From an uncultured bacterium (GTDB lineage Bacteria; Patescibacteriota; CPR2; UBA1875; CAIMLA01), in assembly GCA_903842085.1 (NCBI GenBank), contig CAIMLA010000043.1, positions 1,563 to 65,562 of the forward strand: 64,000 bases of DNA, written 5' to 3'. Position 1 is the first letter of the stretch; each line of letters begins with the position of its first letter. Of this stretch, positions 1 through 64,000 are shown one piece after another. The notes under the pieces were generated by a model that worked only from the letters and a program-made list of their open reading frames with translations, was not told where the DNA came from and did not search any database. The position numbers were made by a program, and so were the translations under genes.

Positions 1-647
1 TTAAATACAACAACGAACAATTGCTGTTAACTGCGCTCACACATCGTTCTTATCTAAATGAACACCACAATATCAAAGAGCACAATGAACGATTAGAATT
101 TTTAGGAGATGCAGTCTTAGAGCTGGTTGTGACTGAATATTTATATAAAAATTATAAGAACCCTGAAGGCGATCTAACCAATTGGCGAAGTGCCTTGGTT
201 AAAACAGAGACCATCTCTGAGGTGGCAAAAGAACTTGGTGTGGAGCAGTATATTTTGATGAGCCGAGGTGAAGCAAAAAGTCTTGGTCGGAGCCGTCAAT
301 TAATCCTAGCTAATATTTTTGAAGCCATCATCGGAAGCATCTATTTGGACCAAGGGTTAGATTCAGCGAAAAAGTTTATTCATGAACAGTTGATTGTCAA
401 ACTCGATAAAATCTTATCAGACAAATTATACATAGATCCAAAAAGTTTATTCCAAGAACTTGTCCAAGACAAAGAAGGGATTACTCCTTATTATGAAGTC
501 ATTGAAGAGGAGGGACCTGATCATGACAAGTTATTTACCGTTGGTGTCTTTGTCGGTGAAAAAAATTGGGGAGAGGGCAAAGGCCCCTCAAAACAAGCCG
601 CTCAAGCTGGGGCAGCGATCAAAGCCATTGAAAAGTACAAAAAATAA
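1..647 (+). CDS. rnc: Ribonuclease III, 5'-partial (frame stays open to the window edge)
   Basis: The RNase III signature ERLEFLGDAVLELVV is present, with a dsRBD-like C-terminus (GEGKGPSKQAAQAGAA). Upstream in-frame codons read KYNNEQLLLTALTHRSY with no stop. Confidence 0.9.
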   Translation, partial: KYNNEQLLLTALTHRSYLNEHHNIKEHNERLEFLGDAVLELVVTEYLYKNYKNPEGDLTNWRSALVKTETISEVAKELGVEQYILMSRGEAKSLGRSRQLILANIFEAIIGSIYLDQGLDSAKKFIHEQLIVKLDKILSDKLYIDPKSLFQELVQDKEGITPYYEVIEEEGPDHDKLFTVGVFVGEKNWGEGKGPSKQAAQAGAAIKAIEKYKK

Positions 648-712
648 AAATCGTTATAACATAAATTAAAGCGTTGCTACAAGTGGCGCTTTTTTTGTAC
701 AATTATGCTGTT

Positions 713-3700
713 ATGTATTTAAAGAAACTAGAAATATACGGTTTTAAATCCTTTGGCTCAAAAAGTGTCTTGGACTTTGAGCCGGATTGTGGAGCTGCTG
801 AAATTACGGCAATCGTTGGCCCGAACGGATCAGGGAAAAGTAATGTCGCCGATGCGATCAGATGGGTCTTGGGAGAGCAAAGCAATAATATCCTTAGAAG
901 TAAAAAGAGCGAGGATGTTATTTTTTGTGGTAGTGAATTAAAAAGTCGTTCTTCATTCGCTGAAGTTGTAATCACGCTATCACAAGAAAAAGAAATTATC
1001 ATCGAGATAAATAACAAAAAACATTCATTTCCCGAAATCTCGGTTAGCAGAAGGCTCTACAGAAGCGGGGAAAGCGAATACTTTATTAATCATAAAAAGG
1101 TTAGATTGCTCGATATCCAAGAGACCTTGGCTTTTCTCGGGTTTGGTCAATCAACCTATACCGTGATCGGCCAAGGGATGGTCGATCGACTCCTTTTTTT
1201 CAATGCGGCTGAACGGAAAACCTTATTTGATGAAGCTGCTGGAATAAGGCAGTATAAAATAAAAAGAGACCAATCACTAAAAAGGCTTGTGAGCACAGAG
1301 AGTAATTTAATTCGTCTGAATGATATTCTAAAAGAACTCGAACCACGAGTTGTCAACTTGAGAAGACTAGTCAAAAGGGCCGAAGGACGGAAAGAAATAG
1401 ACCTCCAGCTTGAGGCTTTACAAAGGAAGTACTATGGATCATGTTTCTTCGAAATAGACCAGAAAATCGCTCAATATGATCAAGAAAAGACCCAGATCGA
1501 AAAAGCAATTGAAGAGCTCCGAGCCGTTATAGACCACAATCACCAGCGAAAAACAAATACAGGCGAGAAGGACAGTTTCGGCAAAGAGGAGCTCGCCTGT
1601 AATCTGGAGTTAGATAAGCTATATAGCGATCGAGATAAGCTTATTAGAGAGATTGCTTATCAAGAAGGCCTGAAGGTCGAGAGCGAAAACCAAAAAGAGG
1701 CCAAAAAGCAGCAAAAAAAACGTTTAGACAGGGAGAGAACTCAATACGAAGAAAAGGAGACCCATCTTTGTGCCTTGATCGGAAAAAATCAAAAAGAGAT
1801 CCAAGCGTTGGAAGTAGTCGTAAGTGAGGTTGAAGCAAAAATAGAAAAATTAAAACAGAGCGAAAAGCTACTTGAGTTAAATCAGATAAAAAAATCTGAA
1901 AGTGAACAAACTCAAGCGATCGCAATGATTGAAGATAAAATTGGAAAATTGGAAAGCGATAAAGCCGAACTGAAAGAACAAGCCTTTATCTTGGCCAAGG
2001 ATGAGGAGCGGTCAAGAAAGCTAAAGGCAGATCAAGAACAGCTTTCAAATCAAAAAGAAGCCTCTTTAAGACAAATTAACGAGGTTGAAGAGAAGCAGGC
2101 CGAGACAATGAGAAAGAAAAATAATCTCAAGCGAGAGATTGACCAATTAGAAGAGTTGATCAAAATAATTGTACAAAATATCAAAAGCACCGAGGAGGAA
2201 ATACTAAAGACCAGCGATCATATAAGTGAAAAGAACCTGAAAGAAGTCGAAGACACTTTGATAAAGCTTGAAAGAGAAAAGGAATCATTATTTCAAGTAT
2301 TTTCTAGTACTGACAAAGTAAAAGCCACAACCACTTTTGATTTATTCTCAAGGCTTTTTTCTAAAGCGATGGATCAAATAAAACGACTAACCGACTCCTT
2401 GGATGCACGTAAAAGAGGTGAGAAGGAAAGTAAATTAAATAATTTACGGCAAGAGATGGATCACCAAAAAGAGGCGCTGACTGACTTAATCCTGGCCTTT
2501 GGGAAACTTAGCTCCGATATCGATAATTTTGAGAATAAACAAATCGAATTAACGGATCTTATTAACAATTTGGAGGGTGAGTTAAAATCACTTTCTCTTG
2601 AATTAGCGAAAAAAGACGGGCCAGGGAGGATAGAGGTGATAAGCGGAAAAATTCAGTCAATCGAAAAGGAACTTATTTTGTTAGAAAGAGACAAAAAACC
2701 TTATCTAGACAATGATTTAGAAATACAAAAAAATTATTTAACCAAGAAAAATGAAATACAGAAAAATATATCAGATTTAAATCAAGAACTTTACCATGAG
2801 AACTTGCTTTTAGCCAGAACGAAAAATATTTTAGAAAATCAACAAAAGGAGAAAGAGCTCTCCGTGGAAAAACTAGTTGAAATTGGGCAAGACCTGTCAA
2901 CTCACTTTGGGTCAGAGAATAATACCGTTCAAATACAAGATTCATCGCAACAAAAAGAAAAATTGGAGCAAGTCGAAGGACAAATAAAAGACTATAAGGA
3001 CAAGTTAGATAAGATCTATCTGAAAAAGAAGGAAACCGAAGCGGAAGACAGAAAAGCAGAACAAGAGGCCCATCAATATGAAAGCAAGGTAGTCGAATTT
3101 AGTAAAAAGCTCAACGAAGTCATTATGAGTCTTAGCCACTATCAAACAAAAAAAGAAAGTCTCAACGAAGAAGTTGGAAGCCTGAATAAATTTAATGACT
3201 CTAAGATGGCGCCAGCGGTCTTATCGCAGGAAGAAAAGGATTTGTTAAAAGCCAAAATCGAAAATCTAAAGCGAAAAAAAGAAATAATTGGGGGAGTCGA
3301 TCCTGAAACTATTAGTGAATTCGAGGAGCTTGATCAGAGAGAAACGGTGATGAGGCAGCAAGTTAATGATTTGGTTGTGGCCAAAAGCGACCTGGAAAAA
3401 ATTATTCAAGAATTAGATCAAAAAATTAAGAACAAATTTACTCAGACTTTCTCCGAGATCGCAAAACAATTTAATTATTATTTTTCAGTTTTGTTCAATG
3501 GTGGTTCCTCAAAACTGGAATTTGGTGAAGACGACCAAAACAATCTAGGCGTAGAAATTTCTGCCAGTCCGCCTGGGAAAAAAGTTCAAAGTTTGAATGT
3601 CTTATCAGGAGGGGAGAGAACCTTAACCTCTTTGGCCCTGTTATTCGCAATCCTGTCAGTTAATCCAAGTCCATTTTGTGTCCTAGATGAAGTCGATGCC

Positions 3701-3907
3701 GCCCTTGATGAATCTAACACGATTCGCTTCCTCAATATCCTTAAAAAGTTAAAAGCAAAAACACAATTTATCGTTATCACTCACAATCGAGAGACAATGA
3801 ATGTTGCAAACCTTTTATATGGTGTGACGATGGCAGAAAATCACATCTCAAAATTAATTTCTGTTCAACTTCAAGACGCCAAAGAGATGTCTCACGCCGA
3901 ACATTAA
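713..3907 (+). CDS. smc: Chromosome partition protein SMC
   Basis: The N-terminus MYLKKLEIYGFKSF plus Walker A GPNGSGKSN, a long coiled-coil middle, and C-terminal LSGGE and Walker B CVLDEVDAALD. The ATG at 713 gives the canonical N-terminus; the track's TTG at 674 is less likely. Confidence 0.92.
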   Translation: MYLKKLEIYGFKSFGSKSVLDFEPDCGAAEITAIVGPNGSGKSNVADAIRWVLGEQSNNILRSKKSEDVIFCGSELKSRSSFAEVVITLSQEKEIIIEINNKKHSFPEISVSRRLYRSGESEYFINHKKVRLLDIQETLAFLGFGQSTYTVIGQGMVDRLLFFNAAERKTLFDEAAGIRQYKIKRDQSLKRLVSTESNLIRLNDILKELEPRVVNLRRLVKRAEGRKEIDLQLEALQRKYYGSCFFEIDQKIAQYDQEKTQIEKAIEELRAVIDHNHQRKTNTGEKDSFGKEELACNLELDKLYSDRDKLIREIAYQEGLKVESENQKEAKKQQKKRLDRERTQYEEKETHLCALIGKNQKEIQALEVVVSEVEAKIEKLKQSEKLLELNQIKKSESEQTQAIAMIEDKIGKLESDKAELKEQAFILAKDEERSRKLKADQEQLSNQKEASLRQINEVEEKQAETMRKKNNLKREIDQLEELIKIIVQNIKSTEEEILKTSDHISEKNLKEVEDTLIKLEREKESLFQVFSSTDKVKATTTFDLFSRLFSKAMDQIKRLTDSLDARKRGEKESKLNNLRQEMDHQKEALTDLILAFGKLSSDIDNFENKQIELTDLINNLEGELKSLSLELAKKDGPGRIEVISGKIQSIEKELILLERDKKPYLDNDLEIQKNYLTKKNEIQKNISDLNQELYHENLLLARTKNILENQQKEKELSVEKLVEIGQDLSTHFGSENNTVQIQDSSQQKEKLEQVEGQIKDYKDKLDKIYLKKKETEAEDRKAEQEAHQYESKVVEFSKKLNEVIMSLSHYQTKKESLNEEVGSLNKFNDSKMAPAVLSQEEKDLLKAKIENLKRKKEIIGGVDPETISEFEELDQRETVMRQQVNDLVVAKSDLEKIIQELDQKIKNKFTQTFSEIAKQFNYYFSVLFNGGSSKLEFGEDDQNNLGVEISASPPGKKVQSLNVLSGGERTLTSLALLFAILSVNPSPFCVLDEVDAALDESNTIRFLNILKKLKAKTQFIVITHNRETMNVANLLYGVTMAENHISKLISVQLQDAKEMSHAEH

Positions 3908-3927
3908 GGTAGATCGATAACAAGCGA

Positions 3928-3956
3928 TTGACAAAAAGTGATATTTTTATTAATAT
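3928..3956 (+). promoter_or_regulatory. Sigma70-like promoter upstream of rpsP (TTGACA-17 nt-TAATAT)
   Basis: The -35 TTGACA is at 3928-3933 and the -10 TAATAT at 3951-3956, with a 17-nt spacer, about 40 nt upstream of rpsP. Confidence 0.55.
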
Positions 3957-3995
3957 TAGCAAAGTTATTATACAGTTTAACCGTAAGGAGAGAGA

Positions 3996-4430
3996 GTGGT
4001 AGTAATCAGATTATCCCGAGTTGGGAAAAAAAAGCAAGCCTTCTATCGTGTCGTAGTGGCAGATTCAAGACGACCAGTAACGGCAAAATTTATTGAAATA
4101 TTGGGTTGGTATAATCCCCATACTAAAGAACTGAATGTGAAAAAAGAAAAAATCGAAACCTGGTTTAGTCATGGCGCCAAACCATCTAACTCAGTCGCTA
4201 TTCTATTTGAAAAAAATAAGATCGCTTTACCGAGTTGGGTGAAGATTGAAAAGAAGAGTAAAAAACCAAAGAAAGAAGTCGAAATGGCTGAACCAGCCAA
4301 AGAAACTCCCGCCCCGGTAGAGCCACCAGAGGAGCCTCAAAGCCCCGAACAAGCTTCCGACGAAGTTGCACTAGACGATAAGAAACAGAATAATATAGAC
4401 AATACAAAAGTATCGGCTGACGATAAATAA
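3996..4430 (+). CDS. rpsP: 30S ribosomal protein S16 with a long acidic/Pro-rich C-terminal extension
   Basis: GTG start after AAGGAGAGAGAG. The N-terminus VVIRLSRVGKKKQAFYRVVVADSRRP is canonical S16. At 144 aa it is well above the usual 80-90 aa. Confidence 0.92.
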   Translation: MVVIRLSRVGKKKQAFYRVVVADSRRPVTAKFIEILGWYNPHTKELNVKKEKIETWFSHGAKPSNSVAILFEKNKIALPSWVKIEKKSKKPKKEVEMAEPAKETPAPVEPPEEPQSPEQASDEVALDDKKQNNIDNTKVSADDK

Positions 4431-4444
4431 AAAAGGAGAGTCTT

Positions 4445-4831
4445 ATGCCAGCAAAAGAAGCAGATCAAGAGTTTGTAGAGTACATTGTTAAACAACTAGT
4501 TACCCAGCCCGACAAGGTTCAAACGACTCGTAAAATTGACGAGCTAGGAGTTCTTGTGGAGCTTATCGTAGATCGAGATGATATGGGGGTTGTTATTGGC
4601 AAAGAAGGCAAAACAGCCAAAGCCATTAGAACTTTACTGAGAGTCATGGGAGCAAAAAACGACGCTCGGATTAACCTTAAAATTATTGAGCCTGATGGTG
4701 ATAGCAAGAGAGAAGAAAAGGTCCCAGAAAAAATTGAAGAAACCGAAGAAGTAGAAAAAGAAGAGGTTGCTAAAGCCGAGGATGAGCCAGAGAAGGAAGA
4801 CGAAGCGCCAATGGCAGACTTAGAACTTTAG
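4445..4831 (+). CDS. KH-domain RNA-binding protein (KhpA/YlqC-like) with an acidic tail
   Basis: It sits right after rpsP and carries the KH GxxG motif VIGKEGKTAKAIRTLL. RBS AAGGAGAG lies upstream. Confidence 0.75.
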   Translation: MPAKEADQEFVEYIVKQLVTQPDKVQTTRKIDELGVLVELIVDRDDMGVVIGKEGKTAKAIRTLLRVMGAKNDARINLKIIEPDGDSKREEKVPEKIEETEEVEKEEVAKAEDEPEKEDEAPMADLEL

Positions 4832-4856
4832 TTTTAGGGAATAAAAGGATACAATA

Positions 4857-4886
4857 ATGGAGCCACTTTGTGGCTCCATTTATATA
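4857..4886 (+). terminator. Hairpin plus T-rich tract between the KH gene and trmD
   Basis: ATGGAGCCAC-TTT-GTGGCTCCAT forms a 10-bp perfect stem (4857-4879), followed by TTTATAT. Confidence 0.5.
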
Positions 4887-4890
4887 AAAT

Positions 4891-5568
4891 ATGAAATTCA
4901 TTATCATCACCCTATTTCCTGAAATGTTCAAAGGCCCCTTGACCGAAAGTATTTTACCAAGAGCTCAAAAGAACGGCTTGGTTCATTTTGATTTTCTTAA
5001 TCTCCGAGACTTTGGTCTTGGTTCAAGAAAAAAAGTCGATGACACCCCTTATGGGGGTGGCGCCGGCATGGTCTTAAGAGTTGATGTGATGGCGGAAGCG
5101 ATCGCGGCGGCCAAATCAAAAATAAAGAATCAGAAGTCAAAGGTTATCCTTTTGACACCTCAGGGTAAAGTATTCAATCATTCAAAGGCGGTTGAACTGT
5201 CCCAAAAATACGAAGCTCTGATCTTGGTTTGTGGTCATTACGAGGGTTTTGATGAGAGAATAAGAAACCTAGTAGACGAAGAGATCTCGATTGGCGAATA
5301 TGTCCTAACTGGAGGAGAGATACCGGCAATGGTTTTAATCGACAGTATCAGCCGCTTATTGCCAGGTGTTCTTGGAACTACCGAATCGCTTAATGCCGAA
5401 TCATTTACCGATGGCCAATTATTGGAATATCCTCAATATACTAGGCCAGACGACTATGACAACCTGACGGTGCCAGAGATCCTAAAATCAGGTAATCATG
5501 CAGAAATTGAGACTTGGAGAAAAGCCCAATCGATTGCAAAAAGCCAAATTTACAAAAAAAGAAATTGA
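4891..5568 (+). CDS. trmD: tRNA (guanine37-N1)-methyltransferase
   Basis: TrmD-typical motifs are present: ITLFPEMF, DDTPYGGGAGMV, CGHYEGFDERI and SIGEYVLTGGE. Confidence 0.93.
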   Translation: MKFIIITLFPEMFKGPLTESILPRAQKNGLVHFDFLNLRDFGLGSRKKVDDTPYGGGAGMVLRVDVMAEAIAAAKSKIKNQKSKVILLTPQGKVFNHSKAVELSQKYEALILVCGHYEGFDERIRNLVDEEISIGEYVLTGGEIPAMVLIDSISRLLPGVLGTTESLNAESFTDGQLLEYPQYTRPDDYDNLTVPEILKSGNHAEIETWRKAQSIAKSQIYKKRN

Positions 5569-5618
5569 TGGTTTATCATTAATTATTTTGATATTATGTT
5601 AATAAGAAAAGGAGAAAA

Positions 5619-5798
5619 ATGGCAAAATTTAAGGTCAATCAAGAAGTGTGTATTGGTTGTGGAACTTGCGTGAGCTTATGTCCAGATTGTTTTGAACTGA
5701 ATGATGAAGGTAAGTCGCATGTTATTTTAGAAGAATGTGATTGTGACTCCGCTGAAATTGTAAATGACTGTCCGGTTCGAGCTATAACTGTAGAATAA
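5619..5798 (+). CDS. Small 4Fe-4S ferredoxin (59 aa; not in the supplied ORF track)
   Basis: Hand translation gives MAKFKVNQEVCIGCGTCVSLCPDCFELNDEGKSHVILEECDCDSAEIVNDCPVRAITVE. It contains a CxxCxxCxxxCP cluster plus a distal CP. RBS AAGGAGAAAAA precedes the ATG. Confidence 0.75.
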   Translation: MAKFKVNQEVCIGCGTCVSLCPDCFELNDEGKSHVILEECDCDSAEIVNDCPVRAITVE

Positions 5799-5799
5799 A

Positions 5800-6480
5800 A
5801 TGGATGATTTTGACGAAAAGACGGGCTCTAATGATAAGATTTGGAAAATAATCACTGCTTTGGCTGTCGTTCTTTTTGTCGTTGCAATAGTCTTTGTCAT
5901 TATCTTTGGTCTTCGGGTTCAAAGTAATAATAAGATAAAAGACCAAGAAATCTCCGCCAATCTTAAAGCTCAGGAAAAGGTCTTAAGAAATGAATTTCTG
6001 CAAGAAACAGAGTCAGATGATATTCAATATACAACCTCTCCTTACTTTGGCAGTCTAAAATTTAGTTATCCAAAAATTTGGTCAACAAATATTGCGATCA
6101 ATGAAGGCTCAGGAGAAGAATTCATCTTTATGGCTGACCCCAACTTGATCGAAATAAATGAAAAAGCTGCCTATACCCCAACTGCGCTTAAAGTAACCAT
6201 CAATAAAGACCGTTATGAGACCGTTTTGAAAAAGCTTGAGGACAAAAATAAAAGCGCCAAAGCGCCGTATAAGTGGACTGAAGCCGATACAGTTGTTTCA
6301 GAAATAAAAGGAAAGGTTTTCTCTGGATTGTACAGCAAGGAGAACCCAAACCGCTATATTATGGTTTTGGTTCCGTATCGAGACAAGACCTTGATCATTA
6401 GCACTGATGGTAGCACCACCGAGGATACCTATAAGAGCCAATTTGAAAAGACCTTAAGCTCATTTGAACTCAGAAAATAA
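5800..6480 (+). CDS. Hypothetical N-terminally membrane-anchored protein
   Basis: It has one TM helix (IITALAVVLFVVAIVFVIIFGL) and then a soluble domain containing the motif GSLKFSYPKIWS. No family was recognised. Confidence 0.6.
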   Translation: MDDFDEKTGSNDKIWKIITALAVVLFVVAIVFVIIFGLRVQSNNKIKDQEISANLKAQEKVLRNEFLQETESDDIQYTTSPYFGSLKFSYPKIWSTNIAINEGSGEEFIFMADPNLIEINEKAAYTPTALKVTINKDRYETVLKKLEDKNKSAKAPYKWTEADTVVSEIKGKVFSGLYSKENPNRYIMVLVPYRDKTLIISTDGSTTEDTYKSQFEKTLSSFELRK

Positions 6481-6521
6481 ATATTATATAATAGAGCACT
6501 CATAAACTCCGAGATTTTAAG

Positions 6522-8597
6522 ATGGAGCAAAACATTTTTAAATTAAAAAGTAACTTTGAACCACAAGGCGATCAGGGCCAAGCGATCGCTAAACTTAATC
6601 GTGGTTTAGAAAATAACTTCAGATATCAGACTCTCCTGGGGGTGACTGGTTCTGGGAAGACCTTTACTATGGCCAAGGTTGTCGAAAAAATACAGAAGCC
6701 AACCCTGATTATTTCTCATAATAAAACCTTAGCCGCCCAGCTTTATAGTGAATTTAAAGAATTTTTCCCAAACAACGCTGTTCATTACTTTGTCAGCTAT
6801 TATGACTACTACCAACCGGAAGCATATATACCAAGGACAGACACCTACATTGAAAAAGACGCTTCCATCAATGAAGAAATTGATCGTCTCCGGAATGCTG
6901 CCACGAGTGCCCTATTATCAAGGCAAGACACTCTGATTGTCGCGAGTGTTTCTTGTATCTATGGCTTGGGGGATCCAGAAGATTACAATACTTTAGCTTT
7001 GTCTTTAGAGCTAGGAGAAGAACGGAGTCGAGATAAGATCATTAGAAGACTAATTGACATCCAATATAACCGGAATGATAAGGTTTTTGAGCGAAGTAAC
7101 TTTAGGGTTAGGGGTGAGACAATTGATATTTGGCCAAGTTATGAAGAAGAAGGCATTAGATTGGAATTAGATAGTAATAATAGAATTTGTGTTATAAAAA
7201 AATTTAACCCCTTAACCGGAGAATTTTTGTCGAAGCTGAATTCGGTGACAATTTTTCCAGCCAAACATTTCGTAACGACGAAAGAGCGGATTAAAGAAGC
7301 GACCATAAAAATTAAGAGTGAACTGGAAGAGAGAATAACCGACTTAAAGAATGACAGTAAATTGCTCGAAGCCGAACGGCTGTCGCAAAGAACCAACTAT
7401 GATATGGAAATGCTCGAGGAGGTCGGATACTGCTCAGGGATAGAAAACTATTCTCGTCACCTGACAAATCGTCCACCAGGCGTCCAGCCAGCCACCCTGA
7501 TTGATTATTTCCCAGAGGATTACCTTCTCATGGTTGACGAATCTCATATGACCATACCTCAAATCAGGGGGATGTTTCACGGGGATTATTCGCGGAAGAA
7601 AACCTTGATCGACTTTGGCTTTAGACTGCCGAGCGCCTTTGATAATAGACCACTGAAATTTCATGAATTTGAGGATCATATTAAAAATGCTATTTTCGTT
7701 TCGGCAACGCCAGGTAGCTATGAGATTGAGAAAAGCACCGATGGGCAAGTACTAACCGCTGAGGAGTACTACCTGGCAGTTAAAAAAGGGAGAGACTTTG
7801 CCAAAATTAGTGAACAGGTCATTAGGCCAACCGGGTTATTAGATCCAATGATTGAGGTTAGAAAAACGGCTAATCAAATAGATGATCTAATCGCCGAGAT
7901 TAGAAGAGTCATCAAAACCAAGCAAAGGGTTTTGATTACGACCCTAACTAAAAAAATGGCAGAGGAACTGGCACAGTATTTGGCGGAGATGAATATTAGG
8001 GTCAAATATTTGCATTCTGAAATTCATACTTTAGATCGGCCCGAAATCATCCGAGAACTAAGATTGGGTATCTATGATGTTTTAGTAGGAATCAACCTGC
8101 TGAGAGAAGGCATCGATCTGCCCGAGGTTTCTTTGGTTGCAATCTTAGATGCGGATAAAGAAGGTTTTCTAAGAAGCGAGCAAGCGTTAATTCAAACTAT
8201 AGGCCGAGCGGCTCGTCACAGTCAAGGGCGAGTTATCATGTACGCTGACCAAAGAACTGGATCAATGGAAAGAGCAATCTTTGAAACAAATAGACGCCGA
8301 GAAATTCAAGAAAAATATAACCAGCTAAACAATATAACGCCGATAACAATCAAGAAAAAAATTGCGGACTCAATGGCTTCTCCTAAAAAAGGTGAAAATA
8401 ATGATGGTAAGTTCGAGATTTCTGGAATACCAAGAGATGAACTTGAAAGATTAATTAGAGATCTTGAAAAAAAGATGAATCTGGCCGCTAAAAATTTGGA
8501 GTTTGAAAAAGCCTCGGAATTCCGCGATCAAATAAGGTTGATCCGAACTGAATTAGAAAAAAACGATTTTAAGAAGAAAATTAAAAAACTTAGTTAG
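6522..8597 (+). CDS. uvrB: Excinuclease ABC subunit B
   Basis: Walker [15 protein letters not shown], helicase motifs, and a C-terminal UVR domain ([11 protein letters not shown]). Confidence 0.96.
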
Positions 8598-8633
8598 ATT
8601 AGTTATAGTTGTCCTGCCGATCAGGACATAGCC

Positions 8634-9092
8634 CTAATCGGCAGGTTTTGGTTTGAGTTTTTTTACAGCAGGAACTTTGATCGTGGTAACGTAATTGTTG
8701 CCTTCTTTTTTCAGATTAATTGTGCCACCGATGCGGGCCAGAAGTTTTTTGGCGATCATTAAACCCCGACCGTGACAACGAAGCTCGTCTCCGGGCTTGT
8801 CTTCTTCTTTGACGCAATCTAGGCCATTGCCATTAGGTGAGTCTGGGTTGATAATTTGTACCGTTAACCCCGCATCATCTCTAACAATAGTGGCTGAAAC
8901 ATCACAGCCGCCATAGAGAAGGCCATTACTGACCGCCTCACTAACAGGGACGGTTACGCAAAGCACGTCTTTTGGATTAATGATACTTAGGGCCTCTTCT
9001 GCCGCCGCATCTCTTATAATGGCCATTGGACTTTGACCGGTTTCGTTTTCTTCTGAGTGTAAATCTAGCTTATAACGACGGGTGATAATCAC
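8634..9092 (-). CDS. Histidine-kinase-like ATPase (RsbW/SpoIIAB-type anti-sigma kinase fold), orphan
   Basis: An N-box-like SEAVSNGLLYGG and a G-box-like GRGLMIAKKLLARIGGTINL are present. It uses a GTG start with GAGGAG 8 nt upstream. It is the only minus-strand gene between uvrB and uvrA. Confidence 0.55.
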   Translation of the reverse strand: MIITRRYKLDLHSEENETGQSPMAIIRDAAAEEALSIINPKDVLCVTVPVSEAVSNGLLYGGCDVSATIVRDDAGLTVQIINPDSPNGNGLDCVKEEDKPGDELRCHGRGLMIAKKLLARIGGTINLKKEGNNYVTTIKVPAVKKLKPKPAD

Positions 9093-9178
9093 GAGAATCG
9101 CTCCTCAGTAAACTGATTTTTAATGTTCAAACCTATCCCTATTGTCTCCCATGGAATGAAATTGTCAAATCAAAATGC

Positions 9179-9207
9179 TTGAAATGTGGCTAAAAAAAGA
9201 GTACAAT
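9179..9207 (+). promoter_or_regulatory. Sigma70-like promoter upstream of uvrA (TTGAAA-17 nt-TACAAT)
   Basis: The -35 is at 9179-9184 and the -10 at 9202-9207, with a 17-nt spacer. Confidence 0.5.
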
Positions 9208-9240
9208 TTTAAAGTTTCTGACGCTAATTGAGGGGATTAA

Positions 9241-12054
9241 ATGCATAACAATATTGTTATTACTGGCGCACGTGAGCATAATTTAAAAAATATAAATGTG
9301 GCTATTCCACGTGATAAGCTGGTCGTAATTACTGGCTTGTCAGGATCTGGCAAATCATCTTTAGCCTTTGATACAATCTATGCCGAAGGTCAAAGACGGT
9401 ATGTCGAGAGTCTCTCAAGTTATGCGCGTCAATTTTTAGGCTTAATGGAAAAGCCTGATGTTGATCAAATCGAAGGTCTTTCGCCAGCAATTTCGATTGA
9501 TCAGAAATCAACGACTAAAAATCCTCGTTCAACTGTTGGCACTGTCACTGAAATATATGATTATTTGAGGTTGCTCTATGCCCGAATTGGTATCCCACAT
9601 TGCCCAATTTGTGGTCGCGAAATTACCAAACAAACAGTTTCACAAATAGTTGAGCAAATATTATCAAAAGACTCGGGAACCAAATTTATGATACTGGCTC
9701 CAATCATTAAGGATAAAAAGGGTGTACATAAATATGTATTTGAAGGTCTAAAAAAGGCTGGCTATGCTCGCGTCAGAGTGGATAATAAAATATTCGATAT
9801 TGATGAAGAGATAACCTTAGATAAAAATAAAAAGCACACCATAGATGCGGTCATTGATCGCTTAATTGTGGGTAGTGAAATTGGCAAACGATTAATTGAA
9901 TCAGTCGAGGCGGCCCTCAATCTGGGTGAAGGAGTGATGATTTATTTTGACAATGATAGTCAAGAAGAGGAAGTCTATTCCCAAAACTTTGCTTGTCCTA
10001 ACTGCCATATTAGCTTGCCCGAGATTTCTCCAAGGAGTTTTTCATTTAATAGTCCTCATGGTGCCTGTCCAGTCTGCACTGGCCTTGGTTCTAGGCTTGA
10101 GATAGACCCAGAACTGGTCGTCCCTAATAAAAAACTGACTATTGCCGAAGGAGCGATTCGGTATTGGAATCGAACAACGGACAAATTAAATTGGTATACC
10201 CGCCTTTTGAAAACAGTCGGCGAGAAATACGACTTTACGGTTGATCAGCCGATCAGTACCATTACGGAAAAATCATTGAATATTATTATGTATGGTAGTG
10301 GAGATGAGCTTTTTAACTTTCAGCTTGGTTCAAGATCTTATGAAGCGACCTATGAAGGCGTTGTGGCCAATCTAGAAAGAAGATATCTAGAAACAGATTC
10401 AGATTATATCCGGAACGAAATTAGAAAATACATGGGCGAGAAAATCTGCCCAAAATGCCAAGGAAAAAGGTTGAAGCCCGAATTTTTGGCCGTTACAATT
10501 GTCGGCCGGTCGATTGTTGATTTGACAAATTATCCAATCAATGAGGCTTTTGATTATTTCAATAAGTTAGAGTTGAGTAGTCGAGACAATAACATCGCAA
10601 AGCAGATTTTGAAGGAGATTAAAGCTCGTCTACGTTTCTTAATAAATGTTGGCCTAGATTATCTAACGCTAGATCGGAGTGCCAGTACCCTCTCTGGTGG
10701 TGAAGCTCAGAGAATCAGACTAGCCACCCAGATTGGATCTTCATTGATGGGGGTAATTTATATCTTAGATGAGCCTTCAATCGGTTTGCATCAGCGCGAT
10801 AATTATCGCCTGATTGATACTCTGAAGAATTTAAGAGATTTGGGAAATACAGTCATAGTTGTTGAACATGATAAAGACACGATGGAAGAAGCCGATTGGT
10901 TGATCGATGTTGGCCCAGGCGCGGGCGAAAAAGGCGGAGAGGTCATTGCGGCTGGGACACCAGATGAAGTAAAAAGGAATCCAAATTCACTTACGGGTCA
11001 ATACCTAAAGGGAGAGAAAAAGATCTTCTGTCCCACGAGTCGGAGAAAGGGAAACGGGAACGAAATAGTTGTGATTGAAGCAGAAGAGAATAATCTTAAA
11101 AAAATAAATGTCCCAATCCCTCTCGGAAAACTGGTCTTAGTGACCGGGGTCTCTGGCTCAGGTAAGTCCAGCCTAGTAAACGATGTTTTGGCTAAAAAGC
11201 TGGCTCAGATCTTTCATCGAGCCCAAGAGCCAGCAGGGAAACATAAAGAGATTATTGGCTTAAAAAATCTAGATAAAGTTATTAATATCGATCAGTCACC
11301 AATTGGCCGAACCCCACGATCTAATCCGGCCACTTATACTAAGGCCTTTGATGACATTAGAGAATTATTTTCGAATGTTCCTGAAGCCAAGATTAGAGGA
11401 TACAAAAAGGGCAGGTTTAGCTTCAATGCAAAGGGGGGCGGGCGTTGTGAAGTCTGCCGAGGTGAGGGGATATTAAAAATTGAAATGCATTTCTTGCCTG
11501 ATGTCTATATCACCTGCGAAGAATGTGGCGGGAAGAGATATAACAAAGAAGCCTTAGAGATACACTATAAGGCGAAAAATATCTCTGATGTTTTGAATAT
11601 GACGGTTGGGGAAGGGTATGAATTTTTTCACAATATTCCTCAAATAAAACGAAAACTAGAAACCCTGGTCGAGGTTGGCTTGGGCTATATTCGGCTCGGT
11701 CAACCAGCCACCACTTTATCTGGTGGCGAAGCTCAAAGAGTTAAACTAGCCTCTGAATTAGCCAGACGTTCTACAGGGAAGACCCTTTATATTTTAGATG
11801 AGCCAACGACGGGACTCCACTTTGATGACGTCAATCGCTTAATGCATGTCTTGAATAAGCTTGTTGATATCGGCAATACCGTTTTAGTGATCGAGCACAA
11901 TCTAGAAGTTATTAAATGTGCCGATTGGATTATCGATCTAGGGCCAGAAGGTGGAAACAAGGGGGGTGAGATTCTGGCGCAGGGAACACCAGAACAATTA
12001 GTTAAAGAAAAAAAATCATATACTGGGCAATATCTGTCTAAAGTTTTAGCCTAA
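9241..12054 (+). CDS. uvrA: Excinuclease ABC subunit A
   Basis: Two ABC ATPase modules ([18 protein letters not shown], two LSGGE), zinc-finger Cys pairs, and 937 aa in length. Confidence 0.97.
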
Positions 12055-12058
12055 GACT

Positions 12059-13486
12059 ATGGATCCATTGAACAAAAATATTGTTCAAAAGATAAAGAAT
12101 CTCCCTCAGACACCTGGAGTCTACATCTTTCGTAATGAGAAAAGAAAGGTTATTTATGTTGGCAAGGCGATCAAGCTGAAGACTAGGGTTGGGAGCTATT
12201 TCCAAAATAAAAACCATGACATCAAAACTCAAAAATTGATAGAAAAAATTGCTGATTTAGAATATCTCAATTGTGCTTCCGAGATCGAGGCGCTAGTCGT
12301 AGAATCAGAGCTGATCAAACGCTATAAGCCTAGATATAATATCATCTGGAAAGATGATAAAAATTATTCATATATTAAAATTACGGGTGAGGCTTATCCG
12401 AGGGTTTTTGTGGTTAGAGATACCTCTGATGCCGAGAGTCAATATATCGGACCTTTTGTCGATGCGGTTGCTCTAAAAAATTCTCTCAAGCATATCCGTA
12501 AAATATTTCCTTTTTGTACTTGTTATAAGCCGAAGGACCAGGTTTGCCTATATTATCATCTAAAACTTTGTCTTGGACACGGGGAGGAAGCGAAGAAAAA
12601 AGAATATGGGAAGAACATAAAAGCGCTCTCTCGATTTTTTTCTGGGGACACCGCTAAAATTATTGCTGATTTAAAAAAAGAGATGAAGCTATCGGCCCAA
12701 AACCAAGACTTTGAGGCTGCTGCTAGAGCGAGGGATCGATTATTAAATTTAGAAAACCTCAAATATGTTCCGATAGAGAGCCAGAATCACGATCAAATGC
12801 ACGATCAAGCCTTAATTGACCTACAAATTATGACCGGCTTGGATAAAATGCCGAAGCGGATCGAATGTTTCGATATTTCGCATATCTCGGGGCATTTACC
12901 GGTTGGCTCAATGGTCGTTTTTACCAATGGTTTGCCAGATAAAAATAGCTATCGGAGATTTAAGATAAAAGGGGTTAAGCAGATTGATGATTTTGCGATG
13001 TTGAATGAAGCGGTTGGAAGAAGATTGAAAAATCTTGATCGTAAAAAGGACAAGTCGTTTGAGCTAAATCCAGATTTAATTATCATAGATGGCGGGAAAG
13101 GTCAACTTTCAACGATTATGAAATCATACCAGAGCCAATACCCATCAATTTGTTTTCTCTCAATCGCGAAAAAAAATGAGGAGCTCTATCTCTCTAGAAA
13201 TAACCGGATCGAGAAACTCCCCTTGATTGAAAATTCTCAAACAATGTTTCTCTTGCAGAGAATTAGAGATGAAGCCCATAGATTTGCCATTACCTACCAT
13301 CGCCACCTCCGGAAAAATGAAATAACAACCTCGGCCCTTGATTTAATTCCAGGAGTCGGTCCAAAAACAAAACGAGCGCTTCTCAAAAAGTTTGGTACAA
13401 TTGAGGGAATCAAAAGCGCTGACCTTTCGGAAATAGCGATATTGGTCGGCCTAAAAAAGGGGGAAAGGATCAAGGAAAATTTATGA
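12059..13486 (+). CDS. uvrC: Excinuclease ABC subunit C (short form)
   Basis: GIY-YIG N-terminus (PGVYIFRNEKRKVIYVGKA), UVR domain (FEAAARARD) and an endonuclease V-like C-terminal domain with HhH. Confidence 0.92.
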   Translation: MDPLNKNIVQKIKNLPQTPGVYIFRNEKRKVIYVGKAIKLKTRVGSYFQNKNHDIKTQKLIEKIADLEYLNCASEIEALVVESELIKRYKPRYNIIWKDDKNYSYIKITGEAYPRVFVVRDTSDAESQYIGPFVDAVALKNSLKHIRKIFPFCTCYKPKDQVCLYYHLKLCLGHGEEAKKKEYGKNIKALSRFFSGDTAKIIADLKKEMKLSAQNQDFEAAARARDRLLNLENLKYVPIESQNHDQMHDQALIDLQIMTGLDKMPKRIECFDISHISGHLPVGSMVVFTNGLPDKNSYRRFKIKGVKQIDDFAMLNEAVGRRLKNLDRKKDKSFELNPDLIIIDGGKGQLSTIMKSYQSQYPSICFLSIAKKNEELYLSRNNRIEKLPLIENSQTMFLLQRIRDEAHRFAITYHRHLRKNEITTSALDLIPGVGPKTKRALLKKFGTIEGIKSADLSEIAILVGLKKGERIKENL

Positions 13487-14409
13487 AAAAAGTTGTGGCA
13501 ATAGGTGGCGGCTCCGGACTGTCAACCATCTTGAGAGCGATCCGTGACTACCCGATAGAGATTACGGCCATCGTCACGATGACTGATGATGGTCAGAGTA
13601 CTGGTCGTTTGCGTAAAGACTTTAATCTCTTACCACCTGGCGATATTAGAAAGTGCATTGCGGCATTGTCAGATAATGAGGATATCCTTCTTGACCTTTG
13701 GCAATACCGGTTCAAAAAAGGGGTCGGTTTGAAAGGGCACTCTTTGGGAAATCTTATCATCAGTGCGGCTCAGGATTTGTATAACGGCAGCTTTGAAAAG
13801 GCCATAGAAGGGATGTGTGATCTTTTCTCGACTCGAGGCAAGGTTCTCCCCTCTACGCTTGAAGATGTCAACCTCTTAGCTACTTTTAGGGATGGAAAGA
13901 AAATAAAAGGGGAATCTAAAATAAGAAAATATGGCTATAAGGAACAAATAGAGCGACTTTATATTGACGGAAAGGTAAAAGCCAATCCAAAAGCTCTTAT
14001 TGCCATAGAAAAAGCAGATTATATCTTGATTGGACCCGGAAGTCTTTACACGAGTATTATTCCCAACTTTTTATTACCAGAGATTGTCAGAGCCTACAGT
14101 CTTTCGAAAGCAAAAAAATATTATATCTGCAATGTTTCAACTGAGAGAGGCGAGACAGAAGGTTATACTAGTCTTGACCACATTAGAGCTTTGGAGCAAT
14201 ACCAAATATTTGTCGATCTAGTTTTGGTTAACAGCAAAAAATTTAGAAAAGGCTCGGGAGATGGCTATGTCATCCCAGTCTCCTTGGGGGCAAAAACTAG
14301 AGACTTATATCATATTTCGGAAAACGATTTAGTCAGCCAGGCTAATCCTCTTTATCATGACGTCGATAAACTTGGTCAAGTGATTTGGCAGTTAATCATT
14401 AAGAGATAG
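13483..14409 (+). CDS. YvcK/CofD-family (gluconeogenesis factor-like, UPF0052) protein
   Basis: GGGSGLSTILRAI and ITAIVTMTDDGQSTGRLR match YvcK motifs. The start overlaps the uvrC stop (ATGA), suggesting translational coupling. Confidence 0.8.
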   Translation: MKKVVAIGGGSGLSTILRAIRDYPIEITAIVTMTDDGQSTGRLRKDFNLLPPGDIRKCIAALSDNEDILLDLWQYRFKKGVGLKGHSLGNLIISAAQDLYNGSFEKAIEGMCDLFSTRGKVLPSTLEDVNLLATFRDGKKIKGESKIRKYGYKEQIERLYIDGKVKANPKALIAIEKADYILIGPGSLYTSIIPNFLLPEIVRAYSLSKAKKYYICNVSTERGETEGYTSLDHIRALEQYQIFVDLVLVNSKKFRKGSGDGYVIPVSLGAKTRDLYHISENDLVSQANPLYHDVDKLGQVIWQLIIKR

Positions 14410-14466
14410 TTAGCTTTTCTTTTTGTTCGTTTTGTAGTAAAATAAGCGGGCAAAAGAAAGGGAAAA

Positions 14467-14685
14467 ATGCGAACGATTGTAACTATAGTTTTACTCGTGG
14501 CCGCCTTCTTGCTAATCGCCGCGGTTTTGTTGCAGCAGAAGGGAAGCGGTCTCTCAGGTATATTTGGAGGAGATAGTGCTTCATATCTGACAAAAAGAGG
14601 AGCTGAAAAGTTTCTAACAATTTTTACGGTTTTGTCAGCGGCTATTTTTATAGCCTCAGCTCTATCGTTATTAATTATTAAATAA
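14467..14685 (+). CDS. secG: Preprotein translocase subunit SecG
   Basis: It is 72 aa with two TM helices and the characteristic LLQQKGSGLSGIFGG loop. Confidence 0.78.
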   Translation: MRTIVTIVLLVAAFLLIAAVLLQQKGSGLSGIFGGDSASYLTKRGAEKFLTIFTVLSAAIFIASALSLLIIK

Positions 14686-16445
14686 TGAAAACTCGCAGAG
14701 TTGGTATTAAGCTTCGCTTGGTGCTGAAAAAATTCTATCTAGACCTCAAGCAAACCCATTTAAAAGATTTACGTAATGGTTTTTTTCATTACCTGAAGAA
14801 ACTTCCAGATATTATCCATTTAAAGAATATGATCTTAGTGATTATTATTCTCTCAGGGGTAACTTTGATAATGTTTTTTCAAAGATTCTCGGCCCTTGGA
14901 CAATATTTTGAAGTGAGAACGCCGAGTTATGGTGGCACCTATACAGAAGGCGTTATCGGCCAAATTGATAAAATAAATCCACTTTTTATTAATAGTGAAG
15001 CTGAGGCATCAGCGAACAAATTGGTCTTTTCAGGCCTAGTAAAAGTAATGCCAAATGACGTCATAACGCCTGATTTAGCGGAGAGTTGGACTGTTCAGGA
15101 AGAAGGTAAAGTCTATACTTTTAAGTTAAGGAAAAACCTTAAATGGCATGATAACAAAGAAGTCACCGCTGACGATATTCTCTTTACCATAGATTTAATC
15201 CAAAATCCTGATACCAGAACTAGTCTAAACGCCGTGTGGCAAAATGTTGAAGTGGTTAAAAATAATAAATATGAAGTAAAATTCACTTTGCCAAATAATT
15301 ATAGTGATTTTTTAAGAGTGGCAGCACAGCCGATCTTGCCGCAACATTTATTAAAAGACACCGATCCGAGCAGTATCAAGGTGGCTGAGTTTAATACAAA
15401 GCCGATTGGCTCAGGCCCTTACAAATTTACTCGTTTTGACCAAACGGGAGAGGAAACGATCGCAATCTTTGATGCAAATGGGAATTACTATCCTCACAAA
15501 CCATATATCAATAAAGTACGCCTGAGATTGTACGAAAATTTTTCCGATCTATATTCTGCCGTCCTTCGAAAACAAGTTAATGGCATCAGCCAGATCCCAT
15601 ATAACAAAATTGATGCGATGAAGAATATAGGTTCACTCAACGCTTATAATCAATATTTGCCTCGATATAAGGTCTTGCTTTTTAATTTAAAGAACGAACT
15701 CTTGGCGAATGCGGAAATCCGACAAGCGCTTTCAAAAGCGATTAATAGAAGCGAGATAATCGCGAAAGGGTTAGACGACAAAGCTATGCCAGTTTACGCC
15801 CCAATTCTTCCTGGCAAAGAAGGCTATGATAAAAAGTTAAACACCAATCTTTTTGATGTCAACAAAGCCAACGAAGAACTTGATAAAGCCGGTTGGATCA
15901 AGGGAAAGAACGGAATTAGAGAAAAAGACGGGAAAAAATTATCTTTCAAATTGGTGGTCAATGATGACGATGAAGGTAAAAAGGTTGGTGAAATCATAAA
16001 AACCGAATTTGAGAAAATAGGAGTAGACACAAATTTAATTGTATCAGACAAAGATCTCTTCCAGGCAGATTATATTAGACCAAGAAACTTTGATCTGGTT
16101 ATCGTTGGTCAAAACGTTGGCACCACGACTGATTTATACAGCTTCTGGCATTCGTCTCAAGTAAACGACCCAGGGCTCAACTTGAGTGGCTTAAAAGATC
16201 GAAAGATTGATAAGCTTATTGAACTTGGGAGAAAGAGTAACGATAAAAAATATCGGGATGACAAATATCGACAAGCTCAGGAAGCGATCATGTCAGTGTC
16301 ACCAGCGGTCTACCTTTATGACCCAATCTACTCTTTTGCGGTCACAAAAAATATTAAAGGGTTTGACCAAGGCAAAATTACGACCCCAGTTGATCATTTG
16401 AATGATATTTCGAACTGGTATGTCTACGACAAAGTTAAAAATTAA
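14685..16445 (+). CDS. ABC transporter substrate-binding protein, family 5 (peptide/nickel type), membrane-anchored
   Basis: An N-terminal TM helix, then an SBP_bac_5-like region (ESWTVQEEGKVYTFKLRKNLKWHDNKEVTADDILFT). No permease or ATPase genes are adjacent. Confidence 0.8.
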   Translation: MKTRRVGIKLRLVLKKFYLDLKQTHLKDLRNGFFHYLKKLPDIIHLKNMILVIIILSGVTLIMFFQRFSALGQYFEVRTPSYGGTYTEGVIGQIDKINPLFINSEAEASANKLVFSGLVKVMPNDVITPDLAESWTVQEEGKVYTFKLRKNLKWHDNKEVTADDILFTIDLIQNPDTRTSLNAVWQNVEVVKNNKYEVKFTLPNNYSDFLRVAAQPILPQHLLKDTDPSSIKVAEFNTKPIGSGPYKFTRFDQTGEETIAIFDANGNYYPHKPYINKVRLRLYENFSDLYSAVLRKQVNGISQIPYNKIDAMKNIGSLNAYNQYLPRYKVLLFNLKNELLANAEIRQALSKAINRSEIIAKGLDDKAMPVYAPILPGKEGYDKKLNTNLFDVNKANEELDKAGWIKGKNGIREKDGKKLSFKLVVNDDDEGKKVGEIIKTEFEKIGVDTNLIVSDKDLFQADYIRPRNFDLVIVGQNVGTTTDLYSFWHSSQVNDPGLNLSGLKDRKIDKLIELGRKSNDKKYRDDKYRQAQEAIMSVSPAVYLYDPIYSFAVTKNIKGFDQGKITTPVDHLNDISNWYVYDKVKN

Positions 16446-16470
16446 TCTTTAATTTGATAGGTAAGAAAAA

Positions 16471-16493
16471 ACTCCATAACTATGGAGTTTTTT
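16471..16493. terminator. Bidirectional intrinsic terminator between the SBP gene and the convergent tRNA operon
   Basis: AAAAA-ACTCCA-TAACTA-TGGAGT-TTTTT. The hairpin has an A-run and a T-run, so it reads as hairpin plus U-tract on both strands. Confidence 0.65.
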
Positions 16494-16579
16494 GGTGCCC
16501 GAGGCGGGACTCGAACCCGCAAGATGTCACCACCAACGGATTTTAAGTCCGTCGCGTATACCAATTCCGCCACCCGGGC
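16493..16579 (-). tRNA. tRNA-Leu(TAA), 87 nt, long variable arm, CCA encoded
   Basis: The reverse complement is GCCCGGGTGGCGGAATTGGTATACGCGACGGACTTAAAATCCGT...GGGTTCGAGTCCCGCCTCGGGCACCA. Cloverleaf folded by hand; anticodon loop CTTAAAA. Confidence 0.9.
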
Positions 16580-16624
16580 ATTAGATTTAAGCAAAACCAA
16601 ACGAATCAGGAAGCCCCATCAATC

Positions 16625-16699
16625 TGGAGGCCTCGCCCGGAATTGAACCGGGGTGAACGGTTTTGCAGACCGCTGCGTAAACCACTCCGCCACGAGGCC
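16625..16699 (-). tRNA. tRNA-Cys(GCA), 75 nt, CCA encoded
   Basis: The reverse complement is GGCCTCGTGGCGGAGTGG...GCGGTCTGCAAAACCGT...GGTTCAATTCCGGGCGAGGCCTCCA. Anticodon loop CTGCAAA. Confidence 0.9.
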
Positions 16700-16706
16700 A
16701 TTTATA

Positions 16707-16782
16707 TGGAGCGAGAGACGGGGCTCGAACCCGCGACCTCAACCTTGGCAAGGTTGCGCTCTACCAGCTAAGCTACTCTCGC
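16707..16782 (-). tRNA. tRNA-Gly(GCC), 76 nt, CCA encoded
   Basis: The reverse complement is GCGAGAGTAGCTTAGCTGGTAGAGCGCAACCTTGCCAAGGTTGAGGTCGCGGGTTCGAGCCCCGTCTCTCGCTCCA. Confidence 0.92.
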
Positions 16783-16819
16783 AAACACACGTGGACTAGA
16801 TTACGTCGAGATTGATTTA

Positions 16820-16895
<76 letters not shown>

Positions 16896-16963
16896 TTATT
16901 TTCTTTTTCTTCTTACTAAGATTCTTCTGGCGATAAATAACGTCCAGATCAATCTTGGTAAAA

Positions 16964-17040
16964 TGGTGGGCGATGGGGGATTCGAACCCGCGACCTCCTC
17001 GGTGTAAACGAGATGCTCTAACCAGCTGAGCTAATCGCCC
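16964..17040 (-). tRNA. tRNA-Val(TAC), 77 nt, CCA encoded
   Basis: The reverse complement is GGGCGATTAGCTCAGCTGGTTAGAGCATCTCGTTTACACCGAGGAGGTCGCGGGTTCGAATCCCCCATCGCCCACCA. Confidence 0.9.
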
Positions 17041-17077
17041 CGATATCAATGTTCAATTGACTCGTATCCCTTAACTT

Positions 17078-17164
17078 TGGTGCGGACGAGAGGACTTGAA
17101 CCTCCAAGACCTTTCGGTCACTAGCACCTCATGCTAGCGCGTATACCAATTCCGCCACGTCCGC
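17078..17164 (-). tRNA. tRNA-Leu(GAG), 87 nt, long variable arm, CCA encoded
   Basis: The reverse complement is GCGGACGTGGCGGAATTGGTATACGCGCTAGCATGAGGTGCTAG...GGAGGTTCAAGTCCTCTCGTCCGCACCA. Anticodon loop ATGAGGT. Confidence 0.9.
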
Positions 17165-17197
17165 TTGGTATAAAAAAAGCGTGCCAAGCGCTCAAAT

Positions 17198-17226
17198 ATT
17201 ATAGAATTATAAGAGGGATAAGTCAA
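17198..17226 (-). promoter_or_regulatory. Consensus sigma70 promoter driving the six-tRNA operon (TTGACT-17 nt-TATAAT on the minus strand)
   Basis: The minus strand reads TTGACT tatccctcttataattc TATAAT. The -35 is at 17221-17226 and the -10 at 17198-17203, about 35 nt upstream of tRNA-Leu(GAG). Confidence 0.6.
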
Positions 17227-17275
17227 TCTCAAATCTCTATCAAAAATTATATAAAAGTTGTATAATGATCAAGCA

Positions 17276-17749
17276 ATGCCAAATGAAGAAAACAAAGAGA
17301 CGCTAGGTGTAAATCTATCAAATGATTTTCAGCAAGAGCTTAAAAACAAGAAGCGGAAAGTCAATTGGCTTGGTGTAGTTAGTGCAACTTCTCTGGCCGT
17401 AATCGTCATTGTGGTTCTGGGCCTTGGATCTTATGAAATCTTTTTTAAGAAAGAATCAATCAAGCAGGATGCCGACACAAAGATAGAATCAAAACCAGTC
17501 GCAACCGATGAAAAAGCGAGTAGTGAGCCTGAGACAGAGGAGAAAACGACTGCGACCACTCCAGCGCCAACCCCAGCTCCAGCTCCGACCGCTCCATCAA
17601 CGACACAAGAATATGTTATTGCTGATGGTGATAACCTTGGTGCAATTGCGGTCAAATTTGAGACTACCGTCGAAAAGTTGAAAGCGGCAAATAATATTCA
17701 AGATGAAACATTGCTACAAATAGGACAAAAGATTAAAATAGTTAAGTAA
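17276..17749 (+). CDS. LysM-domain membrane-anchored protein
   Basis: One TM helix, a Pro/Ala/Thr linker, and a C-terminal LysM (YVIADGDNLGAIAVKFETTVEKLKAANNI...LQIGQKIKI). The ATG at 17276 is preferred because the track's TTG at 17258 overlaps a TATAAT box (17261-17266). The start remains uncertain. Confidence 0.7.
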   Translation: MPNEENKETLGVNLSNDFQQELKNKKRKVNWLGVVSATSLAVIVIVVLGLGSYEIFFKKESIKQDADTKIESKPVATDEKASSEPETEEKTTATTPAPTPAPAPTAPSTTQEYVIADGDNLGAIAVKFETTVEKLKAANNIQDETLLQIGQKIKIVK

Positions 17750-17762
17750 GAAAGGAGAACAT

Positions 17763-18308
17763 ATGTTTATGTGGATTATTTTAGGGATTATCGTGCTAGT
17801 CGCGGTTTTTGTGATTATTACTTATAACGGACTGATCAAGCTGAAAAATAGAGTTCAAGAGGCCGATAGTGATATTGACGTACAATTGAAAAGACGTTAC
17901 GAATTGATCCCGAATTTGATTGAGACAGTCAAAGGCTATGCTAAGCATGAGAAAGAATTATTTGAAAAAGTCACTAAAGAACGATCTAGTCTTGTCACGG
18001 GTTCTACTGCTGAAAAGGTCGAGGCGAGCAACGCTTTAACCGACACCCTTAAGTCTATCTTTGCTGTAGCAGAAAACTATCCAGAGCTGAAAGCAAATCA
18101 GAACTTTTTACAGCTGCAAACCGATCTAACAGATACTCAAGATAAGATTATGGCGGCTCAGAGATTCTACAATGGAAACGTTCGTGACTTTAACACAAAA
18201 CTTCAAGTTTTCCCAACAAATCTTTATGCAAAGATGCTAGGTTTTAGCGAATTTGGCTTTATTGAAGCTGGAGAAACTGAGAAAAAGAACGTCGAAGTAA
18301 AGTTCTAA
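17763..18308 (+). CDS. lemA: LemA family protein
   Basis: An N-terminal TM helix plus the LemA-typical YNGLIKLKNRVQEADSDIDVQLKRRYELIPNLIETVKGYAKHE. RBS AAGGAGAAC. Confidence 0.85.
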   Translation: MFMWIILGIIVLVAVFVIITYNGLIKLKNRVQEADSDIDVQLKRRYELIPNLIETVKGYAKHEKELFEKVTKERSSLVTGSTAEKVEASNALTDTLKSIFAVAENYPELKANQNFLQLQTDLTDTQDKIMAAQRFYNGNVRDFNTKLQVFPTNLYAKMLGFSEFGFIEAGETEKKNVEVKF

Positions 18309-18314
18309 TTTATC

Positions 18315-19208
18315 ATGGCAACGGCCTATACTTACGCAAACTCTAATAAAAGAAAGACATGGTTTTGGCTAATTGGCTTTGTCCTTTTTGTGATCGTTGT
18401 CGGGTACATCTTTAGTCGAGCCCTAGATATGCCGTGGATATTGCCTTTGGCGGTCACAATTGCAATCATTCAGTCGGGGCTTTCATACTGGAGCAGCGAT
18501 AAAATTGTCCTATCAATCTCTAGGGCAAAAGAAATAGATAAAACCACAAACCAAACTCTATTTCGTTTAGTTGAAAATCTGTCCATCGCTTCTGGCTTAC
18601 CGATGCCCAAAATATATATCATTGATGATAGTGCTCCAAATGCCTTTGCGACAGGGAGAGATCCAAAGCATGCGGTTATTTGTGTTACAACCGGCCTATT
18701 GAACAAGCTTGATAAACAAGAGCTTGAAGGGGTCTTGGCTCATGAGTTTTCTCATATTGGAAATTATGACATTAGGCTCCAAACGATTATTGTTATTTTG
18801 GTTGGGTTAATCGCTCTCTTGGCGGATTGGTTTGTTTATTTGCGGTTTTTTGGCGGTGACGATGACAACGGAAATTGGGTATTTGTTTTAATTGGCTTTG
18901 CTCTCGCTTTGCTCTCTCCTTTGGTAGCATCTTTGATTCAACTTGCCATTTCTAGGAAAAGAGAGTTTCTGGCTGATGCGGATGGGGCTTTGCTCACTAG
19001 GAACCCTGACGGTTTGGCAAGAGCCTTGGAAGACATCTCAAAAGATAAAGAGCCGCTCGAGGTCGCGAATAAAGCCACGGCTCATTTATATATCACAAAT
19101 CCACTCAAAGATCAGACCGATTCTAAAAAAAGTCGGTTTTCTGGGCTTTTTGATACTCATCCACCAATTGAGGAGCGAGTGAAAGCCTTGCGTGACATGG
19201 CCTTATAA
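18315..19208 (+). CDS. htpX: Zinc metalloprotease HtpX (M48 family)
   Basis: HEFSHIGNYD (HExxH), four TM segments, and a C-terminal THPPIEERV motif. The lemA-htpX pairing is common. Confidence 0.88.
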   Translation: MATAYTYANSNKRKTWFWLIGFVLFVIVVGYIFSRALDMPWILPLAVTIAIIQSGLSYWSSDKIVLSISRAKEIDKTTNQTLFRLVENLSIASGLPMPKIYIIDDSAPNAFATGRDPKHAVICVTTGLLNKLDKQELEGVLAHEFSHIGNYDIRLQTIIVILVGLIALLADWFVYLRFFGGDDDNGNWVFVLIGFALALLSPLVASLIQLAISRKREFLADADGALLTRNPDGLARALEDISKDKEPLEVANKATAHLYITNPLKDQTDSKKSRFSGLFDTHPPIEERVKALRDMAL

Positions 19209-19232
19209 CGTTTTTTAAATAAAAGGGGTAAA

Positions 19233-19913
19233 ATGGAAGAAACTAAAGAAAAAGTGAATTTAAGAAGATTAGTCATCACGATTGTTTTGGTCTTGATAAC
19301 CGCGATCGTGGTCGGTGGTTTGGTTTGGTTTTTGATGGATAGGCAAGCAAAGCAAACGCAGTCAGATAATGAAAAGTCACTTAAAGAGTTAGAAAACACT
19401 ATCGGAAAGACAAAGACACAAGAAAATGAACCCGAAACGGTGGTTACGGATGAGTTTGCATCTTGGAAAACTTTCTATGGACCTGGCTTCACCATAAAAT
19501 ATCCGGGGGAGTGGAAAATTGAAGAAAACTCAACGAATACCAACTTAGTATTCGCAAAAACAAACGTAGTTTTTACTAATATACCAAAAAATTATTCCAT
19601 ATCATTAAATTATGGAGAATTATATGGACGTGGTGGGTCATGTGTTATGCGAAACATAAATTATGAAGCTAAAGAAGTTGTAAATAAAATCGTATTAGAA
19701 CCAAAGGGTGACATTTCAACTGTTTCCTTACCTGACGGCGAGATGTGTGGTGGCCAAGTCCTAAAAGGATTTGTTATTTCTACAAACTGGTTTAATTACA
19801 GCAATAAAGAATTATTTGGCTATTCATATGGCGCGAGTAGTGATAAATCGCTCTCAGACGAAGCAAATGTATATTTTAAAAAAATAATCGAAACTTTGTC
19901 TAAATCTTCGTGA
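19233..19913 (+). CDS. Hypothetical N-terminally membrane-anchored protein
   Basis: One TM helix, then a soluble domain with WKTFYGPGFTIKYPGEWK. The same motif class occurs in ORFs 5800-6480 and 46396-47307. Confidence 0.55.
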   Translation: MEETKEKVNLRRLVITIVLVLITAIVVGGLVWFLMDRQAKQTQSDNEKSLKELENTIGKTKTQENEPETVVTDEFASWKTFYGPGFTIKYPGEWKIEENSTNTNLVFAKTNVVFTNIPKNYSISLNYGELYGRGGSCVMRNINYEAKEVVNKIVLEPKGDISTVSLPDGEMCGGQVLKGFVISTNWFNYSNKELFGYSYGASSDKSLSDEANVYFKKIIETLSKSS

Positions 19914-19923
19914 AGGAATAAAG

Positions 19924-19951
19924 AAAAAAGGCCTGATCTGGGGCCTTTTTT
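19924..19951 (+). terminator. Intrinsic terminator
   Basis: AAAAAAGGCC-tgatctgg-GGCCTTTTTT: a hairpin followed by a T-run. Confidence 0.65.
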
Positions 19952-19953
19952 GA

Positions 19954-21954
<2,001 letters not shown>

Positions 21955-21987
21955 TTCTTGGCTAAAACAAGCTTAAATGATATACTA

Positions 21988-22290
21988 ATGACGTTTATGA
22001 GAAAAATTACCAAAGAGCAGGTGGAAGATCTAGCAAAATTAGCTCGTCTTGGGCTAACAGATGCAGAGAAAACTTCATTGGCAAGAGAAATGACGGTGAT
22101 TTTGGAGTATTCAATGTTACTCGACGAGGTTGACACAAAGGGGGTGCAACCAACAAGCCAAACCACGGAACTTAAAAATATTTTTCGTAAAGATTGTAAA
22201 GTTATTTCAGATATTGATATCAATGAAAAGTTACAAAATGCCCCTGTCAAAGAAAAAAGCTTTATCAAAGTAAAAAAAGTATTAGAGTAA
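21988..22290 (+). CDS. gatC: Asp/Glu-tRNA amidotransferase subunit C
   Basis: ITKEQVEDLAKLARLGLTDAEK...VDTKGVQPT is GatC-typical. The start is uncertain between ATG 21988, ATG 21997 and the track's TTG 21958. Confidence 0.8.
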   Translation: MTFMRKITKEQVEDLAKLARLGLTDAEKTSLAREMTVILEYSMLLDEVDTKGVQPTSQTTELKNIFRKDCKVISDIDINEKLQNAPVKEKSFIKVKKVLE

Positions 22291-22296
22291 GATAAG

Positions 22297-23760
22297 ATGG
22301 CTAACCGAACAATCATCGAACTGAATAATAAGATTGAACAAAAGACGATAACTCCTTCTCAAATATTGCAGGAGTGTTCTCAAGAGATCGATAGAGCGGA
22401 GGATGAACTAAACGCTTTTGTGACAGTCTTGCCGAAAGAAAGCTTAGAAGCGGCTAAAAAATCTGGAAAAAGAGCAGAATTAGGCAAAAGGCTGAGCAAG
22501 CTCGACGGCATACCCGTAGGGATAAAGGATGTCTTTTGTACTAAAGGAATCAGAACAACCGCCTCCAGTAAAATGCTAGACGACTTTATTCCTATCTATG
22601 ACGCGACAGTCGTCAAAAAAATAACCGACGCTGGAGCGGTCATGATCGGAAAAAATAATTGTGATGCCTGGGCACACGGAGCTTCAACAGAAAATTCTGA
22701 CTATGGAGTAACGAAAAACCCTTGGGATTTAAGCCGAGTCCCGGGAGGCTCTTCAGGCGGTTCAGCGGCGGCAGTCGCAGCCGGAGAATGTCTTTTTTCG
22801 ATTGGGAGCGATACTGGCGGATCGATCCGACAGCCAGCTGGATTCTGTGGCGTCGTTGGTTTAAAACCAACCTATGGTCGGGTCTCAAGATACGGCCTAA
22901 TTGCGATGGGATCATCCTTAGATTGCGTTGGACCAATTGCCATGACGACAGAAGATGTTGCCTTGATCTTAGAAGTAATCGCCGGTCATGATGAAAAGGA
23001 TGCAACCAGTCTTAATCTCCCAGTTCCAAAATATAGTGACAAACTCACTAAGTCGATCAAAGGCAAGAAAATTGGATGGGTCAATGAGTTCTATGAGACG
23101 GGCTTAAATGATGAGATTATAAAAGCCTTAGAGGCGGTTCGTGAAGTCTACGCCAGCTTAGGCGCGGACTTCATTGAGATTAAACTTCCCCATGCCAAAT
23201 ATAGCATCCCAGTTTATTATTTAATCCAACCGGCTGAAGTTAGCTCAAATCTTGGCCGATACGACGGAATAAAATATGGTCATAGTGCCGCCAAGAGTGA
23301 AAATTTAATAGATCATTATTTTAGATCTCGAGACGAAGGGCTAGGCGCTGAAGCAAAACGAAGAATTATGCTGGGCACTTTTGTTTTGTCCGCTGGCTAC
23401 TATGATGCTTACTACAAGAAGGCAATGCAGGTTCGAACTTTGATCAAGCAGGACTTTGAAAAAGCATTTGAGAGTGTTGATATTATTTTAGCGCCAGTAG
23501 CACCAACAACGGCCTTTAAGATTGGGGAAAAAGTTGACAATCCTCTTCAGATGTATCTAGCGGATGTCTTTACAGCCATGGTCAATCTATCAGGTAATCC
23601 CGCCCTGTCACTACCATGCGCTTTTGATAAGCAAAAATTGCCAATCGGGATGCAACTAATAGGCAAACACTTTGAAGAAGAAACAGTCTTAAATTTTGGT
23701 CATCAATACGAAAAAGCAACCGAAAAAGTTGTTTGGCGGAATAATAAAACAGTCATTTAG
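22297..23760 (+). CDS. gatA: Asp/Glu-tRNA amidotransferase subunit A
   Basis: Amidase signature GGSSGGSAAAVAAG...GSDTGGSIRQPA. Confidence 0.94.
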   Translation: MANRTIIELNNKIEQKTITPSQILQECSQEIDRAEDELNAFVTVLPKESLEAAKKSGKRAELGKRLSKLDGIPVGIKDVFCTKGIRTTASSKMLDDFIPIYDATVVKKITDAGAVMIGKNNCDAWAHGASTENSDYGVTKNPWDLSRVPGGSSGGSAAAVAAGECLFSIGSDTGGSIRQPAGFCGVVGLKPTYGRVSRYGLIAMGSSLDCVGPIAMTTEDVALILEVIAGHDEKDATSLNLPVPKYSDKLTKSIKGKKIGWVNEFYETGLNDEIIKALEAVREVYASLGADFIEIKLPHAKYSIPVYYLIQPAEVSSNLGRYDGIKYGHSAAKSENLIDHYFRSRDEGLGAEAKRRIMLGTFVLSAGYYDAYYKKAMQVRTLIKQDFEKAFESVDIILAPVAPTTAFKIGEKVDNPLQMYLADVFTAMVNLSGNPALSLPCAFDKQKLPIGMQLIGKHFEEETVLNFGHQYEKATEKVVWRNNKTVI

Positions 23761-23767
23761 GAGGAGC

Positions 23768-24526
23768 ATGGGGAGAGCACAGAAATTAAAAGAACAAAGG
23801 AAAATTGAAAAAGCGAAAAATCTTGAACGAAAGAAAAGAAGAAAAGTCCTTTTGTTCAGAGGGATCGCGATAACGGCTGGGCTAGTCATTGTTGGCAGTC
23901 TAGGATTTTACGGTGTGGCTTTGGCCAAAAATCGCTGGTTTAGTAATAATAAAGTTTCACAAGGAGAGGATCTCAAAGTGGATAAAGTAAAAAATAGCAA
24001 TAAGACCTATGCCAAAGCCCCAGAGATGAAGATTGATCCTAGTAAAAAATATATTGCTAAGATTGATACTAACAAGGGGAGCTTTGAGGCTGAATTAGAC
24101 GCAAAAAATGTTCCGATTACAGTCAATAATTTTGTTTCTCTATCAAAGGATAAGTTTTATGACGGCTTATCTTTTCACCGGATCGTTAAAGATTTTATGA
24201 TCCAGGGAGGGGATCCAAAAGGGGATGGCACTGGAGGGCCGGGGTATAAATTTAATGACGAACCAATCGTCGGCGATTACACCCCAGGGACTTTAGCAAT
24301 GGCAAACTCTGGTCAAAATTCAAACGGTTCGCAATTTTTTGTGATGACAGGAGATTATTCGAGCGGGAAACTCCCTAAAAATTATGTTATTTTTGGTAAA
24401 GTCATTTCTGGTATGGACGTAGTCCAGAAAATTGGCGCAACTCCAACGACAAATGGTGGTCAGGGAGAGCAATCAAAACCAACCGAAGTCGTTACGATTA
24501 ATAATATTACGATTGAGGAAAAATAA
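23768..24526 (+). CDS. Peptidyl-prolyl cis-trans isomerase (cyclophilin type), membrane-anchored
   Basis: FHRIVKDFMIQGGDP, GTLAMANSG and NGSQFF are cyclophilin motifs. The ATG at 23768 follows AGGAGG; the track's upstream start (23696) overlaps gatA. Confidence 0.88.
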   Translation: MGRAQKLKEQRKIEKAKNLERKKRRKVLLFRGIAITAGLVIVGSLGFYGVALAKNRWFSNNKVSQGEDLKVDKVKNSNKTYAKAPEMKIDPSKKYIAKIDTNKGSFEAELDAKNVPITVNNFVSLSKDKFYDGLSFHRIVKDFMIQGGDPKGDGTGGPGYKFNDEPIVGDYTPGTLAMANSGQNSNGSQFFVMTGDYSSGKLPKNYVIFGKVISGMDVVQKIGATPTTNGGQGEQSKPTEVVTINNITIEEK

Positions 24527-24973
24527 ATGTTCCAAACGATTGTCGTCGCTTTAATCGCTTTTCTCCTAGCCTATATAATGGCCTTAGCGATTTTGCGAAA
24601 CAGAAATAGAAAAATAATTAAATCTGGTCAATCAACAATAATGAATAAAAAGTTTGTTCAAGAAAAATGGTCTGAGATCGAGCAGACTTTCGGACTCGGC
24701 GGACCAAGTCATTTTAAGGCCAGCATTATGGAAGCGGACAAATTAGTTGATTATGCTCTCAAAGGTAAAGGCATCAAGGGAAATACCTTTGGTGAGAGAC
24801 TAAAAAATGCCAAATCACAATTTTCTAGTTATTCTGATTATGATAATCTTTGGTTTGCCCACAAAGTCAGGAACAATATTGCTCACGAATCAACCCATGA
24901 TCTGAATTCTGCCGAGGCAAAAAAGGCGATTGAATATTACAAAAAAGCCTTATTAGAAATGAAGGTACTATAA
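24527..24973 (+). CDS. Hypothetical membrane-anchored protein with a HEPN-like R-x4-H motif
   Basis: One N-terminal TM helix and a helical C-terminal domain with WFAHKVRNNIAHES (R115-x4-H120). It lies between the cyclophilin gene and gatB with no intergenic spacing. Confidence 0.55.
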   Translation: MFQTIVVALIAFLLAYIMALAILRNRNRKIIKSGQSTIMNKKFVQEKWSEIEQTFGLGGPSHFKASIMEADKLVDYALKGKGIKGNTFGERLKNAKSQFSSYSDYDNLWFAHKVRNNIAHESTHDLNSAEAKKAIEYYKKALLEMKVL

Positions 24974-26455
24974 ATGATTAAATACGAAACTGTCATCGGT
25001 TTAGAGATACACGCTCAACTAAAGACTGAGAGTAAGATGTTTTGTTCTTGTGATAATTATTCAGTTGACGCTAAGCCAAACGAAAATACTTGTCCAATCT
25101 GTCTTGGTATGCCCGGAACCTTGCCTGTTCCAAACAAAAAAGCAATCGAATGGGTATACTTGCTGGGGCTTGCCTTGAATGGCAAAATTGCCGAAAAGTT
25201 TAATTTTGAACGAAAAAATTACTTTTATCCAGATTTGCCGAAAGCGTATCAGATTACCTCGAGTACTAAGCCACCGGTTATTGGAGGCAGAGTAGAAATA
25301 GAAACTGAAGGGGTAATACAAAACATTAGGATAAATCATATCCATCTTGAGGAAGACGCTGGAAAACTCATTCACCCGAAGCTTGGAGAATACAGCCTGG
25401 TGGATTTAAACCGAGCCGGAACGCCTTTACTCGAAATAGTGACTGAGCCCGATATGAGAGCTCCTAGAGAGGCCAGAATCTTTATGCAAGACCTCCGCTC
25501 GATTTTACGTTATCTCAGTATCTCTGATGCTAATATGGAGCAAGGGAATCTAAGATGTGACGCCAATATATCTTTACGCCCAGTCGGCCAGAAAGAGCTT
25601 GGCACAAAAGTTGAAATAAAGAATATTAATTCTTTTAAGATGATTGAGCGAGCCATTGAGTATGAAGTCGAAAGACAAATGGAATTGCTTGGTGAGAACA
25701 AAAAAGTTGTTCAAGAAACCAGAGGCTGGGATGAGTCAAAAGGAAAAACTTTAGGTCAGAGAAGTAAGGAGGAGGCTAACGACTATCGATACTTTCCTGA
25801 GCCCGATATTCCCCCCCTTGAACCTTATTCTGGAAAAGAGATTGATTTTGACGAGATTAAAGCATGGCTCCCCGAATTACAGAAGGAGAAAAGTCAAAGA
25901 TTCATCAATGAATACAACCTATCGACTCAGGATGCAGAGATATTGACCAGCGACTTGGAGTTGTCGAGATATTTCGAACAAACTTTGGAAGAACTGCCCG
26001 ATATAACCAAAAACGATGAAATAAAGAAACAAAAAGCAAAAAAAGTCTCAAACTGGATTATTAGTGAGGTCTTAGCGAAATTGAATTTAGCGGGTATTTC
26101 TATTAGCGATTGTAAGGTCAACCATAAAGACTTAGCCGAACTTTTGGATAAAGCCGATCACGGTGAGATAAGTGGAAAAATTGCCAAAGAAATCTTTGCT
26201 GAAATGTTCGAGACCGGGAAGAACTCAGAACAAATCATCAAGGCCAAGGGTCTCTCCCAAATCAGCGATACTGGTGCGGTCAAGGTGATGATCACTGAGG
26301 TGATAAAAGAGAACCAAGGTCCAGTCTCTGATTTTAAAGCTGGTAAGGAAAAAGCCTTTGGCTATTTAATTGGTCAAGTGATGGCCAAATCACGGGGTCA
26401 AGCCAACCCTCAGGTCGTGAACGAAATATTAAAAGATTTATTAGATAAGGAGTAA
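24974..26455 (+). CDS. gatB: Asp/Glu-tRNA amidotransferase subunit B
   Basis: YETVIGLEIHAQL, CPICLGMPGTLP, RKNYFYPDLPKAYQIT and a C-terminal GatB/YqeY domain. Confidence 0.94.
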   Translation: MIKYETVIGLEIHAQLKTESKMFCSCDNYSVDAKPNENTCPICLGMPGTLPVPNKKAIEWVYLLGLALNGKIAEKFNFERKNYFYPDLPKAYQITSSTKPPVIGGRVEIETEGVIQNIRINHIHLEEDAGKLIHPKLGEYSLVDLNRAGTPLLEIVTEPDMRAPREARIFMQDLRSILRYLSISDANMEQGNLRCDANISLRPVGQKELGTKVEIKNINSFKMIERAIEYEVERQMELLGENKKVVQETRGWDESKGKTLGQRSKEEANDYRYFPEPDIPPLEPYSGKEIDFDEIKAWLPELQKEKSQRFINEYNLSTQDAEILTSDLELSRYFEQTLEELPDITKNDEIKKQKAKKVSNWIISEVLAKLNLAGISISDCKVNHKDLAELLDKADHGEISGKIAKEIFAEMFETGKNSEQIIKAKGLSQISDTGAVKVMITEVIKENQGPVSDFKAGKEKAFGYLIGQVMAKSRGQANPQVVNEILKDLLDKE

Positions 26456-26457
26456 GC

Positions 26458-27006
26458 ATGGAGATTGTAAATGCCTTTATTCAGCCCTTTCTTTTGTTAG
26501 CTCCCAAGATTCCAATTACGATAATTAGCTTTATCATCGGTTATGTTATTATTTGGGTCTTAATATTGATTTTGAAAAAATCAATTGCTTATCTCCGACT
26601 GACAAAATCGGTCCGGGGTCTGATTGTCGGCTGTGCCAGTGCGTTTTTGTGGGCTTTTTTGATCATGCACCTTCTAGAAATATTAGGATTAAGCAGTCTC
26701 ATTGTCCTTATTTCAGGGTCCGCCGTTTTTTTAGGCTTTATCCTAAATCAAGGCTTAGCTCAAACGATTAGTGACATCGCTTCTAGTATCTCTTTAGCTC
26801 AAGACAAGGATTTTAAAATTGGCTCGATCGTTTCGTTAAATGAAGGAAAAACAATTGGCGAGATAATTTCACTTGATATGAGAAAAGTTAGAATTATGGA
26901 CAAAAAAGGAAAATTACATGTCGTGCCAAATTCAATGATAGATAAAGGCGAGTGGATTCTTATGGAAAAACCAGTAAAGCATGAAAGTTATAAATCAAAA
27001 AAATGA
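26458..27006 (+). CDS. Small MscS-like mechanosensitive channel family protein (short form)
   Basis: Three TM segments followed by FKIGSIVSLNEGKTIGEIISLDMRKVRIMDKKGKLHVVPNSMI, which resembles the MscS beta-domain. It lacks the usual C-terminal domain. Confidence 0.5.
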   Translation: MEIVNAFIQPFLLLAPKIPITIISFIIGYVIIWVLILILKKSIAYLRLTKSVRGLIVGCASAFLWAFLIMHLLEILGLSSLIVLISGSAVFLGFILNQGLAQTISDIASSISLAQDKDFKIGSIVSLNEGKTIGEIISLDMRKVRIMDKKGKLHVVPNSMIDKGEWILMEKPVKHESYKSKK

Positions 27007-27613
27007 TAACCTCTGGCTAGAGGTTGAGCGGGCCTATGACGAAGAGACACCGTCTGGCTATAAAATGGCCTGCATTGAAGCTGAGAAGGCGTTCAAAAAT
27101 GCTTTGAAAGAAAAGGGCTATCCTTATCGTGATGTTGGACAAACTCTATCACGTTTTAGTTGGAAGTTTTCGAATCGAGAAGATCTGAAAAAGGCGATTA
27201 CAAAAACCGAGCAAATAAAAGAAACCTTTGATTATCAACTTTCAAGCTTTGAGACAGAGGACATCATTGCTGCCTATAAACAATCAATAAAAGATATCGC
27301 CGAAAAAAAACCACTTTCGTGGAAGAAAAAAGCGGTTTGGTTCTACCAAGATTATTTATCTTTCAAAGCGTCGTTCATTAAAAAATTGATTATCGGCACC
27401 CTCATATTCTTTTTGATCATCAAATTTTTAGCAAAGACCTCCCTCGGGCAAAACTTAGTGGCTTTTTTGGTCTCTTTCTCGGACCTTATTTATTCGTGGT
27501 TTATGCTCTTTATAATTCTAATCATCGGAATTGGAATATTAGTGATTATAGTTTTTGCTTATCTAGAAGGTAAAAGAACCAAGATCGAAAATAATGATCA
27601 AAAAAGGACTTGA
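26981..27613 (+). CDS. Hypothetical membrane protein
   Basis: A soluble helical N-terminal half, then two or three TM helices. It overlaps the preceding gene by 26 nt, so the start is uncertain. Confidence 0.45.
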   Translation: MKVINQKNDNLWLEVERAYDEETPSGYKMACIEAEKAFKNALKEKGYPYRDVGQTLSRFSWKFSNREDLKKAITKTEQIKETFDYQLSSFETEDIIAAYKQSIKDIAEKKPLSWKKKAVWFYQDYLSFKASFIKKLIIGTLIFFLIIKFLAKTSLGQNLVAFLVSFSDLIYSWFMLFIILIIGIGILVIIVFAYLEGKRTKIENNDQKRT

Positions 27614-27668
27614 GACAACCGTCATTCCTCTATAAAATGATAGTAGTTGGGGCGATTTGATCATTAAT

Positions 27669-27699
27669 AAAAGGCCGTTTTTTTGAGTGAGGCCTTTTT
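27669..27699 (+). terminator. Intrinsic terminator candidate
   Basis: AAAAGGCC-(14 nt loop)-GGCCTTTTT. Confidence 0.5.
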
Positions 27700-27716
27700 G
27701 ATTTATAAGAGGGGAT

Positions 27717-30700
27717 TTGAATACATTGGCAAAAACTAAAACAAAATTTATCCATCTGCACGTTCATACCCATTATTCTTTACTCGATGGGATGGGTAAA
27801 ATTCCAGATTATTTAGATAAAGCCCAAAAATTAGGCATGGACTCCTTGGCGATTACTGACCACGGGGTGATGTACGGAGCGATAGAATTTTATAAGGAAG
27901 CAAAAAAGCGCAACATTAAGCCGATTATCGGCTGTGAATGTTATGTTGCTCCGAGAAAACTAACTGACAAAACGGCTAGAATTGATACTAAGCCGTTTCA
28001 TTTGATTTTGTTGGCCAAGGATTTTACGGGCTATCAAAATTTGATGCAATTAGTCACGACTGCTCATTTGGTTGGCTATTACTATAAGCCTAGGGTTGAT
28101 AAAGATTTGTTGAGATTACATTCAGCTGGTTTAATCGGACTCTCAGCTTGTCTGCAAGGGGAGGTCGCTTCCCAGATTGTGAACGTTAATCGTGAAGCAG
28201 CCAAAAAGGCCGCGCTTCAATATAATGAAATATTTGGACAGGATAATTTTTATTTAGAATTACAGGATCATCCTGACCTTCCTGAACAGAAATTAGTTAA
28301 TGCTGAATTGATAAAATTGTCTAAAGAGACTGGCATCCCGCTAGTCGCCACGAACGATGTTCATTATGCCAACCTTGATGACGCTGAGGCGCAAGATGTC
28401 TTGATTTGCGTCCAGACAGGCCGACTTGTCGCTGATGAAGACCGAATGCACATGACGACGGACAATAGTCTTCGTGATATCGAAAACATGGAATTAGCTT
28501 TTGGCCATGTCCCAGAGGCTCTCGAGAATACTCTTAAGATTGCGGACAAGTGTAATTTGGAGCTAAATTTAGGTGGAATATTGATTCCTGATTTTCCAGT
28601 GCCAGACGGTTACACTCTACGTTCTTACCTCGAAAAATTAGTTGATAAGGGGATCAAGGAGCGCTATGAGGTTATCTCGCCTGAGATTGATGAGCGAATA
28701 AAATATGAACTCTCGGTTATCGAGAAGATGGCTTATGAAGGGTATTTTTTGATTGTTGCTGATTACGTCAATTGGGCTAAGGACAACGGGATTGTGGTCG
28801 GTCCAGGTCGTGGCTCTGGAGCCGGCTCTATTATTGCTTATGCTTTAAAGATTGTCGACATTGATCCGATAAAATATGACCTTCTCTTTGAGCGCTTTTT
28901 GAATCCAGATCGAATCTCCATGCCCGATTTTGATATAGATTTTGCCGATGATCGAAGGCATGAAGTCATCACCTATGTCACCGGAAAATATGGCCAAGAT
29001 CACGTTGCTCAAATTATAACCTTTGGTACGATGGCCGCTCGAAACGCAATTCGTGATGTTGGCAGAGTTTTGGGAATTAGCTATGGAGAGGTCGACAAAA
29101 TCGCAAAGTCAGTTCCTGAGAAAATGAATCTCAAAGAAGCCCTCGTTAGCTCGTCTGAACTGGCAGCCTTTACTCGAGAAAGTGATATTTATAATAAATT
29201 GATTGGTTTAGCTACTAAGCTTGAGGGAGTGGCTCGACATTCTTCGACCCATGCTGCTGGTGTTGTTATTTCAAAAGAACCGCTGGTCGAATACGCACCA
29301 CTTCAGAAAGCAACCAAGGGGGAACTAGCGATAAACACCCAATATGACATGGGGAGCTTGGAAAGTATTGGGCTTCTGAAAATGGACTTTTTGGGTCTTT
29401 CGAATCTTACCATCATTAAAAATACGATGAGAATTGTTAAAAAAGTTTATGGTGAAGAGATTGATCTTTATCATATCCCAATGGATGACAAAAAAACCTT
29501 TGACCTTCTAAGCCGAGGCGATACGACTGGAGTCTTCCAACTTGAGTCGGCCGGGATGAAGCGATATATTAAGGAGCTGAAACCAACCGTCTTTGAAGAT
29601 ATCATCGCGATGGTCGCACTTTACCGACCAGGCCCGATGCAGTTTATCGACGATTTTATCTCACGAAAGCATGGGCGAAAAAAACTTCATTATGATCATC
29701 CCTTGATGGAAAACGCACTTTCAAATACCTACGGGATTATTGTTTACCAAGAACAGCTCATGCAGGTCGCAAAAGATATGGCTGGTTTTTCAGGAGGGGA
29801 TGCGGATACATTGAGGAAGGCAATGGGAAAGAAAATTGCTGACCTAATGAAAAAAATGAGAGAGAAGTTTATCCAAGGATCAATAAAAAACGGAGTCGAA
29901 GAAAAAACCGCTATAAAAATCTTTAATGATTTTGAAAATTTTGCTCAATATGCTTTTAATAAATCGCATGCATCTTGCTACGCCCTTATTGCTTACTGGA
30001 CGGGCTACTTAAAGGCTCATTATCCGGCCTCATTTATGGCGGCCTTGTTGACGAGTGACTACGGAAACTCTGATCGAATTGCCATTGAAATAGCGGAATG
30101 CCAAAGAATGAAAATAGAGGTTTTACCACCAGATGTGAATGAATCTTTTTCTGAATTTGGAGTAGTTAAAGAGACTGGGAAAATTCGGTTTGGCTTATCG
30201 GCGGTCAAAAATGTTGGGATGGGGGTAATTGACGCCATTCTGAAAGCGAGGGGAGAAGGGGGCAAATTTAATAGTATTGAGGATTTTGCTCGTCGAGTTG
30301 GCGCTGGGGAGCTTAATAAGAAAGTTATGGAGAGCTTGATGAAGTGCGGGGCTTTTGATTCTCTCGGGGAAAGGCAAATTCTGTTGTTTAATATGGAAAA
30401 AATAATAAGTTTTGCTGGGCTAGCCCAAGGCCATGCTGCAAACGGACAAATTGATTTATTTGGCGGGAGCGGAGTCAGTCTGCCTCCATTAAAGCTTGAA
30501 AAGCCTGATCACGAATTAACAATGAGAGAGAAATTAAACTGGGAAAAAGAACTTCTGGGGATATATATCTCAGAACACCCCACCAGTGAATATGCCGATT
30601 ATTTTTTGCGAGCAGGGGCAAAGCCGATTCTTGAGATTACGGAGAATCTTTCCAACCAGATGATTCTAACGGGTGGGGTTATTACTTCAATTCAAAAGAT

Positions 30701-31199
30701 ACAAACCAGGACTAAGGAAACAATGTATTTTGTGATATTTGAAGATACTACAGCCAGAATAGAGTTAATTGTTTTTCCAAAAGTGATTAAACAGTACCCG
30801 GAGATATGGGAGGTTGGTCGGTTATTATTAGTTTCGGGCAAAGTTAATACCAAAGACAGCCAAGGGAATCAAAACAATCAAATAAAAATAATTGTAGAAA
30901 AAATAAAAGAAGTGGAGGCGAACTTGGAAGAATTAGATACAAAAATAACAGACCCTTTGATTACGCAATCTGTCAAGGAGGATAAGGATGGGACGATTAG
31001 TATCTATATCCCGAGAGGCACGGCAGCTGAAGCCTTGAATGATATCAAGCGGCAATTGGCTAATAATAAAGGTGAGCATGCTGTCGTTGTCTATGTCCCA
31101 AACGGGGCGAGTGGTCCAAAAAAGGTTCGATTGCCCCATGGGATTAATTACAATGCCAAAATAGCCGAAGATATTTGCAAACGGCTTGCTCGTAATTAG
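27717..31199 (+). CDS. dnaE: DNA polymerase III alpha subunit
   Basis: PHP domain FIHLHVHTHYSLLDG, the polymerase core (PDFDIDF) and an OB fold. The start is TTG 27717 or TTG 27726. Confidence 0.94.
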   Translation: MNTLAKTKTKFIHLHVHTHYSLLDGMGKIPDYLDKAQKLGMDSLAITDHGVMYGAIEFYKEAKKRNIKPIIGCECYVAPRKLTDKTARIDTKPFHLILLAKDFTGYQNLMQLVTTAHLVGYYYKPRVDKDLLRLHSAGLIGLSACLQGEVASQIVNVNREAAKKAALQYNEIFGQDNFYLELQDHPDLPEQKLVNAELIKLSKETGIPLVATNDVHYANLDDAEAQDVLICVQTGRLVADEDRMHMTTDNSLRDIENMELAFGHVPEALENTLKIADKCNLELNLGGILIPDFPVPDGYTLRSYLEKLVDKGIKERYEVISPEIDERIKYELSVIEKMAYEGYFLIVADYVNWAKDNGIVVGPGRGSGAGSIIAYALKIVDIDPIKYDLLFERFLNPDRISMPDFDIDFADDRRHEVITYVTGKYGQDHVAQIITFGTMAARNAIRDVGRVLGISYGEVDKIAKSVPEKMNLKEALVSSSELAAFTRESDIYNKLIGLATKLEGVARHSSTHAAGVVISKEPLVEYAPLQKATKGELAINTQYDMGSLESIGLLKMDFLGLSNLTIIKNTMRIVKKVYGEEIDLYHIPMDDKKTFDLLSRGDTTGVFQLESAGMKRYIKELKPTVFEDIIAMVALYRPGPMQFIDDFISRKHGRKKLHYDHPLMENALSNTYGIIVYQEQLMQVAKDMAGFSGGDADTLRKAMGKKIADLMKKMREKFIQGSIKNGVEEKTAIKIFNDFENFAQYAFNKSHASCYALIAYWTGYLKAHYPASFMAALLTSDYGNSDRIAIEIAECQRMKIEVLPPDVNESFSEFGVVKETGKIRFGLSAVKNVGMGVIDAILKARGEGGKFNSIEDFARRVGAGELNKKVMESLMKCGAFDSLGERQILLFNMEKIISFAGLAQGHAANGQIDLFGGSGVSLPPLKLEKPDHELTMREKLNWEKELLGIYISEHPTSEYADYFLRAGAKPILEITENLSNQMILTGGVITSIQKIQTRTKETMYFVIFEDTTARIELIVFPKVIKQYPEIWEVGRLLLVSGKVNTKDSQGNQNNQIKIIVEKIKEVEANLEELDTKITDPLITQSVKEDKDGTISIYIPRGTAAEALNDIKRQLANNKGEHAVVVYVPNGASGPKKVRLPHGINYNAKIAEDICKRLARN

Positions 31200-31212
31200 T
31201 TTATTAATGTTG

Positions 31213-31241
31213 TTGACTGAAAAACAATATTTAGCTATAAT
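31213..31241 (+). promoter_or_regulatory. Consensus sigma70 promoter upstream of rplS (TTGACT-17 nt-TATAAT)
   Basis: The -35 is at 31213-31218 and the -10 at 31236-31241, with a 17-nt spacer. Confidence 0.6.
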
Positions 31242-31297
31242 TAGTCTCGCGTTTAAGCATTTCTTTGTTAACGCTGGTTTATATGAAAGGCGATGAG

Positions 31298-31942
31298 ATG
31301 ATCGGTAAAATAAATGATAAACAACTAAAAAACGTTCCACAACTAGCCCCCGGTGACACTGTTCGTGTTCACGCGAAAATTATTGAAGGCAGCAAAGAGC
31401 GTATCCAGATATTTGAAGGAGTCGTCTTAAGAGTCAAAGGGGATGGCATCAATACCTCATTTACGGTTAGAAAAATATCTTATGGTGTTGGGGTAGAGAG
31501 ACTATTTTTATTGCACTCTCCGAAACTAGCTAAAGTTCAGGTTGTCAAAAGAGCTAAAGTCCGCCGAGCCTATTTGACCTATCTAAGAGAATTGAGAGGC
31601 AAGAGTGCTAAACTTCGGGATAAACAATTTGATGCTTTAGCGGTAAACATTAAAGAAGAAGAGCTAAAACCAGAGGACTTGGCACCACCAAAGATTGAGG
31701 AAGCAGAAGAAACTCAGAGCCAACCCAGTGAATCAATCAACATCTCGTTAGCGGAGAGTACTGAAGAAATCGCTGAGGAAGAGACAAGATTAGACGAAAC
31801 CGCTGAACTGGCAGATATGGATGAGTCAGAAGCCCCTGAAGTGGAAGTCACTGAAGGCTTAGCCGAAGCACAGAAAGATATTGAAAATGCAGAAGCACTT
31901 GAGGGCAAACAAGCCGAAAAAAAAGTTGAAGAACTTACATAA
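31298..31942 (+). CDS. rplS: 50S ribosomal protein L19 with an acidic C-terminal extension of about 90 aa
   Basis: [31 protein letters not shown] and [13 protein letters not shown] are canonical L19. The start is ATG 31298 or 31283; the track's TTG 31265 is unlikely. Confidence 0.88.
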
Positions 31943-31948
31943 ACAATA

Positions 31949-31973
31949 AAAAGAACCGAAAGGTTCTTTTTTC
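31949..31973 (+). terminator. Intrinsic terminator after rplS
   Basis: AAAAAGAACC-GAAA-GGTTCTTTTTT. Confidence 0.7.
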
Positions 31974-32013
31974 TTATTCGGTCGATATCGACAGATAGTA
32001 GTATAATTTCAAT

Positions 32014-32634
32014 ATGAAGAAAATTATTCCTAGTTTGGACTATGAAAGTGAACTTTGGCAAAACGGAGAGAAGATTGTGGCCGGCATCGATGAAGTTGGA
32101 CGTGGAGCTTGGGCAGGTCCAGTTGTTGCTGCGGCCGTTGTTTTTAAACCAGATCACAAACAAATAGATTTAGTCAAAGATTCGAAGATGCTGACACCCA
32201 GTCAAAGAGCCCGGCTAAATGAACAAATTCAAAGTTCATGTAAAAGTTACGGGATCGGCGTCGTTGATAATGTCATGATCGATCAGGTTAATATTGGAAC
32301 CGCCACTAAGCTAGCGATGCAGAAAGCCATCGAAAGTTTAGAAAACTACCCTGATTATATTTTAGTTGATGCGATGGAGTTAGATGGCTACTGCAACTGT
32401 CGATATCAGGCGGTTATCAAAGGTGATCAAATAATTTATTCAATATCATGTGCATCGATTGTGGCAAAAGTGGCTCGAGATAACATGATGTCAAAATTGG
32501 ACAAGAAATATGAACAGTATTTTTTTGACGTTCACAAAGGCTATGGTACCCAGAAACATCAGCAAGCCCTTCAAGAGCATGGCCCTTGCGACTTGCACAG
32601 ATATTCTTATAAGCCAGTCGGTAGAATGATCTAA
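32014..32634 (+). CDS. rnhB: Ribonuclease HII
   Basis: GIDEVGRGAWAGPVVAAAV and DSKMLTPSQR are RNase HII motifs. Confidence 0.88.
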   Translation: MKKIIPSLDYESELWQNGEKIVAGIDEVGRGAWAGPVVAAAVVFKPDHKQIDLVKDSKMLTPSQRARLNEQIQSSCKSYGIGVVDNVMIDQVNIGTATKLAMQKAIESLENYPDYILVDAMELDGYCNCRYQAVIKGDQIIYSISCASIVAKVARDNMMSKLDKKYEQYFFDVHKGYGTQKHQQALQEHGPCDLHRYSYKPVGRMI

Positions 32635-32730
32635 GGAAAACGATTGGAGGTAAAGGTGAAAGTTCCTAGCCAACGCTTTTAGATTGATAAGGGCCGGAAA
32701 AGACCACGAAGAGCTGGTGCCAACAAAGGC

Positions 32731-32759
32731 TTGACACAAATGATGCGAATGGCTATAAT
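32731..32759 (+). promoter_or_regulatory. Perfect-consensus sigma70 promoter upstream of nusA (TTGACA-17 nt-TATAAT)
   Basis: The -35 is at 32731-32736 and the -10 at 32754-32759, with a 17-nt spacer. Confidence 0.65.
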
Positions 32760-32817
32760 TAAATAGCAGTCGGATTTCGTGTCAGAAATACGACTTTTTT
32801 GTTAAAAAGGAGTGAAA

Positions 32818-34530
32818 ATGGATAAACAATTTACGTCAGCAATTGAGCAGATTTGTTCAGAAAAAAACCTATCTAAGGAAACGGTCTTATTAACCATACA
32901 GGACGCTTTAGCCGCTGCTTATAAAAAAGATTATGGGAATAAAAAACAAGAGGTCAGAGTAGAAATTACCGAAGACGGGGCCATTGTGGCGTTTATTAGC
33001 AAAGAGATAGTAGAGGACGTTGAGGACGAGACAATCCAAATTAGCCTTACTGACGCTTATAAATTTAAAAAAGATGCCAAGGCTGGAGACTTTATCGAAA
33101 TCAAAGATATTCCAAACGATTTTGGAAGAATCGCCGCCCAAACCGCAAAACAGGTTATTATTCAGAGAATTCGAGAAGCTGAAAGAGACATGGTTTTTGG
33201 TGAATACAAAGACAAAGAAGGAGAAGTCGTTAATGGCATAGTTCAAAGGATAGAAGGGAGCAATGTCATCATTGATCTAGGCAAGGCGACAGGCATTTTG
33301 TTTCCAAACGAACAAATCAGGGATGAACGCTATTATGTCGGTCAGAGATTAAAATTTTTTATAGTCAGGGTTGAACAAAGTGCCCGAGGCCCACAAATTG
33401 TTATTTCAAGGTCACATCCAGGGTTGGTAAAAAGATTATTTGAGCTTGAAGTCCCAGAGATTCTCTCTGGTGTGGTCGAGCTTAAATCAATTGCTCGCGA
33501 AGCAGGCGAGAGGACCAAGATTGCAGTTACCAGTAACCAAGACGGAGTCGATCCTGTTGGTTCTTGTGTTGGGCAAAGAGGGGTCCGGGTCCAGGCTGTC
33601 ATGTCAGAGATAGGGGAAGAAAAAATTGATATTATTTTGTGGAACGAAGATCCACGAGTTTATATAGCGAATGCTTTATCTCCTGCAAAGGTGAGTGAAA
33701 TAAAAATCGATGAAGTCGAGAAAAAGGCTGAGGTGATGGTCGCCGAAGATCAATTATCGTTAGCGATCGGTCGCAAAGGCCAGAATGTTAGATTGGCCGC
33801 GAAATTAGTTGGCTGGAATGTCGATATCCAAGGCGGAGACGAAGCTGGTGTGGAGGCAACTGCAAAAATGATGCATCCTGTCGAGGACAAAAGAGATCTT
33901 GAAGATGAAATCTTAAAAGCGGTGGAATCGTCAGACGGCTCAAACAGTCCCGCTGGGGCTAAAAAGGGTGCTCTGAAATCTAATCAAAAAGAAATAGTTG
34001 ATACACCAAAGGCCCCCGAGAAAGGGATAACTCTGGACATTCAGTCAGAAACTGAAGTCAAAACCGAGGACAAAACCTTAAAAATGGGGGAATCGTTAGA
34101 AGATACAAACAGTCCAACTGAGGTTGAGGAGACGGCCGCAGCATCTAATCAAAAAGAAACAAGCGTTAAATCAAGGACACCCGAGAAAGAGATGACGCCA
34201 GAGATTCAGCCAGAAGCTGAAACTAAAACCGAGAATAATAACAACATAGACGAAATTGCAGAAATTATTGAAGAAGAAAGCTCTTCAAAAAAACAAGACG
34301 AGGGAGCCAGCTCAGAAAAAAAGGAATTAACTCCAGACGTGATACAGCAAGAGACAGCGGCAGTTATTACCGAGAACGACCCTCAGTCTACCACTAATAA
34401 AATTCATGACTTTCACTCTAGTATCGACGAAGGAACTCCCGCACCAGTTGTAACAGAAAGCATTGCCACTGAGGACAGTGATGACATTGCTGCTATTTTA
34501 GACAAAGAAAAGGGCCAGAAACCCTCCTAA
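32818..34530 (+). CDS. nusA: Transcription termination/antitermination factor NusA with a low-complexity C-terminal extension of about 230 aa
   Basis: NusA N-terminal domain, S1 (GEVVNGIVQRIE), and KH1/KH2 (DPVGSCVGQRGVRVQAV, LAIGRKGQNVRLAAKL). The ATG at 32818 lies 7 nt after AAGGAG. Confidence 0.92.
   Translation: MDKQFTSAIEQICSEKNLSKETVLLTIQDALAAAYKKDYGNKKQEVRVEITEDGAIVAFISKEIVEDVEDETIQISLTDAYKFKKDAKAGDFIEIKDIPNDFGRIAAQTAKQVIIQRIREAERDMVFGEYKDKEGEVVNGIVQRIEGSNVIIDLGKATGILFPNEQIRDERYYVGQRLKFFIVRVEQSARGPQIVISRSHPGLVKRLFELEVPEILSGVVELKSIAREAGERTKIAVTSNQDGVDPVGSCVGQRGVRVQAVMSEIGEEKIDIILWNEDPRVYIANALSPAKVSEIKIDEVEKKAEVMVAEDQLSLAIGRKGQNVRLAAKLVGWNVDIQGGDEAGVEATAKMMHPVEDKRDLEDEILKAVESSDGSNSPAGAKKGALKSNQKEIVDTPKAPEKGITLDIQSETEVKTEDKTLKMGESLEDTNSPTEVEETAAASNQKETSVKSRTPEKEMTPEIQPEAETKTENNNNIDEIAEIIEEESSSKKQDEGASSEKKELTPDVIQQETAAVITENDPQSTTNKIHDFHSSIDEGTPAPVVTESIATEDSDDIAAILDKEKGQKPS
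33921..34250 (+). repeat. Two tandem diverged copies of about 165 bp (55 aa) inside the NusA tail
   Basis: ATCTAATCAAAAAGAAA occurs at 33978 and 34143, and AAAACCGAG at 34060 and 34225, both exactly 165 bp apart. At the protein level SNQKE..TPEK..IQ.E.E.KTE occurs twice. Confidence 0.6.
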
Positions 34531-34549
34531 AAAAATAGAGGTGAGCAAT

Positions 34550-37042
34550 ATGAATAATCAATTTGATCGTTTTAGCGAAAACGCTAAAAAAAGCTTAATC
34601 TATGCACAAGAAATAGCAAGCCAAGGTAGTACTAATATTGATACCGCGATGATACTATTTGGTTTTTTGAGTAATCCAAATAGTACAGCCTGTGAAATTC
34701 TGGTTCACGCTGGTGTTAAAAAAGATAAAGTATTAGAAAATATTGTTCCTGGACAAACCGTCAAAACTACATCAGAACCAAAAAACGGCTTGAGCTATCA
34801 AGCCCAGAAGACTTTGGAGAGTGCTCTTGCCTTCGCTCATCGAAATGGTGATAGCGTCGTTGGCACTGAGCATATTTTATATTCGATCATGAATCAAAAA
34901 AAATCAGAAGGCTTGCAGCTTCTGGAAAAATTAAACGTTCCAATTGAAAAGATAAACCTTCAACTTGATGATTTATTCCAAGAGGTTGATGCCGAGGGAA
35001 CCTTTCCAGGGCTTGACTTAGATGAGATCGGAATGCAGCCAAGGAAAAAAAATAAACAAGAATCAAGCCTCGAGAAGTTTAGCACTAATATAACGAAGCA
35101 AGCTCAAGAAGGGAAACTGGATCCGGTTATCGGTCGAGAAAAAGAAGAGTCACGAATAATCTCAATCTTAAACAGAAGGACCAAGAATAACCCAGTCCTA
35201 ATAGGTGAGCCAGGGGTTGGCAAAACTGCGATTATTGAGGGCTTGGCACAGCGAATTGTGGCCGAACACGTCCCAGAGATGCTTTTGAATAAAAAAGTTC
35301 TAATCTTGGATTTGGCTGGAGTTGTCGCCGGAACAAAATACCGAGGCGAATTTGAAGAACGACTGATGAATATTATTCGCGAAGCCAAGGCCGACAAAAA
35401 TGCGATCCTTTTTATTGACGAATTGCATAATTTAGTCGGTACTGGAGCGGCCGAAGGAGCCATCGACGCGGCAAATATCTTAAAACCCGCTTTATCCAGA
35501 GGGGAAATTCAGGTTATTGGAGCAACGACCTTGGATGAATACCGAAAGTATATAGAAAAAGATGCAGCCCTAGAAAGGCGTTTTCAGCCGATCCTTGTAG
35601 CCGAACCGACGGTTGAAGAGACATTAAAGATATTACAAGGGGTAAGATCAAAATTTGAGGAATATCACAAAGTAAAGATAACTGATGATGCTCTTGAGGA
35701 GGCGGCTCGTTCGTCCAGTCGCTACATCTCTGATCGGTTCTTGCCAGATAAGGCAATTGATTTAATCGACGAGGCAGCGAGCTTGCAGCGAATAAAAAAG
35801 GGGAATCTTTCAAAAAATATTCTCAGAGCTCAAAAGGAAATTAAAACTGTCATTGGCAAAAAGGAAGAAGCGGTAATCAATGAAAACTTTGAATATGCGG
35901 CTGAGTTAAAACAGAAAGAAAGCATTCTAAATACCAAATTAAATAACCTAAGGAAAAGGGAAGGGCTAAATGAAAGTTCCTTACCTGTCATTGATCGTGA
36001 AAACATCGCGGAAGTGATATCTATTTCAACTGGGATACCTGTCACAAGGTTAATTCAGAAAGAGTCAGAAAGCTTATTGAACCTAGAAGCATCTCTTAGG
36101 AAAAATATTATTGGCCAAGACGAAGCCACCCAAGTTGTCGCTAGTGCAATAAGACGATCTCGAACCGGTGTTTCTGACACCAAAAGACCGATCGGATCTT
36201 TTATGTTTTTGGGACCGACTGGAGTTGGTAAAACAGAGCTTGCTAAAGTTCTAGCACGAGAAGTTTTTGGGAATGAAGAGGCTTTGGTCAAAGTTGATAT
36301 GTCCGAATTTATGGAAAAACATAATGTTTCCAGGTTGGTTGGCGCTCCTGCCGGTTATGTCGGCTATGAAGAAAGCGGACAGTTAACAGAAACTATCAGA
36401 CGGAAGCCGTACTGTGTTGTCTTGATGGATGAAATAGAAAAAGCTCATCCTGATGTTTTTAACCTTTTATTACAAATATTAGAAGACGGATACCTCACTG
36501 ATGCTAAAGGTTTGAAAGTTGATTTTCGGAATACGATTATTATTATGACCTCAAATGTAGGCGCTTCGCGGCTAAACAAAGAAGTCAAATTAGGTTTTTC
36601 GGCCAGTGCCAAAAACTTTGAGCATGAACTTGAGGAAGAGCACCAAAAAAACACAGAATTTATTATGGAAGATCTTAAAAAACAATTCAAGCCGGAGTTT
36701 ATTAATCGTCTTGATAAGATCGTTGTTTTTCGGGCCTTGACTCATCTAAATATGAAAAAGATAGTGAATCTGCAGCTGATGGATTTAGCAAAAAGGCTTG
36801 AGAACAAAAAGATATATCTAAAAGTTGCTGAATCGGCTAAGGCACTTTTAGTTATCCGTGGGTATGATCAAGAAAATGGGGCACGACCCTTACGACGAGT
36901 TATTCAGAATTTAATTGAGGATCCATTAGCAAATGGGATCCTTTCAAAGGAATTTGTAAATGGGGATACGATCTCGGTTTTAAAAGAAAAGGATGATCTC
37001 CGTCTATTTGTCCAAGAGACCGCGACAAAACAAAAAAATTAA
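34550..37042 (+). CDS. clpC: ATP-dependent Clp protease ATP-binding subunit ClpC-like (class I AAA+)
   Basis: Clp_N repeats, two AAA modules (GEPGVGKTA, GPTGVGKTE), a UVR-like linker and a ClpB_D2-small C-terminus. The ATG at 34550 follows AGAGGTGAG. Confidence 0.88.
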   Translation: MNNQFDRFSENAKKSLIYAQEIASQGSTNIDTAMILFGFLSNPNSTACEILVHAGVKKDKVLENIVPGQTVKTTSEPKNGLSYQAQKTLESALAFAHRNGDSVVGTEHILYSIMNQKKSEGLQLLEKLNVPIEKINLQLDDLFQEVDAEGTFPGLDLDEIGMQPRKKNKQESSLEKFSTNITKQAQEGKLDPVIGREKEESRIISILNRRTKNNPVLIGEPGVGKTAIIEGLAQRIVAEHVPEMLLNKKVLILDLAGVVAGTKYRGEFEERLMNIIREAKADKNAILFIDELHNLVGTGAAEGAIDAANILKPALSRGEIQVIGATTLDEYRKYIEKDAALERRFQPILVAEPTVEETLKILQGVRSKFEEYHKVKITDDALEEAARSSSRYISDRFLPDKAIDLIDEAASLQRIKKGNLSKNILRAQKEIKTVIGKKEEAVINENFEYAAELKQKESILNTKLNNLRKREGLNESSLPVIDRENIAEVISISTGIPVTRLIQKESESLLNLEASLRKNIIGQDEATQVVASAIRRSRTGVSDTKRPIGSFMFLGPTGVGKTELAKVLAREVFGNEEALVKVDMSEFMEKHNVSRLVGAPAGYVGYEESGQLTETIRRKPYCVVLMDEIEKAHPDVFNLLLQILEDGYLTDAKGLKVDFRNTIIIMTSNVGASRLNKEVKLGFSASAKNFEHELEEEHQKNTEFIMEDLKKQFKPEFINRLDKIVVFRALTHLNMKKIVNLQLMDLAKRLENKKIYLKVAESAKALLVIRGYDQENGARPLRRVIQNLIEDPLANGILSKEFVNGDTISVLKEKDDLRLFVQETATKQKN

Positions 37043-37058
37043 TCGTAAATGATTAATA

Positions 37059-37067
37059 TGGTATAAT
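37059..37067 (+). promoter_or_regulatory. Extended -10 promoter element (TGgTATAAT) upstream of the PIN/TRAM gene
   Basis: TG at 37059-37060 and TATAAT at 37062-37067. The GGAGG RBS and the ATG at 37088 follow. Confidence 0.45.
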
Positions 37068-37087
37068 AAAATTGTCCGTGGAGGACA

Positions 37088-38023
37088 ATGAATACTTTGT
37101 TTGTCTTTATCGCGATAACTCTCGTAGTTATGGCCATTATCTTTGAACTTATTGAGCGGGTAGCTAAGCTTTCTATGCGCAGTTTTTTTATTGTATTATC
37201 AGCGGCGTTTGTTGGGCTTGTGATGGGAGCCTTATTGACCCTTCCTCTTAGCAAAACACCTGGCTATTTAGGTGAATGGTTACCTCTCGTTTTTACAGTC
37301 TTATTAGTTTTTGGTTTTGTCACTTTTTTTTGGCGGCAGAAGGAGGCAGTCAACAAATGGTTTGATGCCATCAATAAATCTCTGTCAGTCCTAAAAAACG
37401 TTGGCGCTCAAACACACCCGCAAAACAGTGTGGCGGTTGTTGATACTTCAGTTTTAATTGATGGTCGCATCTCTGACATCATTCGGACTGGGTTTTGGTT
37501 CTACAAAATAATAATACCTAGATTTATTTTGGCAGAGTTACAAACAATTGCTGATTCAACTGATTCAGATCGAAGAGCTAAAGGTCGAAGAGGGCTTGAT
37601 ATTATTGGGACCTTACGCAAAAGCAAGGAAGTAAAAGTAGAAATTAGCAATCTCGATTTTCCAGAAATTGGCGAGGTTGATGCAAAACTAGTGGCGATAG
37701 CAAAAAAACAGAATTTATTATTGTTAACGACTGATTTTAACCTAAATAAAGTTGCCAAGGCCGAGGGACTGAAGGTTTTAAATATTAATGAGCTTGCTCA
37801 AGGATTACGGCCAGTAATCTTGCCGGGCGAAGAATTAGAATTAAAGCTCGTTCATTTGGGTAAAGAAAAAAGCCAAGGAGTCGGGTACCTTCCTGACGGC
37901 ACTATGATTGTTGTTGAAAGGGGAGGAAGTCTCATTGATAAAACAGTTAAGGTTAAAATTACCAGAACTCTCCAAACGGCAGCTGGTAAAATGTTTTTTT
38001 CAAAGATAGTCGATGCTAAATAA
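37088..38023 (+). CDS. PIN/TRAM-domain membrane protein (YacL-like)
   Basis: N-terminal TM helices, a PIN domain (VVDTSVLIDGRI...LLLTTDFNLNKVA) and a C-terminal TRAM (GVGYLPDGTMIVVE). Confidence 0.78.
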   Translation: MNTLFVFIAITLVVMAIIFELIERVAKLSMRSFFIVLSAAFVGLVMGALLTLPLSKTPGYLGEWLPLVFTVLLVFGFVTFFWRQKEAVNKWFDAINKSLSVLKNVGAQTHPQNSVAVVDTSVLIDGRISDIIRTGFWFYKIIIPRFILAELQTIADSTDSDRRAKGRRGLDIIGTLRKSKEVKVEISNLDFPEIGEVDAKLVAIAKKQNLLLLTTDFNLNKVAKAEGLKVLNINELAQGLRPVILPGEELELKLVHLGKEKSQGVGYLPDGTMIVVERGGSLIDKTVKVKITRTLQTAAGKMFFSKIVDAK

Positions 38024-38912
38024 TTTACAAAAAAGCGTAACTCTCGCACCCTATACGACTTATAGAATTGGAGGTAACGCTGATTATTTTTTTGTCGCAA
38101 AAACAAAAGAAGCCTTAATCGAGGCTTTGGCGTGGGCGAGCAAGGAGGGGATAGCTTATGTCATAATCGGCGGGGGAAGCAATCTTTTAATCTCAGACGC
38201 AGGTTTCCGTGGCTTAGTTATATTAAATCGATCAAATAAATACTCAATATCTGATGGTCTGGTGATATCAGAGAGTGGGATGATTTTATCAACCCTGGCT
38301 CGAAAAACAGTTGATTTAAGTTTAAGTAATTTGGATTTTGCGATGAATATTCCGGGTACCGTTGGCGGAGCGGTTGTTGGTAATGCGGGAGCTTACGGTA
38401 AAGAAATCTCTAATTCCTTAGATTCAGCCCTGGTTTGGTCTGCCAAAGAAGGACTAAAAAAACATCTGAAGGAGGATTTAGGGTTTGCTTATCGATCGTC
38501 GACCTTAAAAAACAACCATGAATCGGTTTTAATCGAAGCCGAATTTCAAATGCAAAAAGAAGATAAGGAGCTGATGCTTGAAAAAGCTAAAAGCGATTTA
38601 GAAAAAAGAAAACATGACTATCAAGGTTTATCCTGTGGTAGCTATTTCAAAAACCCAATCAATAAAAAAATAAATTTAAACAAAGAAACGATTGATAACC
38701 CCTCAGCTGGATTATTAATTGATAGTTTAGGCTTAAAAGGGCTCTCTGTTGGTGGAGCGAGTGTTAGTAAATATCATGCTAATGTTATCGTCAATAAAAA
38801 CAAAGCAACTGCAAAAGATATTATAAATCTTGAGAAATTAATTATTAAAAAAGTGAAAGAGAGATATGATATCGAGCTACAATCAGAGGTGACAAAAATA
38901 GGTATAGTTTAG
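38013..38912 (+). CDS. murB: UDP-N-acetylenolpyruvoylglucosamine reductase
   Basis: LAPYTTYRIGGNADYF, GGGSNLL and GSYFKNP are MurB motifs. The start overlaps the previous gene by 11 nt. Confidence 0.88.
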   Translation: MLNNLQKSVTLAPYTTYRIGGNADYFFVAKTKEALIEALAWASKEGIAYVIIGGGSNLLISDAGFRGLVILNRSNKYSISDGLVISESGMILSTLARKTVDLSLSNLDFAMNIPGTVGGAVVGNAGAYGKEISNSLDSALVWSAKEGLKKHLKEDLGFAYRSSTLKNNHESVLIEAEFQMQKEDKELMLEKAKSDLEKRKHDYQGLSCGSYFKNPINKKINLNKETIDNPSAGLLIDSLGLKGLSVGGASVSKYHANVIVNKNKATAKDIINLEKLIIKKVKERYDIELQSEVTKIGIV

Positions 38913-38938
38913 TAATTTTATTTATCTTGGAAACAAAA

Positions 38939-38968
38939 AGGGTGCCGATTGGCACTCTCTATTTATTG
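38939..38968 (+). terminator. Terminator candidate after murB
   Basis: AGGGTGCC-GATT-GGCACTCT forms 8 bp including one G-U, followed by the T-rich CTATTTATTGTT. Confidence 0.5.
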
Positions 38969-38994
38969 TTACTAAATATTTTTCATTAGAGTTA

Positions 38995-39009
38995 TGACAA
39001 AGCAAGGTT
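38995..39009 (+). repeat. Left arm of the 15-bp perfect inverted repeat
   Basis: TGACAAAGCAAGGTT, followed by GGTAAAGT. The right arm is followed, on its own strand, by ATCCTA-GGCTAAAGT. Confidence 0.9.
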
Positions 39010-39026
39010 GGTAAAGTATGTTGGGA

Positions 39027-39059
39027 GGGCGGAGCGCACAGAATGTGTGCACTCCGCCC
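39027..39059 (-). terminator. GC-rich 13-bp hairpin 20 nt downstream of the high-GC ORF stop
   Basis: GGGCGGAG-C-GCACA-GAATG-TGTGC-A-CTCCGCCC. No clear U-tract follows on the minus strand, so terminator function is uncertain. An alternative helix is GCGCACA (39034-39040) with TGTGCGC (39062-39068). Confidence 0.45.
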
Positions 39060-39078
39060 AATGTGCGCGTTTTAAAGG

Positions 39079-39624
39079 CTAGGCCTTGGCGCGAGCCCGC
39101 TTCTTGGCGTTTTTGGTTTTGCCCCCGGCGGGGGCCGGCTTGGCCCCGCTGGACCCCTTCTCAGGGCCGGCCGTCGATGTGGCGAGCTTCCTCGCCCTCT
39201 GGGCGGCTTTTCGAGCCTCCAGAGTTTGGGGGTCGGCTTTGGCCCGCTGTGGCCGATTCAGGTTCCGGAGAACCCGAACGGCTTCAGCAAGAAAGAGGGG
39301 ATTGAGGTACCTCTCGGCACTCTCGACCCCGTGTTCCCGACAGAGGTAAAATGCTACCTCTGCGAGGAACCGTCTTGTCTGATTGAATTCTCCGTCCAAA
39401 ATCGCGGTTTTCACCGCGGAAAAATGGACGTGGTAAGCTTTCAAAGCCATGACTCGTCTCGACACCGAGTCGATCTTGACTCGGCCCTGGTTGGATATGA
39501 AGACCAACCAGCTTTCGAGGCAGCCCATCAGGGCCTCCTCAGAGTCGATGTTGAGTGCCGTTTCGAACTCCTGGTAACGCTGGGCATTCGGCCCAACGGT
39601 TATGGTGATGACGACGTCCGACAT
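39079..39624 (-). CDS. Hypothetical protein, high GC, with a basic Lys/Ala/Pro/Arg-rich C-terminal tail
   Basis: 181 aa, with AAGGAG 5 nt upstream of the ATG. Third codon positions are strongly G/C-biased in this frame only (about three quarters of the first 28 codons). The tail reads ...RKAAQRARKLATSTAGPEKGSSGAKPAPAGGKTKNAKKRARAKA. No family was recognised for residues 1-130. Confidence 0.7.
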   Translation of the reverse strand: MSDVVITITVGPNAQRYQEFETALNIDSEEALMGCLESWLVFISNQGRVKIDSVSRRVMALKAYHVHFSAVKTAILDGEFNQTRRFLAEVAFYLCREHGVESAERYLNPLFLAEAVRVLRNLNRPQRAKADPQTLEARKAAQRARKLATSTAGPEKGSSGAKPAPAGGKTKNAKKRARAKA

Positions 39625-39717
39625 CTCGACTCCTTTTGCGTGGTTTTAAGAACAAAAATATACTTTAAGGCTTTTAGAACACTACTATTTTGCAATAGAG
39701 TGACTTTAGCCTAGGAT

Positions 39718-39732
39718 AACCTTGCTTTGTCA
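39718..39732 (-). repeat. Right arm of the 15-bp perfect inverted repeat
   Basis: The plus strand reads AACCTTGCTTTGTCA, which is the reverse complement of 38995-39009. Confidence 0.9.
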
Positions 39733-39779
39733 ATGAGCTTTGGTACTTCGAAAAAGTTTAACTCTCTCGAACAGCGAAT

Positions 39780-39808
39780 ATAATAGCATAAACAGAGCTA
39801 ATAGTCAA
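39780..39808 (-). promoter_or_regulatory. Sigma70-like promoter facing the high-GC ORF, located outside the right inverted repeat (TTGACT-17 nt-TATTAT on the minus strand)
   Basis: The minus strand reads TTGACT attagctctgtttatgc TATTAT. The -35 is at 39803-39808 and the -10 at 39780-39785. It would give a 5' UTR of about 150 nt that includes the right repeat arm. Confidence 0.45.
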
Positions 39809-39905
39809 GTGTTTTGTGGAGACTAATTGAGAAGATATATTGCAGATAAAACAAGAAGCCGCTCGATTGACATATTCGCGAAAACACATCTCACTTGCGG
39901 CTCCA

Positions 39906-39960
39906 ACTATAGTTTAACAACACGCCTAATTTTAGGCAGCTTGTTGTATTCAGCTATAGT
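39906..39960. other. Nested three-helix hairpin in non-coding DNA (candidate structured RNA element)
   Basis: ACTATAG-TTTA-ACAACA-C-GCCTA-ATTT-TAGGC-AGCT-TGTTGT-ATTCAG-CTATAGT gives 7+6+5 = 18 Watson-Crick pairs within 55 nt. The strand is unknown. Confidence 0.35.
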
Positions 39961-40173
39961 CCCTCCTTTGCTAAGCCTTCAAAATACAGACTGAGTCCGT
40001 AGCTCTATTAACGCACTAGATAGCTTCTTTTATTCACTATCTAATTTGTCATAGTCGAGCGCGTAGCTCAAGCCTTGGCATCTGTATCTCTCCAGTTTAA
40101 CCGGGAGGGAGAAAAAATCGTCTTTGTGATTATTTCTCTCTCACGATTAAAGGTAAAATCATTATAACATCTT

Positions 40174-42780
40174 TTATTTTACTGTCACAGTAACATTGCT
40201 GCTAGCAGTTTGTCCAATCTTATCGGTGACTGTTGCGATAATATCAGCTGAAGCCCCTGATGGTTTATCAAAAGTTGCGACATAATTAGTCCCGTCTAGA
40301 GTTGCTTCTTTGGATTGACTGCCAATTTTGATCGTCACAGATTGAACCCCATTTGGAGCAGTTATCGTCACACTAACACTATACGGTGTCGCGAAATCGT
40401 CACTCGCTTTTAGGGTCGTAAAAGATATTGTCGGGGCGCCTTGGTTAATTGGACAGGTATCCTGGCCAATTTGTTCTGATCCAGAAGTTGAATAACCGCT
40501 ACTTGCTGTCCAAGCTCCGATCGGAGCAAACCATCTGCCATAAGAGGCATCGGTCGAAGGAATCTCGGCCGTGACGACGTTGATCGTTCTCGTCTCAATT
40601 TGAGCTGGGTCTGGAGGACAACTGTTGTTAACAAGTTTACCTGAAAGTTTATTAATTTTAAGTTCTGTAGCGGCCACAGCGTCTTGAATATTATACCAAG
40701 ATGGGAAAATATCTGTTACCGTTTTGCTCCCAGCGACTGGTTTTTTACCGGTGACGGCGTCTAGAGTCACCGTTTTTATCCCACTGGGTCTGGTAAATTG
40801 TTCATTGGGAGTCCCGTTGAGGGCGTTAATCATATAATCGTGCCAAATTGGGGCAGCCGCAATCGAACCACCGGCTTTTGTCATGGGGGTTCCATCATTA
40901 TTACCAGCCCAAACGCCTGTTACTAAGCTTGGGGTGTAACCAAGCGTCCAAGCGTCTTTGTAATCATTGGTAGTTCCGGTTTTGGCGGCGACTGGGCGAC
41001 CATGGAGCGTTAGGGGGCCACCGGTACCAAAGACATCTGCTCGGGCGTAATCATCAGATAAAACATTGCTTATCAGATATGTAATTTGTGAATCTAAGAC
41101 TTTTTTACCAGCATTTTCTTTGTATTCATCAATTGTTTTTCCTTTCGCGTCTTCAACTTTAATATACCAACTTGGGTCTTGTTTGACGCCACTATTAGCA
41201 AAAACCCCATAAGCATTGACCATATCTAAAAGCTTAACCTCTCCAGCGCCCAAGACAAGGGATAGGCCGTAAAGGCTTTTATCGTTTAAAGTTGTAATCC
41301 CCATTGCGTGGACGGTATCGATAACGTTATCAAGGCCAGCGATATAAAGTGTTTTTACCGCTGGGATATTGAGTGAGTTTTGCAAGGCGCTTCTCATCGT
41401 GACCGGTCCGCGAAATCGGCCATCATAATTACTGGGCACATAACCGCCGCCAAAATCAGTCTTTAGATCAAAGAGCACACTTCCAGGACCCCAATTATTT
41501 AACTTCCAAGCAGTTGCATAGGCAAAAGGTTTGAAAGAGGAACCAGGCTGACGATCCATAACCGCAACATTGACATTGCCATCTATATCAGGATTAAAGA
41601 AATCACGACTGCCAACCATGGCCAAGATTTGACCAGTTTTCGGATCCATCGAAACTAAGGATGCATTTGAGGCATTGTAAGCAGTCCGATTTTTGTCAAC
41701 GTTGGTTGCAACTGCCTCCTCGGCATATTGCTGTTTCGTGATATCTAAAGTGGTATAAACCTTTAAACCGCCTTCATTGACCAGTTTTTCACCGTATTTT
41801 TCGACTAGTTTTTCTTTGACATACATTACAAAGTGAGGTGCCGTGATGGAGCCATAAGGATTTTGCGAGAAGGCAACTTCTTTTTTCATGGCAGCTTCAG
41901 CATCCTTGGTCGTAATAAATTTTTGAGCGGCCATATCTTTTAAGACTTGATCTTTTCTTTTTAAGAGCAAAGCTTTATTTGTCCCGTAAGGAGAATAATA
42001 AGTTGGAGCTTGAGGCAGGGCGGCCAAGGTCGAACATTCTTCTAAACTTAAATCTTTTAAATCTTTATTAAAATAAGTTTTTGCGGCAACTTTAATCCCA
42101 TAAGCATTAGAGCCATATGGAATTTCATTGAGATACATTTTTAAAATATCGTCTTTCTTGTACATCTGTTCTATTTCGATTGAAAGGATGATCTCTTTAA
42201 TCTTGCGAGAATAAGACCTCTCGGTTGTTAGGAGGGCGTTCCGTACAAATTGTTGGGTGATTGTTGAGCCACCGCCTTTGGTGCGATCACCAGTAATAAT
42301 ACCGGAAAAAGCTCTGGCAATACCGCGGACACTAAAACCACTGTGCTTATAAAAATCTTTGTCCTCAATCGCGATCGTGGCATTTTTACAATTTTGAGGA
42401 ATCTCATCCCAGCCAGCCATGAGCCGATTTTTGTCGCCGTGGATCTCATAGAGAAGTTTTCCGTTTCGATCAAAAATCTGAGTCGATTGAGCCGAAATAC
42501 GAGCATTTATTTTGTTTGGAGTTGGTAAATCCTTGGCATACCAGGCAAAAACACCAAAGAGGAGGCCCAGAAAAACTACGGTAACGAGGCCGATTTTCTT
42601 CCAACCACTTTTTGTCGTAAAAAGTGACTTTAATGATTCTTTAAAGCCTGAGAAATTTAAATTCTTAAAGGAGAATCCCTTTTTTTGTCGAGACCGAACG
42701 GCTGTCTTGGCAGAACGAGGACGCGAAAAAGTTCGATAACTTTGTCTTGAGCGTCGCTTTCTCGGTTTATATAAAGGCAT
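40174..42780 (-). CDS. Bifunctional class A penicillin-binding protein (PBP1A-type transglycosylase/transpeptidase) with a C-terminal Ig-like extension
   Basis: GT51 motifs (AIEDKDFYKHSGF, GGSTITQQ), transpeptidase SSFKP, SLN and KTGTT, an N-terminal TM anchor, and a beta-rich C-terminal segment of about 130 aa. Confidence 0.92.
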   Translation of the reverse strand: MPLYKPRKRRSRQSYRTFSRPRSAKTAVRSRQKKGFSFKNLNFSGFKESLKSLFTTKSGWKKIGLVTVVFLGLLFGVFAWYAKDLPTPNKINARISAQSTQIFDRNGKLLYEIHGDKNRLMAGWDEIPQNCKNATIAIEDKDFYKHSGFSVRGIARAFSGIITGDRTKGGGSTITQQFVRNALLTTERSYSRKIKEIILSIEIEQMYKKDDILKMYLNEIPYGSNAYGIKVAAKTYFNKDLKDLSLEECSTLAALPQAPTYYSPYGTNKALLLKRKDQVLKDMAAQKFITTKDAEAAMKKEVAFSQNPYGSITAPHFVMYVKEKLVEKYGEKLVNEGGLKVYTTLDITKQQYAEEAVATNVDKNRTAYNASNASLVSMDPKTGQILAMVGSRDFFNPDIDGNVNVAVMDRQPGSSFKPFAYATAWKLNNWGPGSVLFDLKTDFGGGYVPSNYDGRFRGPVTMRSALQNSLNIPAVKTLYIAGLDNVIDTVHAMGITTLNDKSLYGLSLVLGAGEVKLLDMVNAYGVFANSGVKQDPSWYIKVEDAKGKTIDEYKENAGKKVLDSQITYLISNVLSDDYARADVFGTGGPLTLHGRPVAAKTGTTNDYKDAWTLGYTPSLVTGVWAGNNDGTPMTKAGGSIAAAPIWHDYMINALNGTPNEQFTRPSGIKTVTLDAVTGKKPVAGSKTVTDIFPSWYNIQDAVAATELKINKLSGKLVNNSCPPDPAQIETRTINVVTAEIPSTDASYGRWFAPIGAWTASSGYSTSGSEQIGQDTCPINQGAPTISFTTLKASDDFATPYSVSVTITAPNGVQSVTIKIGSQSKEATLDGTNYVATFDKPSGASADIIATVTDKIGQTASSNVTVTVK

Positions 42781-42897
42781 TTTTTCTCCAATTAATTTGA
42801 ATTATACCTAAAAAAGTGTATATTAGTTAAGTAATTTATAAAAAATTCAACACACAAATTATAAATATATTTGTTAAAATTGTCAAGGAAGGACAAG

Positions 42898-44091
42898 ATG
42901 AACAAAATAAATGAGATCTTAAATCGTGGCGTCGAAGAAGTTTATATAAAGAAAGAACTCGAAGCTGCCCTAAAATCAGAGAAGAAACTAAGGATCTATT
43001 ATGGAGTTGATCCTTCAGGAGTCGAGATTCATCTTGGTCACGCGATTTGTCTTAGAAAATTACAATATTTACAACAATTGGGCCATAAAATAATTTTTCT
43101 AATCGGGGATTTTACGGGCATGATTGGCGACCCGACCGATAAATCGGCCATCCGACAACCGCTAACAAGAGAGCAAGTTTTAACAAATGCTAAAACCTAT
43201 AAGGAACAAATCAAAAGTTTCCTCGACTTTTCGGGTAAAAATCCTGCCGAAATTAGATTCAATAGTGAATGGAATGACAATCTGACCTTTAGGAATATTA
43301 TCGAGCTTTCAGGACGGTTTACGGTCCAACAACTGTTAGAACGAGATATGTTCCAACAAAGATTATCAAACAATAAACCGATTGGTTTACATGAATTTTT
43401 GTATCCTCTTGTCCAAGGATATGATGCCGTCATGCTTGAGGCGGACCTACAGATTGGTGGGACTGATCAGATTTTCAATATGCTTCAAGGTCGAGGTCTG
43501 ATGAAATCTCTCAAGAATAAAACGCAGATGGTTCTGGCCGTTAGCCTTTTGGAGGGTGTCGATGGTCGTAAAATGTCGAAAAGCTTTGGTAATTTTATTG
43601 CCATCAATGATCTACCAAATGAGATGTATGGTAAGGCCATGTCAATTAAGGACGAATTAATTATCCGTTATTTTAGCCTCTGTACGGAATTGGCAGAAAA
43701 AGAGATCGAAAAACTTCAAGATCAATTAGATGATGGTCAAAATCCGAGAAAGATCAAGGCGAAACTTGCCTACGAATTGGTCCGACTTTATCATGACGAA
43801 CCTGCCGCCAAAGCGGCCGAGTTAAATTTTGACAAAACTTTTGTCAAAAAAGAAATTCCTGATGAAATTGCAGAAATATTGATTTTAGATAAAAATTGGC
43901 CTTTGGCTGATCTGATGGTCTATACAAAGATTGCAACCTCTAAATCAGATGCCAAGCGACTGATTGATCAAGGCGGGGTGAGGGTTGATGGGGCCGTCAT
44001 CGGCGATCGGGCAGAAGTCATAAGGCCGATTAATGGGACGGTCATCCAGGCAGGAAAAAGAAAGTTTGTTCGTCTTAAGCTTGATCGATAA
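42898..44091 (+). CDS. tyrS: Tyrosine--tRNA ligase
   Basis: HIGH-type HLGH, GDFTGMIGDP, KMSKS and a C-terminal S4 domain. The ATG at 42898 follows AAGGAAGGA; the track's TTG 42871 is unlikely. Confidence 0.9.
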   Translation: MNKINEILNRGVEEVYIKKELEAALKSEKKLRIYYGVDPSGVEIHLGHAICLRKLQYLQQLGHKIIFLIGDFTGMIGDPTDKSAIRQPLTREQVLTNAKTYKEQIKSFLDFSGKNPAEIRFNSEWNDNLTFRNIIELSGRFTVQQLLERDMFQQRLSNNKPIGLHEFLYPLVQGYDAVMLEADLQIGGTDQIFNMLQGRGLMKSLKNKTQMVLAVSLLEGVDGRKMSKSFGNFIAINDLPNEMYGKAMSIKDELIIRYFSLCTELAEKEIEKLQDQLDDGQNPRKIKAKLAYELVRLYHDEPAAKAAELNFDKTFVKKEIPDEIAEILILDKNWPLADLMVYTKIATSKSDAKRLIDQGGVRVDGAVIGDRAEVIRPINGTVIQAGKRKFVRLKLDR

Positions 44092-46151
44092 TGAATTTAC
44101 GAACTCCAATTTCAGAGTTAACCGGCGTCGGTGACCATTATGCCAGAAAATTAGAAAAACTTGGTATAAAAAATTACGAAGACTTGCTTTGGTATTTGCC
44201 GCGACGGTGGGATGACTATTCGCATCTGGTCCCGATTAACGAAATCCGACCAGACGAGATGGTGAGTGTTAAAGGGAAGATCTGGGAAATCAGCAACAAG
44301 AGAGCTAAAAGCGGGATGAACATAACCGAAGCCATCATCGCAGATGATACGGGGACGATTAAAGCCACTTGGTTCAATCAACCTTTTTTAACGACCACTT
44401 TAAAAGCCGATGATGAGATTTGTTTAGCGGGTAAATTAGAATGGAATAGAAACTCAGTGGGGATGATTTCGCCTGCTTTTGAAAAGATTAACTCAGAAAA
44501 TGAGGCAGAGCTAACTCATGTTGGACGGATTGTCCCTGTCTATGCTGAGACAGAAGGCATTTCATCTAAATGGCTTCGCTCCAAGATCAAGCCTTTGATG
44601 AAACTGATCTATTCGATTAGGGACTATTTGCCAGAAGAGATTAAAAAAGAACACAATTTAATAGACTTACCCGCCGCCATACGCCAAATGCACTTTCCAG
44701 AGAATTCTTCCCAATTGAAGAAAGCCAAAGATCGGCTCGATTTTGATGAAATGTTTTTATTACAACTTGCTGTCTTGAATTCACGGAAAAAGCTTAATCG
44801 CGAACGAGCGATCGCCATTCCATTCAATGAAGCCTTGATAAAAGGGTTTGTTCAAGATCTACCGTTTGACCTCACGAATGCACAGCGAAAATCTACCTGG
44901 GAGATCTTACAAGACTTAACGAAAGTAGCGCCGATGAACCGACTTCTTCAAGGAGATGTCGGAAGCGGCAAGACTGTCGTCGCGGCTATGGCCATGATAA
45001 ACACTGTCATCTCAGGCAATCAAGCCGTTTTATTATGCCCCACCGAAATTTTAGCAAAACAACATTTCGATAATGTCCAAACCCTTTTAAAGCCTTATGG
45101 CATGGACTGCTTTCTCCTAACTGGATCGACCAGTAAAGCCGAGAAAGAAGATTTATACAATAAGATAAGAGAAGGGGAGGCCAAGCTTATTATTGGGACT
45201 CACGCCATTTTGGAAAAGGGGCTAGAATTTTGGAGATTAGGTCTTGCCATTGTGGACGAACAACACCGCTTTGGGGTCGGCCAGAGAGCTGCCCTTCGAA
45301 AAGAAAGTCTCTCGACGAAAACGCTTCCTCACTTTCTAACGATGACGGCCACCCCAATTCCAAGGACCCTTTCGTTAACCATCTTTGGTGATTTGGATAT
45401 TTCTCTCTTGAATGAATTACCGCCGGGCAGAAAGACAATCATAACCAGGCTTGTCCCAAACGAGAAAAGACAGGATGGCTATCAATTTGTTCGAGCAGAA
45501 ATCAGTAAAGGTCGCCAAGTTTTTGTGATCTGTCCGCTAATAGGAGAAGAAGCGAGCGAAGAGATGGACAAAAAAACAGTTATGGCTGAATATCAGAATC
45601 TTACTAAAAATGTTTATCCTGATTTAAAGATTGTCTATATCCACGGGAAAATGAAGCCAGCAGAAAAAGAGGAAATTATGACCAACTTTAGGGCTGGCAA
45701 ATTTGATATCTTGGTCTCAACTTCGTTAATAGAAGTTGGAGTCGACATTCCAAACTCAACGGTCATGGTGATCGAGGCTGCTGATAAATTTGGCTTGTCC
45801 CAGCTCCATCAATTTAGAGGGCGAGTGGGCCGATCGACACATCAGTCATTTTGTTTCTTGTTTACAAAATCAAGTAACGAACAGACTTTAAAGAGATTAT
45901 ATGCCCTTGTTAATACTAATGATGGTTTCAAATTAGCTGAAGCTGACCTTGAGATCAGGGGGCCAGGAGACTTCGTTGGCACTCGTCAACACGGTTTACC
46001 TGATATCAAGATGTCAAATTTAATGAACCTAGTTTTAATAAAAAAATGTCGTGAGGCCGCGGTTAAGTTTTTGGCTAAAAACAATTTAGAAAGCCAAACC
46101 GCTTTATATGAAAAAACAGCCATGTATGACTCGATTCTATCTTTGGAGTAA
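44091..46151 (+). CDS. recG: ATP-dependent DNA helicase RecG
   Basis: A wedge/OB N-terminal domain, helicase motifs GDVGSGKT and DEQHRFG, and QLHQFRGRVGR. The start overlaps the tyrS stop (ATAATG). Confidence 0.93.
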   Translation: MNLRTPISELTGVGDHYARKLEKLGIKNYEDLLWYLPRRWDDYSHLVPINEIRPDEMVSVKGKIWEISNKRAKSGMNITEAIIADDTGTIKATWFNQPFLTTTLKADDEICLAGKLEWNRNSVGMISPAFEKINSENEAELTHVGRIVPVYAETEGISSKWLRSKIKPLMKLIYSIRDYLPEEIKKEHNLIDLPAAIRQMHFPENSSQLKKAKDRLDFDEMFLLQLAVLNSRKKLNRERAIAIPFNEALIKGFVQDLPFDLTNAQRKSTWEILQDLTKVAPMNRLLQGDVGSGKTVVAAMAMINTVISGNQAVLLCPTEILAKQHFDNVQTLLKPYGMDCFLLTGSTSKAEKEDLYNKIREGEAKLIIGTHAILEKGLEFWRLGLAIVDEQHRFGVGQRAALRKESLSTKTLPHFLTMTATPIPRTLSLTIFGDLDISLLNELPPGRKTIITRLVPNEKRQDGYQFVRAEISKGRQVFVICPLIGEEASEEMDKKTVMAEYQNLTKNVYPDLKIVYIHGKMKPAEKEEIMTNFRAGKFDILVSTSLIEVGVDIPNSTVMVIEAADKFGLSQLHQFRGRVGRSTHQSFCFLFTKSSNEQTLKRLYALVNTNDGFKLAEADLEIRGPGDFVGTRQHGLPDIKMSNLMNLVLIKKCREAAVKFLAKNNLESQTALYEKTAMYDSILSLE

Positions 46152-46345
46152 AAAATTGATAGGAGCCAATCAAAGCAACAGTTAGGGGTTATTCTGGCCT
46201 TATCAAGCCGTCACAGAGATTGGCGAACTTATTGCTCAAAGGGCTATTAGATTGAATCGATTTAAGGACATGGATAAGTTAGCGGGGCTTTGTTAAAAGG
46301 AAAAATAACATTCAATAATACGAAGGATTTAGTAGGGGTAAAAAT

Positions 46346-46375
46346 TTGTTTATTTTCAATTGTTTCTGATATAAT
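46346..46375 (+). promoter_or_regulatory. Promoter candidate with extended -10 (TTGTTT-18 nt-TGaTATAAT)
   Basis: TATAAT at 46370-46375 is preceded by TGA. The AGGAGG RBS and the TTG start at 46396 follow. Confidence 0.45.
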
Positions 46376-46395
46376 TAAATAAAATAGGAGGGAAA

Positions 46396-47307
46396 TTGGC
46401 TAAAAAAACAACGAACAACAAACAAAGAGTAGAACCAAAAAACAAACCGACGGTTAAAGACGATCAAGCCGGGAAACCAGAGGACGACGATGGTGAAGTC
46501 GATCCAGCGGCGACCGAGAAAGCGTTTGCGGATGAACTTGGAACGATAGAAACAGAAGAGGAAGCAGATGGTGGGCCATTGAAATTCGATCCAGAGGCGA
46601 ACGACGAGCCAGAAGAAATTGCCAAAAAAGAAGCTCAGATGGTAACGGTACCGACACGAAAAGCGGTTCGACCTGCAATCTTTGGGCTAGGGGTCTTGAG
46701 CGGCATTATTATCGCTATGATTATTTTTGGTATTTATTATTACATGGTTGGCCAGGAGGTTTGTGATAGTTATAATAGCGTTACAAATTCTGAAAAAAAA
46801 TTAACTAGCTTAATCACGTCTCAAAATAATCGAGAAACAAAGATATCTGATGCTTGCCCAACAGTTCTAACAGAAACTGATAATCTAGAAATAGCAAATT
46901 GGAAAACCTACAAAAACGAAAAGTCTGGTTTGTCTTTTTTGATCCCAGCCGATTGGCAGGAGTCTAAACCGGCCACGACTAATCAATTTTTCTTTAAAGC
47001 ACCAGGAGATGTTGCAGCGACGCTTAATGTCGGGATTGGGGAGGCGGCTTCGATCACAACGGTCGATGGCTATATTTTGAAAACAACCTCAACAGAAAAA
47101 GTTGCCTGTAATGCGGCCAAAGTAAAAACTTATGTTGATAGTAATCAAAACGAAGCAAACCGTATTAAAACAGCGACTTTTACGGCTTCTAGCACTCCTT
47201 ATCTATTTGAATACGCCTGGCAGACAAATATGGGAGCATCCGTCTCAAGCGACTATTCTGATCTCTTTGATTTGATCTTAAAGACAGTTAGTATCACAAA
47301 AGTGTAA
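46396..47307 (+). CDS. Hypothetical membrane-anchored protein with an acidic N-terminal region
   Basis: An acidic cytoplasmic N-terminus of about 90 aa, one TM helix (IFGLGVLSGIIIAMIIFGIYYYMV), and an extracytoplasmic domain with WKTYKNEKSGLSFLIPADWQ. Confidence 0.55.
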   Translation: MAKKTTNNKQRVEPKNKPTVKDDQAGKPEDDDGEVDPAATEKAFADELGTIETEEEADGGPLKFDPEANDEPEEIAKKEAQMVTVPTRKAVRPAIFGLGVLSGIIIAMIIFGIYYYMVGQEVCDSYNSVTNSEKKLTSLITSQNNRETKISDACPTVLTETDNLEIANWKTYKNEKSGLSFLIPADWQESKPATTNQFFFKAPGDVAATLNVGIGEAASITTVDGYILKTTSTEKVACNAAKVKTYVDSNQNEANRIKTATFTASSTPYLFEYAWQTNMGASVSSDYSDLFDLILKTVSITKV

Positions 47308-47317
47308 AAAAGAACTC

Positions 47318-47356
47318 AGCCCGAGCAAAGGTGATTCCTTTGCTCGGGCTGTTTTA
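47318..47356. terminator. Strong intrinsic terminator (possibly bidirectional)
   Basis: AGCCCGAGCAAAGG-TGATT-CCTTTGCTCGGGCT forms a 14-bp perfect stem, followed by GTTTTA and preceded by an A-run. Confidence 0.7.
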
Positions 47357-47393
47357 TGATTAGGCGAAAATCTATCGTCTGATTTTAGTTTTA

Positions 47394-47519
47394 TTAGCTT
47401 GGAAGTGGGGTTAGAATGATCAAGGCCAGAGAAAGTCCGATGATCAAAACGATAGCAGAAAGGCAGAGGATCCGACCGAAAACAACGTCACTACGATGGT
47501 TCTTTGCGTCATCAGACAT
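47394..47519 (-). CDS. Candidate 41-aa single-TM small protein (not in the ORF track)
   Basis: Hand translation gives MSDDAKNHRSDVVFGRILCLSAIVLIIGLSLALIILTPLPS. GGAGG lies 6 nt upstream of the ATG, and the ORF ends just before the 47318-47356 terminator. Confidence 0.3.
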   Translation of the reverse strand: MSDDAKNHRSDVVFGRILCLSAIVLIIGLSLALIILTPLPS

Positions 47520-47715
47520 AAAACGCCTCCATTCGACGAATCGACATTCTGAAAAAAAACGACTAGCTTTTTCCTAATACGAAAACAAATTATAAACACT
47601 TTACATAATATGTCAAGAACTAGACGGTTGATTATCTTAATTAAATAAAAGATATACGGTAAAAGAAGACCAGAGTTAAGTTTATAAGCCACTCAAAAAA
47701 GAAGGCGTGATAGGA

Positions 47716-47744
47716 TTGAAATAAACAATAATTTGTACTAAAAT
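47716..47744 (+). promoter_or_regulatory. Sigma70-like promoter upstream of tRNA-Leu(TAG)/trxA (TTGAAA-17 nt-TAAAAT)
   Basis: The -35 is at 47716-47721 and the -10 at 47739-47744. The tRNA starts at 47760. Confidence 0.55.
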
Positions 47745-47759
47745 GACAGAGTCTTGTTA

Positions 47760-47846
47760 GCCCGGGTGGCGGAATTGGTATACGCGCTAGTCTTAGGAAC
47801 TAGTGCCAGAAATGGCTTGCGAGTTCGAGTCTCGCCTCGGGCACCA
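47760..47846 (+). tRNA. tRNA-Leu(TAG), 87 nt, long variable arm, CCA encoded
   Basis: GCCCGGGTGGCGGAATTGGTATACGCGCTAGTCTTAGGAACTAG...GAGTTCGAGTCTCGCCTCGGGCACCA. Anticodon loop CTTAGGA. Confidence 0.9.
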
Positions 47847-47875
47847 GAACCAACATCATAAATGAAGGAGGAAAA

Positions 47876-48196
47876 ATGGAAGTTGAACACTTAAAAGAAG
47901 AGGATTTTGATCAAAAAGTAATTCAGTCTAAAAAACCGGTCATTGTGGATTATTTTGCCAGCTGGTGCGGTCCATGCAAAGCGATGGCACCAATTTTTGA
48001 AGAGACAGGTAAGAAGTACCAAGACCGGGTTGATTTTTTTAAGGTTGATGTTGACGAATGCCAGAAAGTTGCTCAGGATTACGGTGTTATGAGTATCCCG
48101 ACTTTAATCGTTTTTAAAGACGGGAAAGTAATTAAGACTCTAGTGGGGCTTCAAGACGGTGACAGCATCGCGGCGGCAGTAGAAGAAGCTGAATAA
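47876..48196 (+). CDS. trxA: Thioredoxin
   Basis: The WCGPC active site is present, the protein is 106 aa, and the RBS is AAGGAGG. Confidence 0.93.
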   Translation: MEVEHLKEEDFDQKVIQSKKPVIVDYFASWCGPCKAMAPIFEETGKKYQDRVDFFKVDVDECQKVAQDYGVMSIPTLIVFKDGKVIKTLVGLQDGDSIAAAVEEAE

Positions 48197-48217
48197 AGTC
48201 AGAGAAAGAAGGTGTTT

Positions 48218-49501
48218 TTGAAAGTAAAAATAGAGAAATCAGAAGGCAAAACAAAGTTAACAATCGAGGTTGAAGCAGCGCAGTTAAAAGTGGCGACTGA
48301 GGACGCCTACAAAAAACTTTCCAAAGAGGTCAAAGTTGATGGTTTTCGTCCAGGGAAAGCCCCTCGACACATTATCGAAAAAGAAATCGGTCAAGAGAGA
48401 ATAAATGCAGAAGTCTTAGATAAAATTATACCTGAAACATATTACGAAGCAGTTATCCAGGAAAAACTTAACCCAATCGGTCCGCCAGAAGTAAAAATGG
48501 TAAAATTCGTTCCAACAGATGGTCTAGTCTATGAGGCCTCAATCGAGCTATTACCTGAGATTAAAGTACCGGCTCTAAAAGAAATTAAAATCAAACGAGA
48601 AAAACCAACCGTTTCCGCAAAAGAAATAAATGAAGTCTTGGACGATCTGGCAAAGCAACTGGCAAAATATTCTCGGGTGGATAGAGCGGCAAAGACAGGA
48701 GATCAAATCCAAATAGATTATGATGGTTTTGTCGATGGGTTGCCTTTCGAGGGCGGGAAAAGTGAAAAATACCCATTTATTCTTGGCCAAGGGCAGATGA
48801 TTCCTGGATTTGAGGATCAGATTGTCGGCATGAAAGAAGCCGAAGAAAGAGAAATAGAAGTCACCTTTCCCAAGGGATATCACGCACATAATCTAGCGGG
48901 AAAGCAAGCTAAGTTTAAAATTAAATTACACGAAGTAAATGAGGTTATTTTACCAGCAATCAATGATGATTTTGCCTCAAAAGTTGGTCCTTTTAGTGGT
49001 TTAGAAAACTTACGGATCGATATTGAAAAAGAATTGTTAAAAACAAAAACAATCCAAGAAAGAAACAGAGTTGAATCAGCAATCTTAGAAAAAATTGTCC
49101 AAGTCACTAAGGTAAATTCACCCGAAAGCTTAATTTACCAAGAAGTGCACAGATTGATGCACGAAGCTGAACAAAATATCGCTCAACAAGGGTTAACGAT
49201 TGAAAAGTATTTGGGGGCCACCAAAAAAACTAAGGAAGACCTGGAGAAAGAACTCGAACCAGAGGCAGACAAAAGAGTAAAAATTGGCTTAGTCCTCTCC
49301 GAGATCGCAAAAGATAATAAATTTGAAGCTAGCGAAAAAGAAGTTCACCATGAAATCGAGGTAAGGCTAGAAAGAACTAAGCCTGAAGAGAAAAAACAAG
49401 CCGAGGATTTCTATGATACTCATGAAGGTCATCACCAAATTGAGAATTTGCTGATTGGGGAAAAAGTCTTGAAATATCTCTACGAAACCTGCTCAGCGTA
49501 A
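48218..49501 (+). CDS. tig: Trigger factor
   Basis: The N-terminus MKVKIEKSEGKTKLTIEV, FRPGKAP, and an FKBP-like domain (GDQIQIDYDGFVDGLPFEGG). The TTG at 48218 is preferred over the track's GTG 48212, but the start is uncertain. Confidence 0.87.
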   Translation: MKVKIEKSEGKTKLTIEVEAAQLKVATEDAYKKLSKEVKVDGFRPGKAPRHIIEKEIGQERINAEVLDKIIPETYYEAVIQEKLNPIGPPEVKMVKFVPTDGLVYEASIELLPEIKVPALKEIKIKREKPTVSAKEINEVLDDLAKQLAKYSRVDRAAKTGDQIQIDYDGFVDGLPFEGGKSEKYPFILGQGQMIPGFEDQIVGMKEAEEREIEVTFPKGYHAHNLAGKQAKFKIKLHEVNEVILPAINDDFASKVGPFSGLENLRIDIEKELLKTKTIQERNRVESAILEKIVQVTKVNSPESLIYQEVHRLMHEAEQNIAQQGLTIEKYLGATKKTKEDLEKELEPEADKRVKIGLVLSEIAKDNKFEASEKEVHHEIEVRLERTKPEEKKQAEDFYDTHEGHHQIENLLIGEKVLKYLYETCSA

Positions 49502-49665
49502 CTTAATGAAAATTTGGTATCGTGGCCGAAAACAACTATTTATACTGGGTGGTTTGTTAAAAAGGAAGATTTAAAGATGTCCTAAGACCATCGCTGAAAT
49601 TGTGGCTTTTCCTGTCGATGACTCATCTTGAGGGCGGAGTCGATCCCAAAAACGAACCTGAGTTC

Positions 49666-49674
49666 TGTTATAAT
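49666..49674 (+). promoter_or_regulatory. Extended -10 element (TGtTATAAT) upstream of clpP
   Basis: TG at 49666-49667 and TATAAT at 49669-49674, 20 nt upstream of the clpP ATG. Confidence 0.45.
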
Positions 49675-49693
49675 AAAAGAAGAGGAGAAAAAA

Positions 49694-50296
49694 ATGGAAG
49701 AAAAAAATCAAGTTTTAATCCCGAGTGTTATTGAGCGAACGAATCTGGGCGAGAGAGTCTATGATATATATTCAAGGTTGTTAGAAGATAGGATTGTTTT
49801 TTTAGGGATGCCGATCGACGATATTGCTGCAAACACGGTTATTGCTCAATTGTTGTTTCTTGAACATACTGATAGCAAAAAAGACATTACAATGTATGTT
49901 AATAGTCCAGGAGGTAATGTGACAAGTGCGATGGCGATCTATGACACTATTCAATATGTCAAACCTGATGTTTCGACAGTCTGTGTTGGCATGGCAGCAA
50001 GTGCGGCTGCCTTGATCTTGACCTCTGGAGCGAAAAATAAACGTTTTGCGCTACCGAATACAAAAATTATGATTCATCAACCCATCGTGACTGGAATGGA
50101 AGGCCAAGCGACTGACATTGAAATACATGCAAAAGAATTACTGCGAACAAAAAAGCAATTAAATGAAATTCTATCTAAGCATACTGGTCAAAAAATAGAT
50201 AAAATAAATACTGATGTTGAAAGAGATTTTTTCATGACGGCCAAAGAGGCTAAAGCATATGGCATTATTGATACTATTATTGAGAGCAAAAAATAA
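49694..50296 (+). CDS. clpP: ATP-dependent Clp protease proteolytic subunit
   Basis: [19 protein letters not shown], the active-site context GMAASAAA, and IMIHQP. The ATG at 49694 follows GAGGAG; the track's upstream start is unlikely. Confidence 0.93.
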
Positions 50297-50299
50297 ATG

Positions 50300-50328
50300 T
50301 TGACAAAATGAACAAATTAATGTAAATT
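50300..50328 (+). promoter_or_regulatory. Promoter candidate upstream of rpoB (TTGACA-17 nt-TAAATT, with TG upstream of the -10)
   Basis: The -35 is at 50300-50305 and the -10 at 50323-50328, with TG at 50321-50322. The leader to rpoB would be about 140 nt. Confidence 0.45.
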
Positions 50329-50475
50329 TGTGAGTACGACTTTATTGGAAGATTGATAAACATTAATTTTTCGAGAAGCTCTAAAGATAAGCTGAAAAGC
50401 TAGATCAGAAAAATGTGAATAGGAAACTCCTCAAAGAGTAATATTTTTTAATTAATATAAGGAGCGGGTATTTTT

Positions 50476-53400
50476 ATGGCCAAAGAAAAAATTCCTTTCG
50501 TTGCCACGACCAGAGCCGGTCGAAAGTACTTAAATAAATCACCGAACTCACTAGTTCTACCTAATCTAATCGAAGTCCAGACCCAAAGTTTTGATTGGTT
50601 TATCAAGGATGGCTTGCAAGAGCTGTTTGATGAACTTTTCCCAATTGTAGATTACACTGGGAAGATTATGTCATTGGATGTCAAGGATTATTGGTTAGGA
50701 GAGGCTAAATATACAGAAAAAGTCGCTAAAGACAAAAAAGTATCTTACGAAGCTCCACTTAAAGCAAATGTCGAACTAACAAACGTTGAAACTGGAAAGA
50801 AAAAAATCCAAGAAGTTTTTTTGGGCGATATGCCCGTCATGACTGCTCGAGGAACCTTTATCATTAATGGGGTTGAACGAGTTGTGGTTTCACAGTTAAT
50901 CAGATCGCCAGGAGTTTTCTTCAATTCTGACACTTCGGGAAGTCGAGAACTTTTTGGTGCAAAAATCATTCCAGGGAGAGGGGCCTGGCTTGAGATTGAG
51001 ACCTCGGCCCAGAATGTCTTATATGCCAAGATCGATCGAAAAAGAAAAATTCCTATCACAACCTTGCTCCGAACGTTTGGTTTCTCTACAAACGAACAAA
51101 TCATCAATCTTTTTAAGGATGTTAACACTGATCCTGATCGGGATTATATTAAAAATGCTCTCGAGAAAGATCCTTCCGTAACTGCTGGAGAGGCCTTTGT
51201 TGAGGTCTATAAAAGAATAAGGCCTGGAGATCTAGCGACGGTTGAGAATGCTCAAAGCTATATCGAAGGTTTGTTTTTTGATATTAAAAAATATGATTTA
51301 TCGAGGGTTGGACGATACAAGATGAATAAACGTCTTGACCTTGAAGTCAAAAATGTTCGAGCAAATTATATTCTAAGGCCAGAAGATCTTATCGAAATAA
51401 TCAAAGAAGTGATTCGCCTCAATAATGGCAATGGCGTCGCTGACGATATTGACAACTTAGGCAATCGCCGCGTGAAAACAGTCGGAGAGCTTCTACAAAA
51501 TAAGTTCCGAATGGGGCTGTTGAGAGTGGAGAGAATAATCAGAGACAGAATGAGCACAAATGATCCTAACATTGTTTCTGCTAGTCAGCTGATCAATGTC
51601 CGTCCAATTGTCGCCGCGGTCAGAGAATTTTTTGCCAGTTCACAGTTATCACAATTTATGGACCAAACGAATCCTTTAAGCGAGCTGGCGCACAAACGAA
51701 AATTAAGTGCTATGGGACCAGGAGGCTTGACTAGGGAGAGAGCCGGCTTTGAAGTTCGTGATGTTCACAAAACCCATTATGGACGAATCTGTCCGATCGA
51801 AACCCCAGAAGGTCCAAATATTGGCCTGGTTAGTTCCTTATCTTCATTTTCAAGAATCAATGAATATGGCTTTATCGAGACACCATATCGAAAAGTCTTA
51901 AATAAAGTCAAAAATGACGGCAAGTCAGCCGTTGGTTACAAAGCCCTTAAAGATATCACTGACAGCAAAGAAAAAGTCTTGGTTAAGGCTGGCGTTAAAA
52001 TAGCGGCAACGGTCGCTAAAAGCGCTGCCGATAATGGTGATGATTATCTTTTAATTGAGCCAATAGCGACCAAGGAAATAGTCTACCAAACTGCCGATGA
52101 AGAAAGTCGGTTTATTATTGCTCAGGCAAAAACTGCGGTTGACGAAGAAGGAAACTTCTTAACCGACTTTGCCATTGCTAGACGAAAAGGTGAGGCAGAT
52201 GAAGTTTCAATTAGTGAGATTGACTATATTGACGTTGCCACGGAGCAACCAGTGGGAATTTCAGCCTCTTTGATTCCCTTCCTTGAACATGACGATGCGA
52301 AACGGGCCTTAATGGGTTCTAATATGCAACGTCAAGCGGTCCCTTTAATAAGGCCGGAAGCACCCTTGGTCGGGACCGGGGTAGAAGCTAAGGTTGCTGA
52401 AGACACAGGCCAAACCGTTGTCGCAAAAAAAGATGGGGAAGTAACATCTGTTACTGCCAATCAACTGATCGTGAAATACAAAGATGGTAAAGATGAAATA
52501 CATCTGCTCCATAAATTTGAACAATCAAACACAGACACTTGTATCAACCAAAAAACCGTCGTTGACAAAGGCCAGAAATTTAAAAAAGGAGACCTTCTTG
52601 TCGATGGAGCAGCGATGGAACTAGGCGAAGTTGCTCTGGGCCAAAACGTAGTGGCCGCTTTTATGTGTATGGAAGGGGGAACCTTCGAGGATGCTATCAT
52701 TATCTCTGAAAGACTGGTCAAAGATGATCGCTATACCTCTATTCACTTAGAAGAATTTCCAGTAGATGTTCGTGATACAAAATTAGGACCTGAAATTATT
52801 ACGAGAGATATCCCCAATGTTGGTGAGGAAGCATTAAAAGATTTGGATGAAGGTGGGATCGTCCGCATCGGCGCCGAAGTTGTGGCCGGAGATATCTTAG
52901 TTGGAAAGATTACGCCAAAAGGGGAGACCGAGCTAACCGCCGAAGAAAGATTACTCCGAGCGATCTTTGGTGAAAAAGCGAGAGACGTCAAAGACAGTTC
53001 TCTAAGGGTTTCGCCAGGCGTTCACGGCAAAGTTATTGAGATTAAGATAAAGAGTCGAGATAAAGGTGACGAATTGCCAGTCGGGGTTATCAGGCAAGTC
53101 TTTGTTACAATCGCTCAAATGAGAAAAATCGCGGTTGGGGATAAGATGGCTGGAAGGCATGGTAACAAGGGCGTTATCGCCAGTGTTTTACCAGAAGAAG
53201 AGATGCCTTACTTAGAAGACGGCCGACCTGTCGATATTATCCTAAATCCAATGGGGGTAATCTCTAGAATGAATTTCGGACAAGTCTTAGAAACCCATCT
53301 TGGTTGGGCCGCTAAAGCCCTTGGTCTTAAAATAGCGACGCCAGTATTTGATGGGGTCACAATAGAACAAATTAAAGGCTTGTTAAAAGAAGCAGGACTG

Positions 53401-54003
53401 CCAGAAGATGGTCGAGTCCAGCTCTATGATGGAAGATCAGGAGAACCATTTACAGAACGAACCGTCGTTGGTGTTAAATATATGTTGAAACTTCTTCATC
53501 TAGTCGAAGATAAGATACATGCCAGATCGATCGGACCATACGCGATGGTCACACAACAACCCTTGGGTGGTAAAGCCCAATTTGGTGGACAGAGATTTGG
53601 GGAGATGGAAGTGTGGGCTTTGGAAGCCTATGGGGCCGCTCATATTTTACAGGAAGTCTTAACGATTAAATCGGATGATGTTGTCGGACGATCAAAAGCC
53701 TACGAATCAGTCATTAAGGGCGAAGATATCAAAGAACCGCGCATTCCAGAATCGTTTAATGTCCTAGTAAAAGAACTCCAAGGCCTTGGTCTGGCTGTTG
53801 AATTAGTCCAAGAAGAAGGAGACAAGATAAAGGAGATTGAGGCAGAAGAGATAATCGAAGAAATTTACGAAGAAAACATAGAAGCCTTGAAGAACACAGA
53901 CTTAATCGTCGGGAACGAAGCCGAAAAGAAACTTCCCATGGTCGACATCACTGACGAAGAAGCAAAAGATGATTTTGAAATTTTGGAAAAAGTTGATGAA
54001 TAA
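50476..54003 (+). CDS. rpoB: DNA-directed RNA polymerase subunit beta
   Basis: 1175 aa with canonical beta motifs (GRHGNKGV, NPLGVxSRMN-like [32 protein letters not shown]). Confidence 0.98.
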
Positions 54004-54015
54004 AAGAGGTGCAAA

Positions 54016-57000
54016 GTGATAATAAACGAGACAAAAAACGATAATTTCCAAGCCGTCAAATTGATGGTTGCTTCCCCGGAGCATATCTTGCAATGGTCAC
54101 GAGGAGAAATTACCAAACCTGAAACTATAAACTATAGAACCCTCAAACCGGAAAAAGATGGTTTATTTTGCGAAAGAATCTTCGGCCCGTCGAGAGACTG
54201 GGAATGCTATTGCGGTAAATATAAACGAATTAGGTATAAGGGCGTTGTGTGTGAGCGTTGCGGGGTAGAAGTAACCCGATCTATTGTTAGAAGAGAAAGA
54301 ATGGGTCATATTAAATTATCTGTACCGGTCACTCATATTTGGTTTTTACGAGGCACTCCAAGCTCGATTGGACTAACTTTAAATTTATCAGTTCGTGATC
54401 TTGAAAAAGTGGTTTATTTTGCAAATTTTGTTGTTTTAGACGTGAACGAAGAAGCAAAAGCAAATGCTCTAAAACAAATTAACGAAGAGTTCAAAAAGAG
54501 AAAAACTGAGCTTGAAAACAAGACCCAAGATCAAGCGGAGCTTCTGACAATGGTTGAGGACCTAGAGCAATATCGAGATAGTGCTCATGAAGAATTAAAT
54601 CAACTCCAAGTCATGGAAATAATTTCAGAATCACGTTTTCGAGAGCTATCGATGAAATATGGGGAAGTCTTCCGTGCCGGAATTGGTGCAGAAGCGATCC
54701 AAGAACTTTTAACTAAAATCGACCTCGATTCATTAGCAAAAACCTTAAAATATGAAGTTGATAACTCACAAGGAGTCAAACGGAAAAAGTCACTCAAAAG
54801 GTTGAAGCTAATCGAGGGCTTTGTTAATGCCAAGATCCGTCCTGAATGGATGATTTTAACGGTTTTACCAGTCATTCCACCAGATCTAAGACCGATGGTT
54901 CAACTTGATGGTGGTCGTTTTGCTACCTCAGACTTAAATGATTTATACCGTCGGGTCATCAATCGAAATAATCGTCTTAAGAGATTATTAGATATGGATG
55001 CGCCAGAGGTTATCTGTCGGAATGAAAAGCGAATGTTACAAGAAGCCGTCGATGCTTTGATCGATAATGGGGCCAGAAGAGACAAAAATGTCGCGACTGC
55101 AACCTCTCGAAGAAAACTCCGTTCTCTGGCTGATATGTTAAAAGGGAAACAGGGCCGATTTAGGCAGAATCTATTAGGAAAACGTGTTGATTATTCGGGC
55201 AGGTCAGTGATTGTGGTCGGGCCGGAATTAAAGCTACATGAATGTGGTTTGCCTAAAATGATGGCGCTAGAACTCTTCAAGCCGTTTGTCATGTCAAAAT
55301 TAATTGTTGGTGGCTTTGCTCATAACGTCAAAAGTGCGAGCCGAATGATAGAACGGAGTAAAAACGAAGTCTGGGATGCCCTCGACGAAGTAATCACCGA
55401 TAAATACGTTTTATTAAATCGAGCACCAACTTTACATCGACTCGGAATTCAAGCTTTTAAACCTGTCTTAATCGAAGGTAAAGCGATCCAAATTCATCCT
55501 TTAGTCTGCGCTGCCTTTAATGCTGACTTTGACGGAGATCAAATGGCCGTTCATGTGCCTTTATCGCAAGCGGCCCAAAAAGAAGCCAAGGAAATAATGC
55601 TTTCAACCAATAATCTCCTCAAGCCAGCCGCTGGGGAGCCAGTCGTAAAGCCAAGTCAGGATATGGTTCTTGGAATCTATTGGATGACGATTGCCGAAGA
55701 ATCAGATCCTAAAGAGCTTAAATCATATAGTGATAAAGAAGAAGCGATTACAGCCTACGATGATCGTCAATTATCATTAAGAAAAATTATCAGGATTAAG
55801 GTCAATGAGGACTTTATCGAAACAACAGTCGGTCGTTTGATCTTTAATGATATTATGCCAAAAGAGATCGGTTATATTAACGAGGCTCTAGATTCAAAGA
55901 AGCTTAGTCAGATCGTCGATCGTGTCTACAAAATTTGTGGTCAGGAAGCGACGGTTACTCTTGTAGATCAAATCAAATTACTAGGGTTTCGCTATTCGAC
56001 AAAATCAGGGCTTTCATTTTCTATGGACGATCTAGAGATACCCGCAGATAAAAAGCAAACCTTAAAAGAGTTTGAAGAAAAAGAAAACCATATCCATCAA
56101 CAGTACTTCCAAGGGCTTATTACCGAAGAGGAAAAGACGACCAAGGTTATTGAGATTTGGACTGAAGCTCGAGAAAAGCTGCAAAAAGATATGGAAATAC
56201 AAATGGATCATAACGGTAGCTCATATCTAATGATGGCTTCTGGGGCTAGAGGAAAAATGGGTCAATTTTCGCAGATGGCCGGGATGAAAGGCTTAGTCGT
56301 GAATGCTGTCGGGCGTATTATTGAGCTTCCAATCAAGTCTAACTTTAAAGAAGGCTTGTCTTCGCTAGAATTTTTCATCTCAACTCATGGGGCGAGAAAG
56401 GGGCTATCGGATACAGCCTTGAAAACTTCAGATTCAGGCTATTTGACTCGACGACTAGTCGATGTTTCCCAAGACGTGATCGTGACCGAAAAAGATTGCG
56501 GCAGTAAAGAATCAGCGGTCATTTCCAGAGCAGAATCTAAAATGATCGGTGAAGATTTTTCTTTCAGAATCAAAGGCCGGGTTTTGGCCAAAAATGTCGT
56601 TAACGACAAAAATGGGGAAATTGTGGCCAAGAAGGGCACAATGATTGACGATGAGATTTTTGCGAAGATAGACAATGCCAATATTGACGAAGTCTTTATC
56701 CGCTCTGTCTCTGGCTGTCATTCAACCTGGGGTATTTGTCAACAGTGTTATGGGGTTGATTTAGCCAAAGGCTGGTTGATTCATCTTGGTGAAGCTGTCG
56801 GCATTATCGCGGCTCAATCCATTGGTGAGCCTGGAACTCAGTTAACGATGAGAACTTTCCATGCTGGTGGTGTCGCCGGGGCTGATATTACCCAGGGTTT
56901 GCCTAGGGTTGAAGAGCTTTTTGAAGCCAGAACGCCAAAAGGCCAAGCAATCTTATCGGAAATTGAAGGCCGAGTTCATATTGAACGAAACCATGATAAA

Positions 57001-57765
57001 AAAATGTTAGAAGTCATGTCCCTTGAGCTAAATGAAGAAGTCTACGATGCAACCGGGTATGAAATTGAGGTTAAGAACAATAAATTTGTTGAAATCAAAG
57101 ATATCTTAGCCACAAAAGATGGTAAAAAACCAATCAAGGCCAAAAGCGCCGGTACAATTAAAATCAAGGATCATGAAATACACTTGATCAAAGAGGCGGA
57201 CGCAAAGGTCTATGAACTCTCTAATCGGGTTGGACTACTCGTCTCCGATGGGGACACAGTTACTCGTGGTCAGGCTTTAACAGAGGGTTCCTGGAATTTG
57301 GGCGAGGCCTTAAAGCTTTTGGGGGAGCTGGCGATCCAACGTTATATTGTCAAAGAAGTCCAACAAATCTACGCCTCTGAGGGACAAACAATTAATGATA
57401 AGCACATTGAGATTATTATTAGACAAATGTTTAGTCGTTGTCGTATTGACGAAACCAATGATACCCCGTTTGTAGTCGGTGAAATCGTCTCACGAACCGC
57501 TTTGAATCGAGCCAATAAAGCGGCGGTAAAAAAAGGTGGAAAGCCAGCCGATTCAACGAACTTGTTACTCTCGATATCAAAGGTAGCTTTAACAACCGAT
57601 AGCTTTTTATCGGCTGCATCGTTCCAAGAAACCAGTAAAGTTCTGATTGGGGCGGCCGTGGCCGGTAAGGTCGACGACCTTCATGGTTTAAAAGAAAACG
57701 TAATTATTGGTAAACTTATCCCAGCTGGCACAGGTTTTAAAGAAACCTTGACGGAAAAGGAATAA
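54016..57765 (+). CDS. rpoC: DNA-directed RNA polymerase subunit beta'
   Basis: A zinc-binding CYCGKY...CERCGVEV and the catalytic NADFDGDQM. 1249 aa. Confidence 0.98.
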
Positions 57766-57798
57766 GTTGCTAAAATTCTTAGGATTTAAAGGAGAAAA

Positions 57799-58206
57799 AT
57801 GCCCACAATTAATCAATTAATCAAAAACCCGCGAAAGACAACAGTTAAAAAATCTAAGTCTCCAGCTTTGCAAAAAGGCTACAACGCGCTGAAAAATAAA
57901 GTGGTTCCGGCTGCCAGCCCTCAAAAAAGAGGGGTCTGCGTGAAAGTAACGACTCAAACGCCGAAGAAACCGAACTCAGCTTTACGAAAGATTGCCCGGG
58001 TTAGACTCTCAAATCAAATGGAAGTTACCGCCTATATTCCCGGGACAGGACATAACTTACAGGAACATAGCGTTGTTACGATTAGGGGCGGCAGGGTAAA
58101 AGATTTACCTGGGGTTCGTTATCATATCGTTCGAGGATCGCTCGATACCAGTGGTGTTGCAAATCGGAAACAAGGTCGAAGCAGATATGGAGCTAAAAAA
58201 AGTTAA
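57799..58206 (+). CDS. rpsL: 30S ribosomal protein S12
   Basis: PTINQLI and [10 protein letters not shown] are canonical S12. Confidence 0.98.
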
Positions 58207-58215
58207 GGAGAATAA

Positions 58216-58692
58216 ATGCCAAGAGATCCTAGAAAAGTTGCCAAGAGAAAACTAGACCCAGATATGAAATACCAAAGTATCTTGGTCACAAAATTTATAA
58301 ATAAAATTATGCTAGATGGCAAAAAAGCCTTAGCCACAAATCTTGTCTATGGTGCTTTTGAACAAATCGAAAAAGATACTGGAAAACCAGCTCTAGAAAT
58401 TTTCGAACAAGCGATAAAAAATGTTTCGCCAGTTCTGCAAGTTAAATCACGCAGAATTGGTGGCGCCAATTATCAAGTCCCAATGGAAGTCAAAGGACAA
58501 AGACGACTTCACTACGGATTCGTCTGGATTAGAGAAGCGGCGAGAAGCCGTTCCGGCGTCTCTTATGATAAGGCCTTAGCCCAAGAAATCATTGATGCTT
58601 ATAAAAATACTGGTACCGCCATCAAGAAAAGAGAAGAGACACACAAGATGGCAGAGGCGAACAAAGCCTTTGCTCACTTTGCTCGGTACTAA
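58216..58692 (+). CDS. rpsG: 30S ribosomal protein S7
   Basis: KFINKIMLDGKK and VKSRRIGGANYQVP are canonical S7. Confidence 0.98.
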   Translation: MPRDPRKVAKRKLDPDMKYQSILVTKFINKIMLDGKKALATNLVYGAFEQIEKDTGKPALEIFEQAIKNVSPVLQVKSRRIGGANYQVPMEVKGQRRLHYGFVWIREAARSRSGVSYDKALAQEIIDAYKNTGTAIKKREETHKMAEANKAFAHFARY

Positions 58693-58745
58693 AAAACAGG
58701 GAAAATAAAAAAGAAATGATCTTTTAGATTTGGAAAGAGGAATAA

Positions 58746-60845
58746 ATGGCGCGAGAATACAGCTTAGAAAAAACTAGAAATATCGGGACAATCGCTCACA
58801 TTGATGCGGGCAAAACAACGGTTACCGAGGGTATTTTGTATATTACTGGACGAGTCCACAAAATTGGTGAGGTCCACGAAGGTGAAGCCACGATGGATTG
58901 GATGGAACAGGAGCGAGAAAGAGGCATTACTATTACTTCAGCCGCGACCACTTGTTTTTGGAATAATCACCGGATTAACATTATTGATACACCAGGACAT
59001 GTTGATTTTACGGTTGAGGTTGAACGATCATTAAGGGTTTTGGACGGCGCTGTTGTTATCTTAGACGGGAAAATGGGCGTTGAGCCACAGAGTGAAACCG
59101 TCTGGCGCCAAGCCGATAAATATAATGTTCCTCGAATGTTTTTTGCAAATAAGATAAATCAAACCGGTGGCGATTTTTACAAAAGTCTTGCGTCAGTCCG
59201 GGAGCGATTATCTAAAAATGCCTATCCAATCCAATTACCGATTGGGTTTGAGCAAAGCATGTCTGGGGCGGTTGATCTAGTTGAAATGAAAGCCTATAAA
59301 TATAAAGAATATACTGATAAAAAACTAGAAGAAACCGAGATCCCAGCAGACATGCTTGATAAAGTCAAAAAATACCGTGAAGAATTAATCGAAAAAGTCG
59401 TCGAGTACGACGATGACGCGATGGAAAAATATCTAGCTGGAGAAGAACTCTCAGTCCCAGAGTTAAAAAAATTAATTCGTAAAGCCACCGTTTCAGGTGA
59501 ATTCTTCCCCTTATTAGGCGGAGATGGTCGAGGCGTGGTTGTCTCTTTACTTGTTGATGCGATTATTGATTACTTGCCATCACCACTTGAGGCTAAACCA
59601 GCGATGGCCACTGATCCAAAAACAGGCGAAGAGATAGAGATTAAGGCGAATGATGAAGAGCCTTTTGCGGCTCTTGCTTTCAAAGTTGCGGCAGACCCCT
59701 TTGTTGGGAAATTAATCTTTTTTAGAACCTATCGAGGGACTCTAAAAAAAGGTTCATATATCATTAATGCGACGACCGGCAATAAAGAAAGAATCGGACG
59801 AATCGTCCGATTACATTCAAATCATCGTGAAGAAGTTGAAGAAGTCTTTTCTGGTGAAATTGCGGCTGCGGTTGGTCTTGGGAAAACAACAACCGGTGAT
59901 ACTTTATGTGACGTAAATAATGTGGTCGTTTTAGAAAATATCGTTTTCCCAGAACCAGTTATCGAGATTGCGATTGAACCGAAGACAAAGGCCGACCAAG
60001 AAAAAATGGGATTAGCTCTTTCCAGATTAGCCGAAGAGGACCCAACTTTTAGAGTTAAAACTGATGATGAAACCAGCCAAACAATCATTTCTGGAATGGG
60101 GGAATTACACTTAGATATCATCGTTGATCGGATGAAGAGAGAATTTAAAGTTGAAGCTAATATTGGTAAACCACAAGTTGCTTATAGAGAAACGATTAAG
60201 TCTAAAGTTCAACAGGAAGGTAAATTTATTCGACAATCTGGTGGTCGTGGACAATATGGCCATGTTTGGCTTGAAATCGAACCTCAAGAAAAAGGTCTTG
60301 GTTATGAATTTATAAACAAGATTGTTGGTGGCTCAATTCCAAGAGAATATATCAATCCAGTCGAAAACGGCATTAAAGAAGCAATGGCAAATGGCGTTAT
60401 CGCCGGCTATCCGGTCGTCGATGTCAAAATAACCCTATATGATGGCTCATTCCATGAAGTTGATTCTTCGGAAATGGCCTTCAAAATCGCTGGTTCAATC
60501 GCCTTCCAAGAGGGAGTGCGAAAGGCCAAAGCGATCATCTTAGAACCGATTATGAAAGTTGAAGCCACGGTCCCAGAAGAATATATGGGTGATATTATGG
60601 GAGACCTAAATTCCAAACGAGGCCGAATTCAGCAAATGTCTGATCGAGGGAATGCCAAAGTGGTTGATGCTCTAGTCCCACTAGCTGAGATGTTTGGGTA
60701 TGCAACCAACCTACGTTCGATGACTCAAGGACGAGGTAACTACACGATGGAATTTGACCATTATGAAGAAGTACCAAGGAATGTCGCAGAAGAAATAATT
60801 GCCAAAAGAGGCAAGAAGCCAGTAGAAGCAGATGAAAAGTCATAA
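58746..60845 (+). CDS. fusA: Elongation factor G
   Basis: G-domain [17 protein letters not shown] and all five EF-G domains. 699 aa. Confidence 0.98.
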
Positions 60846-61008
60846 AAAACAGTTGCAGAAAAGTGAAAATTATAGTAAATTATGTGAGCGAGAATTAAAT
60901 AGCTAATGATCCACGCGGGTAGGGAGTGTGGGAAAATTTGTTTAGTCAAAAATATTAAAAAATACCGCAAAAAGAGCGGCTCGGCTATTGGCCGAAAAGG
61001 AGAACGAC

Positions 61009-62184
61009 ATGGCAGAAACATTTCAAAGAACTAAGCCACATGTCAATGTAGGAACCATTGGCCACGTTGATCATGGGAAGACAACCTTGACTGCCGCTAT
61101 TCTAAAAGTCCTTGGGGACAAAGGAATGGCTAAAGTTGAGAAATTTGAAGAAATTGATAGTGCACCCGAGGAAAGAGAACGTGGTATTACGATTGCGACT
61201 CATCACTCAGAATATGAGACAGAGAAACGCCATTATGCTCACGTTGACTGTCCAGGACATGCTGATTATGTTAAAAACATGATTACTGGAGCAGCTCAAA
61301 TGGACGGCGCAATCTTGGTTGTTGCAGCTACTGATGGTCCTATGCCTCAAACCAGAGAGCACTTACTCTTAGCTAAACAAGTTGGTGTACCAAAGATTGT
61401 CGTTTATATGAACAAAGTTGATCAGGTCTCTGATCCAGAAATGCTTGATCTAGTAGAAATGGAGATCAGGGAACTTTTGACAAAATATGAATATGACGGC
61501 GATAATGCGCCTATTATCAAAGGGTCTGCACTAAAAGCTTATGAAGGCGATGCAGAAGCCCAAAAATCAATTATGGAACTTTTAGATGCTCTTGATACTT
61601 ATATTCCAGAACCGGTTCGTGATATTTCTAAACCTTTCATGATGGCAGTAGAAGATGTTTTCTCGATCAAGGGACGAGGGACGGTTGCGACTGGTCGTAT
61701 CGAAAAAGGTGTAGTGAAAATTAACGAAGAAATTGAAATCGTTGGGATCAAACCAACCCGAAAAACTGTTGTTACCGGGATTGAAATGTTTAAAAAACAA
61801 CTTGATCAAGGTCAAGCGGGTGATAATGCCGGAGTTTTACTGCGAGGCATAGAAAAAGCAGATATCGAGCGTGGAATGGTTCTTGCAAAACCCGGCTCAA
61901 TTACACCCCATACAGAATTTGATGCAGAAGTATATATTCTAACCAAAGAAGAGGGTGGAAGACATACTCCATTCTTCAAAGGTTATAAACCTCAATTCTA
62001 CATTAGAACAACTGACGTTACCGGTGAGATCACTTTCGACGGCGAAATGATTATGCCTGGTGATCGAGTTAAGATGGGCGTCAAATTGATTCAACCAATT
62101 GCGATCGAAGAAGGATTAAACTTCGCGATTCGTGAAGGTGGTAGAACTGTAGGCTCAGGTATCGTAACAAAGATTAACAAATAA
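61009..62184 (+). CDS. tuf: Elongation factor Tu
   Basis: [27 protein letters not shown] and NKVD. The ATG at 61009 follows AAAGGAG. Confidence 0.98.
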
Positions 62185-62192
62185 TAATCATA

Positions 62193-62513
62193 ATGGCCGA
62201 AGAAAAAACAAAACAACGAATTAGGATAAAGCTTAAAGCCTATGACCACAAGATCATAGATCAATCTTCGGTTCAGATTATCGAAGCGGCTGAACGTAGT
62301 GGAGCCATCGTTATGGGTCCAATCCCTCTACCAACAGATCGTAGTCCGATTACGGTGTTACGAGCAAGTAATATCGATAAAGATTCTAGGGAGCAGTTTG
62401 AGATGAAAGTTCACAAAAGACTGATCGATATTACAGACTATACTAACAAAACCGTCGATGCTTTAATGAACATCAATCTTCCTGCCGGAGTCGATATCGA
62501 AATCAAAATGTAA
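62193..62513 (+). CDS. rpsJ: 30S ribosomal protein S10
   Basis: [17 protein letters not shown] and VHKRLIDI are canonical S10. Confidence 0.96.
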
Positions 62514-62549
62514 AGAGCTTAAAACCTTTTATATTGTACGAACACTTGT

Positions 62550-63134
62550 TTGAATGATAAAACCGCTATTGGGGTCGTGACCGAAAAGATCTCAAACACA
62601 ACTGATCAATACCGAGTCCAATACGAAGGTAAAGCGATCGTCAAAGTCTCTATCGAAAATGGTGCTATCACCGCCGGCGATCTTCTTACGACTTCTGCCA
62701 CTAACCCAGGCACTGTCGTTAAAGCAACTGAGACCTCAACGGTCACTCTTGGCTTAGCCCTAGAATCAATCGCTGTGGATGGGGAAATGGCGATTATGTT
62801 ACGAACTTCGTATGTTACAGCAGCGGGTAACTCTGTTTTGTCTGAAACCCCTGGAGACGTCAAGGTAGCTGGTACTGGCAAACTATATTTTGGTGATGCC
62901 GAGACATATTATTTTTCTTTGAATGGCACTACGCTAGAATTAAATACGGCATTTAAAGCAAGTGGAGATTTTGAAACTTCTGGTTCTTTTTCACTCGGTG
63001 GTGGAATAACTTGGTCAAAGGGGGCTGGCGCGCCGACTGGAACTTGTACAACCGGGAGTATGTACAGTCGGGTTGACGGCTCTGCTGGATCAACACTCTA
63101 TGTTTGCGAAAAGGGCGCTTGGATTGCAAAGTAA
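62550..63134 (+). pseudogene. Beta-rich tail-fibre/surface-protein-like ORF, probably a 5'-truncated remnant
   Basis: It has no ATG, no RBS and no signal peptide; the frame opens at 62523 and the only early start is TTG 62550. The sequence is Gly/Thr/Ser-rich and ends in TGTCTTGSMYSRVDGSAGSTLYVCEKGAWIAK. It occupies the position where rplC is expected. Confidence 0.4.
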
Positions 63135-63485
63135 TTTTCTTAGACACTCTATCGATAGATCTTTTTAATAAGGACGAGGATGACAAAAAGCAGAAATCAA
63201 TTACTATGCTTTTCGACTTTTTTATCTCTGGGAAAAAAACCTAAAAACGGCTCATTTTATCTTTCTAGTCTGACGAGACCTGCAGACGACTGATTGATCG
63301 AGGCAATCGAGGACAGTTCTCCAACTTCTCGGCTCATTGCAGTCGTTCTAAGGATTAAGAGGTGCTATATAGTTTGAGACTATCGAGAGCCAATGAAGGG
63401 CTTATTCTTTTTACCGATACGACTTATTAAGTAATATGGTTAATATAATAATGTATAAAATTGACAGATATGATAAGATTTTTTT

Positions 63486-64000
63486 ATGGATAATATATCA
63501 GGAAGTGTAAATTCATCAGAATCAATGCCTGGGCTTGAACCGACCCTGCCTGGACAAGATGAAAAAGACTTGCGAATAGGAGAAGGCATAGAAGATTCAG
63601 AAAAAACGCTTATGGATTATGGGCAAAACAATAACCCTGAAGATCCCTCTTATTTAACGAGGCTAGGCATTGAACTAGTAAATGGCGATGATCCAGAAAA
63701 TGCAGATTATAGATTAAGTAAACCTACTTCCAAATGCGAAATGTCTTTGGTCATAGCCGCAAAGGATGAGGAAGAGAGAATTGGTCCAATGCTTGAATCT
63801 CTCTCTATCCAAGAAGGTTTAGCTGATAACCTCGATAGTTTTGAAGTGATTATTATTGTAAATAATTGTACTGATTCGACTATAGAGGCAGCTCAGTTAA
63901 AAATAGAAGAAATAAATAAAAAGCTTGGAGATGAGGGCCGAACGGATAGACTGCAGGTACACTTGATTGATGTTAAGTTTAAAGACGGTGAAGGAGGCGT
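63486..64000 (+). CDS. Family 2 glycosyltransferase, 3'-partial (runs off the window; not in the ORF track)
   Basis: Hand translation from ATG 63486 has no stop before the window end. After an acidic leader of about 85 aa it reads MSLVIAAKDEEERIGPMLESLSIQ...FEVIIIVNNCTDST, a typical GT2 N-terminal pattern. Confidence 0.65.
   Translation, partial: MDNISGSVNSSESMPGLEPTLPGQDEKDLRIGEGIEDSEKTLMDYGQNNNPEDPSYLTRLGIELVNGDDPENADYRLSKPTSKCEMSLVIAAKDEEERIGPMLESLSIQEGLADNLDSFEVIIIVNNCTDSTIEAAQLKIEEINKKLGDEGRTDRLQVHLIDVKFKDGEGG

Follow-up and report, generated by a model that had tools for sequence, protein, structure and literature searches.

A sharp island of high GC in a genome is usually taken as a recent import or a misassembly. 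One such island lies between murB and PBP1A in the 64-kb stretch of DNA analysed here (hereafter the window), where a single gene, called X below, is bracketed by two perfectly complementary 15-nt arms. The locus raises the question of what holds such a unit together, and in particular whether its arms act as DNA or as RNA. The features discussed are the following, with relatives given in the text by their L numbers.

38939-38958, both strands: bidirectional intrinsic terminator for murB (plus) and the X unit (minus), a terminator-like prediction
38995-39009: left arm, TGACAAAGCAAGGTT, exact reverse complement of 39718-39732; the 3' arm of the minus-strand mRNA, where it reads AACCUUGCUUUGUCA
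39012-39022, minus strand: inner repeat, 3' half, AACAUACUUUA in the mRNA (inverted-pair search, minimum-energy fold, conservation)
39027-39059, minus strand: GC-rich hairpin (arms 39027-39040 and 39046-39059), 20 nt past the stop codon, no U-tract
39079-39624, minus strand: gene X, a 546-nt CDS for 181 aa (ORF, codon-position pattern, homologues P0001-P0015, AlphaFold model)
39630-39635, minus strand: RBS AAGGAG (CTCCTT), 5 nt before the ATG
39657-39667, minus strand: inner repeat, 5' half, UAAAGUAUAUU, paired with 39012-39022 in the minimum-energy fold
39668-39712, minus strand: 5'UTR hairpin off the arm helix with a GNRA loop at its tip, CUAUU-GCAA-AAUAG (39685-39698), from RNAalifold
39718-39732: right arm; the 5' arm of the minus-strand mRNA, where it reads UGACAAAGCAAGGUU
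39747-39771, minus strand: 5'-proximal stem-loop, UUCGAGAGAGU...ACUUUUUCGAA, in the minimum-energy and centroid folds of the predicted mRNA
39780-39808, minus strand: predicted X-unit promoter, sigma-70-type (TTGACT, 17 nt, TATTAT; TG before the -10; 10 of 12 matches)

A preliminary description had drawn attention to a perfect 15-mer inverted repeat, and the two arms, 708 nt apart, are indeed exact reverse complements. Its estimate of about one in a thousand for such a repeat arising by chance holds for a single intergenic region but is weak window-wide: when the 64 kb was block-shuffled 100 times, 10 of the shuffles had one or more perfect inverted 15-mer pairs within 1.3 kb. The window contains no further copy of the arm 15-mer at up to two mismatches. 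An inner inverted pair that had been overlooked (39012-39022 and 39657-39667) is complementary at 10 of 11 positions; its 5' half is kept in the window, L001, L007 and L008, and in L097 each half of the helix carries one change, not compensatory. The description of a one-gene unit of distinct composition was also borne out. The X ORF has 59.3% GC (GC3 0.72) against 40.3% for the window, and the GC fraction, 0.27-0.39 in the flanks, stands at 0.58-0.70 across 39000-39250 and is back to 0.34-0.36 by 39600-39750, with the reported 60-nt stretch of 80% GC at 39121-39180.

More than ten assemblies, made independently and from four related species-level lineages, place X at this murB/PBP1A position, always with a GC content of 59-64%. 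An abrupt shift of about 20-30 GC points is what high-GC foreign DNA joined to a low-GC contig would produce, and an assembly chimera had been among the suggested explanations; the same architecture and junctions in independent ENA, JGI, NCBI and Logan assemblies of these four diverged lineages refute it, and we give it practically no probability. Among these lineages murB DNA is 77-85% identical and X only 38-46% identical at the amino acid level (about 50% for its N-terminal DNA), while the arms are identical in all lineage contigs that cover them, including L001, L004, L005, L007, L009 and L097. Rather than the same gene without repeats at this locus, relatives thus carry X with perfectly conserved repeats. 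It is this conservation, and not its statistics, that makes the inverted repeat real, and the repeat bracketing X is functional. A MurB-based scan of GTDB species genomes for an empty site returned a single close relative, in which X is present; the second-best match was 41% identical.

Distant family members in other, unrelated genomes, at 21-40% amino acid identity, share the layout of the unit: promoter, 5' stem-loop, 5' arm, covarying UTR hairpin, RBS, GC-rich CDS, GC hairpin and 3' arm. An arm-related motif is present in L093, L096, L099 and L100, and the complementarity of the arms in distant members is kept by compensatory changes. L095 has no recognisable arms and L101 no visible 3' arm.

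X is protein-coding but hypervariable. In the comparison of alleles, differences fall mostly at third codon positions, and between L007 and L008, whose flanks are identical, 65 differences in about 385 nt of X compare with 8 in about 6000 nt outside it. Within X these 65 are confined to codons 5-133, and every substitution type occurs; the X tree and the flank tree disagree. A diversity-generating retroelement was considered and rejected, as no reverse transcriptase was found in the window (Pfam, ORFs of at least 150 aa) and the changes are of all types with third positions dominant. The antisense ORF at 39226-39714 was likewise rejected as a real gene, because the codon-position pattern fits the minus-strand frame only; an open antisense frame is what avoidance of A-ending codons would be expected to give.

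The X family comprises about 13 orphan proteins. No credible domain was found for X and 11 family members in Pfam, PHROGs, NCBIfam or PADLOC, a sequence-profile search of the PDB gave a single marginal match (E = 0.096), fold comparison gave no match, and tblastn against phages and plasmids gave none either. The AlphaFold model shows a helical domain of about 110 aa followed by a disordered, strongly basic tail, whose motif is conserved; X alleles fall into two classes, one with the tail and one without. A hypervariable orphan with a conserved basic tail motif makes X a candidate conflict or effector gene. GC3 is 0.72-0.96 across the family CDSs, in hosts of 40-70% GC; high GC3 is a trait of the family CDS in every host and not a sign of recent import. 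Its stability across species-level divergence suggests that selection acts on the RNA, or that some local process is at work, rather than recent transfer.

The limits of the unit bear directly on how the arms are to be read. The predicted X promoter is conserved in L001, L007 and L097, and L099 and L100 have their best promoter 27-41 nt ahead of the 5' arm. A promoter is thus predicted at 39780-39808, as the preliminary description had proposed, but it is part of the conserved unit and not external to it. The unit runs about 85 nt past the 5' arm, taking in the stem-loop and the promoter, and three unrelated upstream sequences meet it 8-9 nt upstream of the -35 hexamer. Because the unit extends beyond the 5' arm to just upstream of the -35, the arms are internal to it and not terminal. 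By direct reading, L099 and L100 carry a hairpin of other sequence at the position of the 5'-proximal stem-loop. At the other end, the shared terminator stands about 40 nt beyond the 3' arm and is conserved in all lineages. Consensus predictions of transcript ends place both arms between the best promoter and the terminator, with the same geometry in L099 and L100. The AAGGAG RBS, noted earlier, was confirmed; in the full-length transcript it is predicted to be mostly base-paired, with an unpaired probability of 0.01-0.33. Rfam searches of the window (gathering thresholds) and of 38900-40200 and relatives (by E-value) returned only tRNAs and chance matches, and ARAGORN found neither a tmRNA nor a tRNA in the adjacent non-coding region.

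Covariation of the arms is consistent with pairing. In a hand-made alignment of five distinct sequences, 4 of 15 pairs are changed on both sides and 92% of cells are paired, against 35-49% in slid controls, and the covariation score was reached by none of 500 shuffles. Symmetric DNA sites would be expected to covary as well, and the asymmetric changes (two G.U pairs and two A.C/C.A mismatches) are at about the neutral expectation, so that taken by themselves the arms cannot tell RNA from DNA. The arm duplex has a predicted energy of -22.5 kcal/mol and pair probabilities of 0.8-1.0 in the full-length transcript, and each of the seven full-length predicted transcripts forms it in its minimum-energy fold. 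Immediately following the 5' arm, the UTR hairpin has three compensatory pairs among the four lineages in the RNAalifold consensus, and its counterpart in distant members has four; G.U pairs are many in close and distant groups alike. This covarying RNA hairpin, 48 nt long, interrupts the inner repeat on just one of its two sides. The window mRNA as a whole is far more structured than shuffled sequences (z = -11), and the X CDS is more structured than synonymous-codon shuffles (z = -6.4, housekeeping controls -0.6 to -2.2), an excess that is strong in only two or three of eight members.

Given that the arms lie inside the predicted transcript and that the unit extends past the 5' arm, they are best read as an RNA helix, a reading that the preliminary description had not raised and that fits the evidence better than those it listed. 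On balance we lean towards the view that they form a long-range 5'UTR-3'UTR helix within one transcript, rather than terminal repeats. The self-contained minus-strand unit would then run from its promoter (39808-39780) through the 5' stem-loop, 5' arm (39732-39718), covarying UTR hairpin, inner half-repeat and RBS into the highly structured, GC-rich CDS (39624-39079), and on through the GC hairpin, the other inner half-repeat, the 3' arm (39009-38995) and an AT-rich spacer to the terminator (38955-38942). In the mRNA, the 5' arm would pair with the 3' arm over 15 bp, with an extension of about 8 bp, and the arm helix would form a three-way junction with the UTR hairpin, closing the 546-nt CDS as a panhandle. 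With both RNA ends held in duplex, the message might be protected from exonucleases, and with its RBS buried it may be long-lived but poorly translated until processed or opened. The arm duplex may also serve as a substrate of RNase III, an enzyme encoded in the same window (21-647, Pfam). The product is a fast-evolving orphan protein whose alleles are probably swapped between strains by recombination within the unit.

The alternative that the arms are, at the level of DNA, the terminal repeats of a mobile but non-autonomous cassette (a MITE-like or other trans-mobilised element) with X as passenger strikes us as unlikely, though it accounts for several observations. The unit occurs in varied contexts (murB/PBP1A here, tRNA-Gln/TauE in L095, APH/TatD in L100), adjoins tRNA genes in L096, L099 and L101, and in four of seven out-of-lineage copies lies within about 500 nt of a tRNA gene; its composition is foreign in every host. 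The cores of L093 and L099 are about 94% identical in different flanks, and their similarity stops at the outer edge of the 3' arm, a point that speaks against the RNA reading in that it fits a DNA-level boundary too. A passenger-carrying MITE, as proposed earlier, is nevertheless not supported: the unit passes beyond the 5' arm, with its variable-flank junction upstream of the -35, so that the arms are not its ends. The flanks in the window (...agagtta / atgagct...) show no target-site duplication, as had been noted, nor do L099 and L100 by direct reading. There is one copy in the 64 kb, and a 26-nt word of the 3' arm was found in JGI metagenomes at the known locus only and had zero matches in IMG/VR. 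The reported lack of a transposase, integrase or invertase holds for the Pfam matches of window ORFs of at least 150 aa, which are to housekeeping families only, without a reverse transcriptase (five such ORFs have no match). A one-sided split of the inner repeat by an RNA hairpin is natural for an RNA junction but odd for a terminal repeat. An integron gene cassette was rejected as well: the unit has its own conserved promoter, and no integrase was found among the window ORFs of at least 150 aa.

Three other DNA-level explanations have to be weighed. That the arms are paired operators, two identical half-sites whose binding by a dimeric regulator (X or a protein of the host) would loop the unit or repress it, is improbable in our estimation. 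Arm sequence is invariant within the lineage, not freely covarying, the tail of X is basic, and each arm does contain the -35-like hexamer previously claimed, that of the left arm belonging to a plus-strand promoter-like site (ATGACA, 17 nt, TATGTT; 38994-39022). This site, however, is not conserved in L099 or L100 by direct reading, the arms are about 720 bp apart and both within the predicted transcript, and the neighbouring conserved elements behave as RNA (G.U-rich covarying hairpins). For the encoded protein acting on such sites there is no support: Pfam, NCBIfam and PDB sequence searches detected neither an HTH nor any other DNA-binding domain in X, and its fold has no match. It is quite improbable that the conserved flanks are homology or recombination arms for swaps of X alleles, their complementarity being incidental or serving a site-specific recombinase. 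X alleles are mosaic, as the confined L007/L008 differences and the discordant trees indicate, and the centres of L093 and L099 are 95% identical with ends only about 75-80% identical; exchanged tracts, however, end within the CDS and UTR and not at the arms. Homologous recombination needs no inverted orientation, cassette excision would predict direct sites, and no recombinase was found among window ORFs. By far the most improbable of the three is the earlier idea that the segment is invertible and turns X around with respect to a promoter outside it, as the perfect inverted repeats around the gene and the breaking of many contigs 70-330 nt upstream of X might suggest. Every assembly (the window, L001-L009, L097, L098) shows a single orientation, the promoter belongs to the conserved unit, and no invertase was found among the window ORFs of at least 150 aa. 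The contig breaks are accounted for by co-occurring X alleles and alternative upstream junctions; a repeat was rejected as their cause, the upstream non-coding region being single-copy in the window.

Returning to the end-pairing RNA helix, two relatives may add a further element to it. At or after the 3' arm, L099 and L100 contain a three-stem motif resembling type III hammerhead ribozymes, with the full CUGAUGA...GAAA core, U16.1 and H17; the motif is absent from the window. In L099 (1206-1262) all type III core positions are readable (C3-U4-G5-A6-N7-G8-A9, G12-A13-A14, A15.1-U16.1, H17) and the minimum-energy fold reproduces the three-way junction. L100 (3245-3299) shares this core; positions 10.1-11.1 form a G.U there, and stems II and III carry compensatory changes. 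The L099 motif is sub-threshold in Rfam (best hammerhead-clan match 17.8 bits, HH9, gathering score 52, E = 0.046), and L100 has no hammerhead match there. As the motif begins where the 3' arm lies, a transcript cleaved by it would carry that arm at its 3' end. A search of IMG/VR with a hammerhead-plus-stem-III pattern gave 21 matches, none near an X homologue and most, by eye, without a complementary stem II.

Several known systems resemble the X unit in part. In hok mRNA (hok/sok), an extreme 5'-3' "tac-fbi" fold-back helix closes the molecule, which is inert and stable until 3' processing; the 5' and 3' parts of X mRNA are likewise predicted to pair and to bury translation signals. The hok toxin, however, is a hydrophobic protein of about 50 aa with a defined antisense RNA, Sok, whereas X is a soluble basic protein of 181 aa, unrelated in sequence, and no conserved antisense gene turned up for it. 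A type I toxin-antitoxin system was considered and rejected, given the size and the helical, basic and soluble character of X and given that the left-arm plus-strand promoter-like site is not conserved in distant members. As in icaR mRNA of Staphylococcus aureus, other 5'UTR-3'UTR interactions and the RNase III stems that flank rRNA, complementary segments hundreds of nucleotides apart are predicted for X to lie in one transcript. A duplex of the icaR type can serve to recruit RNase III and to regulate how stable a message is or how it is translated, and cleavage of X mRNA by the RNase III encoded in the window would be comparable; the icaR 3'UTR, however, pairs with the Shine-Dalgarno region itself, whereas the X arms are some 85 nt away from the RBS, on its upstream side. 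Like phage morons, X is one gene of deviant composition with its own promoter and terminator between unrelated genes, but it sits in chromosomal core DNA of a Patescibacteria-like genome and not in a prophage, and has no phage or plasmid homologues; arms that pair the ends are not a defining trait of morons. MITEs share with it short perfect inverted repeats around some 0.7 kb with no transposase inside, but the X arms are internal to the unit, which is single-copy, lacks a target-site duplication and holds a full gene with a promoter.

To our knowledge, almost nothing is known of RNA metabolism in Patescibacteria-like organisms. If the proposed helix forms, the X unit would be a compact natural mRNA with both ends tied by a conserved helix, and relatives would combine the end-tying helix with a candidate hammerhead-like 3'-end former. 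We also entertain, as a doubtful extension, that the X unit represents a novel type of single-gene element, selfish or mobile, defined by its RNA: a hyper-structured and GC-rich message, closed as a panhandle, whose 3' end is set by a ribozyme or a terminator and which encodes a hypervariable conflict or effector protein. Such an element would have spread between unrelated small genomes, often beside tRNA genes, and its host-foreign codon usage would be kept by selection on the RNA, possibly for extreme stability, for packaging or transfer, or for translation in the GC-rich host cell of an episymbiont.

Finally, the GC-rich hairpin after the stop codon, given in the preliminary description as a 13-bp hairpin, is present, but its arms are 14 nt with one mismatch and not a perfect 13-mer. 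It could end transcription before the 3' arm, which would count against the RNA reading. A post-stop GC hairpin is also found in L093, L095, L099, L100 and L101, that of L101 carrying a U-tract, and in L097 the hairpin is retained by compensatory changes (GGGCAGGG.../...CCCTGCCC).

The description of this locus as a foreign cassette bracketed by functional repeats was right, and the mechanisms first offered for it (a MITE with a passenger gene, an invertible segment, operator sites or an assembly chimera) were mostly wrong. The repeats themselves, here called arms, are exact reverse complements as reported, and enclose a single ORF, X, between murB and the PBP1A gene. The hairpin noted after X is present and GC-rich, with 14-nt arms and one mismatch rather than 13 bp.

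38995-39009: left arm, TGACAAAGCAAGGTT, the 3' arm of X; exact reverse complement at 39718-39732 (5' arm)
39079-39624, minus: ORF X, 181 aa, with a basic tail at residues ~146-181
39630-39635, minus: AAGGAG, RBS of X
20 nt past the X stop codon: GC-rich hairpin
39012-39022 and 39657-39667: inner inverted pair, complementary at 10 of 11 positions
39808-39780: predicted promoter (TTGACT, 17 nt, TATTAT), upstream of the 5' arm
38955-38942: predicted terminator, downstream of the 3' arm

GC content is about 0.3 on either side and climbs to 0.58-0.70 between the arms. The X ORF has 59% GC (window, 40%), and no other GC anomaly in the window is as strong: its 300-nt maximum is 0.64, and the only other regions above 0.50 are the tRNA cluster (0.56) and stretches near 40750 (0.53) and 22600 (0.52). 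The arm 15-mer has no further copy at up to two mismatches anywhere in the 64 kb. Since inverted 15-mer pairs within 1.3 kb arise in 10 of 100 shuffles, the pair is statistically unremarkable window-wide, and we take it as real because of its conservation in relatives. Only one more perfect inverted pair of 15-mers spaced within 1.5 kb occurs in the window, a hairpin (47317-47351, 15 bp, 5-nt loop) directly past an ORF ending at 47307; it is probably a terminator. The window opens with an RNase III gene (21-647, plus; Ribonuclease_3 and dsrm domains), and its remaining genes are core housekeeping functions (SMC, TrmD, UvrABC, LigA, GatB, a GatA-like amidase, DnaE, NusA, ClpB, MurB, PBP1A, TyrRS, RecG, trigger factor, ClpP, RpoBC, EF-G and EF-Tu).

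A search among 5.8 billion proteins returned only a handful of X homologues. All close ones, from four species-level lineages (murB DNA identity 77-85%), occupy the same murB/PBP1A slot in independent ENA, JGI, NCBI and Logan assemblies, and both arms match those of the window exactly in every contig covering them, which refutes an assembly chimera. X stands at 59-64% GC in all four lineages, over a background of 36-40%. Beyond the closest GTDB genome, a MAG, the next MurB relatives share 41% identity and come mostly from Patescibacteria.

The arms are under strong constraint, as the sequence between them diverges greatly: between lineages flanking proteins are 78-100% identical, X only 38-46%. 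Allele differences cluster at third codon positions (40/32/78 at positions 1/2/3, window versus the related contig L001), and the comparison of alleles identifies X as a real, hypervariable gene. Contigs L007 and L008 encode identical MurB, PIN and ClpB proteins and differ by 8 substitutions and one 3-nt indel in ~6 kb of flanking DNA; their X genes differ at 65 positions, all within codons 5-133, and about half of the changed codons are synonymous, the mark of a diverged allele that was imported and not of in situ hypermutation. Outside the housekeeping genes, conservation in the region is highest (83-96% identity) over the final third of X, the 3' hairpin and the 3' arm. GC3 is 0.72-0.84 in X and 0.31-0.37 in neighbouring genes; that it stays very high in every host, next to AT-rich UTRs within one unit, favours selection acting on the coding RNA over a recent import. 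The exact antisense frame (plus; ORF 39226-39714 and beyond) is free of stops along the full length of the gene in 8 of 12 family members; the simplest account is that, at high GC3, the codons TTA, CTA and TCA are avoided. An antisense coding frame over 39079-39624 was rejected, as codon-position statistics favour the minus-strand frame only.

Searched exhaustively with a profile, 1.84 billion cluster representatives yielded 10 X-family proteins, and a profile word search added one. They share the motifs RHPAFQ, LRNxDRP and a basic tail (S-T-A-G-P-x-K-G...G-G-x-T-[KR]-N-A-[KR]-K-R), and matched no family in Pfam, PHROG, NCBIfam or PADLOC. AlphaFold predicts a helical protein (pLDDT >90 at residues 20-120) with a disordered tail, and the model gave no fold match. 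The otherwise unrelated, coiled-coil-like protein P0013 (429 aa) ends in the same tail (STAGPxKG ... GGxT[KR]NA[KR]KRxR), which suggests a portable C-terminal module, e.g., a targeting, secretion or nucleic-acid-binding signal.

Distant members lie in unrelated genomic contexts, with a GC excess of at least ~4 points over each flank and at least 13 against host-like flanks. The layout seen in the window recurs in four of their contigs: first a strong sigma-70-type promoter, then a small hairpin, a UGACAAAGCAAG-related 5' arm, a long UTR hairpin, an RBS, the GC-rich CDS, a GC hairpin and a 3' arm complementary to its own 5' arm (L093, whose contig does not reach back to the expected promoter position, L096, which stops short of the 3' arm, L099 and L100). 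A tRNA gene lies within ~500 nt of the unit in 4 of 7 out-of-lineage copies (tRNA-Gln, tRNA-Pro and two truncated at contig ends).

L095 1415-1489, L101 574-650, L099 1-67, L096 1-28: tRNA genes near X units
L099 1206-1262, L100 3245-3299: type-III hammerhead-like motif, starting at the 3' arm
L001 ~5806, L004 ~134, L007 ~115: upstream junction of the X unit, equivalent to window ~39817

We slightly favour the reading that the arms form the closing helix of one transcript, in which the 5' arm would pair with the 3' arm within the X mRNA as a long-range 5'-3' UTR helix; DNA-level readings share the remaining probability. Across five sequence types (window, L007, L093, L099, L100), 92% of arm cells are paired and 4 of 15 pairs are altered on both sides; no shuffle attains the covariation score, and slid registers are only 35-49% paired. 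Symmetric DNA sites would show equal covariation, and the asymmetric changes (two G.U and two A.C/C.A) favour neither reading. Two further observations weigh against an RNA helix: L095 and L101 have no visible arms, and the similarity of L093 to L099 stops exactly where the 3' arm ends on its outer side.

Against a DNA-level terminal repeat, the conserved unit runs beyond the 5' arm. Three unrelated upstream sequences (L001, L004 and L007/L097) all join it 8-9 nt upstream of the -35 hexamer, and L001 and L004 carry identical X despite this; the arms are thus internal to the unit. The variable junction probably explains contig breaks 70-330 nt upstream of X in many assemblies. The predicted transcription unit encloses both arms, with a similar promoter-to-arm distance in L099 and L100, although the GC hairpin might end some transcripts ahead of the 3' arm. 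The hairpin between the 5' arm and the inner repeat shows compensatory changes (its loop goes from GAAA to GCAA, both GNRA, alongside a closing pair changing from C-G to U-A; G.U pairs are numerous in its counterpart in distant members), and on the 3' side arm and inner repeat are just 2 nt apart, a geometry of an RNA three-way junction rather than a terminal inverted repeat.

Folding is likewise consistent with an RNA helix. Within the full-length mRNA as predicted, the base pairs of the arm helix (-22.5 kcal/mol) reach probabilities of 0.8-1.0. The helix is seen in the MFE of 7/7 modelled transcripts, and the window mRNA is ~100 kcal/mol stabler than dinucleotide shuffles (z = -11). Against synonymous-codon shuffles, CDS structure reaches z = -6.4 (window) and -6.5 (L097), compared with -0.6 to -3.5 for other X members and -0.6 to -2.2 for housekeeping controls. 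The hammerhead-like motif of L099 and L100 has a complete catalytic core and three stems, of which II and III differ between copies by compensatory changes, and its support in Rfam is sub-threshold; if it cleaves, the arm would become the 3' terminus of the RNA. No hammerhead core was found in the window, whose X unit would use a terminator in its place. These features, together with the RNase III gene, lead us to prefer RNA over DNA; X would then join long-range 5'-3' UTR pairing to a single-gene unit that is autonomous, in a bacterial lineage about which little is known.

Further elements lie within and next to the unit.

38994-39022, plus: promoter-like site (ATGACA, 17 nt, TATGTT) formed by the left arm and inner repeat, pointing antisense into the X 3' end
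39848-40109, minus: ~260-nt non-coding stretch, flanked by the X promoter and the stop codon of the PBP1A gene (40174)
40188-40161: strong predicted promoter (GTGACA, 16 nt, TATAAT) preceding that stretch, which a terminator-like hairpin follows

Overlap with the arms keeps the promoter-like site invariant within the lineage; in distant members it is not conserved. Compared with the L001 lineage, the non-coding stretch of the window has 94% identity (neighbouring genes ~80%); it is missing from the upstream flanks of L004 and L007/L097, and has no Rfam, tRNA or tmRNA match. Its consensus fold is long, the differences are few and compensatory, with 6 double changes, and it is probably a novel small RNA. 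Within it, a 10-codon ORF (~40080-40047, minus; MPRLELRARL, preceded by GGAGAG), identical in L001, could be a leader peptide or chance.

Follow-up and report, generated by a model that had tools for sequence, protein, structure and literature searches.

A gene whose GC content and codon usage are atypical is routinely taken to be a recent horizontal acquisition, and the question raised by the present locus is whether that inference holds for ORF181, a single gene whose composition sets it apart from everything around it in the 64,000-nucleotide stretch of DNA analysed (hereafter the window). The gene has a GC content of 0.59, with values of 0.60/0.46/0.72 at the first, second and third codon positions (GC1/2/3), and the 46 other long open reading frames of the window have a GC3 of 0.368 ± 0.027 with a maximum of 0.43, so that ORF181 lies 13 standard deviations away (z = 13). 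An earlier description made from the letters of the window, the sequence-only reading, had called its codon usage incompatible with that of the other genes, and these figures bear this out. The GC-rich tract comprises exactly the coding sequence plus a 3′ hairpin: GC falls to ~0.33 at the start codon, and the leader has native composition. The features of the locus are compiled in Table 1.

Judged by comparison with its orthologs, ORF181 is a genuine protein-coding gene and not an artefact. Substitutions in an ortholog pair are distributed 35:22:8 over codon positions 3:1:2, dN/dS within allele types ranges from 0.06 to 0.45, and indels in the ortholog alignment are whole codons; codon-position bias, dN/dS and indels thus agree with the sequence-only reading in making this a real minus-strand gene, and the well-placed AAGGAG it had reported is indeed found, being kept, like the start codon, across orthologs. 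A plus-strand 'shadow' frame, which that reading had considered as the possibly conserved one, was rejected as the true gene owing to stops in two of seven orthologs (L001 and L012); read on this antisense frame, most substitutions would hit the first codon position. A noncoding RNA mistaken for a gene is ruled out by codon periodicity, third-position substitutions and whole-codon indels, and Rfam gave no match at E below 1 except for a spurious microRNA match outside the gene. An assembly chimera was discounted on the basis of identical junctions in independent ENA, JGI, NCBI and Logan assemblies, as was translational selection for preferred codons, the EF-Tu, EF-G, RpoB/C and ribosomal-protein genes of the window having GC3 values of 0.31-0.38.

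Table 1. Features of the ORF181 locus (positions in the window; RNA elements as predicted)
Feature	Coordinates	Strand	Remarks
Sigma-70-type promoter, TTGACT-17 nt-TATTAT, upstream TG	39780..39808	(-)	10/12, extended -10; kept in orthologous loci
5′-terminal hairpin P1	39747..39771	(-)	RNAalifold consensus; few bases from the putative transcription start
IR-L, TGACAAAGCAAGGTT, 5′ arm of 15-bp long-range helix	39718..39732	(-)	pairs with IR-R
Leader hairpin P2, GNRA-type loop	39668..39712	(-)	GCAA in the window, GAAA in relatives
5′ arm of nested 8-bp long-range helix, TAAAGTAT	39660..39667	(-)	RNAalifold columns 111-118 with 768-775
Shine-Dalgarno sequence, AAGGAG	39630..39635	(-)	5 bases 5′ of the ATG; direct sequence reading; unpaired in consensus fold
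CDS (ORF181)	39079..39624	(-)	181 aa, ATG at 39624
Variable all-helical head domain	39271..39624	(-)	codons 1-118
Conserved basic tail, LRN..RP...ARKLATSTAGPEKGSSG.KPAP.GGKTKNAKKRARAKA	39082..39270	(-)	codons 119-181; 23/29 invariant alignment columns
Stop codon	39079..39081	(-)	
GC-rich 14-bp 3′ UTR hairpin	39027..39059	(-)	no U-tract after it; terminator scan gives no terminator call
3′ arm of nested 8-bp long-range helix, ATACTTTA	39012..39019	(-)	RNAalifold consensus
IR-R, AACCTTGCTTTGTCA, 3′ arm of 15-bp long-range helix	38995..39009	(-)	invariant except in L008
Likely true terminator, GTGCCAATCGGCAC then T-run	38932..38955	(-)	common to the convergent MurB gene

Searches of two libraries of 5.8 billion and 1.8 billion proteins returned ~7 relatives, giving a family of ~8 sequences from uncultured freshwater organisms. 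The host genomes are Patescibacteria of ~41% GC, and among the loci carrying the gene, which were those compared, it occupies a slot adjacent to MurB in every relative whose contig extends to the neighbouring gene. This slot lies between PBP1A and MurB on long contigs and beside MurB on shorter ones, the orientation is equal in every locus showing both the gene and MurB, and the neighbours are MurB, PIN-TRAM, ClpB, NusA, PBP1A, TyrRS and RecG. The surroundings of the most distant homolog, L008, are different, and a second ORF of fairly high GC comes after it there; contigs often end at the gene locus. An EF-Tu search groups the organism with the Patescibacteria, the nearest named relatives being Berkelbacteria at ~80% EF-Tu identity, with no named Saccharibacteria among the matches listed. 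No homolog outside the clade was found in either protein library, in viral contigs, or by tblastn in phages and plasmids, and no integrase or transposase adjoins the gene. A phage, plasmid or defence origin found no support, as PHROGs, PADLOC, viral contigs and the phage and plasmid searches were all empty. On the strength of these searches ORF181 is restricted to a small clade of Patescibacteria near Berkelbacteria; the literature search returned nothing relevant on GC content combined with orphan genes in Patescibacteria.

The sequence-only reading had regarded recent horizontal acquisition as the simplest explanation of the composition, and this does not survive comparison with the relatives. 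The orthologs have a gene GC of 0.63-0.65, and a GC3 of 0.83-0.88 where measured, within loci of ~0.41 GC, and since these GC-rich genes reside in the same slot across related species the gene is not a recent import; homologs do occur in low-GC relatives, which at native composition would by the earlier reading's own standard have spoken against it, but their composition is not native. Between the window and L001 the gene has a dS of ~1.0, matching the 1.06 of MurB. Neutral decay under the native mutation bias would impose a GC3 ceiling of ~0.62 at dS ~1 even from a starting value of 1.0, and the observed values of 0.72-0.84 exceed it, which, with a divergence equal to that of the neighbours, speaks against neutral persistence of foreign GC. 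The donor proposed earlier, an actinobacterium or other high-GC organism, likewise finds no backing: no homolog was detected in a high-GC organism, phage or plasmid, and AGA and AGG make up 32% of Arg codons, with CTC used more often than CTG, unlike classical actinobacterial codon usage, the rank order of C-ending codons being near native. Third-position substitutions outside the window lineage comprise 48 S-to-W and 19 W-to-S changes, where a ratio of 6.4:1 or higher would be expected from native bias (P = 8e-4 to 2e-5), while the window lineage shows 30 S-to-W against 5 W-to-S, indistinguishable from native bias; polarisation was by parsimony with three taxa and saturated sites, making these flux estimates crude. 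As the GC anomaly is confined to one frame, inherited across species and above neutral decay, the usual inference of recent horizontal transfer fails here, which is a caution for genome analysis, and some other force, be it selection at the RNA level, biased conversion or both, probably acts on this single gene.

The locus has also undergone exchange. L005 and L006 differ at 73 positions over 6.5 kb, and 65 of these mismatches fall within gene positions 311-695; their MurB, PIN-TRAM and ClpB genes are 100% identical, and dS is 0.58 in the head and 0 in MurB. Conversely, L005 and L017 are more alike in the gene than in its flanks, and the allele types, A and B, are discordant with the phylogeny of the flanking genes. 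Taken together, these alignments show that the head has been swapped between lineages by homologous recombination, over a tract of ~385 bp whose ends fall within the gene and not at the 15-bp repeats described below. A diversity-generating retroelement target was rejected, the substitutions being of all types and concentrated on third codon positions; the search for a retroelement template, which covered the 64-kb window, found no stretch of the gene repeated elsewhere.

Such exchange invites two accounts of the composition. An old import from an unsampled high-GC host, phage or plasmid, followed by circulation or re-import of alleles, would make the GC content historical and any RNA structure a by-product. 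In composition and in its GARP amino acids the gene bears the usual signature of high-GC genes, the locus has demonstrably recombined, the contig breaks suggest polymorphism, and the unusual context of L008 with its second GC-rich ORF would fit as well; amelioration moreover predicts just the flux of the window lineage and the fall of its GC3 to 0.72. Set against this, an extra-clade homolog and a mobility gene are both lacking from the searches above, and the GC boundary coincides exactly with the start codon, the promoter and leader ahead of it being native and conserved. The agreement of gene and MurB dS between the window and L001 is what co-divergence in place would give, whereas re-import would have to produce it by chance, and the two allele types are mutually saturated and yet both have a GC3 of ~0.84, so that their divergence itself took place under a GC-favouring regime. 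Composition would also leave unexplained the excess folding of the message relative to codon-preserving shuffles (see below), and we consider an old import unlikely, though deserving of serious attention. The second account makes the locus a recombination hot spot with GC-biased gene conversion, whereby frequent heteroduplex repair between divergent alleles, with the conserved leader, tail and 3′ UTR as anchors, would fix AT-to-GC changes in the polymorphic coding tract only and so produce its diversity as well as its high GC. It draws on the ~385-bp tract in otherwise identical 6.5-kb loci, the discordance of gene and flank trees, the restriction of GC-richness to the part that varies between alleles and a W-to-S flux significantly above native expectation. 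The conserved tail, however, offers few mismatches and is nevertheless the most GC-rich part, shuffles that preserve GC still reveal excess RNA folding, and neither that excess nor the 5′-3′ helix is explained by conversion. The effect needed, a GC3 of 0.47 above background, is very large, and we know of no bacterial biased-conversion effect near this size, far smaller ones only having been reported; this account therefore seems quite improbable.

At the protein level ORF181 is a two-module protein, with a variable helical head joined to a basic tail under purifying selection. The sequence-only reading could name no family for it, and Pfam, PHROGs, NCBIfam and PADLOC likewise gave nothing at threshold; no fold match was obtained, and the head (~118 residues) has no detectable relatives. 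The head evolves fast; its alleles fall into two or more types that have diverged deeply, and dN/dS within types is 0.22-0.45. As to a fold common to the two types, comparison of their profiles gives 1.9% probability. The predicted order of helices is equal in both models, but the second is the weaker, with a pLDDT of 66 and a mixed alignment as its input. Residues 21-101 of one ortholog, P0003, align with profile positions 22-102 of 132 of DUF4427 (PF14468) at E = 2e-4, with a score of 21.7 bits against a curated cut-off of 22.7, and the other six of seven members, the window protein included, give no match. DUF4427 is an uncharacterised family that no paper in the literature search mentions, and the similarity is a lead only.

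The tail of 63 residues contains 18 K+R against 3 D+E, with a net charge of +15, and is rich in Lys, Arg, Ala, Pro and Gly and mostly disordered; its C-terminal end, KKRARAKA, has basic residues clustered at alternating positions. The earlier description of a low-complexity basic tail was right as to its charge and not as to its complexity: the sequence is unique and free of repeats, and it is better conserved than any other part of the protein, almost residue for residue. A search with the tail alone returned no matches, probably an effect of the word index of the search tool. In most pairs its dN/dS is 0.06-0.14 with synonymous changes present, indicating strong purifying selection. Binding of nucleic acid through the tail is a reasonable guess from charge alone, and the head may be a module for specificity or interaction whose diversity selection keeps up. 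The same architecture could also describe a translocated effector, in which the positively charged, conserved C-terminus would be a VirB/D4-type export signal and the head an effector shaped by an arms race, be it against a host or against a competitor: a conserved tail, variable head and allele swapping are typical of conflict genes, the terminal basic cluster would suit an export signal, and the Patescibacteria, to which the organism belongs, contain many episymbionts. As the protein lacks a signal peptide and nearby secretion genes, has a head dN/dS below 1 within allele types and a conserved part far longer, at 63 residues, than a charge cluster, and as the RNA features would go unexplained, such a role appears to be a long shot.

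The RNA features are all thermodynamic predictions from 4-8 related sequences. Transcription probably starts near 39773. The pairs of hairpin P1 are kept in four lineages, and its G-U/A-U and G-C/G-U variation fits the sense strand; in P2, three pairs have changed on both sides in a compensatory manner (G-C to A-U once and C-G to U-A twice). The 3′ hairpin shows two compensatory double changes in L009 and U-G/C-G variation that again fits sense RNA, and in L012 and L008, where the sequence at this position is unrelated, a hairpin is still formed. As the likely terminator lies 3′ of IR-R, both arms of the long-range helix are probably included in the message. A weak promoter-like site (9/12) is present on the opposite strand at 38994..39022.

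IR-L and IR-R, which are probably the 15-bp repeat of the sequence-only reading, are perfect complements, with just two occurrences of the 15-mer in the window, and are invariant in every locus containing them save that of the most distant homolog, L008. Their helix appears in the RNAalifold consensus and, for four orthologous transcripts, in the minimum-energy fold, its mean pair probability being 0.97-0.98; as the arms do not vary in most loci, covariation is absent there, and the RNAalifold covariation term is approximately zero or slightly unfavourable. In L008 two pairs are altered on both sides yet still paired, while others are lost, and the helix, at -14 as compared to -22.5 kcal/mol, is absent from the minimum-energy fold. 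The nested 8-bp helix has weaker support than the 15-bp helix, as L009 breaks one of its pairs. The ~840-nt transcript, from ~39773 to ~38935, is accordingly predicted by computation to be closed by both helices around the whole coding region. A role of the repeats as terminal repeats of a mobile element or as invertase sites was judged less likely, as conservation extends beyond them; the GC boundary ~95 nt inside IR-L, the single orientation and the ends of the recombination tract also count against it.

The coding sequence enclosed by these helices is itself predicted to fold in excess of what its codons demand. Against synonymous-codon shuffles the seven orthologs have folding z-scores of -6.2, -2.7, -4.2, -3.3, -4.6, -2.7 and -1.2, as compared to a mean of -0.12 (sd 1.49) for 20 control genes; shuffling in 30-codon blocks gives -5.1 to -1.0, with three of the seven at just -1.0 to -1.4. 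The antisense strand yields z-scores nearly as strong as those of the sense strand, which leaves room for explanations at the level of DNA or of an antisense RNA, and since the leader is AT-rich and yet structured, structure does not strictly need high GC.

On the whole, we tentatively favour the explanation that ORF181 is expressed from a stability-armoured mRNA with maintained GC and encodes a nucleic-acid-binding protein. GC-rich codon usage would then be kept up in the gene, at least partly by selection for a compact, nuclease-resistant and long-lived mRNA; in the window lineage, with its lower GC3 and native-like flux, the pressure may recently have relaxed. The protein would bind nucleic acid via its tail, with the head supplying specificity or interactions and its diversity being kept by selection. 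A bolder reading, which we regard as improbable, is that of a bifunctional RNA: the ~840-nt transcript would act in its own right as a large structured RNA, GC-rich and closed at its ends, and the orphan protein would either have arisen de novo inside it or now share the molecule with it. If this were true, it is the RNA, and not horizontal transfer, that would account for the high GC, the orphan status, the Gly/Ala/Arg/Pro-rich tail and the excess folding. Bolder still, and in our view very unlikely, would be an armoured message destined for use beyond the cell that makes it. Ultra-small bacteria of this kind are believed to grow slowly and with few ribosomes, and if the favoured explanation of an end-paired, over-folded mRNA is confirmed, one of them would be expressing a large protein gene from a deliberately long-lived message, possibly a new expression strategy. 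Most genes in this phylum are still unassigned, and the family adds a candidate nucleoid, RNA-binding or conflict-related factor marked by a conserved basic tail and a swappable head.

Among known systems, ORF181 resembles acquired ORFan islets in being a single gene of atypical GC and codon usage with homologs in a narrow group only. It differs from them in that its slot is fixed across species at dS ~1 with no mobility genes and no donor found, its GC3 is above the neutral ceiling, and the atypical tract opens with the start codon, the promoter and leader before it being native. With actinobacterial HU/Hlp (MDP1), Pseudomonas AlgP, chlamydial Hc1/Hc2 and histone H1 it shares a basic, disordered C-terminal tail, here of charge +15. 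Unlike HU/Hlp it is devoid of the HU fold (Pfam Bac_DNA_binding) or another known DNA-binding domain, and unlike the basic-tailed nucleoid proteins in general its tail has no tandem repeats of the PAKK, KPAA or KAAK type and is itself the conserved module, in place of a globular domain.

The closest parallel at the RNA level is offered by the fold-back mRNAs of type I toxins, in which a long-distance helix between the 5′ and 3′ UTRs closes the full-length mRNA and, together with dense internal structure, renders it compact and stable (PMC9841398). As in hok/Sok of plasmid R1 and AapA1/IsoA1 of Helicobacter pylori, the ORF181 transcript is predicted to combine 5′-3′ closure, by its 15-bp and 8-bp helices, with an over-folded body. 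Type I toxins are, however, hydrophobic peptides of ~50 residues or fewer, whereas the product of ORF181 is a hydrophilic basic protein of 181 residues, and in place of the type I antisense RNA there is just the promoter-like site on the opposite strand. In contrast to the closed mRNA of hok-like systems, the predicted consensus structure leaves the Shine-Dalgarno sequence and the start codon of ORF181 unpaired.

ORF181 genuinely encodes a protein, and it does so in the minus-strand frame, as the sequence-only reading had proposed. Its 181 open codons, whose translation is identical to the sequence quoted in that reading, are preceded by an AAGGAG five bases upstream of the ATG. In a codon-by-codon alignment of its homologs the indels comprise whole codons, substitutions between the close pair of relatives' loci L005 and L006 are distributed 35:22:8 over codon positions 3:1:2, and dN/dS ranges from 0.06 to 0.45 inside an allele type. 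Five of the seven orthologs also carry an open antisense frame in codon alignment, as is expected in any gene rich in G and C at third codon positions (GC3); this frame was rejected as a true gene because it is interrupted by stops in L001 and L012; Rfam gave no RNA family match at ORF181. The anomaly in composition and codon usage was likewise borne out: overall GC is 0.59 (0.60/0.46/0.72 at codon positions 1/2/3), and GC3 lies 13 standard deviations away from that of the window's 46 remaining long ORFs (0.368 ± 0.027, maximum 0.43), among them EF-Tu, EF-G, RpoB/C and ribosomal proteins. A fine GC profile established that the GC-rich tract corresponds exactly to the coding region and the 3' hairpin, GC being approximately 0.33 right at the start codon. 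Elsewhere in the window GC peaks strongly only once (0.53), and this peak represents a cluster of six tRNA genes (see table).

The protein belongs to no recognised family, in agreement with the sequence-only reading, as searches of Pfam, PHROGs, NCBIfam and PADLOC returned nothing at threshold. The sole near-match was to DUF4427, an uncharacterised Pfam family, for residues 21-101 of one of the seven members (P0003, from L009; 21.7 bits versus a cut-off of 22.7, E = 2e-4), and a literature search on DUF4427 found no paper. When 5.8 billion proteins were searched through a word index, six were retrieved, the window's own 99%-identical cluster included. Exhaustive phmmer scanning across 1.8 billion representatives brought one more homolog, P0007 (locus L008), which is distant but credible; two other phmmer matches were discarded as repetitive false positives. 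Contig collections from genomes, metagenomes and viruses yielded, when scanned, one further truncated copy, with no homolog in the viral contigs, and tblastn gave no match in phage and plasmid collections. ORF181 is thus an orphan, restricted to its clade. By EF-Tu comparison the organism belongs to the Patescibacteria (CPR), its closest named relatives being Berkelbacteria at approximately 80% identity, and the homolog samples are freshwater lake metagenomes. Every homolog on a contig that reaches a neighbouring gene occupies the same slot, in which NusA, ClpB, a PIN-TRAM protein and MurB share a strand and are met convergently by PBP1A, a spacer of about 550 bp and then ORF181; on the short contigs the visible neighbour is the adjacent MurB end alone. 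The homolog loci have a GC content of approximately 41%, as against 63-65% for ORF181 in each, with GC3 at 0.83-0.84 in the measured loci and 0.88 in the distant L008. The genomic context of L008 differs from that of the other loci; on its 1.2 kb contig a second ORF without a Pfam match follows the gene, the 3' flank has a GC of about 0.52, and this organism may possess a larger GC-rich island.

The sequence-only reading ascribed this composition to recent import from a high-GC, possibly actinobacterial donor, and neither part of that proposal was upheld. Between the window and L001, synonymous divergence (dS) of ORF181 is approximately 1.0 in both the head (codons 1-118) and the tail (codons 119-181), equal to that of the adjacent MurB (1.06), and the gene is therefore old in the clade. 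A two-class decay model with a native equilibrium GC3 of 0.37, in which this divergence corresponds to a per-lineage decay factor of about 0.4, sets a ceiling of approximately 0.62 today even from an ancestral GC3 of 1.0, as compared to the observed 0.72 and 0.84. Outside the window lineage, polarised third-position changes number 48 from strong (G or C) to weak (A or T) and 19 in reverse, versus a native-bias prediction of at least 6.4:1 (P = 8e-4 to 2e-5), a conservative test since a known parsimony artefact acts on the count in the opposite direction. In the window lineage the flux is 30:5, which cannot be told apart from native bias, and GC3 is down to 0.72; the force maintaining GC appears to have relaxed there recently. 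Two types of head, A and B, both have a GC3 of about 0.84 despite mutually saturated synonymous sites, and the foreign-looking tract begins exactly at the ATG, the promoter and leader upstream being native in composition and kept in all lineages. No high-GC donor was found in the two protein libraries (5.8 and 1.8 billion), the viral contigs, the phages or the plasmids. The codons are rich in C-ending forms, CTC exceeds CTG, and AGA and AGG constitute 32% of arginine codons, in contrast to the usage of classical high-GC Actinobacteria; overall they resemble the native preference order with an extra push toward G/C. The GC-richness of ORF181 is thereby shown to persist across speciation, and one gene kept far from the composition of its genome over long evolutionary time is a less ordinary finding than a recent import.

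At the protein level a conserved basic tail is shown to be joined to a recombining head. In the seven-protein alignment 23 of the 29 invariant columns lie within the last 63 residues, with the consensus LRN..RP..K.D....R.....AR.L..S.AGP..G..G......GG.T..A..R.R, and as synonymous changes are present within the tail it is conserved as protein. The tail had been described as basic and of low complexity; the former holds (18 K+R versus 3 D+E), while the latter does not, the sequence being non-repetitive and the most conserved part of the protein. A role as a translocated effector, the basic tail serving for export, would fit this charge, and is the least probable of the explanations considered here. 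AlphaFold2, run on the seven-sequence alignment, predicted a confident all-helical domain (mean pLDDT mostly above 90 in 10-residue blocks over residues 11-120, block 11-20 alone being at 79) and a tail of lower confidence. Heads of type A (window, L001, L009, L012) and type B (L005, L006, L017, L008) are barely alignable (hhalign probability 1.9%), with predicted helices in the same order. Head type does not follow the flanks, as the close relatives L001 and L005 (ClpB 92%, PIN-TRAM 94% identical) differ in type, whereas the more distant window genome has type A in common with L001. Between L005 and L006, 65 of 73 differences across 6.5 kb fall at gene positions 311-695, with MurB, PIN-TRAM and ClpB 100% identical and dS at 0.58 in the head versus 0 in MurB. 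These differences have the pattern that purifying selection leaves over ordinary long-term divergence (dN/dS 0.23), which rules out hypermutation as their source and indicates an imported recombination tract of approximately 385 bp; between L005 and L017 the genes are more alike than the flanks. Such exchange would suit an old import that circulating alleles have kept from ageing in composition, the failed donor search notwithstanding, and we regard this as a possible but somewhat unlikely account of the composition. A recombination hot spot subject to GC-biased gene conversion is considerably more doubtful as an explanation.

Contigs of independent assemblies stop inside ORF181 or 0-330 nt upstream (L004, 1-133; L005, 1-115; the ends of L006, L007, L009-L012 and L017), which fits co-existing variants. 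In L004 and L005 the sequence immediately upstream of the promoter is unlike that of L001, the remainder of these loci being nearly identical or closely related, which suggests a rearrangement or polymorphism breakpoint on the promoter-proximal side.

Coordinates of ORF181, its transcript elements and other features discussed
Feature	Location	Strand	Details
ORF181	39079..39624	-	181 codons
Promoter of ORF181	39808..39780	-	TTGACT, 17 nt, TGcTATTAT; conserved
Leader arm of 15-bp helix	39732..39718		TGACAAAGCAAGGTT
3' UTR arm of 15-bp helix	39009..38995		AACCTTGCTTTGTCA
Terminator	38955..38942		probable; downstream of GC-rich 14-bp hairpin; terminator scan
Weak promoter-like site	38994..39022	+	ATGACA, 17 nt, TATGTT; 9/12; overlaps 3' UTR arm
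Candidate structured RNA	39848..40153	-	approximate coordinates; about 300 nt; between PBP1A stop codon and ORF181 promoter
Promoter-like site of candidate RNA	40161..40188		near-consensus; GTGACA, 16 nt, TATAAT with TG
tRNA cluster	16493..17164	-	Leu-TAA, Cys, Gly, Phe, Val, Leu-GAG
Best-folding control ORF	58216..58692	+	158 aa
Second ORF in L008	961..1209 (L008)	+	follows the ORF181 homolog

The predicted transcript has a leader of approximately 148 nt. Its first hairpin lies within a few bases of the inferred 5' end, and a second, capped by a GNRA loop, contains three compensatory pairs. A leader 15-mer is exactly complementary to one in the 3' UTR; it occurs at these two sites alone in 64 kb, is invariant in every locus possessing it, and is presumably the 15-bp repeat mentioned in the sequence-only reading. 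Whole-transcript folds of four orthologs place the predicted 15-bp helix, which spans about 720 nt, in the minimum-energy structure (mean pair probability 0.97-0.98), and RNAalifold recovered it together with a putative nested 8-bp helix (TAAAGTAT/ATACTTTA), a leader hairpin between the two giving a predicted three-way junction. In the distant L008 the helix is not predicted; two of its pairs are changed on both sides and still paired, and others have been lost. Beyond the stop codon, the GC-rich 14-bp hairpin has no U-tract behind it and was not called a terminator; as the probable terminator lies further downstream, the mRNA is predicted to contain both helix arms. This hairpin shows compensatory changes in L009, with unrelated hairpins in its place in L012 and L008, and the G-U pairs of the leader and 3' hairpin are consistent with the sense strand. 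The weak promoter-like site is aimed at the 3' end of ORF181 on the opposite strand and could give rise to an antisense RNA, its conservation being inseparable from that of the repeat. The candidate structured RNA upstream, which carries no annotation, ends in a terminator hairpin with a U-run behind it and folds with a z of -5.1; it has no Rfam match, is approximately 96% identical between the window and L001 (flanking genes about 77%) with several of the few differences compensatory, and is absent directly upstream of ORF181 in L004 and L005.

Folding of the coding body was assessed by comparing each ortholog with synonymous-codon permutations that hold protein sequence and codon usage constant. 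Minimum free energy z was -6.2, -2.7, -4.2, -3.3, -4.6, -2.7 and -1.2 for the seven orthologs (-5.1, -1.3, -3.5, -2.0, -4.1, -1.4 and -1.0 when shuffled inside 30-codon blocks), as compared to a mean of -0.12 (sd 1.49) for 20 control genes of the window, although this test alone does not tell whether sense RNA, antisense RNA or DNA is responsible, antisense z being nearly equal. The only control that folds far better than its synonymous shuffles (z = -3.9) is an ORF that we tentatively identify as ribosomal protein S7, given its location ahead of EF-G/EF-Tu. Head and tail both contribute to the excess; individual coding-region hairpins mostly do not keep their positions, compensatory changes occur in a few within the tail-coding part, and the covariation term for the whole is close to zero. 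Prediction thus shows folding beyond codon-usage expectation combined with an invariant 5'-3' complement. The account we tentatively favour, itself short of an even chance, is a composite one: the message would be rendered compact and long-lived by its 5'-terminal hairpin, its 3' hairpins, its GC-rich body and the pairing of its ends, selection for such a message would help hold the codons GC-rich, the tail may bind nucleic acid, and the head may provide a variable interaction surface. This wholly computational account, drawn from about eight sequences, and its three rivals are mutually compatible rather than exclusive.

ORF181 resembles several known systems and is placed in none of them, since their defining features are missing. 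The hok and AapA1 fold-back mRNAs owe their closure and stability to a 5'-3' helix (PMC9841398), and the helix predicted to close the ORF181 mRNA may work in a like manner, although ORF181 has no small hydrophobic toxin and, in the predicted fold, no sequestered ribosome-binding site, and any antisense RNA would be conjectural. The likeness of the tail to HU/Hlp, AlgP, Hc1 and H1, proposed earlier in part, stands for composition alone, as the HU fold and tandem repeats are absent. With horizontally acquired ORFans it shares a compositional anomaly, without their patchiness, mobility or donor. ORF181 thus represents a new protein in which the supposedly low-complexity tail is the most conserved part, encoded by an mRNA with ends that are predicted to pair.

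Follow-up and report, generated by a model that had tools for sequence, protein, structure and literature searches.

In nearly all bacteria, rpsJ is followed directly by rplC-rplD-rplW-rplB and the rest of the S10 operon, and a linkage of tufA and rps10 inside the str cluster has been reported for cyanobacteria and plastids. In other phyla, small gene insertions (bfd-bfr; ilv-leu) have been described at the str/S10 boundary, with full disconnection of the two clusters then found in many descendants (PMC8046335). In those published cases the boundary lies between tuf and rpsJ and the inserted genes are intact, whereas in the locus described here rpsJ has been kept with tuf, the boundary lies between rpsJ and rplC, and the inserted DNA is a gene fragment.

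The fragment resembles a type of protein from uncultured CPR-like bacteria (P0273, P0002 and P0004) that combines a Peptidase_S74 domain, a phage-cement-like beta domain and a variable C-terminus. S74 proteins cleave themselves at the serine with which the chaperone domain begins, and their trimeric fibre lies upstream of that domain. Full-length genes of the P0273 type are located in chromosomal contexts, beside MacB/FtsX or rpsF-ssb-rpsR.

The window, by which we mean the whole 64,000-nt stretch of DNA analysed, contains the run rpoB-rpoC-rpsL-rpsG-fusA-tuf-rpsJ, of which rpsJ is the final gene. The initial annotation described a str run that stops at rpsJ and gives way to an open reading frame (ORF) without ATG, about 350 nt of gene-free DNA and a family-2 glycosyltransferase (GT2) gene, and this order was confirmed in the window. 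The features of the locus are as follows.

62193 to 62513, plus strand: rpsJ, ribosomal protein S10 (Pfam Ribosomal_S10, E 5e-34)
62514 to 62537, plus strand: remnant of the ancestral rpsJ 3' flank, which aligns with the sister lineage L083 and contains the TAA at 62520-62522
62538 to 62552, plus strand: left breakpoint zone, where the rpsJ terminator is gone and homology to the parent gene type has not yet begun
62550 to 63134, plus strand: ORF194, 194 codons from a TTG start, 5'-truncated copy of a P0273-type gene
62553 to 62840, plus strand: N-module, a truncated phage-cement-like beta domain (alignment, jackhmmer, Phage_cement_2 match in a relative)
62841 to 63131, plus strand: C-terminal part (homologue matches, AF2 model, Foldseek)
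62952 to 63131, plus strand: tip module, approximately residues 135-194 of ORF194, with its motif and two conserved Cys
63135 to 63381, no strand: window-specific non-coding DNA with no counterpart in L083
63382 to 63485, plus strand: GT2 upstream region, conserved with L083 (85.7% identity together with the gene)
63486 to 64000, plus strand: start of a probable GT2 gene (Pfam Glycos_transf_2), cut off by the window's end

The join between rpsJ and ORF194 is real. It is crossed by 11 contigs from 11 other metagenome assemblies (L001, L084-L088 and L093-L097) at 95-100% identity, which fall into two naming series (BUCK21-1 scaffolds and k141 contigs) and include diverged strains at 98.2% and 99.2% identity. 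The right-hand junction is also crossed by L093 and L094, both of which carry the stretch from 63135 to 63381 at 100% identity. Since the junction is shared by 11 independent contigs, a mis-join at 62.5 kb, which the initial annotation had itself named as fatal to its reading, can be dismissed, and the unusual gene order at rpsJ is neither a binning nor an assembly error.

The description of the site as one of the most conserved junctions in bacterial genomes does not hold in the clade of the window. Among 80 related loci, rplC was found directly downstream of rpsJ on the same strand in 76, with a median gap of 232 nt. The gap exceeds 500 nt in 8 of these 76, reaching 0.7-3.6 kb in relatives, and all three of the large gaps that were examined (L005, L007 and L009) contain unrelated genes. 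The nearest species, L003 and L004, whose RpsJ proteins are 97% and 95% identical to that of the window, keep the rpsJ-rplC order. Relatives with this canonical order conserve a terminator after rpsJ together with a separate promoter (TTGACT-17-TATAAT) and leader before rplC. The organism of the window appears to be a Saccharibacteria-like CPR bacterium. In its clade rpsJ closes one transcription unit and rplC opens another, and in Saccharibacteria-like bacteria the point at which the str/S10 region can be broken is between rpsJ and rplC, not between tuf and rpsJ, because of the terminator and the separate promoter and leader located there. No rplC was found in the 1.49 kb of the window that is left after rpsJ. 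P0157 was considered as the rplC product of the source genome and rejected, as it belongs to a relative with the canonical order.

Comparison with L083, whose RpsJ protein is 100% identical to that of the window (90.5% nucleotide identity), places two changes at the locus. In L083, rpsJ is followed by a terminator, 159 nt and then the GT2 region, which matches window positions 63382-63871; ORF194 is not there, and the GT2 orthologue comes directly after rpsJ. The loss of the rplC adjacency is therefore older than the insertion of ORF194. Relative to L083, approximately 800-850 nt are specific to the window (62538 to ~63334-63381). On the left, similarity to L083 stops at 62537, which is the position of the terminator hairpin of the relatives: a strong hairpin 20-45 nt past the rpsJ stop was found in L083, L003, L004, L091, L092, L005 and L007 and is missing in the window. 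On the right, the breakpoint lies between ~63334 and 63382, where significant homology to L083 restarts; a leftward extension of this homology from 63382 to 63334 was not significant. Set against L083, these alignments make the window-specific segment an insertion that parts rpsJ from the GT2 gene, and it appears to have replaced the rpsJ terminator. We infer the polarity, an insertion in the window and not a deletion in L083, from one argument, that of the terminator.

The synteny with L083 therefore bears out the insertion scar that was proposed at rpsJ. The accompanying suggestion that the scar is possibly phage-derived found no support: ORF194 had no match in 50,697 GenBank phages (tblastn), a scan of IMG/VR with P0273 gave no close relative, and at the locus there were no flanking phage or mobile genes, no repeats beyond chance and no tRNA.

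The spacer between ORF194 and the GT2 gene (63135-63485) contained no notable ORF and no Rfam match, and its folding was not unusual (z = +0.37). A weak terminator-like hairpin is located at 63387-63403, in the GT2 upstream region. Two features that had been singled out in the spacer, the palindrome CTATCGATAG (63149-63158) and an ATCGAGG doublet (63296-63312), are present, but neither is significant, as chance alone would give about 0.38 perfect palindromes of 10 nt and 0.89 doublets of this 7-mer kind per 351 nt of the window. No further repeats above chance level were found in the spacer or its flanks. For the GT2 ORF, the match to Glycos_transf_2 stays below the cut-off (17 bits, E 0.006). 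It is weak because the window stops after the first 46 of the 168 positions in the profile; a search with its N-terminal 171 residues found no relatives.

The longer gene postulated behind ORF194 was found as a type. Residues 2-194 of ORF194 align without gaps to residues 147-339 of P0273 at 77% identity, so that ORF194 corresponds, in the same order, to the final 193 residues of this 339-aa protein, which carries a Peptidase_S74 chaperone domain (24.4 bits against a cut-off of 22, in the N-terminus), the phage-cement-like beta domain and a Cys-containing tip. Peptidase_S74 is also present in P0004 (E 2e-11) and P0007. The first 146 codons of P0273 are missing from ORF194, and with them the S74 domain, the linker and the strands that open the beta domain; what is retained is the 3' 57% of the gene. 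Consistent with this, a Pfam scan found no Peptidase_S74 domain in ORF194, and the S74 cleavage region is absent. At the nucleotide level, homology of the region to L002, L090 and L098 begins at 62553; a three-residue similarity (TNT) upstream of the TTG start was rejected as an extension, since it needs a gap and is not significant. A search of 5.8 billion proteins with ORF194 recovered solely ORF194 itself and the P0002/P0273 cluster, and no full-length protein more than 80% identical to it was present in the protein database that holds ORF194. On these alignments, ORF194 is a 5'-truncated gene copy.

In ORF194 itself, profile scans found no Pfam, PHROG or NCBIfam family, and the best PHROG match was faint (phrog_19421, 'head decoration', E 0.57). 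Its two modules have counterparts in relatives. The N-module is 69-72% identical to that of P0002 and P0004 and, in P0002, P0004, P0007 and P0273, comes after the Peptidase_S74 domain. It spans residues ~103-250 of P0273 (alignment and jackhmmer), and ORF194 lacks approximately the first 40 residues of the family module. A family member, P0134, matches PF09956 (Phage_cement_2, formerly DUF2190) over residues 16-106 (32.2 bits, cut-off 24, profile positions 22-99), and the N-module family shares the motif pattern of this head-decoration/cement fold. In the N-module family the domain is not a capsid protein by itself but forms part of fibre-like proteins, in which it comes after S74 or G2 chaperone-type regions. 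ORF194, without the N-terminal part of the module, falls below all thresholds, with no match to PF09956 at E <= 1.

The tip module is defined by the motif W.KG.GAP.G.C..GS.Y.R.DG....LYVCE..W..K, and in its alignment the columns G, P, C, G, R, G, Y, C, W and K are invariant. A phmmer search of 1.84 billion representative proteins with ORF194 as query gave 406 matches. Nearly all of those listed carry the module at the extreme C-terminus, the match reaching the final residue. The 1346-aa P0003 ends in a copy that is 71% identical, and the family also includes tip-only members such as P0040 (76 aa) and P0026 (104 aa). In none of the scanned members did the tip module match a Pfam family. An AF2 model of the C-terminal 98 residues, built from an alignment, was all-beta with a pLDDT of 88, whereas single-sequence AF2 of the whole ORF194 was unusable (pLDDT 37). 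In a Foldseek search of BFVD, the tip model matched phage tail-spike/pectate-lyase proteins (E 1.1e-5 to 9e-4 (~1e-3), probability 1.0, 25-46% identity). In the PDB there was no sequence match for ORF194 and no fold match for the tip model at E <= 0.001 (best E 2.2).

In IMG/VR, 196 stretches were related to the tip module, the best at 45-62% identity. In 16 of 23 examined viral proteins the stretch reaches the final residue, and in six more it ends 4-8 residues before the stop. The viral carriers examined are 450-1100 aa long and match PHROG tail-fibre and tail-spike families; phrog_21909 is matched through the tip-like region, although ORF194 itself gave no usable PHROG match for its tip. 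Phage tail fibres and tail spikes that end in GS(L/M)Y.RTDGG..TTLYVKE.G.GNTGW.AK (phrog_21909-like) thus carry a homologous module of ~45-60 residues at their extreme C-terminus. Unlike ORF194, these viral versions have no counterpart of the two cysteines, and their G.GNTGW tail is longer. The S74 and cement relatives, together with the PHROG and BFVD matches, support the likeness to C-terminal modules of tail fibres and large CPR surface proteins that the initial annotation put forward.

The frame of ORF194 is closed upstream by the TAA at 62520-62522, and its earliest in-frame ATG is at codon 80; before this, the candidate starts are solely TTG and GTG. The TTG at 62550 has no Shine-Dalgarno sequence. 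The GTG at 62577, chosen by other annotators (P0001, 185 aa), has a weak GGGG 3 nt upstream and gives a product of 185 aa. Sites of the AAGGAG type are clear at many neighbouring genes and are absent at rpsJ and at the GT2 gene as well. The statement in the initial annotation that ORF194 has no ATG, ribosome-binding site or signal peptide is therefore correct for the ATG, a good ribosome-binding site and the signal peptide, but the GTG with its weak GGGG is usable; 'start-less' means that an ATG and a good ribosome-binding site are lacking, and a start is still possible.

The higher GC content of ORF194 was also seen, at 0.46 against a window mean of 0.403 (top 3.3% among 585-nt windows). Its GC3, 0.374, equals that of rpoB, rpoC, rpsL and rpsJ. 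As GC3 matches the host genes, the GC surplus is due to Gly, Ala and Thr codons, that is, to amino-acid composition. A foreign base composition was rejected, and by its composition ORF194 does not look like a recent import.

ORF194 is thus probably, though by no means certainly, a gene remnant, the 3' 57% of a P0273-type gene left as an insertion relic after rpsJ. It would be non-functional or at most fortuitously expressed, since the chaperone domain, the opening strands of the beta domain, an ATG and a good ribosome-binding site are all missing. Unlike the full-length genes of this type, ORF194 lies 37 nt past rpsJ and comes without a promoter region. In the sequence of events that we propose, the str-tuf-rpsJ unit would have parted from the rplC operon in the common ancestor with L083 and landed beside the GT2 gene, a separation that could be tolerated because a terminator closes rpsJ and rplC is served by a separate promoter and leader. 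In the window species only, ~800-850 nt would then have been inserted between rpsJ and the GT2 gene via illegitimate recombination, as a headless gene fragment with ~200-250 nt of flank, and the rpsJ terminator would have been deleted. The spacer at 63135-63381 could have arrived with the fragment or afterwards. Later, a second allele with a different C-terminal module may have arisen through homologous exchange. At present, transcripts of the str operon probably read through into ORF194.

The second allele is an observation in its own right. Two alleles are present at the locus, allele A (the window type) and allele B (the L087 type, with L086 as far as covered), which share the N-module and differ by a swapped C-terminal module. 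They switch at a domain boundary (…MLQTNY), where P0273 and P0002/P0004 also diverge, and the full-length genes of this type carry the same two alternating C-terminal module types. Given allele B, there is a small chance that ORF194 has a function.

The alternative that survives best, which we nevertheless consider unlikely, is a functional lineage-specific 'tip-only' protein of 185-194 aa, made from the GTG at 62577 or the TTG at 62550 and co-transcribed with the str operon, which might be a soluble or cap-like tail-fibre tip or an adhesin module. With no terminator between them, rpsJ and one of the strongest operons stand directly before ORF194, and TTG or GTG starts could be used, rpsJ and the GT2 gene being likewise without Shine-Dalgarno sequences; ORF194, however, has neither a signal peptide nor an ATG. 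The 585-nt frame is intact in every one of the 11 contigs, and allele B is open over the stretch seen. However, the contigs with allele A are all identical within ORF194, so these copies give no information on selection or decay at the locus and their intact frame is untried by time. Between the alleles, the shared N-module has 10 synonymous changes and 1 non-synonymous change, but this excess could stem from selection on functional donor genes. The C-terminal half is confidently predicted as a compact beta domain, and the tip-only proteins P0040 and P0026 occur in the family. Against this reading, the truncation of ORF194 falls ~40 residues inside a conserved beta module, its S74 chaperone is missing, and ORF194 is absent from L083.

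A silent, promoter-less cassette for switching the tip of a full-length S74-type gene, by analogy with pilS/vls, would account for a start-less ORF with homology to the 3' portion of a full-length gene type, and for alleles that differ by a C-terminal module swapped at the domain boundary of the full-length relatives. We regard it as very unlikely. Exchange from strain to strain explains the allelic difference equally well, the remaining 62 kb of the window hold no second copy of ORF194, neither repeats nor motifs of recombination sites are conspicuous, and the protein database that contains ORF194 lacks the full-length gene more than 80% identical to it that would be its partner.

Still less probable is that ORF194 is the stump of a P0273-type neighbour gene, cut through when a rearrangement parted rpsJ from rplC. 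An inversion or translocation breakpoint would then lie inside a P0273-type gene beside the GT2 gene, and L083 would have lost the stump later. In favour of this, the fragment does start abruptly inside a domain, exactly at the junction, and reduced genomes tend to delete pseudogenes. In L179 and L180, ~260-300 nt are seen upstream of rplC, and L180, which is from the sample of P0002 and has an accession neighbouring that of the sample of L083, has rplC with its usual promoter and leader but with a divergent gene in place of rpsJ upstream. However, the terminator in L083 is at the same position after rpsJ as in the canonical relatives, which is more simply ancestral than regained. The divergent gene in L180 is also not what a broken S74 gene would leave there, a 5' half pointing at rplC, and the assignment of L180 to the L083 organism is uncertain. 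Finally, an assembly chimera at ~62.5 kb of a metagenome-assembled genome, suggested by a source that resembles a metagenome bin and by the splitting of every other assembly near the locus into contigs of 1 kb or less, is practically ruled out by the sharing of the left junction among the 11 contigs, diverged strains included, and of the right one by two.

As a gene remnant, ORF194 and its insertion represent ordinary genome plasticity at an insertion-tolerant spot of this group, and what annotators label as a 185-aa 'hypothetical protein' is a truncated gene. Its tip module is widespread, and phage tail fibres and spikes often end in it too. There is a slim prospect that ORF194 has been wired to the strongest operon, either as an abundant tip-only adhesin or cap, or as a stored cassette that swaps receptor-binding tips with S74-type genes. 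If this were true, the two alleles would be snapshots of tip switching, a variation of host attachment in an episymbiotic CPR bacterium made from tail-fibre parts. Should ORF194 be expressed or exchange tips with a full-length gene, it would bear on the variation of attachment proteins in CPR episymbionts.

On the + strand of the window, rpoB, rpoC, rpsL, rpsG, fusA, tuf and rpsJ follow one another, and the region 3' of rpsJ is arranged as follows:

62193-62513, + strand: rpsJ (Pfam Ribosomal_S10, E 5e-34)
62550-63134, + strand: ORF194, 194 codons, the next ORF 3' of rpsJ
63135-63485: spacer between ORF194 and GT2, 351 nt
from 63486, + strand: probable GT2 glycosyltransferase gene (weak Pfam match, E 0.006)

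The GT2 match is weak because the window stops within the domain, which is preceded by an extension of ~85 residues. The first 171 residues of this protein (63486-63998) had no relative among 5.8 billion proteins at E <= 1e-10, and a partial orthologue in the sister lineage L083 was the sole relative seen. For tuf, the mechanical ORF begins at TTG 60988, and ATG 61009, which has a good AAGGAG site and agrees with the start in relatives, is likely the true start. Elsewhere in the window, six clustered tRNA genes (16493-17164, - strand: Leu-taa, Cys, Gly, Phe, Val, Leu-gag) are surrounded by genes of which nearly all occupy the + strand.

The frame of ORF194 is closed upstream by a TAA at 62520. 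The initial annotation described it as having neither ATG nor ribosome-binding site, which holds in so far as the earliest in-frame ATG is codon 80 and no good site was found; the possible starts are TTG 62550, where no Shine-Dalgarno sequence is present, and GTG 62577, which follows a weak GGGG and was chosen by a public annotation (P0001, 185 aa). Clear AAGGAG-type sites are present at many genes of the window and absent at rpsJ and GT2. ORF194 is indeed GC-richer than its surroundings (46% vs a window mean of 40.3%, top 3.3% of equal-sized windows). Its GC3 of 0.374 is that of rpoB, rpoC, rpsL and rpsJ, so the excess comes from Gly/Ala/Thr codons and carries no foreign signature; a foreign base composition was thus ruled out. 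The spacer had no Rfam match, its folding was not unusual (z = +0.37) and it held no repeats beyond chance level; a palindrome and an ATCGAGG doublet pointed out previously are both near chance expectation (~0.38 for a 10-nt palindrome and ~0.89 for such a doublet per 351 nt of window).

The insertion scar that had been proposed is supported by L083, which runs from rpsJ through a terminator (AAAAGAGTCCTGCTACTGGCAGGGCTTTTTTT) to the GT2 region without the ORF. Its RpsJ protein is 100% identical to that of the window (90.5% nt identity), and a total of 159 nt lies between rpsJ and the stretch that corresponds, at 85.7% identity, to window positions 63382-63871 (the GT2 gene and its upstream region). 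The two are alignable for ~24 nt past the rpsJ stop and diverge exactly at the expected start of the terminator; significant homology is found again from 63382, and its backward extension to 63334 was not significant. Some 800-850 nt (62538 to about 63334-63381) are therefore specific to the window species, the segment having replaced the terminator. As L083 already has rpsJ beside GT2, adjacency to rplC was lost before ORF194 arrived. We infer insertion in the window lineage, rather than deletion, since L083 retains the terminator of all canonical relatives.

Only ORF194 itself and one other cluster (P0002) came out of a word-based search across 5.8 billion proteins, and HMMER, run in full on 1.84 billion representative proteins, gave 406 hits, in two modules:

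ORF194 residues 2-100: N-module, a phage-cement-like beta domain, found within larger proteins
ORF194 residues ~135-194: C-module, a Cys-containing tip, motif W.KG.GAP.G.C..GS.Y.R.DG....LYVCE..W..K

The N-module comes after a Peptidase_S74 (S74) chaperone domain in P0002, P0004, P0007 and P0273, and its copy in P0134 is above threshold for Pfam Phage_cement_2. The C-module is the extreme end of proteins 66 to 1620 aa long, including P0003 (1346 aa), whose final 105 residues are 71% identical to the C-terminal part of ORF194. The search for a full-length parent gene recommended in the initial annotation led to the P0273 type: residues 147-339 of P0273 (339 aa, cluster-mate of P0002) align without gaps to ORF194 residues 2-194 at 77% identity, and an S74 match above the Pfam threshold covers its residues 9-56. 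Aligned members of the N-module family share a conserved L..GDvV…V.K segment ~24-40 residues upstream of the beginning of ORF194. ORF194 therefore has neither the S74 domain nor the linker, is missing the first strands of its own first domain, and has the look of a 5'-truncated fragment.

Some of these proteins have peculiarities of their own. Contig L002 ends 3' in Nextera adapter sequence (~975-1029, CTGTCTCTTATACACATCT…), so the last ~14 residues of P0002 are artefactual. P0003 (locus L089, 1239-5279) has an odd architecture, in which MerR/HTH_17 DNA-binding domains at the N-terminus are combined with a membrane-spanning segment, long fibre repeats of the GNVGIGT type and, at the C-terminus, the tip seen in ORF194. 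In P0058, copies of the cement-like module are preceded by an intein (Hint) splicing domain, and P0062 has a closely similar N-terminal sequence.

Two alleles of the locus were found. The public contig L087 and, over its available length, L086 have the same left junction and are identical to the window up to 62725; up to 62786 this allele shows ten synonymous and one non-synonymous change, and past 62788 the C-terminus of L087 is unrelated (…GFSLGIDGHLIVKGDLEIQG) and belongs to the P0002/P0004 type. In full-length genes too, one or the other of these two C-terminal modules follows this boundary (P0273 vs P0002 and P0004). Sharing of the left junction with a switched C-terminus points to homologous exchange at the locus after truncation.

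The likeness to tail fibres noted earlier is real. The C-module alignment found 196 related stretches in IMG/VR; the match reached the last residue in 16 of 23 viral carriers examined, mostly proteins of 450-1100 aa, and the carriers matched tail-fibre, tail-spike and depolymerase PHROG families. An AlphaFold model of ORF194 residues 97-194 (51-row alignment) was all-beta with a pLDDT of 88, and Foldseek ranked pectate-lyase or tail-spike proteins of phages first among viral models (E 1e-5 to 1e-3); no solved structure matched ORF194 or this model. A phage derivation of this particular fragment, also suggested, found no support: tblastn against 50,697 GenBank phage records gave no ORF194 hit, IMG/VR contained no close relative of P0273, the viral modules lack the two cysteines of the ORF194 C-module, and ORF194 is flanked neither by genes of phages or mobile elements nor by repeats beyond chance. 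The nearest full-length relatives adjoin MacB/FtsX or PRC-rpsF-ssb-rpsR genes.

On sequence grounds, ORF194 is probably an insertion remnant of a P0273-type gene: insertion of the fragment between rpsJ and GT2 would have taken out the rpsJ terminator, and the fragment would then likely be read through from upstream, without function. It is possible, with a distinctly lower probability, that ORF194 is translated and now a lineage-specific tip-only protein; its intact frame says little about selection, because ORF194 is identical in all contigs with the window-type allele. A silent cassette for tip switching seems improbable, and slightly more so a stump left when the rearrangement itself broke a neighbouring gene, given the terminator that L083 shares with canonical relatives. 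An assembly chimera, the mis-join at 62.5 kb that would have undone the remnant reading, is excluded for practical purposes: when public assemblies were queried with the exact RpsJ and ORF194 proteins, 11/11 short contigs (559-921 nt; L001, L084-L088, L093-L097) from 11 separate metagenome assemblies, belonging to two naming series, spanned the rpsJ/ORF194 junction at 95-100% identity to the window, and L093 (to 63423) and L094 (to 63407) crossed the right-hand boundary too. At its beginning (1-~130, window 61999-62124, the tuf 3' end) L085 has 33 substitutions and two 3-nt insertions, and is identical to the window from 62125 on; either its tuf allele is mosaic or this end of the contig is chimeric.

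The rpsJ/rplC boundary was surveyed in 80 loci from an RpsJ scan, with one genome per species. The nearest species, L003 and L004, have the canonical order rpsJ-rplC-rplD-rplW-rplB-rpsS-rplV-rpsC-rplP, with RpsJ 97% (tuf-rpsJ 83.6% nt identity) and 95% identical to that of the window, respectively. A same-strand rplC lies downstream of rpsJ in 76/80 loci (median gap 232 nt). The gap is longer than 500 nt in eight cases and longer than 1 kb in four; the long gaps inspected are filled with unrelated genes (four miscellaneous genes in L005, three paralogous small membrane proteins in L007), and L009 lacks rplC within 3 kb. In L004, a 1.5-kb GC-richer spacer between rpsJ and rplC (8470-9970) contains only odd, low-complexity-looking ORFs and could be an insertion or a chimeric stretch of the genome bin. 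A strong terminator hairpin follows the rpsJ stop by 20-45 nt in all relatives inspected, and a TTGACT-17-TATAAT promoter with a ~110-nt leader is conserved 5' of rplC among the nearest relatives:

L003 10430-10592; L004 9807-9970; L091 ~9800-10000; L179 100-262; L180 131-295: rplC sigma-70-type promoter and leader (five related genomes)

The leader matched no Rfam family and may serve r-protein autoregulation in this clade as an element not yet described. In L179 (1-119) and L180 (1-150), divergently transcribed genes, not rpsJ, precede the promoter and leader, L179 beginning MNMYTINPNIPKVRLEAVRMLHKGYS… (HTH-like in look) and L180 MEYVLMSRKELDQVS…; rpsJ and rplC may thus have split more than once among these lineages. 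P0002 and L180 share a sample, whose accession adjoins that of the L083 sample, and the L180 arrangement fits the loss of rpsJ/rplC adjacency seen in L083, should both contigs belong to one organism.

Insertions at the str/S10 boundary, followed by disconnections, have already been documented in other phyla (PMC8046335). With its terminator, separate rplC promoter and long gaps, the junction is not especially conserved in this clade, and its earlier ranking among the most conserved ones of bacterial genomes found no support here. In the clade of the window, rpsJ ends the str-tuf unit and rplC starts a separate one, which accounts for the tolerance of the junction to insertions.
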